Below, one piece after another: positions 1 to 64,000 of a stretch of DNA of 64,000 nt. The stretch lies in contig CBDDIJ010000003.1 in assembly GCA_965228855.1 (NCBI GenBank), positions 3,456,001-3,520,000 on the forward strand, read 5' to 3'. Source of the DNA: Candidatus Obscuribacterales bacterium. GTDB taxonomy: Bacteria; Cyanobacteriota; Vampirovibrionia; Obscuribacterales; Obscuribacteraceae. Position 1 is the stretch's first letter. Each line of letters starts with the position of its first letter. The position numbers were made by a program, and so were the translations under genes. The notes beneath the pieces are model-generated. The model had not been told where the DNA came from. It saw only the letters and a program-made list of their open reading frames with translations, and searched no databases.

Positions 1-324
1 CTCTCTCCCCGCGTCTGTCGCGCAGATAATCGAGCTGGTCTTGGAATCGACGAAAAATTTCTTGATTACATTGAACTGCTTTATCGTCTTATCGACGATC
101 TTATATTTCCACTGTTCTGGAATCATAGGCAGTTGCGCAATTCGCCACGGCCCGCCCCAAGCCGGGTTCATCTCTTCCGGTTCCGCCAGTGATACCAGAT
201 GACCGAACGCGTACGTGACGACGTAATCATTGCCTTCGTAATAGCCGTCTTTGCGACTGTTCGCCCCGACAACGGCAGCGATGTCTTTTGCAACAGAAGG
301 TTTTTCGGCAAGAACAACTTTCAT
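1..324 (-). CDS. topB: DNA topoisomerase III, N-terminal Toprim part (runs off the window edge)
   Basis: Not in the ORF track. My translation from ATG at 324 gives MKVVLAEKPSVAKDIAAVVGANSRKDGYYEGNDYVVTYAFGHLVSLAEPEE...IICATDAGRE, with the type IA topoisomerase AEKPS, GHL and ATDAGRE motifs in the TopB-like form. Confidence 0.92.
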   Translation of the reverse strand, partial: MKVVLAEKPSVAKDIAAVVGANSRKDGYYEGNDYVVTYAFGHLVSLAEPEEMNPAWGGPWRIAQLPMIPEQWKYKIVDKTIKQFNVIKKFFVDSKTSSIICATDAGRE

Positions 325-506
325 GCGAATACATCCAATACTCTTACAGTTGGCTATTTTTGCCGATCTTGGACAAAAAATAAAGACTTGCCGGATCTAC
401 CTTTTATCCATATACAGATGTGCGGTAATGCGATAGTTTTGCAAGGACTTTGATTAGTAAATTCTCGGTTTTCTTAAACCGGTCTTAACCATGACGCCCG
501 ACAATA

Positions 507-935
507 ATGGCGTGTGGTCAGTTCGGTTACACGATCGAGGTTTTGAACATCATGAGTGACGCTGGTATTCCAGTTAATTTGATTACTCACTACCCGCCCC
601 CTATGCTCTTACCTAAGCAGCTTGCCTCCAACATAGCGTGCATAACGCCTCGCTTAGTTGAACAGTTCAATGACCGGACGGATGAGTCGAGCGCCGAAGA
701 AATGATGTCTTTGCGCTGCGACAACCTTCGTCTGACAGAAGAGTTGGAGCGTGCTCGCATGCATCCAATGTTCGACCCATCTCACGATCGCGTCAACGTC
801 GATCACAGGTTGTGGCTGCGGCAACAAAATGATCTTCGCAGCTTGCAAGATTACAAAACACGCTATTACGTGTGCGCATTCATTATGCTGTTGATCGTGG
901 TTCGATTCTGTTTGCACTTCATCGCCCACATTTGA
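507..935 (+). CDS. hypothetical protein with C-terminal hydrophobic helix
   Basis: 142-aa ORF (start could be the internal ATG near 552) with a C-terminal TM-like segment YYVCAFIMLLIVVRFCLHFIA. It fills the gap between two minus-strand genes. Confidence 0.5.
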   Translation: MACGQFGYTIEVLNIMSDAGIPVNLITHYPPPMLLPKQLASNIACITPRLVEQFNDRTDESSAEEMMSLRCDNLRLTEELERARMHPMFDPSHDRVNVDHRLWLRQQNDLRSLQDYKTRYYVCAFIMLLIVVRFCLHFIAHI

Positions 936-936
936 G

Positions 937-1650
937 TTAAAAACCGGATGTAGATGCTGGATGCATTTCGGTATGATAGCCCATCGGGAAGCCCTCCGGA
1001 TGTTCGTCTACCCAATGTCCCTTTGTTCGCATCCGATCTTCATCCAGCCAAACTTTGCGATTGATGTCGGCGTACCCGTCAGGAAATTGCTCCTGTTGCA
1101 CATTCTTGACCCAGAGGTTTCTGATCGGTAGACGTTCGTAATACGAACCGACTTCCCCGGATTGGCTCTGCTCAGGCATTCCGAGAAACTCGTCACGTCC
1201 CCACGCATCAGGCATGACCGAACCGTGCCCTGTCGTCAATCCAACATTGCGTTCTCCACGAATGCCATTATTGATCCGATGAGCTTCTGTAAAAAACATA
1301 TATGGGGGCAGTTGTCCGCCACGTGACTCATCTCCGTAAATCAGCTCGGCGTCAGCACCTGCATTGAGGACAAAGCTGTCTATCCGAGTTGGCGGCAGTC
1401 CATTTCGCATACCGCTCACTTGAGGCACGTAACTGAGAGTGGTGGCACCGGTCGGACGAAGAGCGACACGCTGTTGATTGGTAAAGCGCGAGCGGTTTCC
1501 GCCCATTGCAGTGTTCGAGAGCGACTGCGCAAACCGTTTTCCAGAGGAGGCTTTAAAACTTTGCGCGTCTGCCGGTTGAACCGCCAGCGATACCATCATG
1601 GTCAGAAGAACGATGGCAGCTCCCGGAGCGAAGCGAAGAATCTCTCTCAT
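937..1650 (-). CDS. hypothetical secreted protein
   Basis: ATG at 1650 preceded by GAGG. Signal-peptide-like N-terminus MREILRFAPGAAIVLLTMMVSLAVQPADA. Confidence 0.7.
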   Translation of the reverse strand: MREILRFAPGAAIVLLTMMVSLAVQPADAQSFKASSGKRFAQSLSNTAMGGNRSRFTNQQRVALRPTGATTLSYVPQVSGMRNGLPPTRIDSFVLNAGADAELIYGDESRGGQLPPYMFFTEAHRINNGIRGERNVGLTTGHGSVMPDAWGRDEFLGMPEQSQSGEVGSYYERLPIRNLWVKNVQQEQFPDGYADINRKVWLDEDRMRTKGHWVDEHPEGFPMGYHTEMHPASTSGF

Positions 1651-1844
1651 AATAATAACCTCGAGTGAGGACGAGTTGAAACAAAGCAAAGACAGTTCTT
1701 TTGCCTTTTGTCGACGTTGTTTCAAACTCGTTTAGCTAGTAAAAGTGTGAAAGTGTATACGAGCCGTTAACACCTAGACTATAGGCAGGCTTTGAGAGCT
1801 AATGGTGAAACTCAAATGCACAAAATCTGCACAATCGCGAAGTA

Positions 1845-2339
1845 TCAAGCCTTCGCTCTATTAGCCTCAACCATCTCTCGCATCCGGGGATGGTCACCCT
1901 CAATCGTCTTGATCCAACCTTCAAATTCAGGTACAGGCTCACCAACACGGAAGAGGAAATAATAGACACTCATTTCGCCGAGGAAACTAAACCGCTTTCT
2001 GATGTCCGCGACCAGCTCTTCATAAGTTTTTTTCGAGCGCAAATAATTCTGAAAACCACCGTGGGCTTTGTCCATTGCAAGAATAGTCCTTGCGTTTTTG
2101 ATCGTCGCAACGATTTTCTTTTTACTGTGCATGACATTAGGCTCAGTCATTAGCCTCTCTATATCAGCGTCTTCGAAACTCGAAATTGTTTCGACGTCGA
2201 AATCCTTGAAAGCCTTTTTGTAATACTCCCATCTGTTATCAATCTGCGCCCAACTGACACCAGCCTGAAAAACAGCTTGAGTTATTACCTCTAAATAGTC
2301 ATTCAATCGAGTAGGCGTAATTTGCTCAGGAATTGCCAT
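1845..2339 (-). CDS. DNA-3-methyladenine glycosylase I (Tag/Adenine_glyco) family protein
   Basis: FQAGVSW, AFKDFD and KKIVATIKNAR segments match the Tag family (FQAGLSW...AFxxFD...KIxAxIxNA). Confidence 0.8.
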   Translation of the reverse strand: MAIPEQITPTRLNDYLEVITQAVFQAGVSWAQIDNRWEYYKKAFKDFDVETISSFEDADIERLMTEPNVMHSKKKIVATIKNARTILAMDKAHGGFQNYLRSKKTYEELVADIRKRFSFLGEMSVYYFLFRVGEPVPEFEGWIKTIEGDHPRMREMVEANRAKA

Positions 2340-2412
2340 GCGCGTCCTTTGTTTAATAACCCATCGCCTAAAAGAATAGCACTGACGGCTGTCACGATTG
2401 CCGCCAGGAACA

Positions 2413-2430
2413 CATAGGGTTATCCCTATG
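2413..2430. promoter_or_regulatory. inverted repeat in the divergent promoter region (candidate TF operator)
   Basis: CATAGGG-TTAT-CCCTATG with perfect 7-bp arms, between the divergent 2339 and 2477 starts. Confidence 0.35.
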
Positions 2431-2476
2431 CGTTTTCTGGGGCAGCGCTCGTCGCTCTGCGCGTCAGTGAGGAGCT

Positions 2477-4882
2477 ATGCTGAGCCTAATCCTATCCAAT
2501 TTGACGGAGCGAATGCGTATGGCGCCGGATGACAAAAACTCCCTGACTACTCGCGAGCGGCTTGAATTCATGCTGGACAACGATTGTCCCGGCTCAACCG
2601 ACCATGGAAAGACGGGACCTACATCAGCGAATGGTTTAATTGAAACGCCTTCACAGAGGCGAGCATTTCTTGCGGGCGTCGCCTTCAGCGGTTTATTGGC
2701 GAGCAGCATCCTGCTTACCCATTATATTGATGGCAGATTGCAGCCTTCCGCAACAGAAGGCAGCTCCGCGTCGACTCGAAGGGTTGACGCCGTTGCGGCG
2801 ACTGGAACAGCCGGTACAACAGTGCCGGCTGTTTTGGCCGCATCTTCCATATCCCCCGCTCATAGTCCACTTACGAGTACACCGCCGCCTTCACATCCAG
2901 ACCCCCTGCCCGGTACGGGTCCGGCGCCCTCCAGTTTCATCTCTGACTCAGTACCACCACCTGTGCCACCATCTGAAAGCAAACCGCTATCAAAAATTTC
3001 CGGTTTGAGTACATCACGTTCAGTAATCACAGGCGTCGCAGATCCCCAGACCCTGACCGCGTCCTACTACTGGACCTTTACACTGAAAAACACCACGCGC
3101 TCCCAGCAAGAAGCGCAGATGAAAATTTCATTGCCTGACGGCGCCGTCGTTTCCCGCGCCACTCTGTGGATAAACGGCAAGGCACAAGAAGCTGCGTTCA
3201 ATTCGACAGAGACAGTAGAACAGGCTTACGACTGGATCGTAACCATGCATCGCGATCCCTTACTTATAAAACAAATAGATTCAAAACATATAAATGTGAA
3301 GGCATCACCAGTGATGCCCAATAAGGAAATGAAGATTCGAATTGGCATGACGGTTCCGATGACCGCGGCAGCTGACGGCTCAACACAGATGAAGTTTCCG
3401 CAAATCAGCGAAGCTAATCTGGACACCTCATGCGTCCAAAACATCCACATAACTTCGGACACGCCTATTTCTGGGAACAACACGCACCTGACCGCGACGC
3501 CGCACAAAGCCGGCTATTTACTGAAAGGAAACCTGACGACAGAAGACTTGAGCACTCTGCAAGTAACGATGGCAAGAAATTCGCAGCTGACACGCTTCGC
3601 TACAAGGGCGACGCATTCGTTTCCTCCGACCTTCATCATTGGTGAACTAAAACCGGACAATCAGGGTCTGAACAAGCTGATACTCAGCAAGGAAGAACTG
3701 AAACCGGATTGCCCTGTCCTGAACGATGACGATGCTGCATTTCGCCTGTCGTATCTTTGGGCAAAAGAAGAGATCGATCGCTTGATTCAAGACGGCGACC
3801 GGTATCAGGCCGTGGAGCTGGCAACCGTTTATCGAGTAGTCTCACCGGTTTCAGGCGCCGTTGTTTTAGAAAGGAACAGTGATTACGAATACAACGGCTT
3901 GGATCGGAATTTGTATCGTTCAATGTCTTACAGCAGACGGATGGCACCACAACAAATGCTCGAAGGAGAAGCCCAGGGTAGTGCAGGAGGTGCAGGAGGT
4001 GCAGGTGGTGCAGGTGGTTCGCCATTCGCTTACGATAAGACACCTCGGCCCTCTGCCGCACCTCAATCCGCGCCATCTCCTGACGCTTCGAAATCGAGTT
4101 CCTATCGAGCTACCGATGATCTATCAGCTGTCAGTGAGTCTTCGAAATTGTGGGCAACTGACTCTGTACATACGAAGCGTCGCTCTCAAACACATGCCGA
4201 AGCTAAGCAGCCGGGTCAGAGCAACGTTGTTGTATCACGCGCGGGCGCGGGTGCAACTGCACCTGCACGCAAAGCCGAACACGAACAGAGAGCATTATCC
4301 GCGGCATCAATGCCCGCGCCTTCGCCGATGATGGAAGCGAATAAAGCAACCACAAGCACCGAAAGAGATACCAACTTCAATTACTCGACCTCTCACGATG
4401 AGGAAAGCCAACGCGCTGCGACGGGAACGCTTCGGCTGAAAGCACCGACGCCAGGAAGGCTGGAGGCGGAACCAGTGAAGCCCGAGGTAGCCAGCGCGGA
4501 AACACCGTCTGACCGCCTGGTGAAACTTGCAGGACCTGTTGCAAATTGGCTGCAGCACAGCAGCGCCTTACGGGAAAACACCACGTTGGCAACAACGCTT
4601 CTCCTGGCATGTATCGGGCTGACCTTTGCGGGCGGTCTGGGACTATTGATAGTGGCAGCAATGCGCGGTTGCTTAAAACAACGAGGTGCTATGCAGCTTG
4701 CAGCTGCAGGAATTACCTGGCTATTTCTGGCAGCATGGTGGCCGTTATTCAGCCAGGTGACTTTTGTAGTATTCGGTTTAGCCTTCTTAGCGCAAATAAC
4801 GTGGAATAAAGCGAAACATCTAACTGTCGGAGGTCGAAGACTGGATGCACCGTCCGCGGTGCAACACCTGCGGACAAGATAG
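2477..4882 (+). CDS. VIT (vault protein inter-alpha-trypsin) domain membrane protein
   Basis: WTFTLKN...QQEAQMKISLPDGAVVSRATLWING...RDPLL is VIT-like. One N-terminal TM helix, a Pro/Ser-rich linker, a YRVVSPVSGAVVLE segment and about three C-terminal TM helices. Confidence 0.75.
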   Translation: MLSLILSNLTERMRMAPDDKNSLTTRERLEFMLDNDCPGSTDHGKTGPTSANGLIETPSQRRAFLAGVAFSGLLASSILLTHYIDGRLQPSATEGSSASTRRVDAVAATGTAGTTVPAVLAASSISPAHSPLTSTPPPSHPDPLPGTGPAPSSFISDSVPPPVPPSESKPLSKISGLSTSRSVITGVADPQTLTASYYWTFTLKNTTRSQQEAQMKISLPDGAVVSRATLWINGKAQEAAFNSTETVEQAYDWIVTMHRDPLLIKQIDSKHINVKASPVMPNKEMKIRIGMTVPMTAAADGSTQMKFPQISEANLDTSCVQNIHITSDTPISGNNTHLTATPHKAGYLLKGNLTTEDLSTLQVTMARNSQLTRFATRATHSFPPTFIIGELKPDNQGLNKLILSKEELKPDCPVLNDDDAAFRLSYLWAKEEIDRLIQDGDRYQAVELATVYRVVSPVSGAVVLERNSDYEYNGLDRNLYRSMSYSRRMAPQQMLEGEAQGSAGGAGGAGGAGGSPFAYDKTPRPSAAPQSAPSPDASKSSSYRATDDLSAVSESSKLWATDSVHTKRRSQTHAEAKQPGQSNVVVSRAGAGATAPARKAEHEQRALSAASMPAPSPMMEANKATTSTERDTNFNYSTSHDEESQRAATGTLRLKAPTPGRLEAEPVKPEVASAETPSDRLVKLAGPVANWLQHSSALRENTTLATTLLLACIGLTFAGGLGLLIVAAMRGCLKQRGAMQLAAAGITWLFLAAWWPLFSQVTFVVFGLAFLAQITWNKAKHLTVGGRRLDAPSAVQHLRTR

Positions 4883-4892
4883 TAGCCTTCTA

Positions 4893-7148
4893 TCAATCAC
4901 CGCTCTCGAGCGGTTCGAGCGATTCCATCACTTCCGAGCCGGCATCGGAATCGCCCTGCAAACGAACCCCCGGATGTTCCTTTTTAAACCGAAGACGCGC
5001 GATTTTGCTGATTCCCGGACAACCGGTAAGCACGACGAATCGAAGTTTCTGACACTTCGAGAGCTTTGCCAGGCCGGCATCGGTGATGCGTGGATTTTGA
5101 GCCAGCCAGAGAGTGTTTAGCTTGGGCAATGTAACAAGCATTTCCAGATTTTCGTCGGTGAGATCCAAATTGCCTAAACGCAAATGGGCCAAGTTTCTAA
5201 ATTTCACCACATACGGTATCACTGAGTTGTCTAGTTTTGTCCCTGTGAGATCAAGAAAAGATAGTTGCTGCAAAGGAACTAAGCGAGCGATGTCGGAAAC
5301 TTTAATATTTCTCGCATTGTAAAGACTGAGCAGCGACAATTTCGTCAGTTTCGAGATAGACTCAATTGAACCATCGGGCACAGTCATCACGTTGAGGTTA
5401 AGTCCCTGCAACGCAGGTAATGTAGTGAGTTCACGCATACCGGCAGCAGTTATCTTTGACTCAATGCAGATTCGTAAAACTGCGAGCGTCTTCAACTCCG
5501 ATATGACCTTCAAACCCTCGTCGGTAAGTCCGGTTGACTTAATCGAAATCTCCTTCACCCCGCGCCCGCGAAGGGAATCAAAGCCGGTTCCCGTCACGAA
5601 ATCAGTCAGGCTGACGTTGATGTGTGATAGATCTTTCTCTTTCAGAAGCTGCTTGAAGTCTTCGTCTTTCAAATTCGGTCCGGAAGTCCAGCCGATATTT
5701 CCAGTGCCATCCAGTCCCTCGTACCAGGTGTCGGATTCTAAAGTATCGATAGCGTCGCCCAACTTGGGCTCCTCGTAAGCTCTTGGCTTAGTGGCGGTGT
5801 CAACGGTCTCACTATTCTTTTGCTCCCCTCGAAAAATGAATGCACCAGCCGCGGTGCAGACTAAGAGAATTACAATTGCTGCTATGGCTAGCTGCTTGCC
5901 TCCGTACGCAGACGCAGTCGCCGTCGAACCAAGCACTTCGGAGGTCTCTTCAATTTGATTGTTGAAAAACTGCGTTGACTCCAAATTGCCGACTTCAATC
6001 AAAGCTTGTTTGAGGTCAGCAAAGTTTTGAAATCGGTCAGCCGGAGATTTTTCCAGACACGTTGCAATTACGTCATCGATCGCCTCTGAAAACACGTTTG
6101 AGTCCAGAAATTCGCTCAATGCCGGCGGAGGCGTATGCGCATGCATCGACAAAATCTCGAGCGCAGTGGGAGCCTCGAACGGCAACCTCCCGGTCAAGAC
6201 TTCGAACATTACGCAGCCAAAAGAATAAATTTCCGACCGCTCGTCAAAAGCCAAACCTTTTACCTGGTCGGGACTCATATAGGCTGGAGAACCGGCTGCA
6301 GAATTGTCCTGCTGGTCAGCCTCCTGGCGAAGCACGCCCACACCGAAATCTATTAGCCAGGGCCGCAATTCACCTGTGGAGGTGCCACCAACTATGATAT
6401 TAGTCGGTTTAACATCGCGGTGAAAAAGGTTGCGCTTATGCGCGTAGTTCAAAGCATCGCATAGCTGAACAAAGATCGGCAATGCCTCGTCGATGTCGAT
6501 TGAGCCTCGTTGAACAAGCAATTCGTCCAAACTGTGACCGTCAACAAATTCGATGACCATGTAAGGGAAGTTACCGTCGCTGACGCCGAAGTCAAAAACC
6601 TTGGCGATGTTTGGATGCTCGAATTGGCTTGTCGCCTTTGCTTCGCGTTGAAATGCTATCAGCTGTTCGCTCGTCAAATTATTTAAAACCTTAACAGCTA
6701 CTTTCTTTTTCAGCAGGCGATCCCGGCACAGATACACGGTTCCACTGGCTCCCATGCCAATCCGGCGCAACGGTTGATATCGTTCAACAGGGAAACTGCT
6801 CTTATCGACCGCTATTTCTGTCAGTTGATCGGATGCATCTTCTTTTTCACTTTCGCCCTGAAGAGGCACATCGAGAGTGGCTTGATCTGAAGACGCAATC
6901 CATGATGGCTTGTCACAAGCACAGATGTCCGCCCGAAAGATCCACTGGGTAAGCGTACCCGCTCTTCCGATTTCACTTCGCTTGCCGCAGTGAGCGCAAA
7001 TGTTGATTGGAGAAGCAAGGGTCTTATCAGACTCAGGGCGATTGCAATGGCAAACCTTAATCCACTGAGTCAGACTCCCAGAGCCTTTCTTCTCGAGTGG
7101 CATGTGACACTTAGGACAATTTTTTATCTCTTCTAAATCGCTGGTCAT
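4893..7148 (-). CDS. Hanks-type Ser/Thr kinase with N-terminal Cys-rich repeats, TM helix and C-terminal LRRs
   Basis: GMGASGTVY, VAVKVL, HRDVKPTN and DFG motifs; TM segment LAIAAIVILLVCTAAGAFIF; RI-like LRRs (LxxLxL...ITDAGL). Confidence 0.9.
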   Translation of the reverse strand: MTSDLEEIKNCPKCHMPLEKKGSGSLTQWIKVCHCNRPESDKTLASPINICAHCGKRSEIGRAGTLTQWIFRADICACDKPSWIASSDQATLDVPLQGESEKEDASDQLTEIAVDKSSFPVERYQPLRRIGMGASGTVYLCRDRLLKKKVAVKVLNNLTSEQLIAFQREAKATSQFEHPNIAKVFDFGVSDGNFPYMVIEFVDGHSLDELLVQRGSIDIDEALPIFVQLCDALNYAHKRNLFHRDVKPTNIIVGGTSTGELRPWLIDFGVGVLRQEADQQDNSAAGSPAYMSPDQVKGLAFDERSEIYSFGCVMFEVLTGRLPFEAPTALEILSMHAHTPPPALSEFLDSNVFSEAIDDVIATCLEKSPADRFQNFADLKQALIEVGNLESTQFFNNQIEETSEVLGSTATASAYGGKQLAIAAIVILLVCTAAGAFIFRGEQKNSETVDTATKPRAYEEPKLGDAIDTLESDTWYEGLDGTGNIGWTSGPNLKDEDFKQLLKEKDLSHINVSLTDFVTGTGFDSLRGRGVKEISIKSTGLTDEGLKVISELKTLAVLRICIESKITAAGMRELTTLPALQGLNLNVMTVPDGSIESISKLTKLSLLSLYNARNIKVSDIARLVPLQQLSFLDLTGTKLDNSVIPYVVKFRNLAHLRLGNLDLTDENLEMLVTLPKLNTLWLAQNPRITDAGLAKLSKCQKLRFVVLTGCPGISKIARLRFKKEHPGVRLQGDSDAGSEVMESLEPLESGD

Positions 7149-7243
7149 GGTGTGTAAAATCGCCGATCCAATGGAATATACCCGTTGCGGCGACCCGGTG
7201 CGCTGGTGTTATTATTGAAACGTATAGAACCCGGGCAGAATCG

Positions 7244-7921
7244 ATGGTCGCAGTTTCCGAAAAGCAAAGCGAACAGCTTCAAAAAGGAAAGAAACGGTGG
7301 CTCTGGCTGTTGCTTCTTCCCATCCTGCCGCTCTGCGCCATGGTGCTCATCTATCTGGAAGTCGAAAGTCATCAGGGCTCCATTTACGAAAGTCGCAATG
7401 TCGAGAGTGTTCCTCAAATGCCTGCAGCGATTGTGTTTGGAGCTGGGATAAATTCGCGTGAGTTTCACGACCGAGTTAGAACGGCAGTGTCGCTTTACAA
7501 GTCAGGAAAAGTTGCCAAACTTCTCATGACCGGCGACAACCGCCATATGAATTACAACGAGCCAATCGCTATGAAAAAGGCGGCGGTTTCACTGGGAGTG
7601 CCCGAGCAAGACATCACCTGTGATTTTGCTGGGTTCCGCACCTACGATAGCATCTACAGAGCGCGCGATATTTTTGGGCTTCGGCAAGCCATTCTGGTTA
7701 CGCAGCGTTATCATCTACCTCGGGCAATTTTTCTGGCTCAAAGCCTTGGGCTGGAGGTAGTAGGCGTAGACGCCGCGGTTCGCTCGTACGGAGCCTGGCA
7801 AAAATGGTACGACCTGCGCGAGATTGCAGCGGCCGAAGCGGCCTGGCTAGACGTAATGACCCAGCGGAAACCAAAATTTCTCGGCAAAAAGGAACCTTTA
7901 TTTCCAGAAGCAGAGGGGTAA
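7244..7921 (+). CDS. SanA/YdcF (DUF218) family protein
   Basis: N-terminal TM helix, AIVFGAG, LLMTGDN...YNEP, DFAGFRTYDS and VTQRYHLPRA. Confidence 0.9.
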   Translation: MVAVSEKQSEQLQKGKKRWLWLLLLPILPLCAMVLIYLEVESHQGSIYESRNVESVPQMPAAIVFGAGINSREFHDRVRTAVSLYKSGKVAKLLMTGDNRHMNYNEPIAMKKAAVSLGVPEQDITCDFAGFRTYDSIYRARDIFGLRQAILVTQRYHLPRAIFLAQSLGLEVVGVDAAVRSYGAWQKWYDLREIAAAEAAWLDVMTQRKPKFLGKKEPLFPEAEG

Positions 7922-7927
7922 CCCAGC

Positions 7928-9547
7928 TCAGTTATTGAAGATCGCGAAAGACGGCGCCATTCCCTTCGCCAATTCTTTCGCAGCCTGGGCAGCTGATACG
8001 ACGACACCGACCTCTTCGCATGTATGTGGAATCGATGCAGCCCCGATTGAAACTACAGCGGAGTTCTCAGGCCAACCGGGCAGCAAAGGCGTGGAAGTCA
8101 GAGCAGACCAGAGCATCGCACCAAACTTCTTCAAAGCCCACGGATCAGCCGTCGAAACCAGGAGAGCAAAATCGCTTCCGTTGATGTATGCAGCACAGTC
8201 TGCTGCTGGGAGAACAGCGGTAATTCGCTGACCGATCGCCTGCAGCGCCTCTGGAGGAAGAGGCATAGACTGATTGTTTTGCTTCAGGGTGACTTCGCAG
8301 ATTAAGAAGGAAAAGCCGGTCTTGTTTTTCTCAAAGCGGTTGAATTCTTTCATCAGGAAAAACAGGAACGAATCGAAAAGCATCAAGCCCGTTCTTGAGT
8401 CCATTAGTCGAGCGTACACCGCATTGATCATATTAGGATCAAACGTAACCGGCGCCGGCAGAGGCATTCTGGGTGTGGTCGGCTCAGGTGGCAGTCGCTG
8501 TTCGCTGAGTGGTGCACCGGATGTAGTATCAGGAGCCGGAGGCTGATTACCAAATATGCCGCTCATATCAAAATTTACTTTCTTGACGTCGCCGGCATTG
8601 TCACTGCCTTGATAGACAGGATCGACATTGGGCACTTCTTGGGGCGCAGGCGGCACGGGTTGCTGATACTGCGCCATTTGTCCGGACACTTGCTGAAATG
8701 GTGTGACTTGTTGCGACTCCGCCATCTGCTGCGCGACGGTCTGCGATGGTTGCTGCCCTTGCGCGCGCATGGAGGCGTTAAATTCGGCAGAATCGAAACC
8801 CGCCAGCTTAGGAGGCATCAAAATCTTGGAATTCTGAGGGTCCACACCAGAAGGCTGAAAAGGCGCCTGCCGCCCAGAGGCGCTCTGCTCTGAGAATCCT
8901 TGATGCGGAATTGAGCCGCTTCTCTCCTGGGCCGCTTGGTTTGCAGCTCCCTGCGGGTTCCAAGCCGGTGTCTGCTGAGAAATAGAAGGATCACCGAAGC
9001 CCTTGGAGGGAATACCGCCGCCAAATCCAGCGGGTTGACTGGGTACGCGATTATGTGTGGTGGAGCCGCCTGGTGCACCACCAAACCCCATTGATGCAGC
9101 TGGAATTTGCTGTGAGCTGGCGTAGTTACTTTCGTCCTGGTAACCGTCGTACTGTTCGACCTCACCAGACTGCTCGTATTCCGGAACGTATGGAGCCTGG
9201 TAGCCACTGGACTGGTTGTCAGCGTTGGCGATGGAATCGTAAGCCGATTCGGTCTTGATTTTGTTCTGGATCATCATCACATCCGCGCTATCACGCGTCC
9301 AGACGACTTTAGAACTGGGTCCGCCGTCCCCTCTGATAAACGTCCATTTCGGAGTGGCATTGCCCGACTGCTGAACCTTGATCACGAACAGATAACGATT
9401 GTTCTCGAACGGCATCTCAATTGGCTTGCCATGCTTTTTACATTCGGCCAGAGCGTACCTCAAGTCTTCAGTGGTCGGAACCGAACTCATTTTGGACAGT
9501 TTGTGAGACTTTGGCGTACCGCCGCTGAACGAACCTTGCAAGGCCAT
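7928..9547 (-). CDS. protein with degenerate C-terminal GGDEF-like domain and Gln/Pro-rich linker
   Basis: DSRTGL (D.LTGL-like), EFNRFEK, AAYINGSDFALL in place of RYGGDEF, and VSIGAA. Long low-complexity central region. Confidence 0.65.
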   Translation of the reverse strand: MALQGSFSGGTPKSHKLSKMSSVPTTEDLRYALAECKKHGKPIEMPFENNRYLFVIKVQQSGNATPKWTFIRGDGGPSSKVVWTRDSADVMMIQNKIKTESAYDSIANADNQSSGYQAPYVPEYEQSGEVEQYDGYQDESNYASSQQIPAASMGFGGAPGGSTTHNRVPSQPAGFGGGIPSKGFGDPSISQQTPAWNPQGAANQAAQERSGSIPHQGFSEQSASGRQAPFQPSGVDPQNSKILMPPKLAGFDSAEFNASMRAQGQQPSQTVAQQMAESQQVTPFQQVSGQMAQYQQPVPPAPQEVPNVDPVYQGSDNAGDVKKVNFDMSGIFGNQPPAPDTTSGAPLSEQRLPPEPTTPRMPLPAPVTFDPNMINAVYARLMDSRTGLMLFDSFLFFLMKEFNRFEKNKTGFSFLICEVTLKQNNQSMPLPPEALQAIGQRITAVLPAADCAAYINGSDFALLVSTADPWALKKFGAMLWSALTSTPLLPGWPENSAVVSIGAASIPHTCEEVGVVVSAAQAAKELAKGMAPSFAIFNN

Positions 9548-9830
9548 TTGCTTCTAAACTCCTGACGGGGGGCTGGGTGACGAAGATTCACCCGAGCGAA
9601 TACGGTCCTCGAGACTCCGACAGACTGGAGCATCAGAGTATTTGATCTTATCATTCCCCTCTGAGCGCTACCAAAACCCTGGCAGCACTGAGTTACAAAG
9701 TCGCACAGACTGGTGCCTTTTACCTGCTCGTCAGCATTTTGTTTCGAAAACTGGACGGGGACGGAAGGCGTGGGTCAAAAAAAATAGCTTTCGTTTAAAC
9801 GTCTTTTCTTAAAATGTTTCGGAATCTGGT

Positions 9831-11408
9831 CTATTTCGCAACGGAGCGACCATCCATCGCCGTTAACAGGTCTGGACTTTGAAGCAAACGCAAGGGCTGT
9901 TCTTGAATTTCAAGTTGAACAATGTCCTGACCGTCGGAAACGCCGAGTTCCTGAAATTTGCGGGCCGTAACAAGCACTCTTGTCTCCATTGAGCCAACAG
10001 CCTTGTTGTAGGCGTCGACAGACTTGTCGAGTCCTTTGCGAATCTCAGAGAAGTGTCCGGCCATAATACGAATTCGCTCGTATAAAGTCTTTCCGAGCTG
10101 ACTTATTGCCTGGGCATTTTCGGCCAGCTTCTCTTGCTTCCAGCCATAGGCGACGGCGCGGAGTAATCCGATAAGCGTGGTAGGCGTCGCCAAGATGACT
10201 CGTTGCTCCACGCCGACCTCGATTAGCGATGGATCCTGCTCCAGAGCAGCACTAAAGAAGGTTTCACCCGGTAAAAACAGTACGACGAATTCGGGCGAGC
10301 AGCCAAACTGCTCCCAGTACGCCTTACTCGAAAGTTTCGTCAGATGAGTACGAATTTGTCGGGCATGGTCTTTGAGACAGGCGATGCGGGTTTCGTCGTC
10401 GCGAGCCTCGAGCGCATCGAGATAGGCTTGCAATGGCGCTTTGGAATCAACAATTACGGTTTTTTGTCCAGGAAGGCGAACCAACAAATCGGGGCGAATC
10501 ACCGAATCCTCGGTCGTGATTGTCTTCTGCTCATAAAAGTCACAATGTTCGAGCATGCCTGCCATTTCGACAACTCGCTTCAGTTGAATCTCGCCCCAAC
10601 GTCCTCTCACAGTTGGAGCCCGGAGGGCGCGAACTAAATTTTGCGTTTCCTGCTGCAGGTTAGTCTGACCATTCGCCAGTGCACCAATTTGCTCCTTAAG
10701 CCCGGAGTAAGCGTTTATCCGTTCCTTCTCCAGATCCTGTATCTTCGTGTCGACGCTCAACAACGACTCCTTTAATGGCTTGACGAGTTCGTCGATAGAT
10801 TTTTGTCTTAGCTCGAGGTCGGTTTTCGCTCCCTCTTGGAACTTCTCCAGATGAGTCTTAGCCAGGTCTAAAAACGCCTGATTGTTAGACTTTAAAGCCT
10901 GGGAAGAGAGAGCTTGAAATGAATCAGTCAGTTGCTTCTGCGCTTGATCGATAAGCTTCAACTTCTCCTCGGCGGCTTGTCGTTCTTTCTCTCGAGCAGT
11001 TTCCAGAATCGATATTTGTTGTTTTAAAGCAACGACCTCTTGCGAAAACGAAGTTACCTTTTCATCGCGAAGGCGCACGTCCTGCTGGAGTTGATCGATT
11101 TTCGAATTGCGCTCTTCGGACGCAGCAAGCCGCATTTGCAATTGTGATACCAGCGAATTCCTTTCCTGCAATTGTTCGTAGTTGAGTGTATTTTGATTCT
11201 TAAGTTCATCGTACGAGCGCGAGGTTTGCGACTTAAGTTCCTCGATACTTCTATCTCGCTCTTCGAGTCGCGACTTAAGCGTTGCTTGCTCTGTTTTAAA
11301 CGCACTAAGATTACGTTCCAATTCGGCAGCCGACCTGCTACGAAAAATCAGCCAGGCAATCAGCGCTCCAACAGCGATACCGACAATTAAGCATGCAACT
11401 AATTCCAT
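9831..11408 (-). CDS. rmuC: DNA recombination protein RmuC
   Basis: N-terminal TM helix and coiled coil; [34 protein letters not shown] and [10 protein letters not shown]. Confidence 0.93.
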
Positions 11409-11435
11409 CTTTATTCTTTCACCAATTCGCTAGAG

Positions 11436-14400
11436 CTAAGCTGACATCTGGAATCCGTTTTTCGTCGTGACGGACGACTCGAACTGTCCTCTGCCAGCTT
11501 CAACAATCTGGCAAAAGAAACTAATCAGTTTCATCTGGGTTAAGGAGGTACAGGGCGTCTGTAGAAGGTCCGGACTTCCAACAACAAATGCCAGGGTCTT
11601 CGCTCTGGATATTGCCACATTCAGGCGACTTCTGCTGAACAGAAAATCCAGCCCTCTTGCAGAACCGCTTCCCTCGCTAGCACACATCGATAGTATCACG
11701 ACTGGTGCCTCCTGTCCCTGGAACTTATCTATAGACGCAACGCGCGCACCCGGAATCCGAGAGGCTATCTTTCGGACCTGCATGTTATATGGACTGACTA
11801 TAAGAATGTCTTTCATGGACAATACATTAATTGCTCCCGTCTTATCAGAAACACAGCAACGCAGAAGAGTATTAACCAGTTCTTCGATTGCATCGACCTC
11901 TTCATCGCTGGCCTGGCTGTTGCCACGATGCGGAACCGGACACCAAACGATTCCCGCTCGCTTCTGGAATCCGGAATTCAGCTGACCAGGCGGAATGAGC
12001 ACCTGATTAGAATTCTCTTCGTGCGCGACTAAACGAGAGTCATAGATTGCTGAGGATATAACCTCACAGATATCAGGATGCATTCGGCGGGTGACAGATA
12101 GAAAAATTCCCATGCTATCGGATATGGTGGCACTATCCTGTAGAAGATACTCAAGACAGGATAATCCACTATCTCCAGGATGAGAGCCCTCCGTGGGCTG
12201 CTCGAGCTGCATCTGATCGCCAAGCAACACAAGATTTCCCGTGCTTGGGCTCATTGCGGCTACGTTCGCGAGACAAACCTGTCCGGCTTCATCAACAAAG
12301 AGATAATCAACCATTCGAATAGCAGCATCCGAGCTAAACAACCAGGCGGTACCAGCAATCAAATTAAACGAATCCGGCTCTTCGTCTTTGAAAAATTTTC
12401 CTGATCCGCGTATGCGACGAACACCCGGCATATACGTTTGAGGTCCAGAGTCGGCTCCCGAAGGCGCAATCTTGGCGCCCCTCAGCGGAACGCCCTCTTC
12501 ACGAGCAACTTCGGCCACCTTTTCCAACAAATTGTCTATCGCTTTGTGAGAATTTGAAGTGATTCCGACGCGCTTTCCCTGACGCAACAATTCGACAATA
12601 GTATGGCTTGCAGTGTAAGTTTTGCCAGTTCCGGGCGGTCCCTGAATAGATAAGCAGGTCTCTTGCATACGACTTACAGCACTGACTACGGATTTCACAT
12701 CTCTAGCGTCTGCAATTGCGATCCCAACGGCCCGACCTTTGATGTTAGGTTCTTCCCGAAAGAGGAGGTCAGACAAACACTGCGGAATCCTTTGTCCCTG
12801 AGCCCAGGCGGATACCACCCGAAATATGGAACTCGCTATTATTTTGCTATCTACGAATTCATCCGGGATCAAAGAAATTTCTTCCGGAGGAACTGGTTTG
12901 CTTTTCCCCAGTAAGATCACAACGCGCCCCTTCCGGCGATCGAGAGAGGCTATGCGCGTGCTTTCCGCATTATGCGCGAACAGAACGGAGTCACCTTCTT
13001 TCATCTTTGTGTCTTGACTTGGATCAAACGAATACTCATAGCCGAACGAACGATTTATTTTAACCGGCGGATTTCTTACCCACGTCAGCTTTCCGAGACA
13101 ATCCAGATCGTCGTACAACTCATTGTCGGTCAGACTCATCCTCTCAAACCGACGCCACCACATCGGCTTATATTCACGGCGATGAAATTCAAGCAGACCG
13201 GCAAGCAGCTGTTGAACGCGCTTAGTCTCAAGATCAGCGATTTGCTCAGACGCTTTCATTAAATCAGCGGCAAGTGCGCCTGCAGGCATCAGATCGCGCA
13301 CCACAGGCGATGCCTCGATCTGAGGTCCAGAGAACTCGATACGATTCTCCTTCTGGCGGGCACGAAGCCATACCGCCAGTTGCTGCGTAGAGACACAATC
13401 CAACTCGTTGTAGTCGCGAATCTCTTTTAGAATTGGCGATTCTTGCCAGGTCAGGCCATCCTGGCATTCGATCCATCGCTCGTAGAAAACAACCGAATCA
13501 GTAGCTTTTGCTACAGTGCCACTTCGTTTGCCTCTATAGAGATGTTCTACATACTTAATCGAGTAAGACGGCTCTCCTACGCGCAGCCCCTGACGGACGA
13601 CTTGGAACAGGTCGACGAAAACCCTGTGCCTGAGGAGTTCGTCGACCTCTTCCATCCTCGTTGAATGACGACCCGCTAGTCGTCTAACAGCAGATACTTC
13701 GTAAGCCGCATAGTGATAGATATGCATTCCTGGGTCATGGCGCCAGCGCTCGTAGACCCAGTCTATGAAATTCTCGAAAGCTATCTTTTCTTCAGCTCGA
13801 TCGTGTGCCCACCAATCTTTAAATTCAATTGAATCACCGAGTTCGTAAACCACTCCCCAGAGATATTCCAACCCGCCTGACATATGAGGATATCCTTCCA
13901 TGTCAAAGTAGACGTCATTGAATGAAGGTGGCGGCAGCATTGCGAGCCCCTTGCCCGGAATTACAGGGAGCACTTCAAATGTAGTTTCACCGGCCATCTT
14001 CGAACGATTTTGAGCTCTGGCCTGTTGCTGGAGAGTATCGAACGTCTCTCGCGTCATTTTCGGAATCGATGAGGACTCGGAATTTGCGAGTTGAGTCAGA
14101 GTGTTAATTCCGGCATTCAGTAAGCGGTCGATCTGACTCTGCCGAATATTAGCGACTCGTGAGAGATGGTCTCTGTCTTCCAGAAATTTTTCCGAAACAG
14201 TCTTCCAACGGCTATGGGAACTAACAGTCCAGTCTTCTGGTGGATGGTCTTTTGAAAAACGTCCCTGAAACTCGAGGAATGAGTTCTTGAGGCGGAGATA
14301 GAGGTGATGATATTCGTGAGTACGAAATTCTTTTTGCGCGAAATCACCAAGCACCACTCTAACTGACCCTGGTAGTCGCCCTTGAATGCACTCAAGCATT

Positions 14401-14861
14401 TCTGCATAACAGCAGAGCTGGATAATGAAATGGGGTTTTGCCTTCTTCGAGAGTTTCGTGTCCCAGACTTCGTAGTGGAAATCTCCAAGCTCAGACGCAC
14501 CATCCACTTTGATGAGGAAATCGGAAAAGCCTGCAAACTCATCGGCTTGAAGAAATCCCTGATAGATGACCTCTCGGCCGTCCCGCATAGCTGCAATTGT
14601 TTCCAGTCGAGCAGATTCGCTTTTACTATGAATTTCCGCAATGTCGTAACCTTCTTTCCGTAATTGTGTGAGAAACGCTAACTCATGCGTGTTTCCGTGC
14701 TTGGCGAGAATCTCAAGACTCTCGTCACGCTCATCAGGCTTGACTTCATCCGGGTATTCAACAGAATATCGCTCCATCCAAGAGTCGAACTGTGAGTCCA
14801 TGAATGTAACGAGGTCGGACGGCGAATAAACCAGCGGACCGTCTGCTTTCATCCTGCGCAT
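11436..14861 (-). CDS. TM0106-family RecB-like nuclease fused to RNase H-like and SF1 (Upf1/DNA2-like) helicase domains
   Basis: YSPSDL start; PD-(D/E)XK motif GFSDFL...YEVWDTKL...QLCCY; YFDMEG, HIYHYAAYE and YNELDC (RNase_H_2-like); QGPPGTGKT, VDEAGQ, GDQMQL, RRMHP, PYNMQV, DKFQGQEA and RLNVAISRAK. Confidence 0.9.
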   Translation of the reverse strand: MRRMKADGPLVYSPSDLVTFMDSQFDSWMERYSVEYPDEVKPDERDESLEILAKHGNTHELAFLTQLRKEGYDIAEIHSKSESARLETIAAMRDGREVIYQGFLQADEFAGFSDFLIKVDGASELGDFHYEVWDTKLSKKAKPHFIIQLCCYAEMLECIQGRLPGSVRVVLGDFAQKEFRTHEYHHLYLRLKNSFLEFQGRFSKDHPPEDWTVSSHSRWKTVSEKFLEDRDHLSRVANIRQSQIDRLLNAGINTLTQLANSESSSIPKMTRETFDTLQQQARAQNRSKMAGETTFEVLPVIPGKGLAMLPPPSFNDVYFDMEGYPHMSGGLEYLWGVVYELGDSIEFKDWWAHDRAEEKIAFENFIDWVYERWRHDPGMHIYHYAAYEVSAVRRLAGRHSTRMEEVDELLRHRVFVDLFQVVRQGLRVGEPSYSIKYVEHLYRGKRSGTVAKATDSVVFYERWIECQDGLTWQESPILKEIRDYNELDCVSTQQLAVWLRARQKENRIEFSGPQIEASPVVRDLMPAGALAADLMKASEQIADLETKRVQQLLAGLLEFHRREYKPMWWRRFERMSLTDNELYDDLDCLGKLTWVRNPPVKINRSFGYEYSFDPSQDTKMKEGDSVLFAHNAESTRIASLDRRKGRVVILLGKSKPVPPEEISLIPDEFVDSKIIASSIFRVVSAWAQGQRIPQCLSDLLFREEPNIKGRAVGIAIADARDVKSVVSAVSRMQETCLSIQGPPGTGKTYTASHTIVELLRQGKRVGITSNSHKAIDNLLEKVAEVAREEGVPLRGAKIAPSGADSGPQTYMPGVRRIRGSGKFFKDEEPDSFNLIAGTAWLFSSDAAIRMVDYLFVDEAGQVCLANVAAMSPSTGNLVLLGDQMQLEQPTEGSHPGDSGLSCLEYLLQDSATISDSMGIFLSVTRRMHPDICEVISSAIYDSRLVAHEENSNQVLIPPGQLNSGFQKRAGIVWCPVPHRGNSQASDEEVDAIEELVNTLLRCCVSDKTGAINVLSMKDILIVSPYNMQVRKIASRIPGARVASIDKFQGQEAPVVILSMCASEGSGSARGLDFLFSRSRLNVAISRAKTLAFVVGSPDLLQTPCTSLTQMKLISFFCQIVEAGRGQFESSVTTKNGFQMSA

Positions 14862-14889
14862 GACTATGTATCTCCTGCTTACAAATACC

Positions 14890-14921
14890 AGCCTACGAAA
14901 TCAAGCTGCGAAATATCTGCA
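14890..14921 (-). promoter_or_regulatory. candidate WYL-dependent promoter/operator of the nuclease-helicase-rmuC operon (distal 6 bp displaced to 16961-16966 by the intron)
   Basis: The minus strand reads TGCAGATATTTCGCAG-CTTGATTTCG-TAGGCT, then AGGAG and ATG at 14861. With the intron removed it matches 18068-18106 at 30 of 39 positions. Confidence 0.6.
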
Positions 14922-16960
14922 GTGTCGACACGAGGTCGATTAAATGAATAGATTTAATAATCTCAGAGCACCTCCTTGCTCTGTCTCCACGTAAAAGACT
15001 CAATGAGTTCGCCCGCGTCGCAAGTAAGTGATGAACGCGATCAATAGAAGGGCACGAAAGGTCCGAAACTCTTAGCCACAATAGAGTGAAGAAGGACCGA
15101 GGGGAGACCGGCATGGTCAGGTGTGCACGAAGCACGAACACGAATCATCTTAAGTTCCGTCATTTTCGAAATGGTGAAAGTGGCTGTATGCACCATGCCC
15201 AAAAGGGAAGCGGGTTGGCTGATTGGTTTGCAGAGCAATCAGCAGGGAGGCTACACTCCCGCCGGAATACAGATGGGACCTAAACCGGTCGTTAGTCATT
15301 TAGTCGGAACGTGGTAAACCTCATGGGCTCTTGCTTTTGTTCAAGCGAGCAACCAACGCGTAAGCTGCGGCTCATTGCCTAGGAGGTAACGGATTCTGGA
15401 AAAAGCGAACGGTTCGCTGTAATGGCGGACACAGGGCAATACCCACGCTGAAAGGCGGCTGACTTCCAGAACGTGTCCCGCGAAATTACAATGAGAGGAA
15501 TTCGAACAACCGTGAAAGATGGAACCACACTTGGTATCGGAGCGGATGGAAAGCCTTTAGATTGGAGTCTCATGCCATGGGATTCAATTGACAAGTCTAT
15601 CAGAAAACTGAGACAGCGTATATTTCGTGCCATACGCGAAGGTCGACTGAATCAGGCGCGAAGCCTGATGAAACTGATGCTTCGCAGTTACTTGAACCTG
15701 CTGGATTCTGTGCGCAGAGCTACGCAAAAGAACAAAGGCAAAAAAACCGCTGGAGTCGACGGCGTAACAGCTCTAACATCGAAAGCAAGATGGAAGTTGA
15801 CCAGACAGATGGTAATGCAGACACCATGGACGGTGAAACCGACCAGACGTATTTACATACCGAAGTCAGGGAAACCCGGACAAAAACGTCCGTTATCAAT
15901 TCCCGCCCTGCGAGATCGGGTAGCACAGGCGATGATGAAGAACGCACTGGAACCCTGCTGGGAAGCTCGATTTGAGTCAACCAGCTACGGTTTTCGCCCT
16001 GGAAGAAGTCTCCACGATGCCGTTAGGCATTGCTGGGAATTATTCAAGGCGAATACGAAACGTCCGTGGATTTTAGACGCGGATATCCGTAGCGCGTTCG
16101 ACAAAATCTCACATGAACATATCCTACAAGAGCTCGGACCGGTTCCGGGACGAGATCTAATTAGGCAATGGCTCAAGGCAGGTTACATGGAGGCGGAAGT
16201 CTTTCACACCACGGACAGTGGCACACCTCAAGGAGGCATCATATCCCCGTTGCTTTTGAACATCGCCCTGCACGGCATGCAAAAAGCGCTGGGGAGCGCG
16301 TACGGATATGTCCGATACTCAGATGACCTCATTGTATGTGCACGAACCCGAGATGAGATCGAAGCTGCTAAAACGCGTATCCAAGAGTGGCTGAAGCCGC
16401 GCGGATTGGAATTGCACCCAGAGAAGACAAGAATTGTGCACATTGAGCAAGCACAAGCAAGCGACAGCGGAAGAGGTTATACGATACCTCAACCCCAAAC
16501 TTCGAGGATGGGCGAACCACTATCGACGAGCAGTAAGCAAAGAAGTCTTCGCGTACGTGTCTCACCAAGTTTGGCAGATGCTCTGGAGATGGTGCCTTAG
16601 AAGGCATCGGAAAAGAGCAAATACTGGGTGCGTAACAAATACTTTGGCTCTCCGAAAACGAAGAGCTGGAGATTTCAAGCGCACACCGATGACGGCGCCC
16701 TTTATCTTTATGACGTTAGCTCGACAGGAATCGAGCGACACATTAAGGTGCGAGGCGACGCCAGCCCGGACATTCCAGATCTGCGAGACTACTGGCATGC
16801 ACGTATCGAAGAATGTCGAACGTATTACCGCTCGCCGAAACAAGTAACAGTAAAAGCCCTGCTAAACGCTGGGTTGGATGCGCGAGCCGAATGATGGGAA
16901 AACTATCACGTTCGGTTCTAAGAGGGGCTGGGTGCGGTGACGCACCCATGCCTACTCGAC
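14922..16960 (+). mobile_element. group IIB intron (CL-like class) with defective RT ORF
   Basis: 5' end GTGTCGACACG. Stem GCTGATTG/CAATCAGC (15218-15243) presents EBS1 TGCAGA, complementary to the upstream exon end TCTGCA (14916-14921). GGAACGTGGTAAACC DI motif. DV GAGCCGAATGATGG-GAAAA-CTATC-AC-GTTCGGTTC (16884-16918). DVI with bulged A at 16954; the intron ends ...CCTACTCGAC. Confidence 0.9.
15473..16894 (+). pseudogene. group II intron reverse transcriptase/maturase, disrupted
   Basis: RVT_N-like KLRQRIFRA, GKKTAGVDG, RPLSIP, SYGFRPGRS, LDADIRSAFD, GTPQGGIISPLL and YSDD. After HPEKTRIVHIE the GFDFLG (RT7) block is missing and domain X (LNPKLRGWANHY) continues in another frame. A second 1-nt shift occurs near 16608. 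No HNH domain. Confidence 0.88.
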
Positions 16961-17033
16961 GTCGTGCGAACGAAAGATTAAAACTGCGTTTAATGACGGT
17001 GTAACTAGCTCCCGATCATGTAGTTTAAGGACC

Positions 17034-18005
17034 ATGAGTACCAAACTAGAGCGAGTTCTGGCAATTGACGCGGAAATCTGTCGTGGCGGATTTCCCGGAG
17101 TTCAGCACCTGTGCCAGAAATTTGAGATTTCCGAGCGAACACTCCACGACGACATTCGCTACCTGAAAGACCGCCTGGCCAGAGAAATAGTTTTCGACCA
17201 CACAAAAGGCGGATACTTCAACAGCACTCCAGATAAGCGTTTGCCGTCCTTTGAATTGTCCAGCGGTGAAATCTTTGCCCTGACACTTGGAAAGGAGATG
17301 CTATCTATATATACAGGTACATCCTTTGAGGCCACTCTTCGCTCCGCACTGGAAAAAATTTCTGAGCGCCTGCCGGAAAAGGTCAATGTCGACCCGGAAG
17401 AAATTAAATCGGTAATCCGATTTCGAGCCAGCGCAATCGTTCCCTTGAGCGCGAAGCTGTTTAGTGAAATGAATAAGGCATGCGATCTGGAGCAACAGAT
17501 CGACTTGACTTATTTTGCGGCAAGCAAAGGCGAAACCACCTCGCGCATAATTAATCCTTACTGCGTGTTGCACGACCGCGGCACCTGGTATGTGGTGGCA
17601 TACTGCAATTCGCGTAAAGCGCTTCGCATGTTTGCGCTGCATCGTATTAAGGACTACAAGATTCTCGACACAAACTTCGAGCCAATGCCGACTGAGGAAC
17701 TCACAGCATGGATTGATGCGGCATTCCAGATCGAGCATGGCGAGCGTACCTACCAGGTGATCATCAAGTTCGCTGCGCACTCGGCAAGATATATTAGAGA
17801 ACGGTCCTGGCATCCGCAGCAAGAGCTTGAGGATTTTGAAGACGGCAGTTGCAAGTTGTCTTTCCCAGCGGCAAGCCTGGACGAAGTTTTTCGCTGGCTG
17901 GCGCCATATGGTTCCGACGCTATTGTGATGGAGCCGCCGGAACTTCGGAAGCTGGTGATCGATGCGGCTAAGGAAACGCTCGAACAATACAACGTCTCCG
18001 TTTAA
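17034..18005 (+). CDS. WYL-domain transcriptional regulator (wHTH-WYL-WCX, PafBC/DriD-like)
   Basis: N-terminal HTH (LCQKFEISERTLHDDIRYL), WYL core (RIINPY...WYVVAYC...RMFALHRI) and WCX-like tail (RSWHPQQ...WLAPYGSDAIVMEPPELR). AAGGA RBS. Confidence 0.93.
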   Translation: MSTKLERVLAIDAEICRGGFPGVQHLCQKFEISERTLHDDIRYLKDRLAREIVFDHTKGGYFNSTPDKRLPSFELSSGEIFALTLGKEMLSIYTGTSFEATLRSALEKISERLPEKVNVDPEEIKSVIRFRASAIVPLSAKLFSEMNKACDLEQQIDLTYFAASKGETTSRIINPYCVLHDRGTWYVVAYCNSRKALRMFALHRIKDYKILDTNFEPMPTEELTAWIDAAFQIEHGERTYQVIIKFAAHSARYIRERSWHPQQELEDFEDGSCKLSFPAASLDEVFRWLAPYGSDAIVMEPPELRKLVIDAAKETLEQYNVSV

Positions 18006-18067
18006 ACCATTATATTGATGCGGTTGACATCAACTATTTAGCAGAAAAAACTTTTTCGAACGATTTT

Positions 18068-18105
18068 CACGACTGCGAATATTTCGCAGTCGTGTTTTGT
18101 AAGCT
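18068..18105 (+). promoter_or_regulatory. 27-bp palindromic operator plus -10 hexamer (candidate WYL-activated promoter)
   Basis: CACGACTGCGAA-TAT-TTCGCAGTCGTG has perfect 12-bp arms. TAAGCT lies exactly 10 bp after TCGCAG. No canonical -35 at the expected spacing. Confidence 0.7.
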
Positions 18106-18205
18106 GTTTATACAAGGTCGGAAATGCACTGAAGGATTGCAAGGACGGTGGATTGCTGACTGAGACCTGAAGACCGTTGCTGATGATAGAAAGGGATTGG
18201 GACCG

Positions 18206-18454
18206 ATGTTTCTAACGCCAGAGCAATTGCAACTAATACAAGATGCACTCGAATATTCGTGTACTGCTTTGTCGGACGAATTCGAGCAGAACAAACACAG
18301 CCGTGAAGCTGACGAAATTCAGCGCTCCGTTTTGGTATACGGCAAACTGCGAAAGTACAACAAGCTTTTAAACGACATTCGAAAGAGCCTGCCTGCACCC
18401 CCTACGATTCGGGAGAACAATGTTCTTGTTCTCGCCGCTAGCAGAGGGAGGTAG
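18206..18454 (+). CDS. small hypothetical helical protein (82 aa), candidate WYL target
   Basis: ATG at 18206 after AAGGGA; begins MFLTPEQLQLIQDALEYSC. Flanked by the palindromic promoter and a terminator. Confidence 0.65.
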   Translation: MFLTPEQLQLIQDALEYSCTALSDEFEQNKHSREADEIQRSVLVYGKLRKYNKLLNDIRKSLPAPPTIRENNVLVLAASRGR

Positions 18455-18494
18455 TATCGACTAATCTCAACCACGCAATGACAGTCTAATTATC

Positions 18495-18538
18495 ACGAAT
18501 CCGAGAAGTGTTATGAGCCTTCCCGGATTCGTCTTTTT
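18495..18538 (+). terminator. rho-independent terminator
   Basis: ACGAATCCGAGAAG / CTTCCCGGATTCGT stem (13 of 14 paired) followed by CTTTTT. Confidence 0.7.
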
Positions 18539-18635
18539 GCATGGAGCATGGCTTATAAAAAAGACTTTTCCACTCGCCCTTCCTAAAAATCGCCTCTCGA
18601 ATATAGAACAAGCATGTCAAAAACTTCTAACTAGA

Positions 18636-18824
18636 ATGGACGCTCCCATGACAGCTCTTGCAAACACTCTCGAACGCATCGCTCTTAATCTAGAGCAGGA
18701 GCAAGTGTTTACTGAAATCATCTTCGATGAGTATGAGTATCTTCTGGAACTTGCAAACGATGTTTACATCGCATCGCTGGAAACCCATCTGGAAACAATG
18801 GAAAACATTCGCCCGATCCACTAG
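18636..18824 (+). CDS. small acidic hypothetical protein
   Basis: 3' part of ORF 18513-18824, downstream of the terminator; amphipathic acidic helix (LERIALNLEQEQVFTEIIFDEYEYLLE). Confidence 0.4.
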   Translation: MDAPMTALANTLERIALNLEQEQVFTEIIFDEYEYLLELANDVYIASLETHLETMENIRPIH

Positions 18825-19418
18825 TTACTGGTTTAAAAAGAAATCGCCTGTTACAGGATCGCGCGTCAAGTTTTCCCAGGCGGCCACCTCATGAAAGCGA
18901 ATTGGAATTGGCCCCGTCAAGCCTGGTATGCGGATATTCGTCCACGAGATTGAAACCAGGGGATGAATAGCGACATCGACTTTTAAATCGAGAAGATAAA
19001 CACATGGGCTATCCTTGCCTTCGGGCAAAACCCTCGCAGGAATCGTTTTCGGTGCGCGAAAAATTTCAATCTGCTTCGTTTTGGTCGATTCGATTGTCAT
19101 CGACAGTTCGGTTTCATTCACATCGATGCCGCCAATCGCATTCAGTTGTTGCCACTTAGAAGACTCGGATGTGACACTAGCCAGGGCTTCACTGAAAGAC
19201 TCGCTTCGGGCCAGTCTTCTCACTTCATTGGTCACGATCGATTTGCCCATCCCGTAGCGAACTGGAATGATCGCCATATTGAGAAGAGGTAGTACGACAC
19301 AACCAAACAGAATAAACAGTGCGGCACCAAATTCGGTGACTTGTGCCGCACCATATTCAGTTCTGCGGAATCGGGATCGTTTCACTATACCACTCGTTTT
19401 ACACCACCACTGTTTCAT
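18825..19418 (-). CDS. TadE-like pseudopilin
   Basis: Basic leader, then G|AAQVTEFGAALFILF hydrophobic helix, resembling a prepilin cleavage motif with a nearby Glu. Confidence 0.55.
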   Translation of the reverse strand: MKQWWCKTSGIVKRSRFRRTEYGAAQVTEFGAALFILFGCVVLPLLNMAIIPVRYGMGKSIVTNEVRRLARSESFSEALASVTSESSKWQQLNAIGGIDVNETELSMTIESTKTKQIEIFRAPKTIPARVLPEGKDSPCVYLLDLKVDVAIHPLVSISWTNIRIPGLTGPIPIRFHEVAAWENLTRDPVTGDFFLNQ

Positions 19419-20344
19419 TTAGCTGGAGGCAGAGCGCCGTTCGTACAGGCGGTACTCAGGCTCCTGGTTCCCGTCTCGACACCATTGACCACCTTGCTCT
19501 TCATTTTGACGGACATTAGCACTTGAACGCACGATGGCATTAACATGCTACTACCAATGGCATCATTTCCATTTTCCAGAATCGACACCGATGGTTTGAA
19601 ATGTTTTTCCGACACTAATCGCATAGGGGCAGCGCTTTCATTCACAGCCATAGGCAACGGAGACAACAGAAAGTCCAGGTCGTCGTCCGGAGCAGGCAAC
19701 TTTAACGACTTCCCTGCGACATAGAAATCGAAATCTTTGCCTCGTTTCAAGAATGAATGAGCCTGATCGTGTGCAATAAGTTCCGGCACTACATGCGGTG
19801 CTTGAACATTTGACTCCATGTTGTCCAAACTGCCTAGCTTGAAATCGAGAATCACGGGCTTATCAACGGCAGCATCAAACAACTCCACCTCACGACCAAG
19901 CGACGTTGTTTTCCCCTTCACTAGCTTTCGCATATCGGTGACAGTAGCGTTTACCAGCCGTTGCCGTTCATCTCCTACAATACGCGCGCCCTCTCGAGTT
20001 TGCTCCACATACTGCGCCGCCAGCTTCTCGTAGTCTCTAAAATGCGGGTTATTTAGGGTGACGTCATGCATGCGTCGCGCGGTAAAAACAAGCTCACGAG
20101 AGTCGCCTATCAAATTGTTGAGCCGCCCTACGTTATCATTCTCATTCAACTTTTGGGCAGCAATGAGTGCAACCTTCTCTCCTGAATCCTGCAACCGTTG
20201 ATTCGAAAAGAAGACAAGCTGAAACCAAAATGCAATTCCGGTTAGCACGAGAATCAGGCAGCCGATGGCTACGCACAAAAACAGCATGTTACCGCGCTCT
20301 TGTCGCAACTTTTCTCCAATCGCTATCTTTCTACTTTGACCCAA
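19415..20344 (-). CDS. TadG-like Flp pilus assembly protein
   Basis: RQERG|NMLFLCVAIGCLIL hydrophobic helix followed by RLQDSGEKVALIAA (LQxAADAAALAA-like). Overlaps the TadE-like gene by 4 bp. Confidence 0.55.
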   Translation of the reverse strand: MGQSRKIAIGEKLRQERGNMLFLCVAIGCLILVLTGIAFWFQLVFFSNQRLQDSGEKVALIAAQKLNENDNVGRLNNLIGDSRELVFTARRMHDVTLNNPHFRDYEKLAAQYVEQTREGARIVGDERQRLVNATVTDMRKLVKGKTTSLGREVELFDAAVDKPVILDFKLGSLDNMESNVQAPHVVPELIAHDQAHSFLKRGKDFDFYVAGKSLKLPAPDDDLDFLLSPLPMAVNESAAPMRLVSEKHFKPSVSILENGNDAIGSSMLMPSCVQVLMSVKMKSKVVNGVETGTRSLSTACTNGALPPAK

Positions 20345-20348
20345 AACA

Positions 20349-21326
20349 TCAGTTAGTCGCTGCAGAATCAGGATTGACCATCAAACTTGATTCGTCGACG
20401 GCTTCGAAATCGTTCCCAGTTAAGGCTTTCAATGCGTTTAAATCATCGTCGTTCCAACGCGGGTCTGAAGCTCCAGTGACATACCAGTTGGAACCACCGT
20501 CGCAGTAAAACATTCCGTATTCCTTGAGCGCGTTCAAAATCGCTTTGTTAGTGGTTGAGAAGCTGGAAGTATTGAAACTCGCCTTGAGTCTGAATCGAGC
20601 ACCGAATGGAGGTGCGCCTGCAGTTTGCGTTCCGGCCAGGTGACGAGCTGGCCAGATGTAACCATTCATCATTCGCCCGGTGAATCTCAGAGCGTGATGG
20701 ATGGTACCAGACGCCGCTTCATCGTAGTTAACCAGCAGAGGAAAAATAGGAAGACCGGCTGCATCTGCAGATGTCCATGTGTTAGGGCGCAAAGAGTTTG
20801 AATCCAGATGAAAGATCGCCCCCGAACCGGCAAAGTATTTACTCCCTTTATTGCGAGTGTAATAAAGCTCATACAGAGTCTTGGAAGGCGGATGAATCAT
20901 TAGGACATGTCGGTCTCCGCCGTTCTTCTTTATATTCCAATTATTGCCCTCTATCTTTAGCTTTTTCGACACCGGGTACGGACCGGCGTCACTTTCGTCT
21001 TCGTAGTCGAACGAGACGTTGTAAAACCTGAGCGCTCTCTTCGCATCTTGCACTACATTGTAGGGAATCCCGTACTCTAGAGGACTTCCCCAGTCCGGAT
21101 GAAAATGTGACGTCGGAGTCAACGCATTAACCCAGTCAGAGGAGTTTGCATGAACCGGCAACCCGTCGATTTTTGTGTTCCAAACCGCGTTAGCTGGAAA
21201 GATCTGCACTCCGGCCACAGTCTGCTGGGCGCTTGCAGACAGGGGTGGAGCGATAATGCAAAGCGAAGCAATAAATGAAGCTGGTAAAAGTAGCGCAAGA
21301 GACTTGAGATGTTTGAGTCTAAACAT
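20349..21326 (-). CDS. conserved secreted hypothetical protein
   Basis: AGGAGG RBS and signal peptide. FPANAVWNTKID..PV, GIPYNVV, ESDAGPYP, GDRHVL, SADAAGLP, IHHALRF and GARFRLK are blocks I recall from a widespread uncharacterised family. Confidence 0.75.
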   Translation of the reverse strand: MFRLKHLKSLALLLPASFIASLCIIAPPLSASAQQTVAGVQIFPANAVWNTKIDGLPVHANSSDWVNALTPTSHFHPDWGSPLEYGIPYNVVQDAKRALRFYNVSFDYEDESDAGPYPVSKKLKIEGNNWNIKKNGGDRHVLMIHPPSKTLYELYYTRNKGSKYFAGSGAIFHLDSNSLRPNTWTSADAAGLPIFPLLVNYDEAASGTIHHALRFTGRMMNGYIWPARHLAGTQTAGAPPFGARFRLKASFNTSSFSTTNKAILNALKEYGMFYCDGGSNWYVTGASDPRWNDDDLNALKALTGNDFEAVDESSLMVNPDSAATN

Positions 21327-21647
21327 GCACGACCTCCTGAAGAGAGGTAGGTAAGTATGGCAACCCGGTGAATCCGGCATGTATCTAGTACGTAGTAAGT
21401 TCTAAAGTTAGGCTATTCGATCACGCTATCATTGCTTTCGAAACACTGTCAAGCTTGAGCCCTATATGCAAACCTATACAACTGTTGAGGTTCTCCAACG
21501 CTTAACTTAGGAAACTCCTTGAGCCACCGTCGATGCGGGACTCTTAGAGAGACAAGCAGCGAGAGACACTTTCTCCTCTACTGGGCACAATCCAAGTAAC
21601 AGCGAGAACTCTTCCACCTAAAACCGACAAGCGCGACTCCATATCTC

Positions 21648-22298
21648 ATGCGACTTAGTAGTAAAAAAACAACAGCCCTCTCACTTGCTCTGAGTTCGCT
21701 GCTGCTGCAATCATCCGGATTGGATCAATCATCAACTCTTCAACGGCGAGAACGAAAGCCCCTGCCACCACAACTGGTGGATTACGCACAATACGACGAT
21801 GTGGTCGTACTCCACTGCGAAGAACAACCAGGTTACTTAAAATTCGACGGCGTTCAACTAAAACCGGTTGTCCGCGTTCGCGTCAACGTCCGCGTCAACA
21901 CCAGGGAAAACCGCTGGGCGCCCGAGCAAAAATATGAAGAACTCTGGTTCAAGGAGGGAACTCCCATCGGAAGCAAGGTTTTAACGTCCTCGCCAATCAA
22001 GGAGCGACATGAAGTTGGCATCTTTTTGAAAGATGGCAGCGATATTTTAAATGACGGCGAAATAGCCGCATGCGCAAGCGTGCTTGTGAGACTGCGTCTG
22101 GAAGCCAATCTCAATAAGAATCAAATTCTGACAGTACGAATTCCGTCGACCATTTTCGAGAGATTGAAGCTCGAACTGCAAAAACAAAATTTTGTTTCGT
22201 ACAGAGAAAATAGTTTGACTATCAGAACTCTCATCCCCATCCCGCTTGAGAGCGAGTTCGGCAAACGAGAAGTCATGTCGTTTATGCCGCGCGACTAG
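21648..22298 (+). CDS. hypothetical secreted protein
   Basis: 216-aa ORF with a signal-like N-terminus. Confidence 0.55.
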   Translation: MRLSSKKTTALSLALSSLLLQSSGLDQSSTLQRRERKPLPPQLVDYAQYDDVVVLHCEEQPGYLKFDGVQLKPVVRVRVNVRVNTRENRWAPEQKYEELWFKEGTPIGSKVLTSSPIKERHEVGIFLKDGSDILNDGEIAACASVLVRLRLEANLNKNQILTVRIPSTIFERLKLELQKQNFVSYRENSLTIRTLIPIPLESEFGKREVMSFMPRD

Positions 22299-22357
22299 TT
22301 TCGAGAAAGGCACAGATTTTTACTTCGTACTAGAATCGAATTAGTGCAGGAAATTCG

Positions 22358-23440
22358 ATGTTGAAAGAACGTGTCCTATTCTCGGTTTTGCTCGGTCTGT
22401 CATTGCTCGCTTTGCAGACGTTCATCTTGCCGCAAACTTGTTTGTCACAATTGTTGCCCGGCGGAAAAACCGTTTTCGCCCTCCCTGAAGCAGATGCGCA
22501 AGTCAGCCGCTTTGGCGAAGAGGCCAAGCACCACACTCTAGAAGTCGGCGATGCAACCTTTGAAATTTGCCAGAAGGAAGGCAAGTTGAGCGTTTCACAA
22601 AACAACATTGACGACTACGTACGCGATGCCGCACGTGCAGTCATGGCCTACTACGGCGAATTCCCTGTAAAGAAGACAATCGTGGTAATCGAGCCTACCG
22701 ATGAATACGGCGTGGGATTTGCAACGTCTACGTTTGAAGACGATGGCGGACACGGGTTGATCGAAATTGAAATCGGACGAGGCGCAACCTGCAAGCAATT
22801 GCGCACGAGCTGGACGTTAACCCACGAAATGATGCACCTTGCCTTCCCGATAATGGGAAGACGCCATCGCTGGCTTGCCGAAGGTATTGCCACTTATGTG
22901 GAACCAATTGGCCGCATGCGCATCGGCAAACTTTCAAATGAGGACGTCTGGAAAGATCTGGCGGATAACTTGCACAAAGGCTTACCGTCTGGTATCGACG
23001 ACGGCGGTTTAAACCAGGTCCAAGGTCGACGGCGTCTTTACTGGGGTGGTGCACTTTACTGCCTGGTCGCCGACGTCTCGATTCGCAAACAAACCCGAAA
23101 TCGAATGGGTCTGGAAGAGGCCTTGCGTGCAGTCGCCGATATGGGCGGAACCGCCGCTTCCGATTGGGACGCCGAAAAATCTTTACGCGTAGCTGACGGC
23201 GCAATAGGTGCCAGGGTCCTTCAAGATCTTTATGACGAGATGGCCGAATCTCCAGGCAGCGTAGACATTCCGGAGTTGCTGACCCAACTAGGAGTGGAAC
23301 AGTCAGGGGAAACGATGTTTATCAATGAAGAAGCGCCCCTTGCGCCGATTCGTAGAGCAATTGAAAGAGGCACAGCGACGAGTCTTTCACAATCGTTTCA
23401 TGACGCCACCACAGACGGTACCGCACCTTCGGTAAACTAG
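22358..23440 (+). CDS. secreted gluzincin-like metallopeptidase
   Basis: THEMMH (HEXXH) with downstream WLAEGIATY and YWGGAL; signal peptide. Confidence 0.8.
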   Translation: MLKERVLFSVLLGLSLLALQTFILPQTCLSQLLPGGKTVFALPEADAQVSRFGEEAKHHTLEVGDATFEICQKEGKLSVSQNNIDDYVRDAARAVMAYYGEFPVKKTIVVIEPTDEYGVGFATSTFEDDGGHGLIEIEIGRGATCKQLRTSWTLTHEMMHLAFPIMGRRHRWLAEGIATYVEPIGRMRIGKLSNEDVWKDLADNLHKGLPSGIDDGGLNQVQGRRRLYWGGALYCLVADVSIRKQTRNRMGLEEALRAVADMGGTAASDWDAEKSLRVADGAIGARVLQDLYDEMAESPGSVDIPELLTQLGVEQSGETMFINEEAPLAPIRRAIERGTATSLSQSFHDATTDGTAPSVN

Positions 23441-23486
23441 GACGCATCCCCGTTCAGTCCTCCAGCAACCAGACGGGGTTGGGTGT

Positions 23487-25592
23487 TTATTTCTTATCTT
23501 CTTTGGTGGCCACATGATAGAGCACATAAGCCATCGTCGCGAAGAAACCTACTCCGAGTAGCTGATAGCCACTCTCGCCGATTGCATTGGCAATCGCATG
23601 CTCAGCGCTGATACTCTGCATTGCCTTGTAGATTTCCGGAGGAATGGAAACAAGAGCTATTATGACACCGGCCAGCGCCCCGCCGGCAACGAGACCTGTG
23701 GCGAACAAACTTCCGTTGCCCAGATCGTCCTCTGCGGTTTCGATTTCGTGGTCCGCAGTTTTCTTCCCAACGCTCTTAATTCGCAAATCAACAAATTTGC
23801 GAATCACCCCTCCAATGAAAATCGGCAATGTAGTGGACAAAGGAAGGTAAGCTCCGACTGCGAAATTCAAAGCATTGACTCCGCACAACTCCATAGTCAC
23901 AGCAAGGAAGACGCCGCAAAGTACAAAGTTCCAATCAAGGTTCAACGACAGCATTCCTTTGATCAATGTCGCCATTAAAGTTCCCTGGGGTGCGGGAAAC
24001 TTGTCGCTGCCAATGGCGTGCTGGATGCCAGCCGCTATCATGTCCGGCGAAGGCGTATCAAGCAGCTTCACGGTCAAACCAATCACCAGGGAAGCCACCA
24101 CTGCACCAATGAACAAGCATATTTGCTGATACTTCGGAGTGGCGCCCACTATAAAACCGGTTTTCAAATCTTGCGACGTCGCGCCACCATTGGCGGCGGC
24201 TATGCAGACGATACCACCGACAACGAGCACCATAGGCTCATAGAGGTTGCCGGTAAGACCAAAGCCGATAAAGACGAGTGAAGTAGCCATCAATGTCGCA
24301 ATCGTCATTCCCGAGATCGGATTGCTGCTGGAACCTATAATTCCAACGATGCGACTTGAAACAGTTACGAAGAAGAAACCGAATACTACAACGAGTAAAC
24401 CGATAAGAACCTTTTGCAAAAGGTTGTCGCCCGGAATCTGCGGCAACGCTACCATTAGAATCACTAATATAGTTGAACCGATGAGAACGGTTTTGGCGTC
24501 TAAGTCGTTCTCAGTTCTCAACTTTGCGCCGCCGCCTCCGACTCCCTTGAATGAGCCCAGGCTGTCGCGGAAGGATGAAACAATCGTTGGAATTGTTTTC
24601 AACAATGTCATAAAACCACCGGCAGCTACAGCACCAGCGCCAATTTGACGAACATAGGCGCGATAAACCGCGTCGGCGGTGTTCGCGAAGGTATGAGTAG
24701 CCGGATCCCAACCGGACGTGCCACCAGCAGTAGTGACACTGGCGAGATAGCCAAGCTTCACGAGCTGTTCAGCGATTCGATCCGGTGATACAAGACCGGC
24801 AAGCAACGGTATGAGCCCGAGCCAGGAGAGAACGCCACCTGCGACGAGACACCCGGCAATCTTGAAACCAACAATGTAACCGACACCTAGATACTCGGGA
24901 GTGAATTCACCACTTAAGGTAGCCGACGGCAAGAACTTATTTGTCTGTTTCGTGACATATGTCGGAGCCTCGGCGATTACATGAAAGACGTTCCGCAATA
25001 ATGCATAAACCATCGCAAATCCAAGGCCCTGATAAGCGGTCTTGGCGAACTCGCCGCCTTTGTCTCCTGCGATTAGCACCGAACCACATGCGGTCCCTTC
25101 CGGATAAGGCAGCTTACCATGCTCTTTTACAATCAGAGAGCGACGCAGCGGAATCATCATGAGCGTGCCGAGCACACCACCTAGTGCCGCCAGTAAGAAG
25201 ATCGTCCAGTAGTTGAAGAACGGCGCGCCAACACTCTCTCCGTTGGTTGCCATTGACAAAAACAAAAATCCGGTAAGAGTAAAGACCACTCCGGAGGCAA
25301 TCGATTCGCCGGCCGAAGCAGTTGTTTGAATGATATTGTTCTCGAGAATGGTGGTGTTCATGAACTTTCGACCGAGCGAAATGGCAAGCACCGCCACTGG
25401 TATCGAAGCAGATACGGTTAACCCAGCCTTGAGCGCCAGGTAGACAGATGCGGCTCCGAATAAAATTCCAAAGATGCATCCCAGAACAATCGCACGCGGC
25501 GTGAACTCCTTCATCACCGCTTCAGACGCGATGTATGGCTTGAAGTCAAGGACTTCGTCTTGCGGATTAGTACTGTCAACCTGCATAGTCAC
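23487..25592 (-). CDS. OPT family oligopeptide transporter
   Basis: [56 protein letters not shown] and APQGTLM. Confidence 0.93.
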
Positions 25593-25643
25593 GCCTCTTC
25601 AAAAAACTTGCATGACTACTGTACACTACCTAAACTTTCAGAG

Positions 25644-26168
25644 TTACGGATGGAAAGAGTTCAAGAAGCGGTTTGCATCGGCATTCTTAGGGTCCTGCGT
25701 TGTCACTTCCACGTAGTACAAGCCGACTTTGTTGACGTAGAATCTGTCAAGAACAAGTGCTTTCCCTACCTGCGCTTGAAACTGAAGACCCTGGCCGTTC
25801 TCAACAGGAAACGCTCCGTTGAATTGAAAATTCGCAGGCATCTTCATTTGCGCAAATTGTTGCTGATTAGCCTGAATTACACGTTGAGCAAAAGACGTAA
25901 CTACTTTCTCGTCGGTCAATCCTTGCTGCTGATCCTTTTCGAAATCCCGTTTCAAAATTCCAACTCGAAACGACAGCTTTTGCTCGGGCTTTTGCGCCAG
26001 ATACATCACCATCCCCTGGTCCTCAACTTGTTTGATTGGCTCCGGCATTTCGAAGGAAACGGTTGCACCGTCAATAGACATTTTCTTCCAGCCGTCGGTA
26101 CTGCATCCCGCAATAAGAGCGGCACTGCAAAGGACGAAACTTAACGGCAGGATTGTGTTCTTTCTCAT
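25644..26168 (-). CDS. putative lipoprotein
   Basis: Lipobox LIAG|C after a hydrophobic stretch. Confidence 0.7.
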   Translation of the reverse strand: MRKNTILPLSFVLCSAALIAGCSTDGWKKMSIDGATVSFEMPEPIKQVEDQGMVMYLAQKPEQKLSFRVGILKRDFEKDQQQGLTDEKVVTSFAQRVIQANQQQFAQMKMPANFQFNGAFPVENGQGLQFQAQVGKALVLDRFYVNKVGLYYVEVTTQDPKNADANRFLNSFHP

Positions 26169-26179
26169 TTTCTGTCCTC

Positions 26180-26779
26180 TTAGTGCGACGATTTATCTAC
26201 GAAGAATTCCACGGGTCCCCTGAGTTTTGGAATTTTCACAAGCTCATACGGCTGGGTCATTGCCTCAGCTGCCTTGGTTCCAGGCAGAGGGCTATTAATC
26301 TTGTAAAAAACTTTGGCACCAAGCGCGGTGCGATAGACTTGCAGAATTTCAACACTATAACCCTCGCTCGGTTTCTGTCCGGCAAATACACCGAGTACGG
26401 TTTCCTTTTCGAAATCGACAATCGGAGAAGTCTTCTCCACGCCTTTTACTCTGTGACGCGTTAGAAGTCGCTCCCAGATACTTTTCTGGTTTACCAGCAC
26501 CGTGTCGAAAGATACGATCCCGCTGCGGCTTCCACTTTCCAGTTTCTCGAAGTTTATGGACGGCAAAGCTTTTTTCAGGGGAGCTGGTTTAGCCGCCGGC
26601 ATAGCAACCGGAACCATACGAGGCAGCGGTTTCTTCGATGAGACTTTGCTTTTCTTCTCCGAACGAGCATCGACAGAGGCGACCGGCAAAGTAGCGCAAG
26701 CCACGGTCCAACACATAAGGACTCCAACAAAACAGAAATTTCCGAACTGACTAAATCGCATATTTTGACCCCGCGGCAA
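26180..26779 (-). CDS. PrcB C-terminal-like domain secreted protein
   Basis: VDFEKETVLGVFAGQKPSEGYSVEI...AMTQPYELVKI matches the PrcB_C pattern (GxxxTGGYxxxI...TQPYxxVxI). Start may be the ATG at 26761. Confidence 0.7.
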   Translation of the reverse strand: MPRGQNMRFSQFGNFCFVGVLMCWTVACATLPVASVDARSEKKSKVSSKKPLPRMVPVAMPAAKPAPLKKALPSINFEKLESGSRSGIVSFDTVLVNQKSIWERLLTRHRVKGVEKTSPIVDFEKETVLGVFAGQKPSEGYSVEILQVYRTALGAKVFYKINSPLPGTKAAEAMTQPYELVKIPKLRGPVEFFVDKSSH

Positions 26780-26972
26780 AGGCCTGAACAGTCATTATAA
26801 ATTGTTGTGCTGACAAGAGCGACTGCCATTTCTTCAGCCTTTTAATCGAAATGTTTCATATATAATACGTACGCTTCTAATGGGCTATATGGGGTATGTA
26901 AATAACGAGTCGGCAGCCCACTTTAGAAAATTCATGCTGTCATCGCTGTAATCCCGCAATAGAGTTGATTTT

Positions 26973-28436
26973 ATGACTTACGAACAATGCCAAGTTTGCG
27001 GCAAAATCAAGGGTATCGAATGCAATGGTCACGATAACCCGAACACAAGCAAGTCGCGTCTCGACGCCATCCGCGCGGCGAACCCGGCACAACGCTCGAT
27101 TGTGACCGAAAAACCTTCACCGGGCTTGAGCCTCAAAGAACAGCTAGACGCAATCCCCTCGCCCGGCGGCGAAGGCGGAGGCGCACCAGCCGCCAGTGCC
27201 GGAAGTGGATTGGGTCTGAAGAAACAACCTGACCCTACCGCAAACATTCTCGGACGTAAGACGAATGCTGGTAATGACGACATTAAAAACCAACTAGACT
27301 CGATACCGACACCAGGCGCGGGGGGAGCGCCGAAAGCCGCGCCCGGCGGCGGTGGCATCGACCTGTCGGCACTGGACGCTATTCCGACGCCTGGCGCCGG
27401 TGGCGCCAAACCGGCTCCGGCTCCTGCGCCGCGACCAGATCCGGCCCCGCGCCCGGCAGCAGGAGGATTCAATCCGGCAGACCTGGACTCCATTCCAACT
27501 CCCGGTTCTGCGCCTAAACACCCCCCGCAGCAAGCGCAACCGCCGGCTGCAGCTGCAGGCGGATTTGATTTATCAGCCCTCGATGCCATACCGACACCCG
27601 GTTCCGGCGGTAGCGCCAAACCCAGTCTATCAGCCAGACCAGCACCAGCCGCCAATCCAGCGGCCGCAGGCGGTTTTGACCCATCGGCTCTCGATTCGAT
27701 CCCAACACCTGGCGCTGGCGGCTCAGGTCAGATGCCTGAGCCTGGCGGCGGCGGCTCCGGTGCATATGACCTTTCCGCCCTGGAAGCCATACCGACACCT
27801 GGAAACAAACCGGGTGGAGGCGCCCCCTCCCGTCCAACGGGTGAGACACCTCAGTGGATGCGTAATTTCGAGCAACATCAAACCGCGATTTCAACGACCC
27901 AATACGGCGGTGAACAACCGGGGGGCTTTGGCGGCAACAGCTATGGTGCTGGTGGCGGCTACAACGAACCGGCGCCCATGTCCTATGGTTCAAGTCGCGG
28001 CGGCGAGTCTGCTCCACCGCAGGGGAGCATGTACAACATGATTATCATGCTAGTGGTGATCATCTGTATCGCTCTATTCGGTTACATAATGATTGCCAAA
28101 CCAGCTCCGGTCGATTTGCCGTCGGACGGCAGCACTCCTGCGTCCACAGCTCCAACCAGCTCGCCGGCACCGGTCGCGTCACCATCAGTACAAACACCGC
28201 CACCGGTTCAGACCCCAAATCCTTACACAACTCCGGTCCCCGGCTCTCCGCAGGGCATGCCGATGCAGCCCACACCAGTCCCGGGCTCACCACAAGGGAT
28301 GCAGCCCCAGGGCACCACAATTGACCCCAATACAATGCAACAACAAATGCAGCAAGTCCCACAGGGAATTAATCCGGTGCCTGTCCAACAGGGCAACAAC
28401 CCCGTCATTCCGGTTCAACAGGGAAATAACCCCTGA
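26973..28436 (+). CDS. Pro/Gly-rich single-pass membrane protein with LD(A/S)IP(T/S)PG repeats
   Basis: N-terminal CQVC...C..H, seven L(D/E)(A/S)IP(T/S)PG repeats, TM MIIMLVVIICIALFGYIMI and a Pro/Gln-rich tail. Confidence 0.8.
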   Translation: MTYEQCQVCGKIKGIECNGHDNPNTSKSRLDAIRAANPAQRSIVTEKPSPGLSLKEQLDAIPSPGGEGGGAPAASAGSGLGLKKQPDPTANILGRKTNAGNDDIKNQLDSIPTPGAGGAPKAAPGGGGIDLSALDAIPTPGAGGAKPAPAPAPRPDPAPRPAAGGFNPADLDSIPTPGSAPKHPPQQAQPPAAAAGGFDLSALDAIPTPGSGGSAKPSLSARPAPAANPAAAGGFDPSALDSIPTPGAGGSGQMPEPGGGGSGAYDLSALEAIPTPGNKPGGGAPSRPTGETPQWMRNFEQHQTAISTTQYGGEQPGGFGGNSYGAGGGYNEPAPMSYGSSRGGESAPPQGSMYNMIIMLVVIICIALFGYIMIAKPAPVDLPSDGSTPASTAPTSSPAPVASPSVQTPPPVQTPNPYTTPVPGSPQGMPMQPTPVPGSPQGMQPQGTTIDPNTMQQQMQQVPQGINPVPVQQGNNPVIPVQQGNNP

Positions 28437-28766
28437 TAGAACCACATGCGGTATCGCACGAAACCCCAATATCACTACTGCCAAACGCACTAACCTCACG
28501 GAGTTGAGTGTGAGAATTACGTGTTGCGCACTTCGTTACAATGATCCGTTTTGAAAACAGAATGGATCACAGTTCTCAAATCGCTTGTCACACAAACGTT
28601 TTCAGGTTCGCCACCCACCCTGCGATCATCTTGACGCCATTTCGAACTGGGGTTAAGTTACAGACACAGCAAGCGTTTTCAAATTTCCACAAAAACAACC
28701 GCCACGAAGTGTTTCAGCAACTTCTGCCGGTGTCTTTCTGCGTGCTTGAGACTGAGGACAACATCA

Positions 28767-29708
28767 ATGTTAAATGACGACACCATTCAAATCCCGCTCA
28801 GAGAACCGGTATTCAGCCTGGCGCTCCTTGCGATGGAGCCAGCGAATCGATTAAGTGCAGCTGCGACGATATCAGTTTATCCAAACAAAGAGTCAAAAGA
28901 GCACGTATCCAATGTCGTACAGAAATCATCGATAGTGTTAAGCGAACTGAAAGAGCAAGAACGCAAGCGGTTTTTCACAAATCTCGAATATTGCAATTTG
29001 AGCGAGGTAGAAACCGTCTATTGCAAGCGTGCCCAATCGATTTTGAATGTTTCAGCGACAAGGAACAGCGCCGCATTTTTCGACCCCTTCTGGGCTTGCC
29101 AGACCGTCGCTCGAGATATCAGCCAGGTTATAGACTCTGTGGTTATCGATCTTTATCAGGGCAACGTTGTCACCACAGGTGGTGACAGGGTCGATCAGGA
29201 AGCATTCGGAATTCCTCTCACAAACGCGTATTTAACTGTGAAGGCTTATCCCGACGAGGATGCACCAAACAGGTACAATCTCTTCACAGAAGGCATGAGC
29301 CGATTCGGATTGCCGGAACTAACACTTCCGAATTGCTCCACGAATCTACTTAACGACGGTGCTTACTTGCTTAGAGCTGTAGCGCAATTTCTGTGGGCAA
29401 AGCTCGAGCGCATTCATCCGGAGCAACCATTTCTTGAGCTGAGCAAGGAATTTGTCATACCAACAGAGTTTTGTGAGTATGGCAACCCAAACTTCCATGC
29501 GATTAAAGGACCGTCTATACCATTATCCCTTGAGGTTATTAGCGACGAGCATGAGACCATTCTTCTTTTGAAACAGCCGAGCCATTACGACGACTTCTAC
29601 GACTGGTTTCTAAGTGTCAACGAGGAAATTTTGGAACTCAGACTAAATATTCAACAGTTGCAGAACTCCGAGAACAGGCTTGCTATAACAGCAGATATCG
29701 CCGCTTAA
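28767..29708 (+). CDS. hypothetical protein
   Basis: Long ORF containing TEGMSRFGLPEL. ATG at 28767 preceded by GAGGA. Confidence 0.7.
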   Translation: MLNDDTIQIPLREPVFSLALLAMEPANRLSAAATISVYPNKESKEHVSNVVQKSSIVLSELKEQERKRFFTNLEYCNLSEVETVYCKRAQSILNVSATRNSAAFFDPFWACQTVARDISQVIDSVVIDLYQGNVVTTGGDRVDQEAFGIPLTNAYLTVKAYPDEDAPNRYNLFTEGMSRFGLPELTLPNCSTNLLNDGAYLLRAVAQFLWAKLERIHPEQPFLELSKEFVIPTEFCEYGNPNFHAIKGPSIPLSLEVISDEHETILLLKQPSHYDDFYDWFLSVNEEILELRLNIQQLQNSENRLAITADIAA

Positions 29709-29794
29709 ACTTGCAGAGTTGCCAAGAAAGCCTGACGAGCCAAAGTCTCATAGAATAGAGAGTTATGGGCTTCCAACTGCTCTTGAGGTAACCA

Positions 29795-30196
29795 ATGTCT
29801 GACGACGGAATTCAGAAGCAACCGGCGCAACTCCAGGTTGAGATGGCATTATCGCGCACGATTCTTGCGTCAGATCGAACACTGCTTGCCTGGATCAGAA
29901 CGTCTCTCTCGCTATTCGGTTTTGGTTTCACCCTTGCAAAATTCATTCACGGCTACATCTCCAGTGGTGCCATGCGCGGTATCAACCCGGATACAACGAG
30001 AAACATCGGAGTGGCAATGATCGTGCTTGGTTTCTGCGGATTGATAGGCGGAATCTGGGAGCACTATAAAACGGTCAAGCAGCTCGAGATGCCGGCGCGA
30101 ATTTCGGTTGCATCTCCAGCGCTGTTTATGGCAGGCGCTCTTTCTCTAATCGGGCTTTACCTCGTGTACGACCTTATGACTGAGTCGATAAAATGA
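29795..30196 (+). CDS. DUF202/YidH family membrane protein
   Basis: LASDRTLLAWIRTSLSLFGFGF motif and three TM helices. Confidence 0.9.
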   Translation: MSDDGIQKQPAQLQVEMALSRTILASDRTLLAWIRTSLSLFGFGFTLAKFIHGYISSGAMRGINPDTTRNIGVAMIVLGFCGLIGGIWEHYKTVKQLEMPARISVASPALFMAGALSLIGLYLVYDLMTESIK

Positions 30197-30984
30197 AAAC
30201 AACTTTTCGCGTATTCTCGTTTACAGCGCTAATTGGCGCACTGATTCTGGCTTCAACGATGACACTCGAGGCAAACTCACAAGACATGAAATCAAATCCG
30301 AAGGACAGTTCCTCTTGCATGGAAAGACACGGTCATGATGACGGAAGCTCTAACCATGAGCATCAACATAAAAAACATTCATCATCGAAACACATGCACA
30401 AGCGCTTCGATGATGCGGAAAAGTGGGCGCAAAAATTTGACGATCCTAAGCGCGACGAATGGCAGAAACCTGACCAAGTCGTCGAGGCGCTGGCACTGCC
30501 GGAGGGCTCTGTTTTAGCAGATATCGGGGCCGGCACAGGATACTTCACCGTGCGACTGGCGAAACGCTATCCAAGTTCAAAAATAATCGCCGTCGATATA
30601 GAACCGGATATGGTGGCATACGTAAGCAATCGTGCAAAAGCGGCAGGGTTGAAAAACGTCGATACATGCCTGACATTTGCAGACAAGCCGGTCACATTGC
30701 CGGAGAAAGCCGATGTGATATTCATAGCAGACACCTATCACCACATCCCGAATCGCGATAAGTACTTTTCACAACTCAGACAGTTCCTCAAGCCGGACGG
30801 AGAACTCGTAATCATCGATTTCAAACTCGAATCGCCGGAAGGTCCGCCTATCGAACACCGCATTCGACCTCAAGACGTCAAGGACGAACTCAAGGAGGCA
30901 GGCTTCGAGCAAAAGAAGTCCATCGAAATTCTGCCTTACCAGTACTTCCTGGTGTTTACACTTATGGATAAAATCGGCAAATAA
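30193..30984 (+). CDS. class I SAM-dependent methyltransferase with signal peptide and His-rich linker
   Basis: RDEWQKP, LADIGAGTGYF, AVDIEP, DTYHHI and LKPDGELVIIDF. Confidence 0.88.
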   Translation: MKTTFRVFSFTALIGALILASTMTLEANSQDMKSNPKDSSSCMERHGHDDGSSNHEHQHKKHSSSKHMHKRFDDAEKWAQKFDDPKRDEWQKPDQVVEALALPEGSVLADIGAGTGYFTVRLAKRYPSSKIIAVDIEPDMVAYVSNRAKAAGLKNVDTCLTFADKPVTLPEKADVIFIADTYHHIPNRDKYFSQLRQFLKPDGELVIIDFKLESPEGPPIEHRIRPQDVKDELKEAGFEQKKSIEILPYQYFLVFTLMDKIGK

Positions 30985-31270
30985 AGTAAAGCCTCCAGAG
31001 ATGCTTAGAATATAAACTGGTAATGAACGAGGGACTGGGTTAAACGTCTACCTTCCTGCAGACGCGGGAGGTTTTGACGTAATTTGACCTCTGCACGGGC
31101 GCGGGAAGGTTCAGACAAACCAGGAACTCCGCGCAGGCGCGCGATTTTCAGGTTTAATCCGGACTACGTAATTTCCCCACTGACTTTCGATATTGCGGCG
31201 CTTATGATTCAATCCTGCTCGATTTCCACCGAACAAACCGCCGGAAATCACGTTACTCTCGCTCTCAAAA

Positions 31271-32083
31271 ATGGTGTCAAAAATGGACGAACTTTTCCAA
31301 GCAAATTCAGATACTAAGCTCGCTACTCCATATTCACGCAATGAAGTTACGCTCAACGCCCTGCGCAGCGATGCCATCGAAGACCTCATCAAGAAGGGTG
31401 TCGAGTCCTCGTCCTCCAGCACCGCGCGCAGTACTGCGCAAGGTCTTGAAGTAAACACCACAGATAACAAGACTCATCAGCAAAGCAAAATGGTCGTGTC
31501 TGGCTCGGGGGAATTCGAGGCCGGCTTCCATGGTTTCCACACAGATGATCAGTGGAAAGGCAATTTCACAATCAAATCGACTGAAAATGGCAAGACGTCC
31601 ACCGAAAAGGCAACTTTCGATTACAGTGGCTCGATGTGGGACAACATCATGGGTCGCACAGACAAGGCGAACGTGACGGTGCAACGCACCGGTCTCGATG
31701 GCAAACCTATTCAGACTTACGTTCCTGCAATCTCAGAGGAAGTGATTAAGAACGGCTCCTACGTCATGGACCCTAACGGGCAGCCACTCCGCCATGCAAG
31801 AGAGGCCGGCAGCTCGACGAATTGCCAACTCGATATGTCTAACTCCCGAGGCGGCAACTACGATTGCAACTATTTGATCAAAGACTCGCGTCTCGGCAAA
31901 GACATCAGCTACAACGAAACCCGCAAAGAGTGGGCCAGCGGAAGTCACGAATTCAGAGCTGTGCTCAGAGATAGACAAGGTACAGTGCTCGGCATCGTAA
32001 GCCAAAACTTCAAAACCGATGCCGCCGGCAACCTCACCGAAGTGCAAACCAACGCACGTAAGCCAATGGACCTCAGAAAGTAA
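31271..32083 (+). CDS. hypothetical protein
   Basis: 270-aa ORF with protein-like composition, followed by a hairpin. Confidence 0.65.
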   Translation: MVSKMDELFQANSDTKLATPYSRNEVTLNALRSDAIEDLIKKGVESSSSSTARSTAQGLEVNTTDNKTHQQSKMVVSGSGEFEAGFHGFHTDDQWKGNFTIKSTENGKTSTEKATFDYSGSMWDNIMGRTDKANVTVQRTGLDGKPIQTYVPAISEEVIKNGSYVMDPNGQPLRHAREAGSSTNCQLDMSNSRGGNYDCNYLIKDSRLGKDISYNETRKEWASGSHEFRAVLRDRQGTVLGIVSQNFKTDAAGNLTEVQTNARKPMDLRK

Positions 32084-32122
32084 TTCAGATCTTCTGAGAA
32101 AAAGACCGAAGGAAATGAGAAA

Positions 32123-32156
32123 CAGGAGCCGGATTGCTTAATCCGGCTTCTTGCTT
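32123..32156 (+). terminator. probable terminator hairpin
   Basis: CAGGAGCCGGATT-GCTT-AATCCGGCTTCTTG followed by CTTT. Confidence 0.55.
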
Positions 32157-32232
32157 TGAGTACAACTGCCCGAGCAAGATGATAAAATCCGAACTGTCTG
32201 CGGGTTTACTCCACATCGGGGAGCATTTCATC

Positions 32233-33231
32233 ATGCAATTGCGTCGTTGTTTATCTATCGGTATCGTAACCACCTGTCTTTCCATCTCAGCATGGATAGC
32301 GGCTCCGGACGCGGCATTTGCGCAAGGAGCACCGTCGGTTTCCACCGTGACACTGCAAGTTGTGCCTGGCCAACAAGGTACTGAGCAGGTCATTACTCCC
32401 AAAGGTATGGTCGTTCCACTGCCAGGAGCAGGGGTAGACTCAAACTCGGTACAGATCTACATGGGCTCCCAGGGCGGTTTCTGGTACGTCGATCGAAACG
32501 GACAGAACGTCGATTTGACTTCTTATGTGGAACGCTACCGTTCGATGAACGGCGGACAAACGGCTCAGGTTCCACAATATGCAGCGGCCCCACAGCAGCC
32601 GGTAAACGTTTACAACCAACAAGGCTCCTCCGGGTCAAGCGGTGCTTCGGCATTGGGAACGGCAGCGGCTGCGGGTCTTGGCGCAATGGCAGGCTCAGCG
32701 ATGTCCGGAGCCTATTACAACAATGGATACTATGACCACGTCCCGTACGGAACTCCGATGTACTATCCGCATGGCGGAAATCCGTATTACGTCAACGCGA
32801 GCGGCAATACGGTCAATGTCAACCACAGCTATGAAGGTGCGTCAAACAACACCGCCGCTGCTGCCAATCGAGAAACCTATAACAATCAACACGCTGAAAA
32901 TCTGCAAAAACAGCAAGACTGGTATCAAAACCAACAGAAACAAAACCCGCAACAGTTCAAAGCCTGGCAACAAAGCGCGGGCGGCGAAAATCCGTTCGTG
33001 AATAACGAATCGCAGGGACGTTTCGGTCGAGGTGCGCAGCAAGCAGATGGTCAGGGTCGCGGAGGGCTGCTCGGCCGCCGCGGAAATGAACAGGGCGGGG
33101 CGCAAGGAGCCGGCGGGCGCTTCGGCGGCGGCGCAGCAGCTGAAGCAGGCGGTGGAAGATTCGGCGGTCGCCTGGGTGGCGCAGCAGAAGGCGGCGGTGG
33201 CGGACGTTTGGGTCGCCGCGGAAACCGTTAG
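32233..33231 (+). CDS. secreted Gly/Gln/Tyr-rich hypothetical protein
   Basis: Signal peptide ending AAFA, glycine-zipper-like AAAAGLGAMAGSAMSG and GGRFGG-type tail. Confidence 0.75.
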   Translation: MQLRRCLSIGIVTTCLSISAWIAAPDAAFAQGAPSVSTVTLQVVPGQQGTEQVITPKGMVVPLPGAGVDSNSVQIYMGSQGGFWYVDRNGQNVDLTSYVERYRSMNGGQTAQVPQYAAAPQQPVNVYNQQGSSGSSGASALGTAAAAGLGAMAGSAMSGAYYNNGYYDHVPYGTPMYYPHGGNPYYVNASGNTVNVNHSYEGASNNTAAAANRETYNNQHAENLQKQQDWYQNQQKQNPQQFKAWQQSAGGENPFVNNESQGRFGRGAQQADGQGRGGLLGRRGNEQGGAQGAGGRFGGGAAAEAGGGRFGGRLGGAAEGGGGGRLGRRGNR

Positions 33232-33266
33232 GGAACTTAGCCCGGCAATCTCCAGTTTGAGCAATT

Positions 33267-33300
33267 AAAAACGCGCGCCACTAAATATGGTGCGCGTTTT
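33267..33300. terminator. bidirectional rho-independent terminator
   Basis: AAAAACGCGCGCCA-CTAAATA-TGGTGCGCGTTTT between convergent genes. Confidence 0.75.
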
Positions 33301-33362
33301 GTTTCAACTAAGATAACGTTCTGATTTGGTTTTGAACGGAAGCGAGGTATAGACTGTTTCTC

Positions 33363-34193
33363 TTACCAGTTTCCGACCTCGTAATTAACGCCTGTTCTGT
33401 CCGGACGCGCTTCGCCCATATAACCGAACTTGGTATTACTCATACTGTAGCCGCCGGATGGCGTCTTCGAGAATGTCGTCACTGTGTTGTCCGGTCGATA
33501 AATTTTGATTTCGCCGTCCGGCGCTTTCACCATGCGACCGTCTACGCCATTGGGATACTTCACGAGATAATCATTGGTCGCCTTTCTCGGAATCAAAACC
33601 GTTCCATTTGCAAAGCCGTCTTCGATTGCATAGCTGCCATCAGGAAAGCGGCGCAAGTAGGCGGAAGAACCATCAACCATATTCATTTTAAGAACGATAG
33701 CCGGTCTGTTCATCGGCACGCCTTTCTGCTCGTACGGGTCGATATCTTGTACGGAAAACACAAACACCATGTCCTTGGCCATGTCCGAGGCGCTGGTACC
33801 AAGCTCTTTTCCGATCGCTTTGACGAAACTCTTCACCGGTCCTTTGTGTTTCTTTTTCTGGTCTTCCATATCGCCCGGTGTCAACCAGGGCGAAGTAGAG
33901 TTCCTCACCCAGGCTTCGGCTTGCCAGACGGGCTCGCCAGGCGGAGGAGCAGGTTCAGTGTGGGTAATTGTAGAAGCGTAAGATGGCGTCGGTTGAGCTT
34001 GAGCATCTTTAGTCGTCGTCACTTGCACGTTCTCAGAGCCACTGGTCGCGCTCGTTGAACTTGTAGTCGCTCCACCAGGAGCCGCCGTGCTCTGCGCAGG
34101 CGCCGATTGTTTAGCATCATCCGCAGCCGCTTGAACTTGCAAACTCAACGCACAAGTCATAGCCAGCGCAATTGTCATCACAGGACGCATCAA
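33363..34193 (-). CDS. hypothetical secreted protein
   Basis: GAGGAG RBS, signal peptide and short beta-hairpin repeats (FPDGS, YPNGV, RPDNT). Confidence 0.7.
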   Translation of the reverse strand: MMRPVMTIALAMTCALSLQVQAAADDAKQSAPAQSTAAPGGATTSSTSATSGSENVQVTTTKDAQAQPTPSYASTITHTEPAPPPGEPVWQAEAWVRNSTSPWLTPGDMEDQKKKHKGPVKSFVKAIGKELGTSASDMAKDMVFVFSVQDIDPYEQKGVPMNRPAIVLKMNMVDGSSAYLRRFPDGSYAIEDGFANGTVLIPRKATNDYLVKYPNGVDGRMVKAPDGEIKIYRPDNTVTTFSKTPSGGYSMSNTKFGYMGEARPDRTGVNYEVGNW

Positions 34194-34272
34194 CGTAACT
34201 CCTCATATGGTGAAGCCCAGACGATACCATCCGGGCTCCGCGCACATCTAGATTATTGCTCTAATATGTTTA

Positions 34273-35457
34273 CTAGGGCTGAGTTACGTGTCCGGCGAAC
34301 AAAATCTTACCGGTTTGTTTGTCATGTAAAACTACAAAGAACGGTCTGTCCACGATCATTTTGAACGGCGGTTTGGGATTCATTGCAGCGGATGTGGGAG
34401 CCATTTCAATACCGGTAACCGCCGCAGCCTCAGTACCTTCCTCATTCACTTCCATGAAAGTCTTATGTATCACTCGAGTGATAAACAGATTCACGTTTGC
34501 CATGTTTGGAAATTCAGCTCTTTTCGAATCGAATGCTATTCCCAGACCCAGCGCCGTGAGCGGTTTTACAAGCTCCAGCTTGTCTTCGATTTTGAACCGC
34601 GGCAATCCTAAATGCCCTTCGCTCTTGCGGAATTGCGATTTCCACGCATCCCAGTTTTTCTGTGTAAAACTTGCATCGAATGCGCTAAGTGTCGTGCCTT
34701 GTTTCGGCAAGAAGACATAGAGACTGAGCCGCTTGTCGGCATACTTCAAGTTAACGGATTGAAACTGTTCGTTCTCCAAATATTGAAAATCGCTGCGATC
34801 CATATTCATCATTTGCACTTTTCGCTTGTCACCACTCGCGGTGACGAAGTCCTGCGGTCTAGTCTCGCCCTTCTCAAACTTGTTCTCCCATGAGCCTTTG
34901 AAGTAGATGGCGTTTATCAAATACAAGACCGCGTTCGGATTGATCTGTTCCAGGATGCTCGGAATCTTGCCGTGAGTTTTTTCTGAGACCCAGGAGTTTA
35001 TGTCGTTGGTTGATGCCGGCGAACTGAAGTCTAGCGTTTTCAGCCCGGCATAGAAATTTTGCTTCGAAGATGCCAAAAATGCTTGTTTGAATTGAACGGT
35101 TTTTTCCCCGAACAAACCATTTGCAATCTCCAGCTTGGTCCCACCACCGGGATTTTGCAGGCTATCCATCATCTTCTTCGCATCTGCGGAGACTGAAGCA
35201 TCGGATGGATCTGCCAGGTCTAGAGTGGAGGCGAGAGCTTTCTTCGTGGCACCTGCAGACCCGGAGTAGGTCATGCTCAGCGCAGTCGAGACGCTCAAAG
35301 GTGAAATTAATAGATTTCGCTTGGGCTGCTCCTTGGCTAATTCTTGATAGAGCCTGAAGGGAAAGCTACTGTCGCTTGCTGGTGTCGCAGCAGACAACTT
35401 TCCGGAAAATGCGATCAGGGTGACAAGCACCATAGATAGTGGCAGACCAAACTTCAT
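34273..35457 (-). CDS. serpin (secreted serine protease inhibitor)
   Basis: NLLISPLSV, INSWVSEKTHGKI, NAIYFKGSW, LPRFKIE, hinge EEGTEAAA and DRPF. Confidence 0.95.
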   Translation of the reverse strand: MKFGLPLSMVLVTLIAFSGKLSAATPASDSSFPFRLYQELAKEQPKRNLLISPLSVSTALSMTYSGSAGATKKALASTLDLADPSDASVSADAKKMMDSLQNPGGGTKLEIANGLFGEKTVQFKQAFLASSKQNFYAGLKTLDFSSPASTNDINSWVSEKTHGKIPSILEQINPNAVLYLINAIYFKGSWENKFEKGETRPQDFVTASGDKRKVQMMNMDRSDFQYLENEQFQSVNLKYADKRLSLYVFLPKQGTTLSAFDASFTQKNWDAWKSQFRKSEGHLGLPRFKIEDKLELVKPLTALGLGIAFDSKRAEFPNMANVNLFITRVIHKTFMEVNEEGTEAAAVTGIEMAPTSAAMNPKPPFKMIVDRPFFVVLHDKQTGKILFAGHVTQP

Positions 35458-35528
35458 TTTACACCTCTATTGATTTGGCTTAGATTTGTCTCTTAGCATC
35501 AGACGACGTTTCCTCTTCCAAGAAAGGC

Positions 35529-36167
35529 TTACATCCAGGTCTCCTGATTATCGTAGTACATCGGTTGTCTGTCCGGATACTTTGCTTTGAACTCCGTATA
35601 CCGCTTTAGCAACTGTTCATAACGCTTGTCGGATGTTGCAATGTGGCGATGAGGATAGTCAATTAGAAACTGTTCCAAACGCCACATATTCCCAGGCGCG
35701 AAACGCCAGTCGAAGTTGCCCATTTCGTTTAAATCTACAACTGCATAGCCGGTAATGCGACCCGTGTAATCCACGTATGGATCGACGTAGCTTAAAGCCA
35801 GATCGCGGGCGGTTCTGAAGACTGGCTTACGTCCATGCAAGCCATTGTCTCTTGAACGAGCGACGGAGCCCCAGCCTTTATCCGTTTTAAAGACGTATAG
35901 AACGTGATCGAGTTGATCTATCGACTCGAAGCTTAAAAGCAACGGGGAGTAACCATGCTGTTCCAATATTACAGCCGCTGCCAGAGCGGCTTCCAGACAG
36001 TGAGCGGACTTACGTTTTACAACCTGCCGAAAAGAAACCAGCGTCTCACCCTTCTTCTCGAAGTTATATGGTAGAGATTTGAGATACGCCTGCACCTGTC
36101 TCGGCGTGCGATAGCGTTGAATGATATCCCACTCGACTTTAGTAAATTCGCTGCGGTCAGGCTTCAT
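35529..36167 (-). CDS. conserved hypothetical protein (possible Cys-His papain/transglutaminase-like fold)
   Basis: LPYNFE...AHCLEAAL...DHVL...WGSVARS...GRKPVFR; contains a candidate Cys/His pair. Confidence 0.65.
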   Translation of the reverse strand: MKPDRSEFTKVEWDIIQRYRTPRQVQAYLKSLPYNFEKKGETLVSFRQVVKRKSAHCLEAALAAAVILEQHGYSPLLLSFESIDQLDHVLYVFKTDKGWGSVARSRDNGLHGRKPVFRTARDLALSYVDPYVDYTGRITGYAVVDLNEMGNFDWRFAPGNMWRLEQFLIDYPHRHIATSDKRYEQLLKRYTEFKAKYPDRQPMYYDNQETWM

Positions 36168-36475
36168 AGGAAGTTATTTTAACAGCCGCCCGGTCGACTA
36201 TGGTGAGCAGCTATCACCGCATTTGATGGCATAACTTGCTTGTGTCGAACCTTTCGCAATCTCTCGATACACATTCAAAGTCATTTTTCGGATTATTTGG
36301 GCGTTTACGTTGGAAGTCATGAATATGAGTCGAATGTTCTAATTGTGTTTCAAAAAATTATGCCATAATGCCAAGTGTTCTTACTTTTCTAGTTTGCGTG
36401 CAGCCTCTTTACCTGGTTCGTATGGTTGCTGTCTGAGTTGGAACAATACCAGGACTACCACAGGTAAAATGACAG

Positions 36476-37390
36476 ATGGAAAATCCAGTTCTGTTTTGTA
36501 CGCTTACTCTTGTTTTCTACCTCTATCACACGCTCGGCGTCACCGTGGGTCTGCATCGCTTGTTGTCCCACCGCGCTTTCAAATGCCCAAAAGCAGTCGA
36601 GTATTTCTTCGTATCGGGAGCCTACCTGGCTTTTCACGGTGCGCCGATCTGGTGGGCTACGATTCACAGAAACCATCACCGCTACGTAGAGACGAAACTA
36701 GATCCACATTCTCCGAAAAACGGGATACTTCAGGCGTATTTTTTCTATCGCGATTTCAAGTATCCACCTCATATGAATCCGGAAAAACAATGCCCGGATC
36801 TCTGGAAAGATCCAGTCTACAGATGGCTCGAGCGAGGCGACGACTGGCGTTTGGCGTACGTGAAGTGCGTTACATTCAGCTTGTTGTTCCGTGTCCTGCT
36901 CTGGGCCTGCTTCGGCACTGAAGTGATGCTTGCAAGTTTTCTTGCGGGCTTCCTGGCGTGGAACATGCCACTAATTTTGAACATAATGTGCCATATCCCG
37001 AAACTCGGATATAAAAACTTCGCGGTCGCAGACGACAGCGTCAACAACCACTTCTTTGGTATCGTCGCTCTGGGAGATGGTTGGCATAACAACCACCATG
37101 CTCACCCAGGCAGCAGTCAGATGGGGCTCAAGAAGCATGAGTTCGACTTTTCCTGGTTTGTACTCAAATGCCTGCAAAAGGTCGGCTTGGTGTACACAAT
37201 CAATGAATCGATGCGTGCCGACAAGACAAACGAACTGGCGATTGCTGAAGAGGCTGACGAAGCTATGGATGCATTCGAAAGAGAACACAAGCTCGAAAGC
37301 GAACGGGAGGCTGACTTAGCGACGAGCGGTCATCGCACCCACAAACCATTTCGCCAGTCGGCGAATTCGAGATCTAGAAGCCGCCAATAA
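36476..37390 (+). CDS. delta-9 acyl-lipid/acyl-CoA desaturase
   Basis: His boxes GLHRLLSH, HRNHH and GWHNNHH, plus DPHSP. Confidence 0.93.
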   Translation: MENPVLFCTLTLVFYLYHTLGVTVGLHRLLSHRAFKCPKAVEYFFVSGAYLAFHGAPIWWATIHRNHHRYVETKLDPHSPKNGILQAYFFYRDFKYPPHMNPEKQCPDLWKDPVYRWLERGDDWRLAYVKCVTFSLLFRVLLWACFGTEVMLASFLAGFLAWNMPLILNIMCHIPKLGYKNFAVADDSVNNHFFGIVALGDGWHNNHHAHPGSSQMGLKKHEFDFSWFVLKCLQKVGLVYTINESMRADKTNELAIAEEADEAMDAFEREHKLESEREADLATSGHRTHKPFRQSANSRSRSRQ

Positions 37391-37417
37391 GGCTTCGGAG
37401 ACGGGTTCCGAAGCCTT
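37389..37417 (+). terminator. hairpin immediately after the desaturase stop
   Basis: AAGGCTTCGGA-GACGGGT-TCCGAAGCCTT with perfect 11-bp arms; weak T tail. Confidence 0.45.
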
Positions 37418-37711
37418 CTAGCAAGGAACGAAGGTTATTTTTAACCTCTCGTTGACAACACGCGAAGCCAGCCTGTCACCACGGAATAAAGTGACCGACT
37501 GGACTCTTGCAATCGCTAAAGCCGGACACGGCTTTTAATTCCGCGGATATCGGTCAAGTGCTGCCAGGAACGGCGCTCGTAGCCTTCCCACAAAAATAAC
37601 ACTTTCTTAGAGGCATTTAAGCTTGACCGCTTGTCAACCCTCTTGCACCTCGCTTCCTTCGCACATACTATATGTACATTCTCTCTTCCATTATCAGCCG
37701 TGGTGAATTAG

Positions 37712-40700
37712 ATGAAGATGGCGATATTTCCCCGCCGGGGAATCTGTCTTGCGCTGACAGTTATTTTCAGCTCTACCTGTTTAGCCCCTGGTGTCGATGC
37801 TCGTCAGCGATACAGCACGATTCAAGGCAATATCCGAGAGGAAGCTGAAATTGAGCCATATGAAGGTGGCAAAAAGGCCGGTCCCGTTCAGGACTGGGAA
37901 TTGCTTTGCAAGATCGAAGGAGATGCAGAGCTAAAAGCAACCGTCATAAAAGAGGCTGAAGAAGGAAAACTAGATCAAATTTTCGTTCTCGCTTGTATGA
38001 ATCTGCAAGGCAAGGGCGTTCCCAAAAACCTGACTGCAGCTTTCGAACTATTCAAAGCCTGCGCAAACAAGGGACATTCTTCTTCGCAGAACAATCTCGG
38101 ATTTATGTTCGAAGAAGGAGTCGGCACAAAGAAAGATTTGAAACAGGCGATGACCTGGTATCAAACCGCCGCCGACTACAACAACGCCAATGGTCTCTGC
38201 AATCTGGGCAACATGATCGAACATGGTCGAGGCGTACCGGCCAACCCGGAACAAGCCTACACGCTGTACCAGAAGGCATCGGAATTAGGCAGTAAAGTTG
38301 CCCGCCAAAATGTGATCGGATACGAATTTGAGCGTGACCACAAGTGGAAGTTAAAAGGCATTGAGGTAAATCAAACTGCCACGGACGCCGCCAAGCAGAC
38401 TCTATCCTACAATCCAACCGCGGCTCTCTTCAAAAATTCGTCACCTCAAAGCAGCGCTGCTAAGACGGTCACCGCCACAGCTCCGGCAGCGGCGAAAGTA
38501 GCTGTGACGGCCAAACCAGCACCACCAGCAGTGGCAAAGCCGGAAACAAAGACGACACCGACAACCGATGTTGTTGCCAACGTCATTAGCAAACTAAAGG
38601 CTGCTGACAAGGCAAATACGGACAAAGCGGCGGCGGACAAGATCTCAAACAAGACCGCAGAAAAAGCGAAACCTGCGGCTTCTCCAGCCGATTCAAAAGC
38701 AACCGAGAAAAAACAGGATGTTCCGGCAGTCGCAACCGAGCCTGAGGCAAAACCAGCCGAGGCCCAGAGCGGTCTACAGGCAGGTACTCCAACACTGACA
38801 GCGATTTTGAATCGTCTGAGCAAAGGCACCAGCCTCGAGCAGGAGCAACCGACTGCTACAACGCCTGAGACGACGAAAGATGAAAAACCACAAGTAGCAT
38901 CCGCGCCCAAAGTGGCTCCCACAGAGCAGAAGGTCGAGGCCAAAGCTTCCGAGAAAACAGATAAAGCGGATACGAAGGCTGACAAGAAAGCAGACGCCAA
39001 CGAGAAGAAAGACGACGCCCGCGTAGAGAAAAAAGCTAAAGCGGATGCCAAAGCGGCTGAGAAATTAGCGAAGTCGGCTGAAAAGCAAGTTGACAAAAAG
39101 CCGGAGCCCAAGCTGTCCGCCACTGAGAAAACCGTCGTTGCAGCGGTAGAGAAACCAATAGAAGCCACTACGGAAAAAACAATTGCGAACGCCGAAAAAC
39201 CAGCTGCGAAACAGAATGAAACCGCAGTCGAGGTCAAGAAGTCTGCACTTGATACACCGATTTCTTACAAGGCACCCGCCCAGCCGGAAGTGAAACCTGA
39301 GGCTGTTGCAACTGCTAAACCGGAAGTTAAGCAAGCTGCCAAACCAGAAACCAAGCAAACCGGCAAACCGGAAGTGAAGACAGCACCCGCCGCCAAGACC
39401 GCCGCAAAACCGGAGACAAAGCCCGTCGTTGCGGCAAAGCCTACAGCTGCCACTACAGGCGGTGCTGACCCGAAGGTGAAGGAATTCAATAAGTTGGCGG
39501 AAAAATCAGCCAACCGCCCAATTCGCGATAAGTGGGCGTTAGTGATAGGCATCACCGATTTCCAGGACCCGGACATCCCGGACCTTCAGTACTCGGCCAA
39601 AGACGCCACCGACTTCTACAATTATCTAGTCAAGGAAGCAAATTTCCAGCCGGACCACGTACGCCTGCTGCTCAACGAACAGGCTACCCAGCGCAGAGTT
39701 TTGTCTGAACTCGGCTCGAAGTTCCTCGCTCGCGTCGTGAAACCAGACGATCTCGTCGTGCTCTACTTCTCGACTCATGGCAGCCCGTCGCAGCTTGACC
39801 CACGCGGGAAGAACTACCTGGTCGCGAGTGACTCCGACTCTGCCGACCTGTTCGCCACCGGCATCGAAATGCAAAAACTTCTCGACAGCATCCAGGGTCG
39901 CGTGCTGACCGACCGGGTTCTTCTCGTGATGGACGCATGCCACAGTGGCTTTGCGGCACCCGATTCAAAAGGAATGTCCAGACTGGGCAATTTTAAAGCC
40001 GAAGACCTGGCTCAGGGCTCCGGTCAACTGGTCATCTGCTCAAGCATGCCCGAAGAGCGAGCCTGGGAATCGACGAGATATCAAAACGGTGTATTCACCC
40101 GCAAACTACTTGATGGACTGCGCGCCAAAGGGACCGGCACTTCCCTTGTAGAGGCCTTCACGGCGGCCCGTAGCGCCGTCGGCAATGAGGTCCAGGAAGA
40201 CAGACCAGGAGCCAAGCAAACACCGGTTCTAAAAGGCAAATGGGATGGAAACGACCTCGTTCTGGCGACGCCGGCATATGCACCGCAGGCGATACCAAAT
40301 TCTGTTTCCCAGAACCTTGAGACAGATAGCCGCGTAGACCTCATTGCCTCAGCTTCCAGGCCTCAGGGAATTCGTAATGTTTCGGAAGACAAAGACACAG
40401 AGGGTGTGACGAAACCTACCAACGACTCGGCGCCTAGAAGTGGTGTGTTGTATCTGGACTCGCAATTCTTCAGCGTCCCTGGAGATCCGAAAGCCGTCGC
40501 AAAAGACTACGGCGACGCTATCAGAAGCAATGGCACGGACTCGGAACTTTACTTCCTGCGCGCCAAAGCCTTTATTCAACTTGGTGACTGGCATCAGGCG
40601 ATGACTTCATTGACCGATGCCATCCAGCTGAGCCCGAACCGCGCCCAGTACTACCTTGGACGCGCTTATGTAAACTTCCGGCTGGGGAAAAAGGTTCTCG

Positions 40701-40771
40701 CTGAGCAGGACCTGGAGCAAGCCAGATTCCACGATCACAAGCTGACCAATAACATCCGCTTCCACATGTGA
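37712..40771 (+). CDS. Sel1-repeat / caspase-like (peptidase C14) / TPR protein
   Basis: Signal-like N-terminus, Sel1 repeats (GKGVPKN, GVGTKKD, GRGVPAN), Lys/Ala/Pro linker, KWALVIGI, YFSTHGS and MDACHSG dyad, and C-terminal TPRs. Confidence 0.9.
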   Translation: MKMAIFPRRGICLALTVIFSSTCLAPGVDARQRYSTIQGNIREEAEIEPYEGGKKAGPVQDWELLCKIEGDAELKATVIKEAEEGKLDQIFVLACMNLQGKGVPKNLTAAFELFKACANKGHSSSQNNLGFMFEEGVGTKKDLKQAMTWYQTAADYNNANGLCNLGNMIEHGRGVPANPEQAYTLYQKASELGSKVARQNVIGYEFERDHKWKLKGIEVNQTATDAAKQTLSYNPTAALFKNSSPQSSAAKTVTATAPAAAKVAVTAKPAPPAVAKPETKTTPTTDVVANVISKLKAADKANTDKAAADKISNKTAEKAKPAASPADSKATEKKQDVPAVATEPEAKPAEAQSGLQAGTPTLTAILNRLSKGTSLEQEQPTATTPETTKDEKPQVASAPKVAPTEQKVEAKASEKTDKADTKADKKADANEKKDDARVEKKAKADAKAAEKLAKSAEKQVDKKPEPKLSATEKTVVAAVEKPIEATTEKTIANAEKPAAKQNETAVEVKKSALDTPISYKAPAQPEVKPEAVATAKPEVKQAAKPETKQTGKPEVKTAPAAKTAAKPETKPVVAAKPTAATTGGADPKVKEFNKLAEKSANRPIRDKWALVIGITDFQDPDIPDLQYSAKDATDFYNYLVKEANFQPDHVRLLLNEQATQRRVLSELGSKFLARVVKPDDLVVLYFSTHGSPSQLDPRGKNYLVASDSDSADLFATGIEMQKLLDSIQGRVLTDRVLLVMDACHSGFAAPDSKGMSRLGNFKAEDLAQGSGQLVICSSMPEERAWESTRYQNGVFTRKLLDGLRAKGTGTSLVEAFTAARSAVGNEVQEDRPGAKQTPVLKGKWDGNDLVLATPAYAPQAIPNSVSQNLETDSRVDLIASASRPQGIRNVSEDKDTEGVTKPTNDSAPRSGVLYLDSQFFSVPGDPKAVAKDYGDAIRSNGTDSELYFLRAKAFIQLGDWHQAMTSLTDAIQLSPNRAQYYLGRAYVNFRLGKKVLAEQDLEQARFHDHKLTNNIRFHM

Positions 40772-40900
40772 GCGTGTGCGACCAGCTATAATTCGAATCT
40801 GAGACGATGCCAATCGACCGACGTCGATCATTAATGTCTCGGGTCCGGCGCGGATGGCAATCTGCGCCAGACACAAAGAGGTAGACCAGGAGCGATCAGG

Positions 40901-42016
40901 TTGAATACCGGCAAACGGCCAGACCAAACACCGCCGACTTACGGCGAGCTTGCCCAGCGCCTTGAAGAGAAAACCAGAGAAGTAGACCTTTTAAACAAGA
41001 ACTACAACGATCTGAGTTATCGAATTCAGCGCATCATCACAAGCTTCCCAATGGGTCTGATTGTGGTTAATAAAAACAATCGAATCGAGGCCGTCAATCA
41101 GCGAGCTCGAAGCATCTTCGAATACTCCTCAGAGGAGCTGGCTCAGCAGCCAATCGACTTCATTTTTCCTGAAACGAAAGCGCTGGAAATCAGTCCGCAA
41201 CCAATTAAAGTCTCAGCTCGCAGACGCAGCGGCGATATTTTCGCCTCTGAAATTTGCGTCAACATGCTCGAAACACAAGGGGAGGAGCGCTACTTCGTTA
41301 ACGTTCAAGACATAACCGAGAGACAACGCCTGGAACAATTGCGTCACGACCTTATCGCGATGGTGAGCCATGATATACGGGGTCCTCTCACTGCCGTTCG
41401 TGTGGTACTGGATATGGTGTCAACCGGAATGTACGGCGCCATAAACGGTCGCGGCGTCAACATAATCACAAACGCTCAATCCTCCGTCGACTACCTTATA
41501 TCCCTGGTTAAGAATTTGCTGGACGCGGAAAAAATGGAGACCGGCACTATAGAGATAGTGCCGGCCGAAACAACCGTGGGCGCAATCATAAACAAGGCAG
41601 TCATCACCGCCGATGGTGCCAAGGATCGCCCGACCGTTTCAATAGAAACTGATATTACCAATGATGTAATAACGGCTGATGAGGACAGAATTATTCAGGT
41701 TCTCATTAATCTGATTTCCAACGCAATCAAGTATTCGCCGGACAATTCGGTCGTCCGCGTTGTGGGCGGCATCGAGGGTTTGTCGGCCAAGTTTCAAGTA
41801 ATCGATTGCGGTCCAGGCGTTCCGAAAGAGATGCAACACATCGTATTTGAGCGCTATCGTCAGCTGGAACAACACAAGTCGATTAAGCGAAAAGGATTTG
41901 GGCTGGGTCTGGCGATATGCAAATCGCTAGTGGAAAAACATGGCGGCAAAATTTGGGTGGAAAGCGAGCCTGACAAAGGCAGCAAGTTTTGCTTCACGAT
42001 CCCGTTGTCACCTTAA
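40901..42016 (+). CDS. PAS sensor histidine kinase
   Basis: PAS domain ending QDITER; H-box VSHDIRGPLT, N-box NLISNAIKYS, DCGPG and GFGLGL. Confidence 0.93.
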   Translation: MNTGKRPDQTPPTYGELAQRLEEKTREVDLLNKNYNDLSYRIQRIITSFPMGLIVVNKNNRIEAVNQRARSIFEYSSEELAQQPIDFIFPETKALEISPQPIKVSARRRSGDIFASEICVNMLETQGEERYFVNVQDITERQRLEQLRHDLIAMVSHDIRGPLTAVRVVLDMVSTGMYGAINGRGVNIITNAQSSVDYLISLVKNLLDAEKMETGTIEIVPAETTVGAIINKAVITADGAKDRPTVSIETDITNDVITADEDRIIQVLINLISNAIKYSPDNSVVRVVGGIEGLSAKFQVIDCGPGVPKEMQHIVFERYRQLEQHKSIKRKGFGLGLAICKSLVEKHGGKIWVESEPDKGSKFCFTIPLSP

Positions 42017-42086
42017 TAAAGCAAGTCACACATCAATTGCTCAGGTTTGAACGTCATTGTAATATGGTCATGGAAAGGGTGATTCT

Positions 42087-44258
42087 ATGACCGAAGCACA
42101 GCTTTGCCCAATTTGCAAAAATCCACGCAAGAGTAGCAGCTACGGAAGCCTCACTCAGTGGATCGTTGCCTGTAATTGCGATGTAAATGACATTGAGGCG
42201 GTAGAGGAAGAGAGGCTTTCCGCCATAAACATGTGCCGAACCTGCGGTAAGCGCATCGGTGAAGGGCGAGCAGGTTCGTTCACCCAATTTATTTTTCGAG
42301 CGGATGTCTGCAGGTGTTCCGTACCGAAACCGCTTAGAGACGCTCTCGATGCGGCGCCACCGGTGGATGTGCAAATAGTTGTCGATGAAATCGACGAACA
42401 ACCGTTATCGTTGGGCGCCACTTCTTTTCCAATGGACCGCTACAAGCCCCTCGCTCAACTCGGGGCCGGCGCTGGCGGCTCCGTTTACCTCGCCCAGGAT
42501 ATGTTTTTGAACAAAAGAGTTGCGGTGAAGATGCTGCATATGCTTGAGGCGAAACAGCTTGTCGCCTTTCAAGAAGAAGCCAGAGCGAATAGCCGGTTGA
42601 ATCATCCGAATATCGTCGGAATTCTGGACTTTGGACTGACCGAAGACGGAGTACCATATATGGTGCTCGACTATTTTCAGGGCTCGACTCTGGAAAAGGT
42701 CTTAGAACAACAAGGTCCTCTAGACTGGAGCGCTACGCAAAATATTTTCGTGCAGACCTGCAATGCGCTCGCTTACGCGCATCAGAATGGCGTATTTCAT
42801 AGAGATATCAAACCGAGCAATTTGCTGTTGCTCGATAATGGTGATGGCGGTGTCGATGTTCGCATCATAGACTTCGGTATTGCTAAAATCAGCAGCCCTG
42901 ATAAAGAGCGTGCGCAGAGCGGCGAGCAGCTTCTTGTCGGAGCACCGATTTACATGAGTCCCGATGAAGGTCTCGGCTTGCCATACGACGGAAGATCAGA
43001 AGTCTACTCTCTCGGCTGCGTGATATTTGAATGCCTTACTGGCCGGCCGCCATTCGTTGGTGAGAATGCCTATCAGACTCTCAGCATGCACGCGACAGAT
43101 ACTCCACCACATCTGGTGGATGTTAGACCGGATGGCAACTATCCTCCCGGTCTTGAAGCATTAGTCGAGAGAGCATTGGCGAAGCGCCCGGAAGACCGCT
43201 TCGCAAGCATGCTTGACCTTCGACAGGCGATTCAAGACATAGATCCCAATTACTTATCACAGCAGCCAATTGATGCCGAACAGAAACAGAGTGCATCACC
43301 TGCAGTGGCAATTAAAACGGTGGCAACGATTTTGATAATAGCCGCGATCGGCTTTCTCGCAGCACAAAGTATGGTGAAGCCGCAGCTGCCGTCGAGAAAG
43401 GAAACAGAAGAGAAGCGACAACTGGAGCGCAAAACTGCTGCCTATCATAAGAATGAGCAAGAAATCAACGACATAAAAACCAACGTAATTCTCGACGAAT
43501 TGAATCTAACCGGCGGTGGATGGAATCGTGAAGAGCCTACGATGATAGAAGGTCATGAAGTCACGGACGAGGATTTTAAAAAGCTCAAAGACCTCGACAA
43601 CGTTCAGAACTTCAAAGTGACGATGGAATCTAAAGTTTCCGGAGTCGGTTTCAAGTACATTCCGGAAGCTAAGTTTCAATCGATCTTAATAATGAGCCAT
43701 ATGTTCAATGATGAAGGTGCAGAGTACCTCTCCAAGATCAACACGATTAAGCGCCTTTGTTTTCACTACGATAATCTGATGACACCAAAAGGGATGCAAC
43801 GCCTGGTCGATGGATTGCCGGAGATGAGAACACTGCAACTGCGATTCATGGAGTTGAAACCGGGAATGATCCGTACACTGAAGGGCGCTAAGAAGCTCAA
43901 CACAGTGGACCTGGGTCACTCGCACGGACTCACAAAAGAGGCTCTGCATGACCTTGCAGAAGTTAAATCGCTAAAAGTTCTGACGCTCACAAATGCTGGT
44001 ATTGATGATGAAGCCATCGAAATTCTTTCCAAGCTTCCGAATGTATCGCACATGGATATCAATGAAAACCAGCTTTCAGACGAGGGTCTCATGCTCCTCG
44101 GTCGAAAAATGAAGAACTTGAGAAGCTTAAAAACCACCGTTGCAGGAAAACTAACGTCGCTCGGAGTGAAACGGTTTGAAAAGCTACGACCAGACGTGAA
44201 GGTTTCAATCGGAGAAGACGGTACCAGTAAATTAATCCAAATGCTGCAACAACAATGA
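42087..44258 (+). CDS. Hanks-type Ser/Thr kinase with N-terminal Cys-rich repeats, TM helix and LRRs (paralog of 4893-7148)
   Basis: GAGAGGSVY, VAVKML, HRDIKPSN and DFG motifs, TM helix and LRRs. Confidence 0.9.
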   Translation: MTEAQLCPICKNPRKSSSYGSLTQWIVACNCDVNDIEAVEEERLSAINMCRTCGKRIGEGRAGSFTQFIFRADVCRCSVPKPLRDALDAAPPVDVQIVVDEIDEQPLSLGATSFPMDRYKPLAQLGAGAGGSVYLAQDMFLNKRVAVKMLHMLEAKQLVAFQEEARANSRLNHPNIVGILDFGLTEDGVPYMVLDYFQGSTLEKVLEQQGPLDWSATQNIFVQTCNALAYAHQNGVFHRDIKPSNLLLLDNGDGGVDVRIIDFGIAKISSPDKERAQSGEQLLVGAPIYMSPDEGLGLPYDGRSEVYSLGCVIFECLTGRPPFVGENAYQTLSMHATDTPPHLVDVRPDGNYPPGLEALVERALAKRPEDRFASMLDLRQAIQDIDPNYLSQQPIDAEQKQSASPAVAIKTVATILIIAAIGFLAAQSMVKPQLPSRKETEEKRQLERKTAAYHKNEQEINDIKTNVILDELNLTGGGWNREEPTMIEGHEVTDEDFKKLKDLDNVQNFKVTMESKVSGVGFKYIPEAKFQSILIMSHMFNDEGAEYLSKINTIKRLCFHYDNLMTPKGMQRLVDGLPEMRTLQLRFMELKPGMIRTLKGAKKLNTVDLGHSHGLTKEALHDLAEVKSLKVLTLTNAGIDDEAIEILSKLPNVSHMDINENQLSDEGLMLLGRKMKNLRSLKTTVAGKLTSLGVKRFEKLRPDVKVSIGEDGTSKLIQMLQQQ

Positions 44259-44361
44259 CATAACGGCACGGTGAAAGAAAACCGTTTAGCTTTGTGGACA
44301 TCGGGAATAAGACTCTCTGGATTACATATATGTATTAGATCAGGTTCTCCTTCTCCTTACT

Positions 44362-45666
44362 ATGCCACATGCTCACGATCCGCTCGTTGGCACCACACTC
44401 GATGGGCGCTTTCTCATCGAGGAGTTGATCGGTTCGAGCAGTCTCAGTAACGTATACAGAGCGACACAGCTACGCGTCAATCGTGATGTCGCCGTTAAAA
44501 CACTGAAGTTTCACATTGATGATAAGCAGGCTCACAGAGACCGTTTTCAAAACGAGGTCGATCTTCTCTGCGCGCTCAGTCATCCTAACATAGTCACTCT
44601 CTTCGATTGGGTACCAGGTCCGGATGGACAACCATGCGTGATCATGGATTACCTGCCCGGAAGAAATCTGGAAAGACTACTGGCGGAAGATGGACCTCTG
44701 AACATTTCTCGCTTTACGCGAATTTTTGTGCAAGTACTTGGCGCGCTTGAACATGCTCATCGCAAGGGAGTGATTCATCGCGACGTGAAACCAGGCAATA
44801 TCGTCCTTATGGATAAAGAGACCGATTTCATAAAAGTCGTTGACTTCGGTCTGGCAAAATTCAACCAGACAAGCTTGGCAGACGGCGAGGAAATCTGCGG
44901 AAGCCCTCCATACATGAGTCCCGAACAGTGCATGGGCAAGCCTGGAAGCGAGCGCTCCGACATCTACTCTATCGGCGTGGTTATGTACGAGATGATTACG
45001 GGAAAAGACCCGTTCCATCAAGCTACTTCGATGTACGAGTTAATTCAATGCCATGTGAAAAAACAACCGCCGCCTTTGAAAGAAGCAAACGGGCTTCTCA
45101 GTTATCCAGTCGGACTGGAACCACTTCTTCTGAAAGCGATGGCCAAGGATCCAGCTGACAGACACCAGTCTGCTAACGAACTGAAGGAGCATTTAGTAGC
45201 AACCTGTTTGAAAGCAGCAGACAACGAATCCGGATTATCCAGCACCTTGAAGCTTGATAATGAGACTTCAAAACTGGCGAATCAGCCTCAAGCCGGATTA
45301 AGCTCACCTGCCGGCATCGGCAGTGGGAGACTAGGTTTAGGCAGCGGTCTGGGCGTCACGTCGGGAGTTGCAAACGCAGCCGAAGGAATTTCTGCGAGTA
45401 TCGCTGGCGACACCAACACCACATCCGGTATCACATCGCCCTCAGCTTCGAGCACCTCGACGTCCGCTTCAATTCGTCAGAACGCCCATCGAATGGCAAA
45501 AAATCCCTTCATGGGAAACATTCCCATCACTCTCGTCTTCGCTCTTCTGATCGTCATTGGACTGATTTTTGGCAGCATCCAATTTTTAACATCGCTGAAA
45601 CAAAGCAAAAATACAGTCGTTCAAACTTCGGAATCAACAGACTCATCACTATCGAAGACAAAGTGA
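44362..45666 (+). CDS. Hanks-type Ser/Thr kinase with C-terminal TM helix
   Basis: VAVKTL, HRDVKPGN, DFG and GSPPYMSPEQ; degenerate Gly loop GSSSLS. Confidence 0.9.
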   Translation: MPHAHDPLVGTTLDGRFLIEELIGSSSLSNVYRATQLRVNRDVAVKTLKFHIDDKQAHRDRFQNEVDLLCALSHPNIVTLFDWVPGPDGQPCVIMDYLPGRNLERLLAEDGPLNISRFTRIFVQVLGALEHAHRKGVIHRDVKPGNIVLMDKETDFIKVVDFGLAKFNQTSLADGEEICGSPPYMSPEQCMGKPGSERSDIYSIGVVMYEMITGKDPFHQATSMYELIQCHVKKQPPPLKEANGLLSYPVGLEPLLLKAMAKDPADRHQSANELKEHLVATCLKAADNESGLSSTLKLDNETSKLANQPQAGLSSPAGIGSGRLGLGSGLGVTSGVANAAEGISASIAGDTNTTSGITSPSASSTSTSASIRQNAHRMAKNPFMGNIPITLVFALLIVIGLIFGSIQFLTSLKQSKNTVVQTSESTDSSLSKTK

Positions 45667-45670
45667 GGGC

Positions 45671-47335
45671 TCAATCAGCCATTTTGAAAACGACATCCCT
45701 CATCTCGCGAAGAGCGACCTGATCGGACGTCTCCGCGTGAACTATAACGCAATCATCACCGATTCTTCCGTAAGCAACGAATCCCGAGAGTTTGGCGCTC
45801 TGCCACTGAGCAAACTCGAATTGAACGGTCTCTCCGACAACTTGCTCACTATCACCAGTTGTGAAACGTCTGGCCCGCTTCTCTCGGCGAACCTGTTTTA
45901 AAAGTCCCTGAATAACAGGCTCGCTCTCATTCTCTACAGGCGTTTGAATGGACAGCTTAAACTGAGTATCCTGCCCCTTATATGCTCTCAGGTGATACTT
46001 CACGCCAACCAAAGCCTTCAATCCTTTTCCATCGTCAGCGGCAACTGAATAGTCTGAGGGGAAGGAAATCTTCATTGAACCGATGGCAGTCGCCTTATCC
46101 TTTTTATTATCCACACGGAAAGATGCTGTCATTGTTGACGCGCTCTTTGCTGATGTATTGCCGTCATCGACGCGCAGGCTAATCTTGAACTCCGCAGATG
46201 AAGTTCCCTCGGAGACCAGCGGACTGACCTTCAATTTAAGCAGAGCATCGCCGGTCTTCACCGGGACAATCGGCAACCGCACGAGTATTTCGTCGTCGTA
46301 ACTGAAATCTTCAACATCGACAGTCCAGATGCACGAATTGGCAGTCGGGGTAAGTTGCGCGATAAACGGCCAGAACGATTCATCGTCAGGATCGGGCGGC
46401 TCGAAATCATCATCATCGGTCTGACTGTGCCACTTTTCCAGCGATACGCGAACAAACTCAAACATCCCTTGGCTGAGAGCTTCTCCCTCCAAATTTACTC
46501 TCACTCCCTGCGACCCGGCCCCTTCATTTCGGATGGTGCCGTACCAATTCAATTCCTCGCCAGTTTCGAGCTCAAATTCTGCAGCTTCCGTTCTGAGGTC
46601 TGCATCCGCACCGTCGGAAGACCGGGAAGAGAGACGACTTCTGCGTTGGCGCTCCGTTATCAACATCGGTGGACCAACGATGGTTTCGCGAGTTTTCTTC
46701 TCGTGTTCGCTCTGTAGTAGTTTAAACCTATTAGAGTCGGCACCGCCCTGTCTAATATACTTATATCCCAGACACACGCGGTCTCGAGGCAAACCAAGGC
46801 GCATCCCCAGACTGGCAGCCAGAACGTCGCCGCGGAATATCGAGGTGGAACTGAGAGCTTTCTCAAGGTCCTTTCGCATAATGTGCCAGACAAATTTCAA
46901 GGTTCCAGCAAAGCGACCGGGTTTCTTCGAGAAGGTCTCTGTGAGGTCTTTAATAGTGGTGCCGGGCACGCAGTAACGCGCGACAGCCTGCATATTTCCG
47001 CCGGATGGACTGACATCTTCTCCACCGAAGTAACCTGGATCTGATTCATACTCATCGACTTGCCGGCCGCTCTCACAGAGCACATACCAGAACAGATCGC
47101 TGTCATGAACAAGAAAACCGAAGACGCCCGTATCAAGCTGCTTCGACAAAGACACTGCCAGACTTCGCAGAATTCGAGGGTCCTGGCTCTCGCTGCTTCG
47201 AGGATACACGCTGATCCACCCCCGCTCGCAAGCACTGGAGACATATGCCGGCAAAATGTTTTCGTCTTGCAAAATGCTGACGACGCGTTCAAAGTCACGA
47301 GTTCGCAACTGCAAATTTGTATAAGACGAACCCAT
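45671..47335 (-). CDS. hypothetical protein
   Basis: 554-aa ORF starting MGSSYTNLQLR, with GWISVYP and VHDSDLFWY segments and an Ig-like central part. Confidence 0.7.
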   Translation of the reverse strand: MGSSYTNLQLRTRDFERVVSILQDENILPAYVSSACERGWISVYPRSSESQDPRILRSLAVSLSKQLDTGVFGFLVHDSDLFWYVLCESGRQVDEYESDPGYFGGEDVSPSGGNMQAVARYCVPGTTIKDLTETFSKKPGRFAGTLKFVWHIMRKDLEKALSSTSIFRGDVLAASLGMRLGLPRDRVCLGYKYIRQGGADSNRFKLLQSEHEKKTRETIVGPPMLITERQRRSRLSSRSSDGADADLRTEAAEFELETGEELNWYGTIRNEGAGSQGVRVNLEGEALSQGMFEFVRVSLEKWHSQTDDDDFEPPDPDDESFWPFIAQLTPTANSCIWTVDVEDFSYDDEILVRLPIVPVKTGDALLKLKVSPLVSEGTSSAEFKISLRVDDGNTSAKSASTMTASFRVDNKKDKATAIGSMKISFPSDYSVAADDGKGLKALVGVKYHLRAYKGQDTQFKLSIQTPVENESEPVIQGLLKQVRREKRARRFTTGDSEQVVGETVQFEFAQWQSAKLSGFVAYGRIGDDCVIVHAETSDQVALREMRDVVFKMAD

Positions 47336-47473
47336 TCGAGCCCTCCCGATCGAATCTACCCAAAAGACGGTGCTGCCAAGCTTCGATTACAGTCTCCGGA
47401 GGGCAACATTTTGAGCAATTTGAAATGGTATCATTGCAGCAAAGGTCCGATCCAGACAGCCTTGGGAGGCGTT

Positions 47474-48148
47474 ATGCAAGTCACAGCAGAGCTTCGCTGG
47501 TTCTGGAACTCTCCGCAGGATGAGCTTAAAGAGTGGTTCTGCGATGAGAGTATTCATGACTTTCCCGCTGGTGGCGGTAGTAAGCGCGTTGACTTATATT
47601 TCCGCGATGCTGCGCAAATCGAATTGGGTTTAAAACATCGTGGTGGTCGGCCAGGCGTTGAAATCAAAGGTTTGGTTTCAGTCACCGCCGGTGGTTGCAC
47701 AGAAACGCCTTTCGATGGCGATATCGAAACGTGGTCGAAGTGGACTGCGCACGGACTGCTCCTCGATAGGAGCAAAGTCGTGGCTACTGAGAAACAGAGG
47801 TGGATGCGCAGATTCGACACTTCTGGAGAGAAAACGCTTGAGCTTCTCCTCGATGGAAAAGAAAGGTCGGCACACGTGCCTGACCGGGGTTGCAACCTCG
47901 AGTTTACGGCAATTCGTTTCGTTGATGCCGAAACTCATGTCCCAATTGAAGATCAACCTGACTGGTATACATTGTCGTTCGAAGCATTCGGAATTTTCGA
48001 AAGCCTTCCGGAGAACCTGCGCAAAGCAGCCGCCGAAATCGTACGGCGCAATCCGCCGACAGTTTCGAATAGCATCAGAGCGAGCTATCCGAAATGGCTA
48101 AGCCAATTCGCTCCTGATTCACTGCTGTTGCATTCGGTCTCGACTTAG
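47474..48148 (+). CDS. hypothetical protein, CYTH-like
   Basis: GGGAGG RBS then MQVTAELRWF (ExR), RVDLYF, LGLKHR, VEIKG, KQRWMR and CNLEFT, a CYTH-like charged-motif pattern. Confidence 0.6.
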   Translation: MQVTAELRWFWNSPQDELKEWFCDESIHDFPAGGGSKRVDLYFRDAAQIELGLKHRGGRPGVEIKGLVSVTAGGCTETPFDGDIETWSKWTAHGLLLDRSKVVATEKQRWMRRFDTSGEKTLELLLDGKERSAHVPDRGCNLEFTAIRFVDAETHVPIEDQPDWYTLSFEAFGIFESLPENLRKAAAEIVRRNPPTVSNSIRASYPKWLSQFAPDSLLLHSVST

Positions 48149-48172
48149 TTCGGTGAAAACAGCGGACCTGGT

Positions 48173-49411
48173 TTACGCCGCAGATGGCACCGTATGCGAT
48201 GCCTTCTTGGATGTCTGTAGCGCTGAATACATCGCAACTCGAGCCCTTTGATCTACCAGATGAATAGTGCGGTGGGGATGGTATTCCCACGAAGACATGA
48301 ATTCTATAAGACTGATAGCGGGAGCAGCCTCGAGGCGGGCGACCCTGTGACCCTTTCGCGAAGCACTTCCGGTTATTTCCAGTTCCAACCTATCGATGGC
48401 TCTCCAGGCCTCTTCAACGCTAAACTCATACTGCTGAAGCGTGTGGGCAAGTATTAACATCTGTTCCAAACGATCCAGATCTCTTATAAATTCACCGCCG
48501 CTTCTGCGGCGCTCAAGGCGCAGGCGCTCACCATACTGTGTTCCATCGCCCCGCTCTTCGTGCATCAGACGCCACATACGACCGCGCACCGTATGCAACA
48601 CTACCATGGAGTCCGTGACGTCTTCAGGTGCTATGCCGTAAAAATTCGCAATGGACATTGAAACGTATTTACAAAGTTCCATTAGCTCTTGATCCAGAGT
48701 CGACCCGGATAGAGCGACACCGTAGTGCGCAGCTAAGCGAACAATCATCGATTCGACGATCCGGCGAATTCTGGGCTCAAAAGAATCGCGCATAACTGAC
48801 AGACCAAGATGCATCTCTAGTCGGTCCAACGAACGGTTCAACTCGGGGATCGCATCGCTGCGCGTTTGATAATAAATGGATATCGGCAAAAGAAATATTT
48901 CTCGAGGACTGCCACTGTCCATCAGTCGTTGCTGAGCGATAAGCATGTTGCGAATACCGTCTTCCTTCAGAGGAAGAATGGCATCATCGCGACCGGTAAC
49001 ATCGCCTTCAGGAAACATAATCAGTTTGCGCTTCGCCTCTGTGATAAGAGAAATTGTCATTTCCTTGCTGGCATGATCCTCGGGTAGCCCTCGAATGACA
49101 GAATACGTGCCGACCTGTTGCATGCACCATCCGCGCAATCCGAGCGTTCCATCGAACTGCTCGCGCGAGGACAGATAATAGAAGTCTTCGTCGCAGAACT
49201 TCGACAATGCGAACGCGCAGAGTGGGTCGAATCTATCCGAGTGATTCAACAGCAGCACAGTGCTTTTTCCACCCAATCGGCGAACCGCTTCCACACACTG
49301 CGCGGAAGCGGTGACTTCAAGTTGCTGATACTGCAACACTGCCGGCAATATCAGTTTTGTAAAAGCGCATGCCAGGGAATTTTCCCTGGGCGGAATCAAA
49401 TCATTATTCAT
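48173..49411 (-). CDS. 1-acyl-sn-glycerol-3-phosphate acyltransferase family protein
   Basis: NHSDRFD (HX4D), YSVIRG and MFPEG. Confidence 0.88.
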   Translation of the reverse strand: MNNDLIPPRENSLACAFTKLILPAVLQYQQLEVTASAQCVEAVRRLGGKSTVLLLNHSDRFDPLCAFALSKFCDEDFYYLSSREQFDGTLGLRGWCMQQVGTYSVIRGLPEDHASKEMTISLITEAKRKLIMFPEGDVTGRDDAILPLKEDGIRNMLIAQQRLMDSGSPREIFLLPISIYYQTRSDAIPELNRSLDRLEMHLGLSVMRDSFEPRIRRIVESMIVRLAAHYGVALSGSTLDQELMELCKYVSMSIANFYGIAPEDVTDSMVVLHTVRGRMWRLMHEERGDGTQYGERLRLERRRSGGEFIRDLDRLEQMLILAHTLQQYEFSVEEAWRAIDRLELEITGSASRKGHRVARLEAAPAISLIEFMSSWEYHPHRTIHLVDQRARVAMYSALQTSKKASHTVPSAA

Positions 49412-49525
49412 AATAAAATCTCTGGGCTCTCACCCGTCGCGGTTGCTTATCAGCTTCGATACTTTCGTAGCACGCAAGACCGCAATCGATGACCAGTTGG
49501 TCCACCAGCGCGGTTTAGGCGACGG

Positions 49526-51007
49526 CTAACCCCCATCTCCCGTCTTATTCCTGATTTTGGACAGGGGCTTTCCCAGCGCACGAGCGATAAACTCACCAGG
49601 TCTGGCTTGAGCAGCTTGCTTCCAGTGTTTGACGCGAAAACGGAGGGAATTGGAATAGGTCATTTCGTACAAGCTCCGCTCAAACGCGTCAATCAACGCT
49701 TGCAGGTCGGTAGCGAGAGTTTCCGGCTGACCGGGATATAGTGAAGCACGTCTGTCCTCAAATAATTTGCGTGCTGTTTCATAAAGCTCCACGGTTTCAC
49801 TTGTAGTTTGCTCGACGCTGAACTTTTCGAGAGCTCGCATCCTTGCATTTGCACCGAATTGTTTTCGAGCATCCTCATTAGTGACAAGTTTTGTAAGCGC
49901 CTCAGCTAGAGCCTCACTTTCGGCAGGCGGAACAACAAGTCCGCACTCGCCATTCAACGCATACTCCTTGGCGCCACCAGCTGCGGTGACCACCACCGGC
50001 TTTCCGCAAGACATGGCCTCGATAACGGTCATCGGCGCATTGTCATACAAAGACGGTAGAACACAAATATCGGCGGCGCGATAATAGTCCGGCATCTGCG
50101 CCAGGGGAACTCCCTGGACGAACAATACACTGCCCTCACACGCATTCTCTCTGAGCCGGGTCTGAAGTTCCTCGAGAACTGAACCATTTCCGGATTCTGT
50201 CTTTGTGTCTTTGCCTACTAAAACGAACTGAACTTTTCTACCGCTCACTGCTTTTAAAACTAAAGGCACAGCATCAATCAGATGATGCACACCCTTTCGC
50301 TGCTCCAGCCGGCCGACAAACAAAATTTTGACGGCATCGCGGTCAAGATCAGCAACTGGTCCCTCCGGTGTAAATTTGTGAACGTCAACCGGATTGCGCA
50401 CGATCCGAATTCGGTCAAGAGGTAGGTTCAAATCTTTGGCGACATATTCAGCGAGGTCTTCACTGGGAGAGACTAAAACATTCGCGGAGATCATCGCGAC
50501 TCGTTCCATCGCAGTTAAGATGCGATGATCGAACGTTGGCTGGAAATTGTGAAATTTCTCTTTCACTAACTTCGAGTGTGGCGTATGGAGCCGGATGACC
50601 AGAGGCACCACGCCCGCCAGTGAAGGCAGTAATCCCTCAGCAAAATGCTCCGGACATTCGAGCACATCAAACGCCTGTTGCCTGTGAAGCTCCAAGAATT
50701 TTGTCCATAAACCGGTCGTCTCTTCCAGCATTGGACGCGTAACCGGCAGGCAGAAGTTGAAGAATCCCATGTTTACGGCCATGCGCGTGGATGGGACTCG
50801 ATGCACGAATGGCTCGCCGTTACCCCCACGCAGAGGTGCGTCATTGGCGGAAGAACTCAGAGAAACAACATGAACGTCATGTCCTTGCGCAGTCAGACCG
50901 CGCGCGAGATGGTGCGTAAATGTTCCAATTCCGCCCCAGCCCGTTTCCGGTGGATATTCGCGCGAGATCAAGCAGACTCTCATGTGCGCAAGTCTACTGC
51001 CCCTCAC
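49526..51007 (-). CDS. glycosyltransferase family 4
   Basis: EYPPETGWGGIG, FVGRLEQRKG and LPSLYDNAPMTVIEAMSCG. Confidence 0.92.
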   Translation of the reverse strand: MRGSRLAHMRVCLISREYPPETGWGGIGTFTHHLARGLTAQGHDVHVVSLSSSANDAPLRGGNGEPFVHRVPSTRMAVNMGFFNFCLPVTRPMLEETTGLWTKFLELHRQQAFDVLECPEHFAEGLLPSLAGVVPLVIRLHTPHSKLVKEKFHNFQPTFDHRILTAMERVAMISANVLVSPSEDLAEYVAKDLNLPLDRIRIVRNPVDVHKFTPEGPVADLDRDAVKILFVGRLEQRKGVHHLIDAVPLVLKAVSGRKVQFVLVGKDTKTESGNGSVLEELQTRLRENACEGSVLFVQGVPLAQMPDYYRAADICVLPSLYDNAPMTVIEAMSCGKPVVVTAAGGAKEYALNGECGLVVPPAESEALAEALTKLVTNEDARKQFGANARMRALEKFSVEQTTSETVELYETARKLFEDRRASLYPGQPETLATDLQALIDAFERSLYEMTYSNSLRFRVKHWKQAAQARPGEFIARALGKPLSKIRNKTGDGG

Positions 51008-51090
51008 CGCATGCAGCTTGAATTCTTTCTTATATAGGCGAAACCCTTCATTGCCGAAACGACACCATAGTTATCACGCGCCGAAAACCG

Positions 51091-52197
51091 CTACTTTTTG
51101 AAGTCTCTGTTAAGGTTCACAGGCTCGACTTTGCCGCCGCCAGTGGATTGAAGTGCTCTAATTCGGGCCTCGGCGGCTGCATAATATTCCTTTTTTCGAC
51201 GTTCGAAATCTTCTTTGAGAAACTTTTTCTTACTCTCGGCTTCTTCGGTCAATGTGTTCATCTCAATCGCTCTAGTCCTGCTGTCACTGTTTTGTATATT
51301 GGTCAGTGCAGCCTCGAGATCCTCCTGAATTTGCCTGATGGAATTGTTGACCCGCAGCTCATCATGACTAACGCGCGCATCAACCTCATCAACAACGAGT
51401 TTACGCTGTTCTGCCATTTTCTCTTCTGCGATTGTTCTCAACCGGGTTTTTCTGCTGGTTTTTGCGAGTTGTTCAACCTCTCGAACCAACTCGGTTTCAG
51501 AAATAATATTTTGAAATTCTCTATAAGGCTCCCCGAGATTAGCAACCAGCAATACTGTGGGACAGGTCCTCAACGCATACTTCTCTATTAATGCGGCCGA
51601 CTTCGCATCGCCGGTTTTAGCCATTAATCGAATAAACTCAATTCGATCTCCAAATTTAGAGTAGAGGTCTGTTAGAGTGAGATCGACGCTGTGACACTTC
51701 GGGCAGCCGCATAGCAATGCCACCACCTGGGGTATCTGATCCACACGTACCTTTTCGATTTTTTCATGCTCTGAATTTTTGGACGAAGATTTTTTTGTTC
51801 CAACCTTCACCGAAGCCGCTGGGGGTTTAGCAGATGGATTTGCAGTGGCAACCGCTCCCGGCGCTTCTCCGCCCTCAAGTGATTTAAGAGCCGTTTCGGA
51901 ATACTTTCCTAACTGCCCAGAGGGATCCAGAGCCATAGTCAACTTATATTCACGAATTGCATCAGCCTTCAAATTCAACTTCACCAATGCACTGGCCATG
52001 TAATAGTGAAGCATCGGATTGTCGGACTCCGTAGATTTTGCCTGATTAAAAACGCCGAGAGATTCCATATACTTGCCCTTGTTGTAGAGCGCAATACCCT
52101 CATTGAGAGCAGCACTTGCGGCAAAGGCACTGCCACTGCTCATGCAAAGTACAGTCAAAAGGAGAGCTGCTATCGAACCTTTTACATTCATGGTCAA
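51091..52197 (-). CDS. secreted TPR + thioredoxin-like + coiled-coil protein
   Basis: Signal peptide, TPR pair, CGCPKC and later TCPT (cis-Pro-like loop), C-terminal coiled coil. Confidence 0.7.
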   Translation of the reverse strand: MTMNVKGSIAALLLTVLCMSSGSAFAASAALNEGIALYNKGKYMESLGVFNQAKSTESDNPMLHYYMASALVKLNLKADAIREYKLTMALDPSGQLGKYSETALKSLEGGEAPGAVATANPSAKPPAASVKVGTKKSSSKNSEHEKIEKVRVDQIPQVVALLCGCPKCHSVDLTLTDLYSKFGDRIEFIRLMAKTGDAKSAALIEKYALRTCPTVLLVANLGEPYREFQNIISETELVREVEQLAKTSRKTRLRTIAEEKMAEQRKLVVDEVDARVSHDELRVNNSIRQIQEDLEAALTNIQNSDSRTRAIEMNTLTEEAESKKKFLKEDFERRKKEYYAAAEARIRALQSTGGGKVEPVNLNRDFKK

Positions 52198-53975
52198 TCC
52201 GTATCCTTCGGCTTCGGCACCGGATATGGTGTGTCAGTGGGGGTGTTATCGGCTTCAAGTTCAATTTTACTCAACAGCAAGGACGGGCAAATTACCGTTC
52301 GCAAATACCCGTTCCACAATGTAGTGGTAATAGGCTCGACATCAGACCCCGCGCAGATAATATCCTGCAAGCTCGGCTTGTATAGCTGTTTAAATTTCAA
52401 ACCGCGAACTCGACGTTCCTCACCTGTAGTTGTTGAAACCATAATCGCTTCTATGGGCTCCTCCCCTTCCAGACTGGAGTCACGCGCAGACGAGGTGGAA
52501 CCTTGAAGAAACAACGGCGTACTGGGGCGAATACGCCGAATTACCAGGTATTCGGGCAATCCATGTTCCTTTGCAATACTAAGCATCTTATCGCGAAGTT
52601 GTTTTTCCGAGATCGCTTTCTCCGCATCAACTATTATCGTGGACGGAGCAGCGCCGACAAAATCATGGCCATTACTATGCTTCCCTGGCAAGACCGGACT
52701 GCGCGTACTCAAAAAATCTTTCAGAAAACCGCGCTCGATCATCGTGACCTTCTGACAGACAACCCCTTCGGAGTCGACGGTGTAAGAACCGCTGGTGGGG
52801 ACGCCTTTAAATTCGCTCAAGTCAGGATTGTCGCTTATCGTAATGAAACCCGGCATCACTTTTGAATTTAGTGACCTCAAAAATGTGCCCTGCGGATGAA
52901 GATTGTCACCCTTCACCGCGCATAGAAGCGGAGCGACATTTCTTATCGTGAATTCAGCTGTCGGCTGAGCTTCAAGCAAAACGGGACCGAGATAGTAATC
53001 CTTTATTGGGGCGGCAGCATGTTTCACAATTCGCTCGGACAAATTTGTGGCGCGCGCTTCGAGATCGTCCATAGAAGGCAATTTATCGAAGTCGACAACC
53101 GATATGCTGTCCGAGTCCCAGAGTTCCTCACCATCGGGGCACCGCGCGAATGCCACCATGCCTAATTTTATGGAAATCCAATGGTCGCGAACGGTCGTTC
53201 CCTCGCTATTCACGATACGTCTTGTGGTTTCAAGCACCTGGAGAGATACCCAGGACTCGCGCACTCCCTCAGGTTTATTAACGAGCAAAGAAAGCTTTTT
53301 GATTTTTTCCTTCCATTCATCCGGCACCACCACCGGTGCACCAATCGGTTTCACAACCGTAACCGGCGGCTCCTTGCTAAAGCTCTCACACAAATTCGGA
53401 ATACTGTGCTGTTGCCTGTATGAAACCAGGTTATCAAAAACCTCCGTAGCGCTCTTATACGCCTCATCGGTTGCATTCCACAGTGCCCTGCGAATAACGG
53501 GGTAGTTGTCATCCAGACAAGTTTCACGCCAGGTGAAGTTGGACGAGTGATCGCCATTTACATCGGCCGTATCGTCAAATTTGTAATCCCCTACACGCAC
53601 ATCGGCCCAGACTGTTCGCTGTTTGTCTTCCCAGTCGTAAATCGGCGACCCGTTGTTGCATGCATAGCTGTATTTGTATTCATCGCTGGCACGATAGTTT
53701 ATAAAATAGGGCGCCGGCTTTTTCGGCAACTTAAGTTCCTTCATGGATCGATTCAGCTCATCGCGCATCGCCCTAATTACGACATCTTTGTCAGCGTCCT
53801 CTGACTCGCCTGCTGCCTGTTTTTTCTCCTGCTCGGACTTCAAATCGCCTGAGCCATTTTTGCTTTCGATGCCAATTTCACCGCCGGTCCCGACGCGGTC
53901 AGTCGCAGCCAGAGCAACCTCAGGCACGCTCAAGCAATTGAGAAAAAGCATCAACGATAAGAAAAACCGCTTCAT
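52194..53975 (-). CDS. TldD/PmbA family protein (PmbA-like, no HExxH), secreted
   Basis: AMRDELNRS, VRVGDY, YLGPVLLE, VDSEGV, SNGH and PSLLL; signal peptide. Confidence 0.8.
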   Translation of the reverse strand: MKRFFLSLMLFLNCLSVPEVALAATDRVGTGGEIGIESKNGSGDLKSEQEKKQAAGESEDADKDVVIRAMRDELNRSMKELKLPKKPAPYFINYRASDEYKYSYACNNGSPIYDWEDKQRTVWADVRVGDYKFDDTADVNGDHSSNFTWRETCLDDNYPVIRRALWNATDEAYKSATEVFDNLVSYRQQHSIPNLCESFSKEPPVTVVKPIGAPVVVPDEWKEKIKKLSLLVNKPEGVRESWVSLQVLETTRRIVNSEGTTVRDHWISIKLGMVAFARCPDGEELWDSDSISVVDFDKLPSMDDLEARATNLSERIVKHAAAPIKDYYLGPVLLEAQPTAEFTIRNVAPLLCAVKGDNLHPQGTFLRSLNSKVMPGFITISDNPDLSEFKGVPTSGSYTVDSEGVVCQKVTMIERGFLKDFLSTRSPVLPGKHSNGHDFVGAAPSTIIVDAEKAISEKQLRDKMLSIAKEHGLPEYLVIRRIRPSTPLFLQGSTSSARDSSLEGEEPIEAIMVSTTTGEERRVRGLKFKQLYKPSLQDIICAGSDVEPITTTLWNGYLRTVICPSLLLSKIELEADNTPTDTPYPVPKPKDTD

Positions 53976-53988
53976 ATCAATTCCTCAG

Positions 53989-55872
53989 TCAGTCGAGCGC
54001 CGGCGGTGGCAAAATAGGTTTGACGTTTTTTCCGGCGTGAGTTCTTTCGACTTCAAGCCCATCGATCAGAATCGATGGCGCACAATTTGATTGAGGTACC
54101 CAGCCTGATTCGGCGCCACACGAGCCGTTAAACACTCCAACGTTGTCGGAGGTCTCGACTATACGTTCCAACGCCGCCATAGGCGTTCCGATAATCCGAA
54201 CGCTCCGAACCAATTCGTCCGGGCGGCCATCCGCATAGACTTTGCGCACCAGACTCGGTCGCAAATTAAATGTCTGAGGATTGAAATCCGAGGTGTTGGT
54301 TTCACCGGAAACCACCTCATCGACAATTAGACCATAAGGCTTGTTACGCTTCTTCAGCTCAGCCACCAGGTCCTTCTTCAACTGGTCTTCGGATACTTGT
54401 TTAGCCGAGTCGACAATCAAATTCGCCATGCGTGCTACCGTCGGATAGCTCGCACCCGGTTGACAGCGACCATGCCCGTTTGACTTCGGAAATTCCGGAA
54501 CAGGAGTTCTACCTACCAGAAAAGTTTTGAGAACGCCTTTATCAACTAGAGTAACATTCTTTGCCGGTACTCCATCGTCGTCGATTTGATAGTGACCGAC
54601 CAGAGCCTGATTTCTTACGCGCGGTTGTAGCGGACGGTCGTAGACAGAGATGAATGAAGGCAAAATCTGCTTGCCGAGCATGTTCTCGAATGTCTTACCC
54701 TCGTACAATCTTCTCAACCGATGCGCCTCGAGACGATGCCCTAGCGCCTCATGAAAGAGGACAGCCGCAGCTCTGTTATTCAAAATTGCCGGACCATAGT
54801 ATACCTCCGCAGGCGCGGCCTTCTTCAAAGCGACCAGGCTGTTGGCGATGCGCTTTGTCTCGCTCTCGAATTCAGCATAACGATCTTGAACCTTATCGGG
54901 ATTGTCTAAAAACAACTGCGATTCCAAGCGCAAGAGCTCGCCATCATCGGCGGTGGCATTGGCACCCGTAATGAAAAATGCACTCAATGAATGATCGGCG
55001 ACCGATGTTCCTTCAGTGTTTACGAAGTAGCGGTTATAACGGTCGACAGAAAACCGGACCCATGCCGATTCCAATGATTGAAACGGTTTGTACAGTAACG
55101 ACAATTTGCGAACAATCTGTTCCATCCTATCTAAATCAAAAGATGGTGATACCACAGCGGAAACGTTCTTCGTGGCGTTCTCGCTGCTGAAGTCATCACA
55201 TGGCACGTCATCCGAGGTCAACCCTTGCTCGGCGACTACTCTGCCATAGCGCTCCGCCGCAATGCGATATTGCTTCTCTGTCTCCAACCAGAGATTAGTG
55301 CGCAGATTAAGCGGGTTTCCATCGATAATCACGCAATGCTCGCGAAAACTGTTATCGCTTACCGAATCCGAGCCTGTGGAATGGCTGCTATCCAATTTTG
55401 GCGTTCCGACTCGAACTTCGACCTGGATATAGCGGTCGCGTACCTTGTCCTTACGCGTATACAACGCACCGTAGCAGGCCGAAACTTCCGAATTCTCAGA
55501 ATCCGAGGCACGATAAGCCAGAAAGTATGCAGGTGGGTTCGCGTTCTTCAACTTGCTGAAGTTGCGCTGCAACTCCTTTTCCATGATTTGCAAAATTCGT
55601 TTATCTTCTTCGGCTTGCTCGGGTGAGATCTGTGGAGGCGCATCAGTCGCAGTTTCCGCGCTCTTAGCCGGCACGTCGATTGGACTGGCGGGAGCCGGCG
55701 TCGAATTAGTCGGCGATGGTGCTCCACTTATCCGGGCCTTCATGCCCCGTCCGTGCGTCGCAATGCCCGCTCCGTTTCCCCGAGCAGGCGTCGCACGGCC
55801 CGGACCCGGCACGATTACCTGAATAACGGTTAGAACGAGCGCACACCAAAACGCTGCTAGTCGCTGAAACAC
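53989..55872 (-). CDS. TldD family metalloprotease, secreted
   Basis: FHEALGHRLE, DDDGV, SNGHGR, ARMANL and GSCGAESGWVP. Likely GTG start at 55872 after AAGGA, giving a signal peptide. Confidence 0.88.
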   Translation of the reverse strand: MFQRLAAFWCALVLTVIQVIVPGPGRATPARGNGAGIATHGRGMKARISGAPSPTNSTPAPASPIDVPAKSAETATDAPPQISPEQAEEDKRILQIMEKELQRNFSKLKNANPPAYFLAYRASDSENSEVSACYGALYTRKDKVRDRYIQVEVRVGTPKLDSSHSTGSDSVSDNSFREHCVIIDGNPLNLRTNLWLETEKQYRIAAERYGRVVAEQGLTSDDVPCDDFSSENATKNVSAVVSPSFDLDRMEQIVRKLSLLYKPFQSLESAWVRFSVDRYNRYFVNTEGTSVADHSLSAFFITGANATADDGELLRLESQLFLDNPDKVQDRYAEFESETKRIANSLVALKKAAPAEVYYGPAILNNRAAAVLFHEALGHRLEAHRLRRLYEGKTFENMLGKQILPSFISVYDRPLQPRVRNQALVGHYQIDDDGVPAKNVTLVDKGVLKTFLVGRTPVPEFPKSNGHGRCQPGASYPTVARMANLIVDSAKQVSEDQLKKDLVAELKKRNKPYGLIVDEVVSGETNTSDFNPQTFNLRPSLVRKVYADGRPDELVRSVRIIGTPMAALERIVETSDNVGVFNGSCGAESGWVPQSNCAPSILIDGLEVERTHAGKNVKPILPPPALD

Positions 55873-56209
55873 AGGGTTTTCCTTCTCCCAAACCGATTCG
55901 GTCGACTCGAGCAAGCGCCGAAAACCGAATGAACAACTATAGAGTTCCACGAAATAAGTAAGAACAATCGCCTATATTGATTACCTGCCATCCGGCACCA
56001 ACGGTTTACGGTCCAGAGCCGCGCCGAAACCAGGCTGGCAGAGCCGTAGCAGCTAGACCTTGCAAGCCCGGTAAACCGGTTGGCAACCCCTATCATAATT
56101 AATCCACCGCAAAACAGCAAAACCGCTTCTCTCACAACTAGATGAACTGCTATATGCTATGCTGAGCGCCCCGCAAAACCATGCCAATTCCTGATGGAGA
56201 CACTCTCTT

Positions 56210-57367
56210 TTGAGAGATAGTGCAGAAATTCTTGACCTTTTCGAGAACGCTAATGGAAGCGGCCGCAAGATGGTTCTGGCAACTGTCGTAGCCGTCAGCG
56301 GCTCAGCCTACAGAAGGCCAGGCGCCCATCTCCTGCTCGTCGACGACGGGCGGCAAGCCGGTTCAATCAGCGCAGGCTGCCTGGAGAATGATTTGATCGC
56401 GCGTGGCACTCAGCTGTTCGAATCATCCGAATGCTTGTTACTCGAGTACGAGAATGACGAGTTCTTCGGACTCAATTATGGCTGTGACGGAACCATCCTC
56501 GTCTTCGTCCAACCATTAAGCAGGTCGAGCTGCAATTACCCGACGGTCATAACCCGGGTTCAGGAAACTGCAAAAACAGCTCTACTCGCTACTGTTTTTG
56601 ACTCCGACGATGTCTCACAGATAGGAAAACAATTCCTGTTTGAGATCACAAACAATCGCGTATCGAGCATCAACGCATCCGCAAATGATGAACTGTTTGC
56701 CGAAATTGCCGCATGTGCTCTTAACGTAGTTGACTTGAATAGCAACCAGAATATTGAGTTCAACAAAGCTTCGACTAAAGTCTTTTTTGAATTAATCAAA
56801 CCCAAAATCCGTTTAGCCATATTCGGGGCTGGTGATGATGTGATACCACTGTTGAACATTGCAAAATTAGTCGGCATCGAGACACACGTTTTAGACAGTC
56901 GTCGTTCGTACCTCGACAGATTCGCTACCAGAGCAAATATTCATTATTACGACCAGAATTCTCGCGTTGAATCATTTTGCGACGCTCCGGAACGGACAGC
57001 CGCAATTGTAATGAGTCACAACTTTGAACTGGATAAGCGATTCCTCTCCGCTGTGCTTGGCAGCAACTGTGCATTCATCGGTGTCATGGGTTCGAGAAAA
57101 CGCACCCAGAAGTTGTTGATGGAACTCGGTGCGGAAAAACAAAGAGAGCGAATAAAATTTCCCGTCGGACTGGATATCGGTGCAGAGACACCGGAAGAAA
57201 TAGCACTTTCTATTTGCAGCGAGGTTCTGGCATTTTTCCGGGAAGCCAGTGGAAAGCCGCTAAACACTGTTGAAGGAACCATTCACCATCGAATAGAAAC
57301 GGAAACTCGGTATCAAAGTTCAGAGAAACGCTCGGCATACTGCACCATGGGTGATACCAATGTCTAA
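56210..57367 (+). CDS. XdhC/CoxI family Moco insertion chaperone
   Basis: GSAYRRPGA, GSISAGCLE, GLNYGCDG, IFGAGDD, MSHNFELD and PVGLDIGAETPEEIALSI. Confidence 0.93.
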   Translation: MRDSAEILDLFENANGSGRKMVLATVVAVSGSAYRRPGAHLLLVDDGRQAGSISAGCLENDLIARGTQLFESSECLLLEYENDEFFGLNYGCDGTILVFVQPLSRSSCNYPTVITRVQETAKTALLATVFDSDDVSQIGKQFLFEITNNRVSSINASANDELFAEIAACALNVVDLNSNQNIEFNKASTKVFFELIKPKIRLAIFGAGDDVIPLLNIAKLVGIETHVLDSRRSYLDRFATRANIHYYDQNSRVESFCDAPERTAAIVMSHNFELDKRFLSAVLGSNCAFIGVMGSRKRTQKLLMELGAEKQRERIKFPVGLDIGAETPEEIALSICSEVLAFFREASGKPLNTVEGTIHHRIETETRYQSSEKRSAYCTMGDTNV

Positions 57368-58013
57368 AACTGCGATTGCCATTCTCGCTGCAGGCAAAGG
57401 CAGCAGGATGAACAGTCATAAACAACTGGCACTGTTTCAAGGCGAGACACTTTTGTCACGAGCAGTTCGGATAGCGAACGATAGCGGTGTCGGTGATGTA
57501 AATGTTGTCCTCGGATATCGAGCAGACGAATTAGCCGCCCACGTCGGCATGGATGCCACCATAGTCTTCAACGATCACTGGGAAGAAGGCATCGCTTCTT
57601 CTATCAGGGCAGCAGTAACGGAATTGAAAGCGGCAAACTACGATGCCGTTCTGTTCACAACAGTTGATCAGCCGTTCGTAAGCGAAGAACATTTGCGAAT
57701 GCTGAATGACCAATTCAAAACCGGCAAACACGAGGTCGTTTCATCAGGCTACGGAACACCAAAAACTATGGGCATTCCAGCAATATTTTCAAAATCTTTG
57801 TTCGATCAACTTTTGCAATTGCATGGAGATCGAGGAGCTAAACAGATTTTGGCATCAGCTAACGCAATGTGCGTTGATACACCGTTGGCGCGCTTCGACA
57901 TAGATACGCCAAATGATTTGGAAGAGTGCAGAGCGGAAGCGGAAAAGAACTACTCGCAGAATTTGAGCCTGACCATTTCCACGGAAATAGATAGCCCGGC
58001 ATTCTCAAGCTAA
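57360..58013 (+). CDS. molybdenum cofactor cytidylyltransferase (MocA-like)
   Basis: ILAAGKGSRM..KQL, WEEGIASSI, DQP, GDRGAK and DIDTP; overlaps xdhC. Confidence 0.88.
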   Translation: MSKTAIAILAAGKGSRMNSHKQLALFQGETLLSRAVRIANDSGVGDVNVVLGYRADELAAHVGMDATIVFNDHWEEGIASSIRAAVTELKAANYDAVLFTTVDQPFVSEEHLRMLNDQFKTGKHEVVSSGYGTPKTMGIPAIFSKSLFDQLLQLHGDRGAKQILASANAMCVDTPLARFDIDTPNDLEECRAEAEKNYSQNLSLTISTEIDSPAFSS

Positions 58014-58200
58014 AGGCGAAAAGATATATTGTGAAACACACTACACGCCCTAGTTTGTAGTGTTTCAGTACGAATTTAATGGATCAATTTATTGAACTCA
58101 AATCCATCTAAACTTAGTCCCTGTCAGGCTCAAAGCAGTATAATTGACCCATCGCTGCCGCGAGTGCAGCACTGATTGCCAATGGACTGGAGATTTAGAC

Positions 58201-58542
58201 ATGCCTGAAGTCAAGACTGAAAAGTACCTTTTATATAGTCTGCAAGTGCTGAAGAACATGCAGGATGACATGGAAACGCTGACCAGTCATGATGCAAAAG
58301 CAGATCCGGAAGTTCTCGGAGATATCTTGGACGAGATCATCTCTCGCTGCCTCGTTCCTGCTTTACAACAACTCGGTATCGAAGATCCGATTGACGAAAT
58401 CATGACCGAAGCGATTGATCCGAGCGACATCCTCGAAGCCGAGCTCGAGCGCATCACTGACGAACTCGATGATGAAGAGTACGAAGAAGAAGAGGAAGAA
58501 GAGGAAGAAGAAGCACTCGCCGGCGCACGCCGCAAGCGCTAA
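58201..58542 (+). CDS. small acidic protein with poly-Glu tail
   Basis: GGAGA RBS and ATG at 58201; ends DDEEYEEEEEEEEEEALAGARRKR. Confidence 0.7.
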   Translation: MPEVKTEKYLLYSLQVLKNMQDDMETLTSHDAKADPEVLGDILDEIISRCLVPALQQLGIEDPIDEIMTEAIDPSDILEAELERITDELDDEEYEEEEEEEEEEALAGARRKR

Positions 58543-58683
58543 AAACCGCTGGCACGGGTCTACCCGCGCTTCTTACCTAAATATTTCTCATCTCTGGGTT
58601 TCGCCGACATTTAACGTTGGCGAAGCCCTTTGTTTTTGAGCCAGGATGTTTAAATCTGTCTTGTACGTTGAGAAACGCCGGAC

Positions 58684-60984
58684 CTAATTTTCAACACTCA
58701 CATTAACATCCCGACTCGACAAGACCTTGCAATGAGTCGATCCATCCTTTTCGCGTTCAAACTGAAGATCGCATATTCCCTTTCCAACTCGAATTCCCCG
58801 GACCTCGACGTGCTCGAGCCACTCCGGCAAAGCTGGTCGAACGACGCGGAGCGAACCGCTTTGCGCATCAGGTGTTAAACCGAGGCAACCGCTTAGCATT
58901 TGAAAAACGCTACCCGCAGCCCATGCTTGCGGCGCACACGAAACCGGATACCACACCGGTCTATCAAAATTTCTATCGCTAAAGCCGCAAAATAATTCAG
59001 GCAATCGCATGTCGGGACGGAACTTCGAAGTCTCGAACAAACCGCTCATTACTCGAAGAGCATCAGCACTTCGACCAATTCGGCAAAGTCCTTCGATTGA
59101 CATTGCATTGTCGTGCGGCCAGACAGACCCATTGTGGTAACTCATTGGATTGTATGCCGTCTGAGACGAAGCCAACGTTCTGATGCCCCAGCCGCAGAAC
59201 ATCTCGTCGCTCATCAAAATATCTGCGCACTCCGTCGCTGCTTTTTCGTTGAGAATTCCTGTGGCGAGCAGATGACCGATGTTCGACGAGTAAACATCAC
59301 ATTGCTTGCCGTCACCATCAAGAGCGAGTGCTATGCCACGCTTCTCCGGCATCCAAAAGTCTCTATTGAAACGGGTTTTCAGAGCCGCCGCTTTTTCGGA
59401 GAGCGCATTTGCTTGCTCTTCATTTCCAATTGCTTTCGCCATTTGCGCGGCTTTAAACCATGCCGTATACAAGTATCCTTGCGGTTCGCATAGAGCAATC
59501 GGAGCTTTTGCGAGTTTGCCATTCGCATACATCACTGAGTCGGCCGAATCCTTCCACCCCTGATTGCTGAGCGCCGCACCCTCTTTTCCACCGTAGCGCA
59601 AATACCCTGACGCAGATTCTAAATTCAGATAATCAAGCGCGCGTTCGATCTCAGGCCAGTGCTTTTTTATGAAACCAATGTCGCCGGTCTGATCGAAATA
59701 TCGCGATACTAAGACCAACCACAATGGCGTACCATCCACCGTGCCGTAATACGGCGTGAAGGCAATCTCCTTCATCCGTGCCATCTCGCCGAGACGAAGT
59801 TCATGCATGATTCGTCCGGGCTTTTCCTCGGTATAACTGTCGTTCTGTTTCCCTTGATACGCGGCTAGAACTTCGATCACATCTTTTGCGAGCGTTGGAA
59901 AAAACATCAGCGTTTGCATCGCCGTGATTTCCTGGTCACGACCAAACGCAACGGCAAACCAAGGAATGCCTGCAGCCAAGCAATTTCCGCGAGGTGTCGG
60001 TTGGCGCAAAATGTACAGATCTCGTACACTCCGCTCCATCAAGCGATCAAATTCGGTATTACTGGTGGTGACTCGCGCAGTCGTGTCACGCCAGTCCTTG
60101 TAAGCGAGGTCGGCACTTTCCTTCTCGGTATCAAATGTGGTGACTTTGGAGTTGGCCTGAAACGCCGCATCAAAAGAAGTTCCTACCGCCATGTTGATGA
60201 CTTTTGTCTGCTGACCATTTAAATGAAACTTGAAAACGGTTCTGTCCTTCTGTACAGAGGCCGCCTTTTCATCAAACATCAAACGTGTCGACATGACTTT
60301 GTTGTCGAGTCCGCCATAAGAAATAACCACGCTGCTGGTAACGGCTGTTTCATCGGGCAAAATAGTCTCTTTGAGCTGACCGCGAGCTTTGCGTCCCATG
60401 CCGCGAACCTCAAACATGTCGGCATAATCACTGGCAAATTTAATTTCCAGAGTCACATCTACAGCCGAGTTTCCAAAATTTGTGACGGTCAATTTTTCAA
60501 AAACTCCGTCATTCACCACCACATCGCGCTTCAACATGATCTGCTGCTCAGCCGCACCAGAAGCGGTGTCTGCCGCATTACCGTAAAGAAAACGACCGGC
60601 ATAGCCCTCATCGGTCGAAGCGGACAACAAGACGGGGCTGTGACCATTCAAGGTCATATCCAGCATGCTCAGATAGCGAGTGTCGTCCTTGTACAACCCG
60701 TATCCATAGGAGGTTCCGTCGGGCATCAAACCGCTCTCATCCATCACGAGAAAGTGTGCGCCGTTTTTCAAGACCAAACGAGGATGATTTAAAATCGCAG
60801 GCTTGATGGACGTATCAAGCGTCTTTCTGGCGACGGTTTCCAGCGTCTCCTTAGCGGCAGTTTCAGACGCTTGTGCAATTAATCTTTGCGCTGTTTCAGC
60901 GCATCCATACTGCGAGCTGCTGACAAGGAGAAAAGCACTGAGAGCCGAGCCTAAAGCAAATTGATTGAGTTTTATCATAGCCAC
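58684..60984 (-). CDS. amylo-alpha-1,6-glucosidase / glycogen debranching enzyme family
   Basis: GLYKDDTRYLS, DYADMFEVRG, AAGIPWF..FGRD, PGRIMHE, YYGTVDGTPL, NQGWKDS, YHNGSVWPHDN, RLPELF and CAPQAW. Confidence 0.92.
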   Translation of the reverse strand: MAMIKLNQFALGSALSAFLLVSSSQYGCAETAQRLIAQASETAAKETLETVARKTLDTSIKPAILNHPRLVLKNGAHFLVMDESGLMPDGTSYGYGLYKDDTRYLSMLDMTLNGHSPVLLSASTDEGYAGRFLYGNAADTASGAAEQQIMLKRDVVVNDGVFEKLTVTNFGNSAVDVTLEIKFASDYADMFEVRGMGRKARGQLKETILPDETAVTSSVVISYGGLDNKVMSTRLMFDEKAASVQKDRTVFKFHLNGQQTKVINMAVGTSFDAAFQANSKVTTFDTEKESADLAYKDWRDTTARVTTSNTEFDRLMERSVRDLYILRQPTPRGNCLAAGIPWFAVAFGRDQEITAMQTLMFFPTLAKDVIEVLAAYQGKQNDSYTEEKPGRIMHELRLGEMARMKEIAFTPYYGTVDGTPLWLVLVSRYFDQTGDIGFIKKHWPEIERALDYLNLESASGYLRYGGKEGAALSNQGWKDSADSVMYANGKLAKAPIALCEPQGYLYTAWFKAAQMAKAIGNEEQANALSEKAAALKTRFNRDFWMPEKRGIALALDGDGKQCDVYSSNIGHLLATGILNEKAATECADILMSDEMFCGWGIRTLASSQTAYNPMSYHNGSVWPHDNAMSIEGLCRIGRSADALRVMSGLFETSKFRPDMRLPELFCGFSDRNFDRPVWYPVSCAPQAWAAGSVFQMLSGCLGLTPDAQSGSLRVVRPALPEWLEHVEVRGIRVGKGICDLQFEREKDGSTHCKVLSSRDVNVSVEN

Positions 60985-61221
60985 CGATTGTACCGTATCT
61001 CATATACTTGTCCGCAACATTCGCTTGAGGCTGCCAAAATCTGAGTCTCCAAGCAACAACGCGTGCCCTGAATGCTTGGAAACGATTGCCAAAGAGGCAA
61101 AGTGCTGCAAACTTTGTACTTCGGCAGTAGCTTAAACAGCCTCGATCGCTCAAGAACGTGATTGCTCAGCCTTTTATCCGGGTATATATCCCACAAAAGG
61201 TATCACGGAGGCTCGATCAAA

Positions 61222-61902
61222 GTGGCTAAGCAAGAACGTCGCGAGAAGATGTCCCTGGACCTCGCCTATGAAGTCTACTGCAATACCATTAAAGCTGGTG
61301 GTTCGGTCGAGTTACACGCCATCGCAGAAGCGATCAAAACAGTGAAGAGCGCAATGCACGCAAGTAGCTCCGGAGCAGTCAGGCTGACCGACCGTCTATG
61401 GTATCGCATACAGCAAGCGCTTTTCGACAAAATCCTGACGAACTACTCGGCTAGAATCGAAGTGCTTACCGAGCGCCGGGAAGCAGTAAGCGCCGGCGTG
61501 GACATCCCTCAAACGGGGCTAATGAGAATCTATCCGGAGGGGCTGCGGAGACTGGACGACTGGTTTGAGCTACCGGTGATGGATCTTCACGACATGACCG
61601 TAAAGAAGGTTTCCAAAGTTCGTGCTCAACACGGAGACCGGATAAGCCACGAATATTTTATAGACCTTCATATCGAGTGCGCCGGCGCATGTATGATGCC
61701 ACCTGATATCGTGTTCGGGCATGAGCGTTTACGCGATGAAACGCGCCAGGGACGCGAACTTGCATTCAGCGAGTGGTGGGACCTGTACTGGCGCGCCTAT
61801 TGCACTCCGGACCCGGAGGAGCTAACGACCGTGCGCGAGCGCATGGCAATGCTAGAGTCAGTCTGGGGAGACCTGTCGATAGTTGCAGCCGGTGTCGCCT
61901 AG
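61222..61902 (+). CDS. hypothetical protein
   Basis: GTG at 61222 after GGAGG (or ATG at 61249); long ORF. Confidence 0.65.
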   Translation: MAKQERREKMSLDLAYEVYCNTIKAGGSVELHAIAEAIKTVKSAMHASSSGAVRLTDRLWYRIQQALFDKILTNYSARIEVLTERREAVSAGVDIPQTGLMRIYPEGLRRLDDWFELPVMDLHDMTVKKVSKVRAQHGDRISHEYFIDLHIECAGACMMPPDIVFGHERLRDETRQGRELAFSEWWDLYWRAYCTPDPEELTTVRERMAMLESVWGDLSIVAAGVA

Positions 61903-61921
61903 TTAGGACGACGTTCCAAAA

Positions 61922-62494
61922 CTACTTCAATGAGTTTATAAAGCCTTTGAATGCCGGCTGATAGTTCCAATTGGTCGGGTCGTGATAGTCATTTTCAATC
62001 CGCATGTATTTCTTAGGCGCAGTCGCCATAGCGAATAGCTCGTCGGAATTACTGATTGATATCACTTGGTCCAACGTCCCATGAACCAGCAGTAGTGGCG
62101 GGTGGCTTCCCGTTACGCAAGTACGGCATTCCAATTCGCGCGATGGAAACATGAAGCGCGGATAGACGAGCAGAAATGGATAACGCTGTTTCGCGCAATC
62201 GATCAATGATGCATATGGAGAATAGAGAATTAGACCTCCGCTTGTTCTCTTCTCCGTAACATACGCAGCCACCCCGGTTCCAAGCGACTCGCCGCAGTTG
62301 ATGATGTTCTTCGAAAGCACCTTTCTGCCTTCGCAAATGAAATCGAAAGCGGATAAACCATTTTCAAGCAGCCCTTCAATTGATGGCTCGCCTTCGCTTC
62401 TGCCAAATCCCTGGTAATCATAAAGGAGTACATTCACGTCACAGTCTAAGAACATTCCCGCGGCAAAATAAGCCGATCTTGTCGCCGTTTTCAT
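61922..62494 (-). CDS. alpha/beta hydrolase (ABHD/BEM46-like), possibly N-terminally truncated
   Basis: YDYQGFGRSEG, GESLG nucleophile, VHGTLD and a His near the C-terminus; lacks the usual upstream HGN loop. Confidence 0.7.
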   Translation of the reverse strand: MKTATRSAYFAAGMFLDCDVNVLLYDYQGFGRSEGEPSIEGLLENGLSAFDFICEGRKVLSKNIINCGESLGTGVAAYVTEKRTSGGLILYSPYASLIDCAKQRYPFLLVYPRFMFPSRELECRTCVTGSHPPLLLVHGTLDQVISISNSDELFAMATAPKKYMRIENDYHDPTNWNYQPAFKGFINSLK

Positions 62495-62625
62495 ACATAA
62501 CTAATAACAATACGGACTGGCTTACGCTATGGAACGGCAAACAGTTAATTAAGTGTTTGCCGTTTAGCCGCTCTGTCTGATTTAATTACGGTGCAAGAAC
62601 CTTCAATGGCTATGAAAAACTTTCG

Positions 62626-63501
62626 ATGAAAACACGAAGAGAATTTCTTAAGATGACTGGTATCGCTATTGGTACCATAAGCGGATTGAGACTCCCGGCT
62701 TTTGGGGACGAATTGAACAACTTTCAAGGCGAAGATGTCTTCGAACGAATTATGCAAAACGCAGTTGCTTGGAAGCGGCTTCCCATAGGCGAATTGATGG
62801 GAAAAATCGCACGCGAATTTGAGGGTACGCCGTATAAGCCTGGAACACTGGAACTAAGCTACGACAAAGAGATTTGCTCTGTAAATCTGACCGGTCTCGA
62901 TTGCGTCACATTTTTTGAGACAACTTTAGACTTTGCTCGCATGCTAAAACATGGCGGTAAAACTCCTGCGGATCTGCTGAAGGAGGTGCAATTCACTCGA
63001 TACCGGGGCGGCGTAAAAGGCGACTACAGTTCCCGACTGCACTACACCAGTGATTGGCTTTACGACAACGTAAAGAAGGGTACGGTGCGAATCTTGGGAG
63101 ACCTGCCAGGAGCGGAAGACTACAAACCGAATGTTCACTTTATGTCTGAACATCCACAAAGTTATCCACAGCTCGCTACCCATCCAGAATTGCTCGCAAA
63201 AGTCAAAAAATTCGAAACACTGATTAACAGCCGAACTCTCCGATATGTTCCAATCGACAAAATCGCCGGTGCTGAATCGAGTTTGAAAACCGGTGATATC
63301 GTCGGCGTATGCACCAGTACACCAGGATTGGACATTACGCACACAGGCATTGTCGTCTGCGACGAAAACGGAAACCCTCGCTTCATGCACGCGTCATCGC
63401 TTAAGACGAATTACAAGGTTATGATAAAACCGGGTCCGATGAGTACTGCTCTCGCTTGGGCGAAAACCAACACTGGAGCGGTTTTCGCTAGACCGCTCTA
63501 A
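62626..63501 (+). CDS. DUF1460 / N-acetylmuramoyl-L-alanine amidase-like protein with Tat signal
   Basis: TRREFLK Tat motif, GTPY..GTLE, LDCVTF, RLHYTSDW, GLDITHTG and MHASS. Confidence 0.85.
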   Translation: MKTRREFLKMTGIAIGTISGLRLPAFGDELNNFQGEDVFERIMQNAVAWKRLPIGELMGKIAREFEGTPYKPGTLELSYDKEICSVNLTGLDCVTFFETTLDFARMLKHGGKTPADLLKEVQFTRYRGGVKGDYSSRLHYTSDWLYDNVKKGTVRILGDLPGAEDYKPNVHFMSEHPQSYPQLATHPELLAKVKKFETLINSRTLRYVPIDKIAGAESSLKTGDIVGVCTSTPGLDITHTGIVVCDENGNPRFMHASSLKTNYKVMIKPGPMSTALAWAKTNTGAVFARPL

Positions 63502-63603
63502 CCTTCCATTGCATTTTTACAACTTTCGCGACAGAAAGAGCTGGTGTCTTGCTGAGATTTCCAGTTAAACCGGGTTGCGGAACGTCAAGATTGGCACTGG
63601 AAG

Positions 63604-63629
63604 GGAACTCTTACGGACTGTTCGCGTCT
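63604..63629 (+). promoter_or_regulatory. candidate ECF-sigma promoter
   Basis: GGAAC-N16-CGTCT upstream of the last gene. Confidence 0.3.
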
Positions 63630-63691
63630 GGAATTTAGAGCGAAAATCCGATTCCGCCACTTACTAATTGACCAGGAACGGAGGGAGAACC

Positions 63692-64000
63692 ATGAAAATT
63701 AGAGGAGTAAAACTCTTAGGTATAAATCTCATAGCTGCAACGCTGGGAGTTTGCTTGTCTCAGCCAGTGCTCGCTAACGACATCAACACATACCTGCAGG
63801 ACTACTTTGGCGGAGTCAGAAACAGCGTCAACTTTGCCGAGGCACAGCGTATGTCGCAACTGGACGCCGACCGCGCAGAAATCGATGGAAGAATTTCAGC
63901 AGCAGTTAGTGCCGGTCGGATCAACGGCGGTCAAGCTGCTGACTTTCACGCGCAGCTTCGAAACAACCGAGCGCTTGAATTTCAATTGGCACGCGACGGT
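63692..64000 (+). CDS. secreted hypothetical protein (runs off the window edge)
   Basis: Not in the ORF track. GGAGGGAG RBS then MKIRGVKLLGINLIAATLGVCLSQPVLA|NDINTYLQDYF..., open to the end of the window. Confidence 0.7.
   Translation, partial: MKIRGVKLLGINLIAATLGVCLSQPVLANDINTYLQDYFGGVRNSVNFAEAQRMSQLDADRAEIDGRISAAVSAGRINGGQAADFHAQLRNNRALEFQLARDG

Follow-up and report, generated by a model that had tools for sequence, protein, structure and literature searches.

A predicted WYL-activator box before defence genes in Obscuribacterales, with a group II intron in three of its copies

The window, a stretch of 64,000 nucleotides from an Obscuribacterales genome, contains a gene for a 323-aa WYL regulator (17034-18005, forward strand), predicted to be an activator and composed of a wHTH, a helix bundle, a WYL and a WCX domain; the last two are Pfam calls, while the wHTH and the helix bundle are seen in the AlphaFold model (pTM 0.36) without a Pfam call. 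On the reverse strand, the first gene behind a promoter site named here A codes for a TM0106-family nuclease fused to an SF1 helicase (11436-14861; TIGR03491 above cut-off, RNase_H_2 and AAA_11/12), followed, after a gap of 27 bp as given in the earlier note, by rmuC (9831-11408, reverse strand; Pfam PF02646, E 1e-103). On the forward strand, a second site, B, precedes the gene of an 82-aa protein of no known family and with no Pfam match (18206-18454), which is closed, as had been described, by a terminator-like element: a hairpin (18495-18532) folding at -19.0 kcal/mol and a T run, together spanning 18495-18538 on the same strand.

Site B (18068-18094, forward strand) is a near-perfect 27-bp palindrome, kept in relatives, and has the top score of the genome (42.5 bits); its predicted -10 hexamer, TAAGCT (18101-18106, forward strand), is located 10 nt after GCAG, and the same spacing is kept in orthologues. 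Site A is split by a group II intron: the retained part of the box lies at 14901-14924, the predicted -10 hexamer TAGGCT at 14890-14895, again 10 nt after GCAG, and the displaced native outer half at 16961-16966, all on the reverse strand. The joined form matches that of the relative G007, and the score is 33.6 bits with the intron in place versus 38.6 bits for the intact site. Re-reading of both sites confirmed that they agree at 30 of 39 positions and that TCGCAG, 10 nt and TANNNT are present in each. A canonical -35 is absent, as claimed, since none of 41 training sites reaches four of six matches to TTGACA at a spacing of 16-18 nt. A matrix trained on other species gives 7 sites of at least 25 bits in this genome and at most 14.5 bits in the reversed genome; thus, sites A and B are not chance occurrences.

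The family-wide form of the element is GACTGC-N9-GCAGTC, and TANNNT follows GCAG after exactly 10 nt; in other genera, the half-site also occurs natively as CACTGC. The spacing was analysed in 57 sites (77 distinct ones minus 3 ties and 17 poorer matches, with this genome and G007 left out): TANNNT is found at N10 in 36 of them in forward orientation versus none in reverse, the orientation being set by the asymmetry of the core alone, and at any one of the other spacings from 4 to 16 it occurs in no more than 2. The core pattern has 7-14 strand matches in all seven genus relatives (control 0-1), and the full pattern is matched 84 times, with 36 positive genomes among 104 of the Obscuribacterales family (control 3). 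An orthologue of the WYL regulator (E<=1e-60) is also present in 36 of the 104. Box and orthologue occur together in 30 genomes, the motif only in 6, the WYL gene only in 6 and neither in 62, that is, the box is found in 30/36 genomes with the orthologue versus 6/68 without it; these tallies overstate independence, because the genomes are related to each other and some of those counted had also served to derive the patterns. Weaker WYL homologues exist in two motif-only genomes, and no homologue to this WYL query was found in four motif-positive ones (G082, G106 and G108 at E<=1e-8, G110 at 1e-60). The box has no matches in viral contigs.

Site B, behind the WYL gene, was also flagged as terminator-like, and the palindromes could be RNA hairpins of this kind or sites of another factor, leaving the WYL gene as a bystander. 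This is hardly probable at all: orthologous sites lose the T run and keep the hexamer at N10, conservation concerns sequence and not pairing, and presence of the box tracks the WYL orthologue, none of the other three WYL genes of this genome having a box nearby.

The solved structures nearest to the regulator are PafBC and DriD (Foldseek E 1e-15), although identity to both is about 20%, and CapW/BrxR follow at E 1e-10. Residues R171, Y186, R194, R198 and R204 do not vary among 15 aligned homologues, with a spacing that resembles R181, Y196, R204, R208 and R214 of PafB; five of the six PafB ssDNA-binding positions are kept, the equivalent of PafB R211 being Ala. The replaced Arg is essential in the PafB pair, suggesting that the ligand may differ. 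The match to CapW/BrxR, together with the defence genes found behind the box and the known WYL repressors of defence islands (PMC9122601), would agree with repression by the same protein, relieved by a ligand. This reading is nevertheless quite improbable, because a repressor requires neither base-exact spacing nor a single orientation, a -35 is missing from the promoters themselves and the box is located where DriD sits. A promoter bound by a WYL activator, as predicted earlier, is well supported at the sequence level by the oriented fixed spacing, the missing -35, the orthologue co-occurrence, a geometry like that of DriD and the ssDNA-binding residues that are kept.

The targets of the box are mainly defence genes, including R-M, Wadjet, Zorya, CRISPR-Cas and nucleases. 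The regulon proposed in the earlier note holds in part: promoters activated by a WYL protein are predicted, but their number is far larger than two and they are biased toward defence. Conservation of the box before orthologous helicase and small genes was borne out: it precedes the TM0106 nuclease-helicase, which is partly like Mokosh MkoA (E 6e-54), in 11 genomes, and accompanies orthologues of the 82-aa protein (66-88 aa) in 13. The rmuC gene comes next after TM0106 in G007 and G020, not in two other relatives, and in G016 and G050 the box directly precedes rmuC as first gene. The outputs predicted for this genome comprise the nuclease-helicase/RmuC unit and the 82-aa protein, a type II R-M pair and a further adenine methyltransferase, a Cys-rich protein of 173 aa, a hicAB-like remnant and one unknown unit. 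Atlas searches with the 82-aa and Cys-rich small proteins gave nothing at 0.9, the first match of the former, 0.79, being uninformative. Of the tandem boxes before the Cys-rich gene, the upstream ones have no -10. Elsewhere, the gene behind a box is in some cases unannotated or unrelated to defence, such as those for a glycosyltransferase, a VWA protein and an amidohydrolase.

A global DNA-repair regulon, parallel to SOS or replacing it, would be consistent with the action of the TM0106 helicase and RmuC on DNA, and with boxes before recJ in G006 (weak, 23 bits, hexamer CAGAAT), 783 nt before ribonucleotide reductase and before two 899-aa PD-(D/E)XK proteins. Enrichment before recA or uvr genes had been proposed as a test of this idea, which the recA and lexA regions do not support: the box is found in none of the 27 recA upstream regions parsed from 30 loci, and not before lexA. 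In addition, the 7 strong sites of this genome include none before recA, lexA or ssb, and another palindrome, resembling a LexA box, stands before lexA, ssb, ku and a dnaE. A repair regulon is accordingly very improbable, and core repair would remain under LexA.

The single target most often seen behind the box in relatives is a predicted non-coding hairpin RNA, with the box before 19 of its 22 copies; this RNA was not found in the present genome or in G007. In two of the copies that lack the box, a LexA-like palindrome takes its place, lying over a sigma-70-like promoter. Comparison of 14 loci with Rfam gave no matches at gathering score, only generic hairpins far below the cut-off. The outer stem did not exceed shuffles on a first alignment, in which RNAalifold missed the main helix, and the short 3' hairpin is weak (66% paired, no two-sided change). 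The RNA model had no matches in 141 genomes drawn from the phylum, a set without a positive control, and metagenome scans for the RNA and for the intron start gave none. A Ro60/Y RNA reading was rejected, TROVE not being found in this genome, itself without the RNA. The box is also carried by an IS605-like mini-element; where a parent tnpB element was sought, the contigs end.

The frequency of a structured RNA among the targets in relatives bears on the signal, which for an activator need not be damage-derived ssDNA: RNA, a phage product and a small nucleotide are other candidates, and the hairpin RNA itself might be a feedback ligand. The Ala at the PafB R211 position, the defence-biased targets and the existence of a c-di-GMP-sensing WYL factor (PMC11880434) point in this direction. 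DdaA, however, has the same Arg-to-Ala change and responds to UV and mitomycin C (PMC12392091), and the LexA-like palindrome of the two box-less RNA copies points to DNA damage as common cue; a signal other than damage-derived ssDNA is possible, though unlikely.

The intron inside site A (14922-16960, forward strand; Rfam RF00029, Intron_gpII, 16882-16960) is inserted at TCTGCA|GTC, antisense to promoter A, and is single copy in this genome (blastn). Its boundary is exact, as the G007/L001 relative, whose WYL protein is 100% identical, has the uninterrupted site; two public runs (X5, X11) also join 14921 to 16961, giving the intron-free allele. Group II features are present: domains V-VI, a GUG-like start, an AY end and a reverse transcriptase/maturase ORF (15473-16894, forward strand), which is broken, with RVT_N, RVT_1 and GIIM in separate frames that shift near 16450 and 16610; the copy is shorter than the alleles in X5 and X11. 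A candidate EBS1, UGCAGA (15229-15234, forward strand), occurs once in the first 620 nt, at a hairpin tip, and would pair with the last six 5'-exon bases, TCTGCA; EBS2 was looked for in the intron and none was established. Three different boxes contain this intron, always inserted at one and the same base. The 5' end of the intron (14922-14924) rebuilds the outer half-site as CACTGC in place of GACTGC. Site A had been read with the intron removed; the sequence obtained stands, but a working site does not depend on this removal, and site A probably still functions, since the first intron bases rebuild the half-site. The intron appears to use the box as a homing site at little cost, being antisense to the promoter and restoring the half-site. 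In more distant members of the intron family the 3' exons are unrelated, so targeting of the box is limited to this lineage. Group IIC introns insert at terminators and attC sites. The present insertion likewise concerns a palindromic element repeated many times per genome, whereas its target lies in a promoter and is predicted to bind a transcription factor; group II introns have also been linked to integrons (PMC7923331).

Taking together the observed motif, orientation, spacing, missing -35, orthologue co-occurrence and identity of the downstream genes, the box is the likely docking site of the WYL protein of the window, a predicted DriD-type homodimeric activator of a defence-biased regulon that probably senses single-stranded nucleic acid; a probability of roughly 0.8 is assigned to this reading. 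By analogy with DriD, PafBC and DdaA, the dimer would cover about -39 to -23, replacing the -35 contact, and ligand binding in the WYL domains would recruit the housekeeping RNA polymerase. In Synechocystis PCC 6803, a related site with N11 spacing precedes sll5097; the table of Kopf 2014 has no internal start in the sll5097 unit under ten conditions, none genotoxic, and is uninformative.

A wider picture, more tentative and given rather less than an even chance, is that of an Obscuribacterales alarm regulon: anti-phage defence would be run by a DriD-type WYL activator and repair by LexA, the most frequent output being a new stress-induced hairpin RNA family rewirable between the two; the operator would be real estate for selfish elements, through homing and rebuilding by the intron and through an IS605-type mini-element borrowing it for a guide-RNA-like transcript. 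WYL activator promoters would now also be known from the sister group of cyanobacteria that lacks photosynthesis, helping to decode WYL specificity, and the box would help to find defence genes; in addition to R-M, Wadjet, Zorya and Cas, it points to the 82-aa protein, the 173-aa Cys-rich protein and the RNA without known family as candidate defence or alarm parts. If true, an intron that targets the site of a regulator, with its own first bases neutralising the insertion, would represent a new safe-haven strategy. The motif had been considered undescribed, and its sequence differs from DriD, DdaA and PafBC sites. No description of the motif, the hairpin RNA or the intron target was found in the literature searched, which covered WYL proteins of Melainabacteria and binding motifs of Obscuribacterales transcription factors; subscription papers and the DdaA tree and tables could include the clade.

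The predicted system is of a kind already described for DriD, DdaA, SiwR and PafBC: the recognition sequence is new, while the geometry is unchanged. With PafBC, whose promoter is tGTCgg(N10)tA(N3)T, the box shares the N10 spacer to TANNNT, and the regulator five of six ssDNA-binding positions; PafBC is, however, a heterodimer of adjacent pafB and pafC products with a half-site at -26 and a repair regulon (PMC8635444, PMC11804915), whereas a single close gene, a full palindrome and a different motif are found here. SiwR of mycobacteria acts as a homodimer on a palindrome that precedes a divergently oriented neighbouring gene (PMC10693628), an arrangement like the one predicted here. DdaA of Moraxellaceae, likened here by description and not by sequence comparison, activates R-M, Zorya and CRISPR-Cas (PMC12392091, PMC13010146), all of which are preceded by the box, and has the Arg-to-Ala change in common with the present regulator. 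Its site, CGWCA-N5-TGWCG, is placed some 50 bp ahead of the start, whereas the centre of the present box is near -31. DdaA has also taken the place of LexA, with recA, uvrA and ssb under its control, neither of which is seen here; the present system resembles the basal state, with LexA keeping core repair (PMC12392091), and may represent the intermediate that was proposed for DdaA, where WYL acts on defence and LexA on repair. The lineage name was not found in the one DdaA supplement searched. DriD shares the wHTH-helix bundle-WYL-WCX layout, the palindrome over the -35 position, the missing -35 and a site in a divergent gap pointing away from the regulator gene; it differs in its low identity, in the mostly defence targets found here and in the first Arg of the WYL pair, here Ala (PMC13004042). 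Its promoter oligos, as counted here, have a 4-N7-4 palindrome followed by 11 nt and the -10: CGAC-N7-GTCG in DriD corresponds to TGCG-N7-CGCA in the present box, with an equal 11 nt to the -10 (PMC13004042).

The window (contig C3, 3456001-3520000, of the 8.2-Mb genome of a non-photosynthetic relative of cyanobacteria) carries on its minus strand rmuC (9831-11408) and the TM0106 nuclease-helicase gene (11436-14861) and, on the plus strand, a group II intron (14922-16960), the WYL-WCX gene (17034-18005) and an 82-aa ORF (18206-18454). Two predicted WYL sites are found here, each formed by the palindrome GACTGC-N9-GCAGTC (the box) with a TANNNT hexamer 10 nt after GCAG: site B (18068-18094, plus strand) points to the 82-aa gene, while site A (minus strand), split by the intron, points to TM0106-rmuC. 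Both were re-read and correspond to the sequences in the earlier note, with identity at 30 of 39 positions. Site A is uninterrupted and intron-free in G007, a genome with an identical WYL protein, and position 14921 is joined to 16961, the intron-free junction, in public runs X5 and X11. Behind wyl, site B (18068-18100) has in addition the score of an intrinsic terminator, but its T run is lost in some orthologues; past the terminator of the 82-aa gene, a 103-aa ORF without Pfam family is present (18513-18824), and an acidic ORF region is found in the relatives' loci as well.

The core pattern has 7-14 strand matches per genome in 7/7 genus relatives, against 0-1 in the reversed control. Orientation was assigned by core asymmetry alone, leaving aside this genome and G007; 77 distinct sites, minus 3 ties and 17 poorer matches, gave 57, of which 36 have TANNNT at N10 in the forward direction and none in reverse, any other spacing occurring at most twice. 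A -35 element matching at least 4/6 positions was absent from all 41 training sites. The matrix identified seven sites of at least 25 bits in this genome, the maximum in the reversed genome being 14.5. Two near-identical boxes of the relative G004 (L047, L048) carry the non-canonical hexamer TAACTA, and one of them adjoins an IS1595 transposase fragment.

The full promoter pattern, run over 104 family genomes, gives 84 matches in 36 of them (control, 3), and a WYL orthologue is likewise present in 36; both occur in 30 genomes, the motif only in 6, the WYL gene only in 6 and neither in 62, counts without p-value weight, since the genomes are kin and the pattern derives partly from them. A re-search of five motif-only genomes revealed weaker WYL homologues in two and none in three. 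The wyl gene is often flanked by boxes, either divergent or directed into it, and no box lies near the three other WYL genes of this genome. The structure model (pLDDT 76, pTM 0.36) comprises wHTH, helix bundle, WYL and WCX; the nearest solved structures are PafBC and DriD, followed by CapW/BrxR. Residues R171, Y186, R194, R198 and R204, invariant across 15 aligned sequences, have the same spacing as R181, Y196, R204, R208 and R214 of PafB (PMC11804915); the position equivalent to PafB R211 is occupied by Ala, a change also reported for DdaA (PMC12392091).

In several relatives boxes precede shortened HTH-WYL-like genes of about 210-240 aa (L151, L153, L149, L086), and in the relative G006 such a gene lies immediately ahead of a full WYL gene; the two could possibly form a PafBC-like pair. 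All four Cyanophyceae plasmid homologues examined (35-40% identity; one is Synechocystis sll5097, and three adjoin type I CRISPR-Cas) have C[TG]GA-N9-GC[AC]G, 11 nt and TAGNNT ahead of wyl (L260:3909, L261:3934, L262:3940, L263:3848), a related site whose spacer has one additional base.

In this genome, besides TM0106-rmuC and the 82-aa gene, boxes precede a D12 methyltransferase with a type II restriction-enzyme-like partner (C3:31009), a second D12 methyltransferase (C3:1744027), a 173-aa Cys-rich gene without family (C2:1316695), a hicAB-like remnant (C5:1379039) and unannotated ORFs (C5:206083). At the hicAB-like pair (L088:2275-2865, contig C5) hicA contains stops, and a LexA-like palindrome abuts the opposite side of the box, ahead of a 181-aa unknown gene. 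The relatives' targets were drawn from the first site set plus 46 further sites, setting aside those of G049, G106, G108, G110 and G117. The proposed conservation of the motif ahead of orthologous helicase and small genes was borne out, as 11 genomes have a box ahead of TM0106 and 13 ahead of the small gene (this genome included); the Cys-rich gene follows a box in 8/8 genus genomes, often with 2-4 tandem boxes. Other targets are methyltransferases, Wadjet type I (G004) and type III (G094), Zorya (G080), cas3-cas5 (G010, G082), cas6 (G015), cas1-cas2 (G076) and wyl-cas9 (G027), together with SNase, PD-(D/E)XK nucleases, serine recombinases and, as second genes, DrmD-like and BrxD-like proteins. 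Boxes ahead of a glycosyltransferase, of a VWA protein and of an amidohydrolase, as well as the many unannotated units, count against a purely defensive reading. The element is real and conserved, and most likely marks a WYL-activated defence regulon (probability about 0.8).

The DNA-repair regulon put forward in the earlier note is not supported: canonical repair genes are nearly absent among the targets, recJ having one weak site, no box precedes lexA, and the enrichment sought at recA amounts to 0/27 parsed upstream regions (30 loci). A separate palindrome, YRTAC-N4-GTAYR, is found ahead of lexA, ssb, ku and a dnaE-family gene (12 intergenic among 36 matches), and also ahead of unrelated genes; owing to its position at lexA, it is a putative LexA box. 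In this genome the candidate CATAC-N4-GTATG (C5:843433, C3:1935723, C3:2158136, C2:2361157, C3:2168665, C3:1656150; L095, L220-L225) lies ahead of lexA, ssb, the dnaE-family gene, ku and a Cap4-nuclease/TPR/PIN gene, and is absent ahead of recA.

Thirteen boxes in six relatives are followed, instead of a convincing ORF, by a common element, a predicted RNA whose leader is variable and in many copies rich in repeats; a long GC-rich hairpin follows, then a conserved tail. Nine copies, when folded, had z values between -1.7 and -5.3; in a 17-copy model-fitted alignment, a type biased toward covariation, 7/12 main-helix pairs changed on both sides, the covariation score was reached by 0/500 shuffles, and A-U/G-U exchanges favour the strand predicted from the promoter. 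The RNA model recovered 22 copies in 10/104 genomes; in 19 of them a box lies 26-155 nt upstream, scoring 21-45 bits against at most 9.3 in 5000 random windows. Of eight copies found by the model alone, five have a box, one an intron-split box and two (L215, L217), in place of the WYL box, a sigma-70-like -35/-10 promoter overlapped by a LexA-like palindrome. The RNA had no Rfam match, and searches of this genome and of G007 did not find it. A viral contig starts with a 26-bit match to the model (L269:1-74). Leaders with expanded short repeats (GTTA, GTT, GAA; L101, L098) suggest that leader length may matter little. A stress-induced decoy or protein-binding RNA could be tentatively guessed.

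A 206-nt mini-element of the relative G005, with 29 full or partial matches, follows TTAC in 10/10 left ends read, terminates in GTCAA and contains a box with -10 directed outward over its right end; each copy (L276:1505-1710 and other loci) would be predicted to transcribe into a different flank. Nothing was found in Rfam; the element may resemble IS200/IS605 ends and TnpB guide scaffolds.

The group II intron, single-copy here with a broken ORF and antisense to the promoter, is inserted at TCTGCA|GTC, of which TCTGCA is complementary to a candidate EBS1. Its first bases change GACTGC to CACTGC, a native variant (33.6 vs 38.6 bits). In the relative G003, site A carries at this very base an internally deleted remnant of the lineage, and a 3' fragment adjoins the left three bases of a box ahead of an RNA copy, with one junction left; in runs X9, X11 and X13 the intron lies in the Cys-rich gene's upstream box, and X9 and X13 show both junctions. 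The known sites of the lineage, all boxes, are few, and two were found through inspecting boxes. Exact TCTGCA is present in only 5-6/41 training boxes, hence the targeting may be opportunistic.

PMC13004042 describes DriD promoters as having fixed spacing and lacking a -35, and its oligos have, by our count, a 4-N7-4 site, 11 nt and a -10-like hexamer; the PafBC motif (PMC8635444) is tGTCgg(N10)tA(N3)T. The Obscuribacterales layout is TGCG-N7-CGCA, 11 nt, TANNNT: the spacing is equal, whereas the recognition letters are new. Because of this shared geometry, the box-bound WYL protein would be expected to activate transcription. Neither motif nor WYL lineage was described in the literature searched; supplements outside it may contain them. 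The predicted mode of working is that of DriD and the outputs are those of DdaA, but the box does not match the motif of either, and the WYL protein does not fit the heterodimer of PafBC; the present system is distinguished by the apparent division of labour with LexA, by its RNA family and by the elements that parasitise the operator.

Follow-up and report, generated by a model that had tools for sequence, protein, structure and literature searches.

The specialised group II introns described to date use terminators, start and stop codons or other mobile elements as targets. In the genome of a Candidatus Obscuribacterales bacterium, a group II intron lies between a helicase-nuclease gene and a gene for a WYL-type regulator, within a palindromic box which a preliminary description of this DNA had taken for an operator. 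The locus raises the question of how the intron came to lie in the box and whether boxes of this kind are its target. The best explanation, and a probable one, is ordinary RNA-guided homing that was retargeted onto part of an operator family; the homing mechanism would be standard and the target class unusual. An operator would be a new kind of target, which is repeated, conserved, intergenic and, here, rebuilt by the first bases of the intron.

The analysis was performed on a window of 64,000 nucleotides, i.e. the whole stretch of DNA that was presented, and the features of the locus are collected in Table 1. G000 denotes the genome of the window, G001 to G007 are related genomes, and the letters X, L and P stand for sequencing runs, loci and proteins, respectively. 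Published work is cited for the accessible parts of the respective papers.

Table 1. Coordinates of the features at the intron locus, counted from the first base of the window.
Feature	Position	Strand	Remark
RNase_H_2-nuclease / SF1 helicase (AAA_11, AAA_12) gene	11436..14861	-	box A promoter points at the gene
Putative -10 hexamer TAGGCT, 8 nt from box A, leftward promoter	14890..14895	-	putative function
Box A in its present form: 18 bases of exon, then GTG of the intron where GTC stood	14904..14924	.	
Intron target: IBS2a 14908, IBS2 14909-14913, IBS1 14916-14921	14908..14921	+	12/12 Watson-Crick pairs with the guides
Group II intron, probably IIB1/CL-like, no endonuclease	14922..16960	+	5' end GUGUCG
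EBS2a (C15161) and EBS2 (TTTCG, 15164-15168)	15161..15168	+	
Id3 hairpin with EBS1 (TGCAGA, 15229-15234)	15218..15244	+	
RT/maturase gene of the intron	15491..16894	+	broken in the window copy
Domains V and VI	16882..16960	+	bulged A at 16954, 3' end AC
3' exon: displaced right arm GTC, conserved ATTAA element, WYL gene upstream region	16961..17033	+	
HTH-WYL-WCX regulator gene, probable binder of the box	17034..18005	+	Pfam WYL and WCX
Box B, within palindrome 18068-18094	18071..18091	.	TTCGCA mismatches EBS1; empty
Putative -10 hexamer TAAGCT, 8 nt after box B	18100..18105	+	
Small ORF, 85 aa, no Pfam family	18197..18454	+	box B promoter points at the ORF

Location and boundaries of the intron

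The intron at 14922-16960 and its boundaries are real. Domains V and VI with the catalytic AGC triad and the bulged A are present and match the Rfam family RF00029 (Intron_gpII) over 16882-16960 with 55.5 bits against a cut-off of 40, and the RT/maturase reading frame in domain IV contains the Pfam domains RVT_N, RVT_1 and GIIM. The insertion is precise and empty alleles exist. In the sister genome G007, whose WYL protein is 100% identical to that of the window, the box is uninterrupted, and contigs of the sequencing runs X15 and X16 jump from 14921 to 16961, skipping exactly 2039 bases. The continuous box that had been predicted for intron-less alleles was found intact in G007 and in the X15 and X16 contigs, and the intergenic region of 133 bp that had been calculated by removal of the intron is the one that G007 carries. 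Confirmed as well were the elements on which the preliminary description had relied, namely TCTGCA at 14916-14921, TGCAGA at 15229-15234 in the hairpin GCTGATTG/CAATCAGC, GTCGTG at 16961 and the palindrome at 18068-18094; the joined exons agree at 20 of 22 positions with site B when the latter is read as its reverse complement. The splice boundaries are independently supported by the empty alleles of G007, X15 and X16 and by the covariation of EBS1 described below.

In G000 no other copies were found (one BLASTN and one TBLASTN match), and the intron is the sole group II intron detected there. Searches for viral contigs with the intron gave 0 by pattern and 0 by protein, and there were no RNA runs among the listed sequencing runs that carry it. 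The named records sharing its 5' end belong mostly to Candidatus Obscuribacter(ales) or Melainabacteria. The C-terminal part of the helicase-nuclease resembles PADLOC MkoA. Directly downstream of the helicase-nuclease gene follows an rmuC gene (9831-11408) in the same orientation, which may be transcribed from the same promoter.

Guide pairing and intron class

EBS2a, EBS2 and EBS1 pair at 12 of 12 positions with the exon positions -14, -13 to -9 and -6 to -1, and of the 23 related introns in which the hairpin is seen, 22 show covariation between the EBS1 loop and the six bases at the end of the 5' exon. The earlier identification of EBS1 was correct; EBS2, EBS2a and the broken intron-encoded protein had been overlooked. 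A by-eye search for EBS3 gave no position covarying with +1. Among solved proteins, chain 6ME0_C, the TeI4h maturase, comes nearest, with an E value of 5e-103 compared with 1e-35 for GsI-IIC, and introns of cyanobacterial plasmids show 48-52% protein similarity to the protein of the window intron. A 6-bp EBS1, a 5-bp EBS2 and an EBS2a-IBS2a pair at -14 are given as the signature of IIB1/IIB2 (CL) introns in the accessible text of PMC8643678, and the guides of the window intron have the same layout. Judged from guide pairings and protein similarity, the intron is probably IIB1/CL-like. None of the 120 closest proteins has an annotated HNH/endonuclease family.

The 5' end, GUGUCG, is one base longer than the consensus GUGYG and departs from it; relatives begin with GUAUCG, UCAUCG or UUAUCG. 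These unusual longer ends are set by the EBS1 pairing, and an intron 5' end departing from the textbook consensus is a by-product of this work.

IIC introns at terminators likewise use a repeated intergenic element as target, and attC sites are another target of this class. The likeness to such structure-recognising introns that had been drawn for this locus is wrong because the 12 base pairs account for recognition completely. IIC introns recognise hairpins with short pairings (PMC12584367, accessible part), whereas the window intron makes 12 sequence-specific pairs; a short EBS1, a missing EBS2 and a hairpin target were not found. IIC-like recognition of the palindrome, through a hairpin or terminator structure, is extremely improbable. 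Site B does score as terminator-like and comes after the WYL gene, but EBS1, EBS2 and EBS2a pair in full, the closest solved protein is a IIB-type maturase (6ME0), the insertion is located inside the right arm and not after the stem, and the most perfect palindrome, site B, is empty.

State of the intron-encoded protein

In comparison to contigs of four runs, the window copy reads YSDD instead of YADD, about 113 nt are absent near 16443-16447, and one base is absent near 16610; the single-base loss may be an assembly error. An intact form of 505 aa (P0093, cluster of 11) is 98% identical over 318 aa. Due to the fact that its RT/maturase gene is broken, the window copy is probably immobile, and the active form probably resides in other strains.

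The box and the WYL regulator

The box type is a 21-bp palindrome, GACTGC-N9-GCAGTC. It was found 22 times in 15 of 19 loci with a WYL homologue, whereas size-matched random stretches of G000 gave 0.26 on average and never more than 2, and in 15 of 18 genomes with a WYL orthologue against 3 of 23 without. When G000 was scanned with a matrix trained on other genomes, eight intergenic sites ranked top, seven of them at 20 bits or more (1.4 with shuffled matrices), and box B had the highest score of all (27.9 bits). The box counts are partly circular and too high, since the search pattern was taken from the box of the window itself and the genomes are related. The matrix was needed, as a plain spacer scan for GACTGC-Nx-GCAGTC gave no enrichment at a spacer of 9.

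A TAnnnT hexamer is located exactly 8 nt from the box end at 23 of the 24 boxes around WYL orthologues, with no other offset occurring more than twice, and at five of the eight top G000 sites; the proximal box on the cysS side (see below) has AATAAT or GATAAT at the -10 offset. The box overlies the -35 region, and no -35 consensus was evident at the boxes by eye. As in WYL operators, the palindrome is conserved, adjoins the WYL gene and co-occurs with it; as at PafBC/DriD-type sites, the spacing to the -10 hexamer is fixed and a -35 consensus is missing. The best solved relatives of the WYL protein are PafBC and PafC, and its HTH is assigned from the family, without a Pfam match. DriD is a WYL activator that binds a 20-bp palindrome, also in its own promoter, and PafBC promoters have no -35 element (PMC9186387, accessible part). 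The present system is like these in its WYL-WCX protein, in a palindromic site of about 20 bp (located before the own gene also in DriD) and in promoters without -35 (PafBC). It differs in box sequence and in its candidate regulon of restriction-modification, Wadjet JetA, SspB and helicase-nuclease genes. BrxR-type WYL proteins, which are linked to defence, are often repressors according to the accessible text of PMC13622015.

The genes beside the boxes encode a type II methyltransferase, restriction proteins, Wadjet JetA, SspB, a YhcG nuclease and the helicase-nuclease. Because the boxes flank WYL orthologues, precede defence genes and keep the fixed -10 spacing, a putative activator site is suggested. 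The box is most likely bound by the neighbouring WYL protein, which would activate defence and DNA-processing genes. A further by-product is a candidate regulon of the WYL protein in an uncultured lineage, comprising defence genes behind promoters of the activator type. We consider it very unlikely that the box is the operator of another regulator (LexA-like or one of three other WYL proteins), a reading which would be compatible with the homing model. G000 has four WYL genes, and the link between WYL protein and box is predicted. On the other hand, the boxes flank orthologues of the WYL gene 17034-18005 even when the neighbours change and co-occur with this orthologue across genomes, no matrix match of at least 15 bits was found near the other three WYL genes, and the genes beside the top eight boxes carry no recA or lexA annotation.

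Candidate regulon boxes (G000 C3:31017, C3:1744035, C5:206055, C5:1379011 and C2:1316667; L164, L168, L172 and L173) precede type II R-M genes, an orphan methyltransferase gene, Wadjet jetA, sspB and a second nuclease-helicase gene. A gene for a protein of 173-177 aa (L031:7040-7558; L180-L186) with CxCG and CxxC motifs and no Pfam family is conserved across the genus, where it is preceded by one to four boxes. Behind box B lies the small, unannotated gene at 18197-18454, and a similar, conserved gene follows the WYL orthologues. Near-identical boxes are present repeatedly in G005 (L165, C191:42, C229:42, C124, C215 and C273), several of them at contig ends, as if carried on a multi-copy mobile element.

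Effect of the insertion on box and promoter

The cut is located 3 bases inside the promoter-distal end of the box, and the GTC of the box is replaced by the intron's own GTG in G000 or GTA in G003. At the sequence level, the box is regenerated by the first bases of the intron, with a matrix score of 23.1 bits in G000 against 23.5 bits in the empty G007 allele. The -10 hexamer and the helicase gene stay in place, while the WYL gene loses its adjacent box. Since the intron's GT(G/A) stands in for the lost GTC and leaves box, -10 hexamer and gene intact, the cost of insertion may be low.

Adaptive coupling would go further: selection would have fitted the intron to the WYL regulon, the stress behind the activation of the regulator would also open the target or favour mobilisation, and the GT start and an ATTAA motif would be promoter-preserving adaptations. 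We regard this as unlikely. The relatives mostly start with U and both box-associated 5' ends with GT, but L084 starts with GTATCG at a non-box site and group II introns ordinarily begin with G. The intron puts ATTAA 14 nt from the box, within the native range (12-14 nt, found in 14 of 23 native promoters); the motif, however, is part of a domain I stem across the intron lineage whatever the target, and its placement is therefore probably a lucky fit. All five observed 3' flanks begin with GTC, which is more than one EBS3 pair accounts for, and related WYL proteins sense ssDNA (PMC9186387 and PMC13622015, accessible parts). Against this, both genome copies at box A (G000 and G003) are decayed.

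Indications that more than one box is occupied

In G003, a different species, a 518-nt intron remnant with correct ends was found at the orthologous helicase-WYL site, i.e. at box A. Its sisters G001 and G004 are empty and stand on a separate branch of the WYL tree from G000 and G007, so that two separate gains are a simpler account than a single gain followed by three losses or more. What the remnant shows is homing to no more than one conserved site.

A second box is indicated by contigs of X15 and X17, which come from different studies; the junction is seen in contigs, not in raw reads. In both contigs the intron 3' end, after GTCG, matches 28 of 30 bases to the right of box G000:C2:1316728, which is located between cysS and a 173-aa gene, is non-orthologous to box A, has a perfect IBS1 and is empty in G000 and G007. 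Among the contig pieces listed for X15 and X17, none had a 5' junction at this box. In the X17 contig the 5' flank is that of the helicase side and the 3' flank that of the cysS side, as the result of either an assembly path through a repeat or a rearrangement. The 3' flanks at box A and at the cysS-side box share GTCG only, so junction-spanning words should exist in the reads. Contig depth, which is no copy number, was higher for the intron than for the flank in X17 and X19. Two distinct boxes only were identified with the intron.

Perfect 12-base guide matches in five genomes numbered 16, comprising 10 boxes, 2 degenerate-box-like sites and 4 unrelated sites, against 5 matches of a control pattern. 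G007 has exactly two, and these are the two sites seen occupied. G000 contains 1285 sites with IBS1 plus G and 78 guide matches with one mismatch, so that a second insertion in a box would be unlikely without such specificity. Perfect box targets are empty in G001, G004 and G007, genomes without a full intron, and in G002, G005 and G006 the box at the orthologous position carries TCCGCA and no insertion. The expectation of copies between TGCA and GTCG within boxes was borne out in so far as the 3' end is joined there at a different box (X15 and X17), whereas site B was never found occupied. For the equivalent position of site B, pairing with EBS1 at 5 of 6 positions had been pointed out; site B is a poor target in G000, where TTCGCA mismatches EBS1, and is empty even in G003, where it is perfect.

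Two further 3' flanks (L008 and X19) begin with GTC, and neither was placed on a box. The X19 flank is absent from 8 genomes of the genus, from G000 and from the examined loci. The piece at about 1400-1800 of L008 (G003:C292) is a 5'-truncated fragment of the same variant, intergenic and with about 100 nt of foreign 3' flank; the flank has no match to a box, and the orthologous loci in G001 and G004 are without the inserted piece. A junction pattern lacked specificity, as it matched 100 of 104 genomes and a control gave a similar outcome, and the four exact matches checked among those listed were not intron starts.

Homing to the helicase-WYL site only, with the second-box junction produced by rare ectopic insertion, by rearrangement or in assembly, would agree with both complete insertions being at the orthologous site and with the second box being known from a 3' junction in contigs. 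We nevertheless think that this is not likely, as the junction is located at the exact homing position of G007's only other perfect guide match, recurs in two studies and offers four shared bases, too few for an assembly chimera.

According to the favoured model of retargeted homing, an endonuclease-less IIB1-type intron would retrohome through ordinary RNA-DNA pairing, presumably by reverse splicing and possibly primed at the replication fork. The sequence read by the guides (EBS2a C, EBS2 UUUCG and EBS1 UGCAGA) is GCGAAA-NN-TCTGCA, the core of one box variant. Entry would take place at the box edge furthest from the regulated promoter and antisense to the regulated gene, and the repetition of the operator would let the intron home to several copies. 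Its orientation is antisense to the adjacent genes at both sites. A sigma-70 scan for a promoter upstream of the intron gave 3 candidates, no more than expected by chance (mean 4.1). The two sites are located in opposite GC-skew context, so that a lagging-strand bias is not seen. It is conceivable, although doubtful, that the operators of a defence regulon activated by the WYL protein have become the special target of a sub-lineage, which would land at the outer box edge and rebuild the box so that the host promoter survives, and whose spread would be tied to the ssDNA stress that activates the regulator.

Relation to known introns

With the CL/IIB1 introns of Thermosynechococcus elongatus (TeI4h) and EcI5 the window intron has in common the closest solved maturase, and twintrons occur in both groups. 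Intron families of T. elongatus diverge through EBS change and retrohome to new sets of sites (PMC2882425, accessible part), and the clade of the window intron likewise retargets by EBS change. It differs from these introns in the missing endonuclease domain, the one extra 5' base and the regulator-box target. Avi.groEL and EcKTE56.groEL are IIB1 introns whose insertion rebuilds a functional signal, UAA being replaced by UAG, and in this tie to a rebuilt signal the window intron resembles them. In the accessible part of the same source (PMC12584367), the groEL lineage has start or stop codon targets, a monophyletic habit and a 5'-subterminal insertion of 300-700 nt. The window intron, in contrast, is intergenic, has no such insert in the domain I alignment, targets a predicted protein-binding box and shows the habit in one sub-lineage. 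RmInt1 is also a mobile intron without endonuclease (PMC8914252, accessible part), with a different target; a lagging-strand bias is not visible here. The literature search, outside which most subscription journals lay, found no group II intron targeting a transcription-factor operator and no such introns in Melainabacteria.

The wider intron lineage

A pattern search gave 47 rows, from which seven chance matches (L058, L059, L061, L063, L065, L067 and L091) were dropped by eye, leaving 40 related 5' ends. Two of these are located in boxes and the rest in transposon-end-like repeats, another repeated motif, introns and genes. The proposal that the lineage homes to an operator family does not hold at this level: with 2 of 40 ends in boxes, operator targeting is a trait of one variant. 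Box targeting would be a recent niche of one sub-lineage in an often-retargeting clade. The clade offers a natural retargeting series, in which a few EBS changes shift the intron among transposon-end repeats, genes, introns and candidate operators.

Eight of the 40 ends lie in a tandem GCGAATT-type repeat beginning with TGTGAC or TGTTAC, and two further ends look similar. The repeat is located beside integrase-core and AAA genes in L079 and L060 and near istB in L096, and the tandem repeats may, as this suggests, be transposon ends. The domain I tree leaves most of its inner branches open (10 of 17) and neither supports nor excludes an origin of the box variant from the transposon-end group, whose targets look similar. 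A motif of the type GGC-N-CGG-N-GATAGCG is shared by 11 of the 40 ends at unrelated places.

Several minor observations were made on the sister introns. Those in L079, L060, L069, L072, L074, L086, L092, L096 and L111 are located in tandem repeats resembling transposase-binding sites of Tn7/IS21-like ends, and L003 is inserted into a similar sequence with reversed orientation. A multi-site sub-family with the EBS1 CGCUAU and weak EBS2 pairing, whose many unrelated loci have a GGC..GATAGCG-like motif in common, comprises L055, L057, L064, L070, L071, L080, L081, L085, L087, L090 and L095. The endonuclease-less clade (L002-L005 and L069-L112) has the 5' end that is one base longer, mostly with a U start, and L119 has the standard length. 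Copies starting with U end in GC and the G-start copy of the window ends in AC, which may be a covariation of the first and the penultimate base. Moreover, nested or tandem group II introns (twintrons) were found in L076, L090, L109, L005/L016, L070 and L085.
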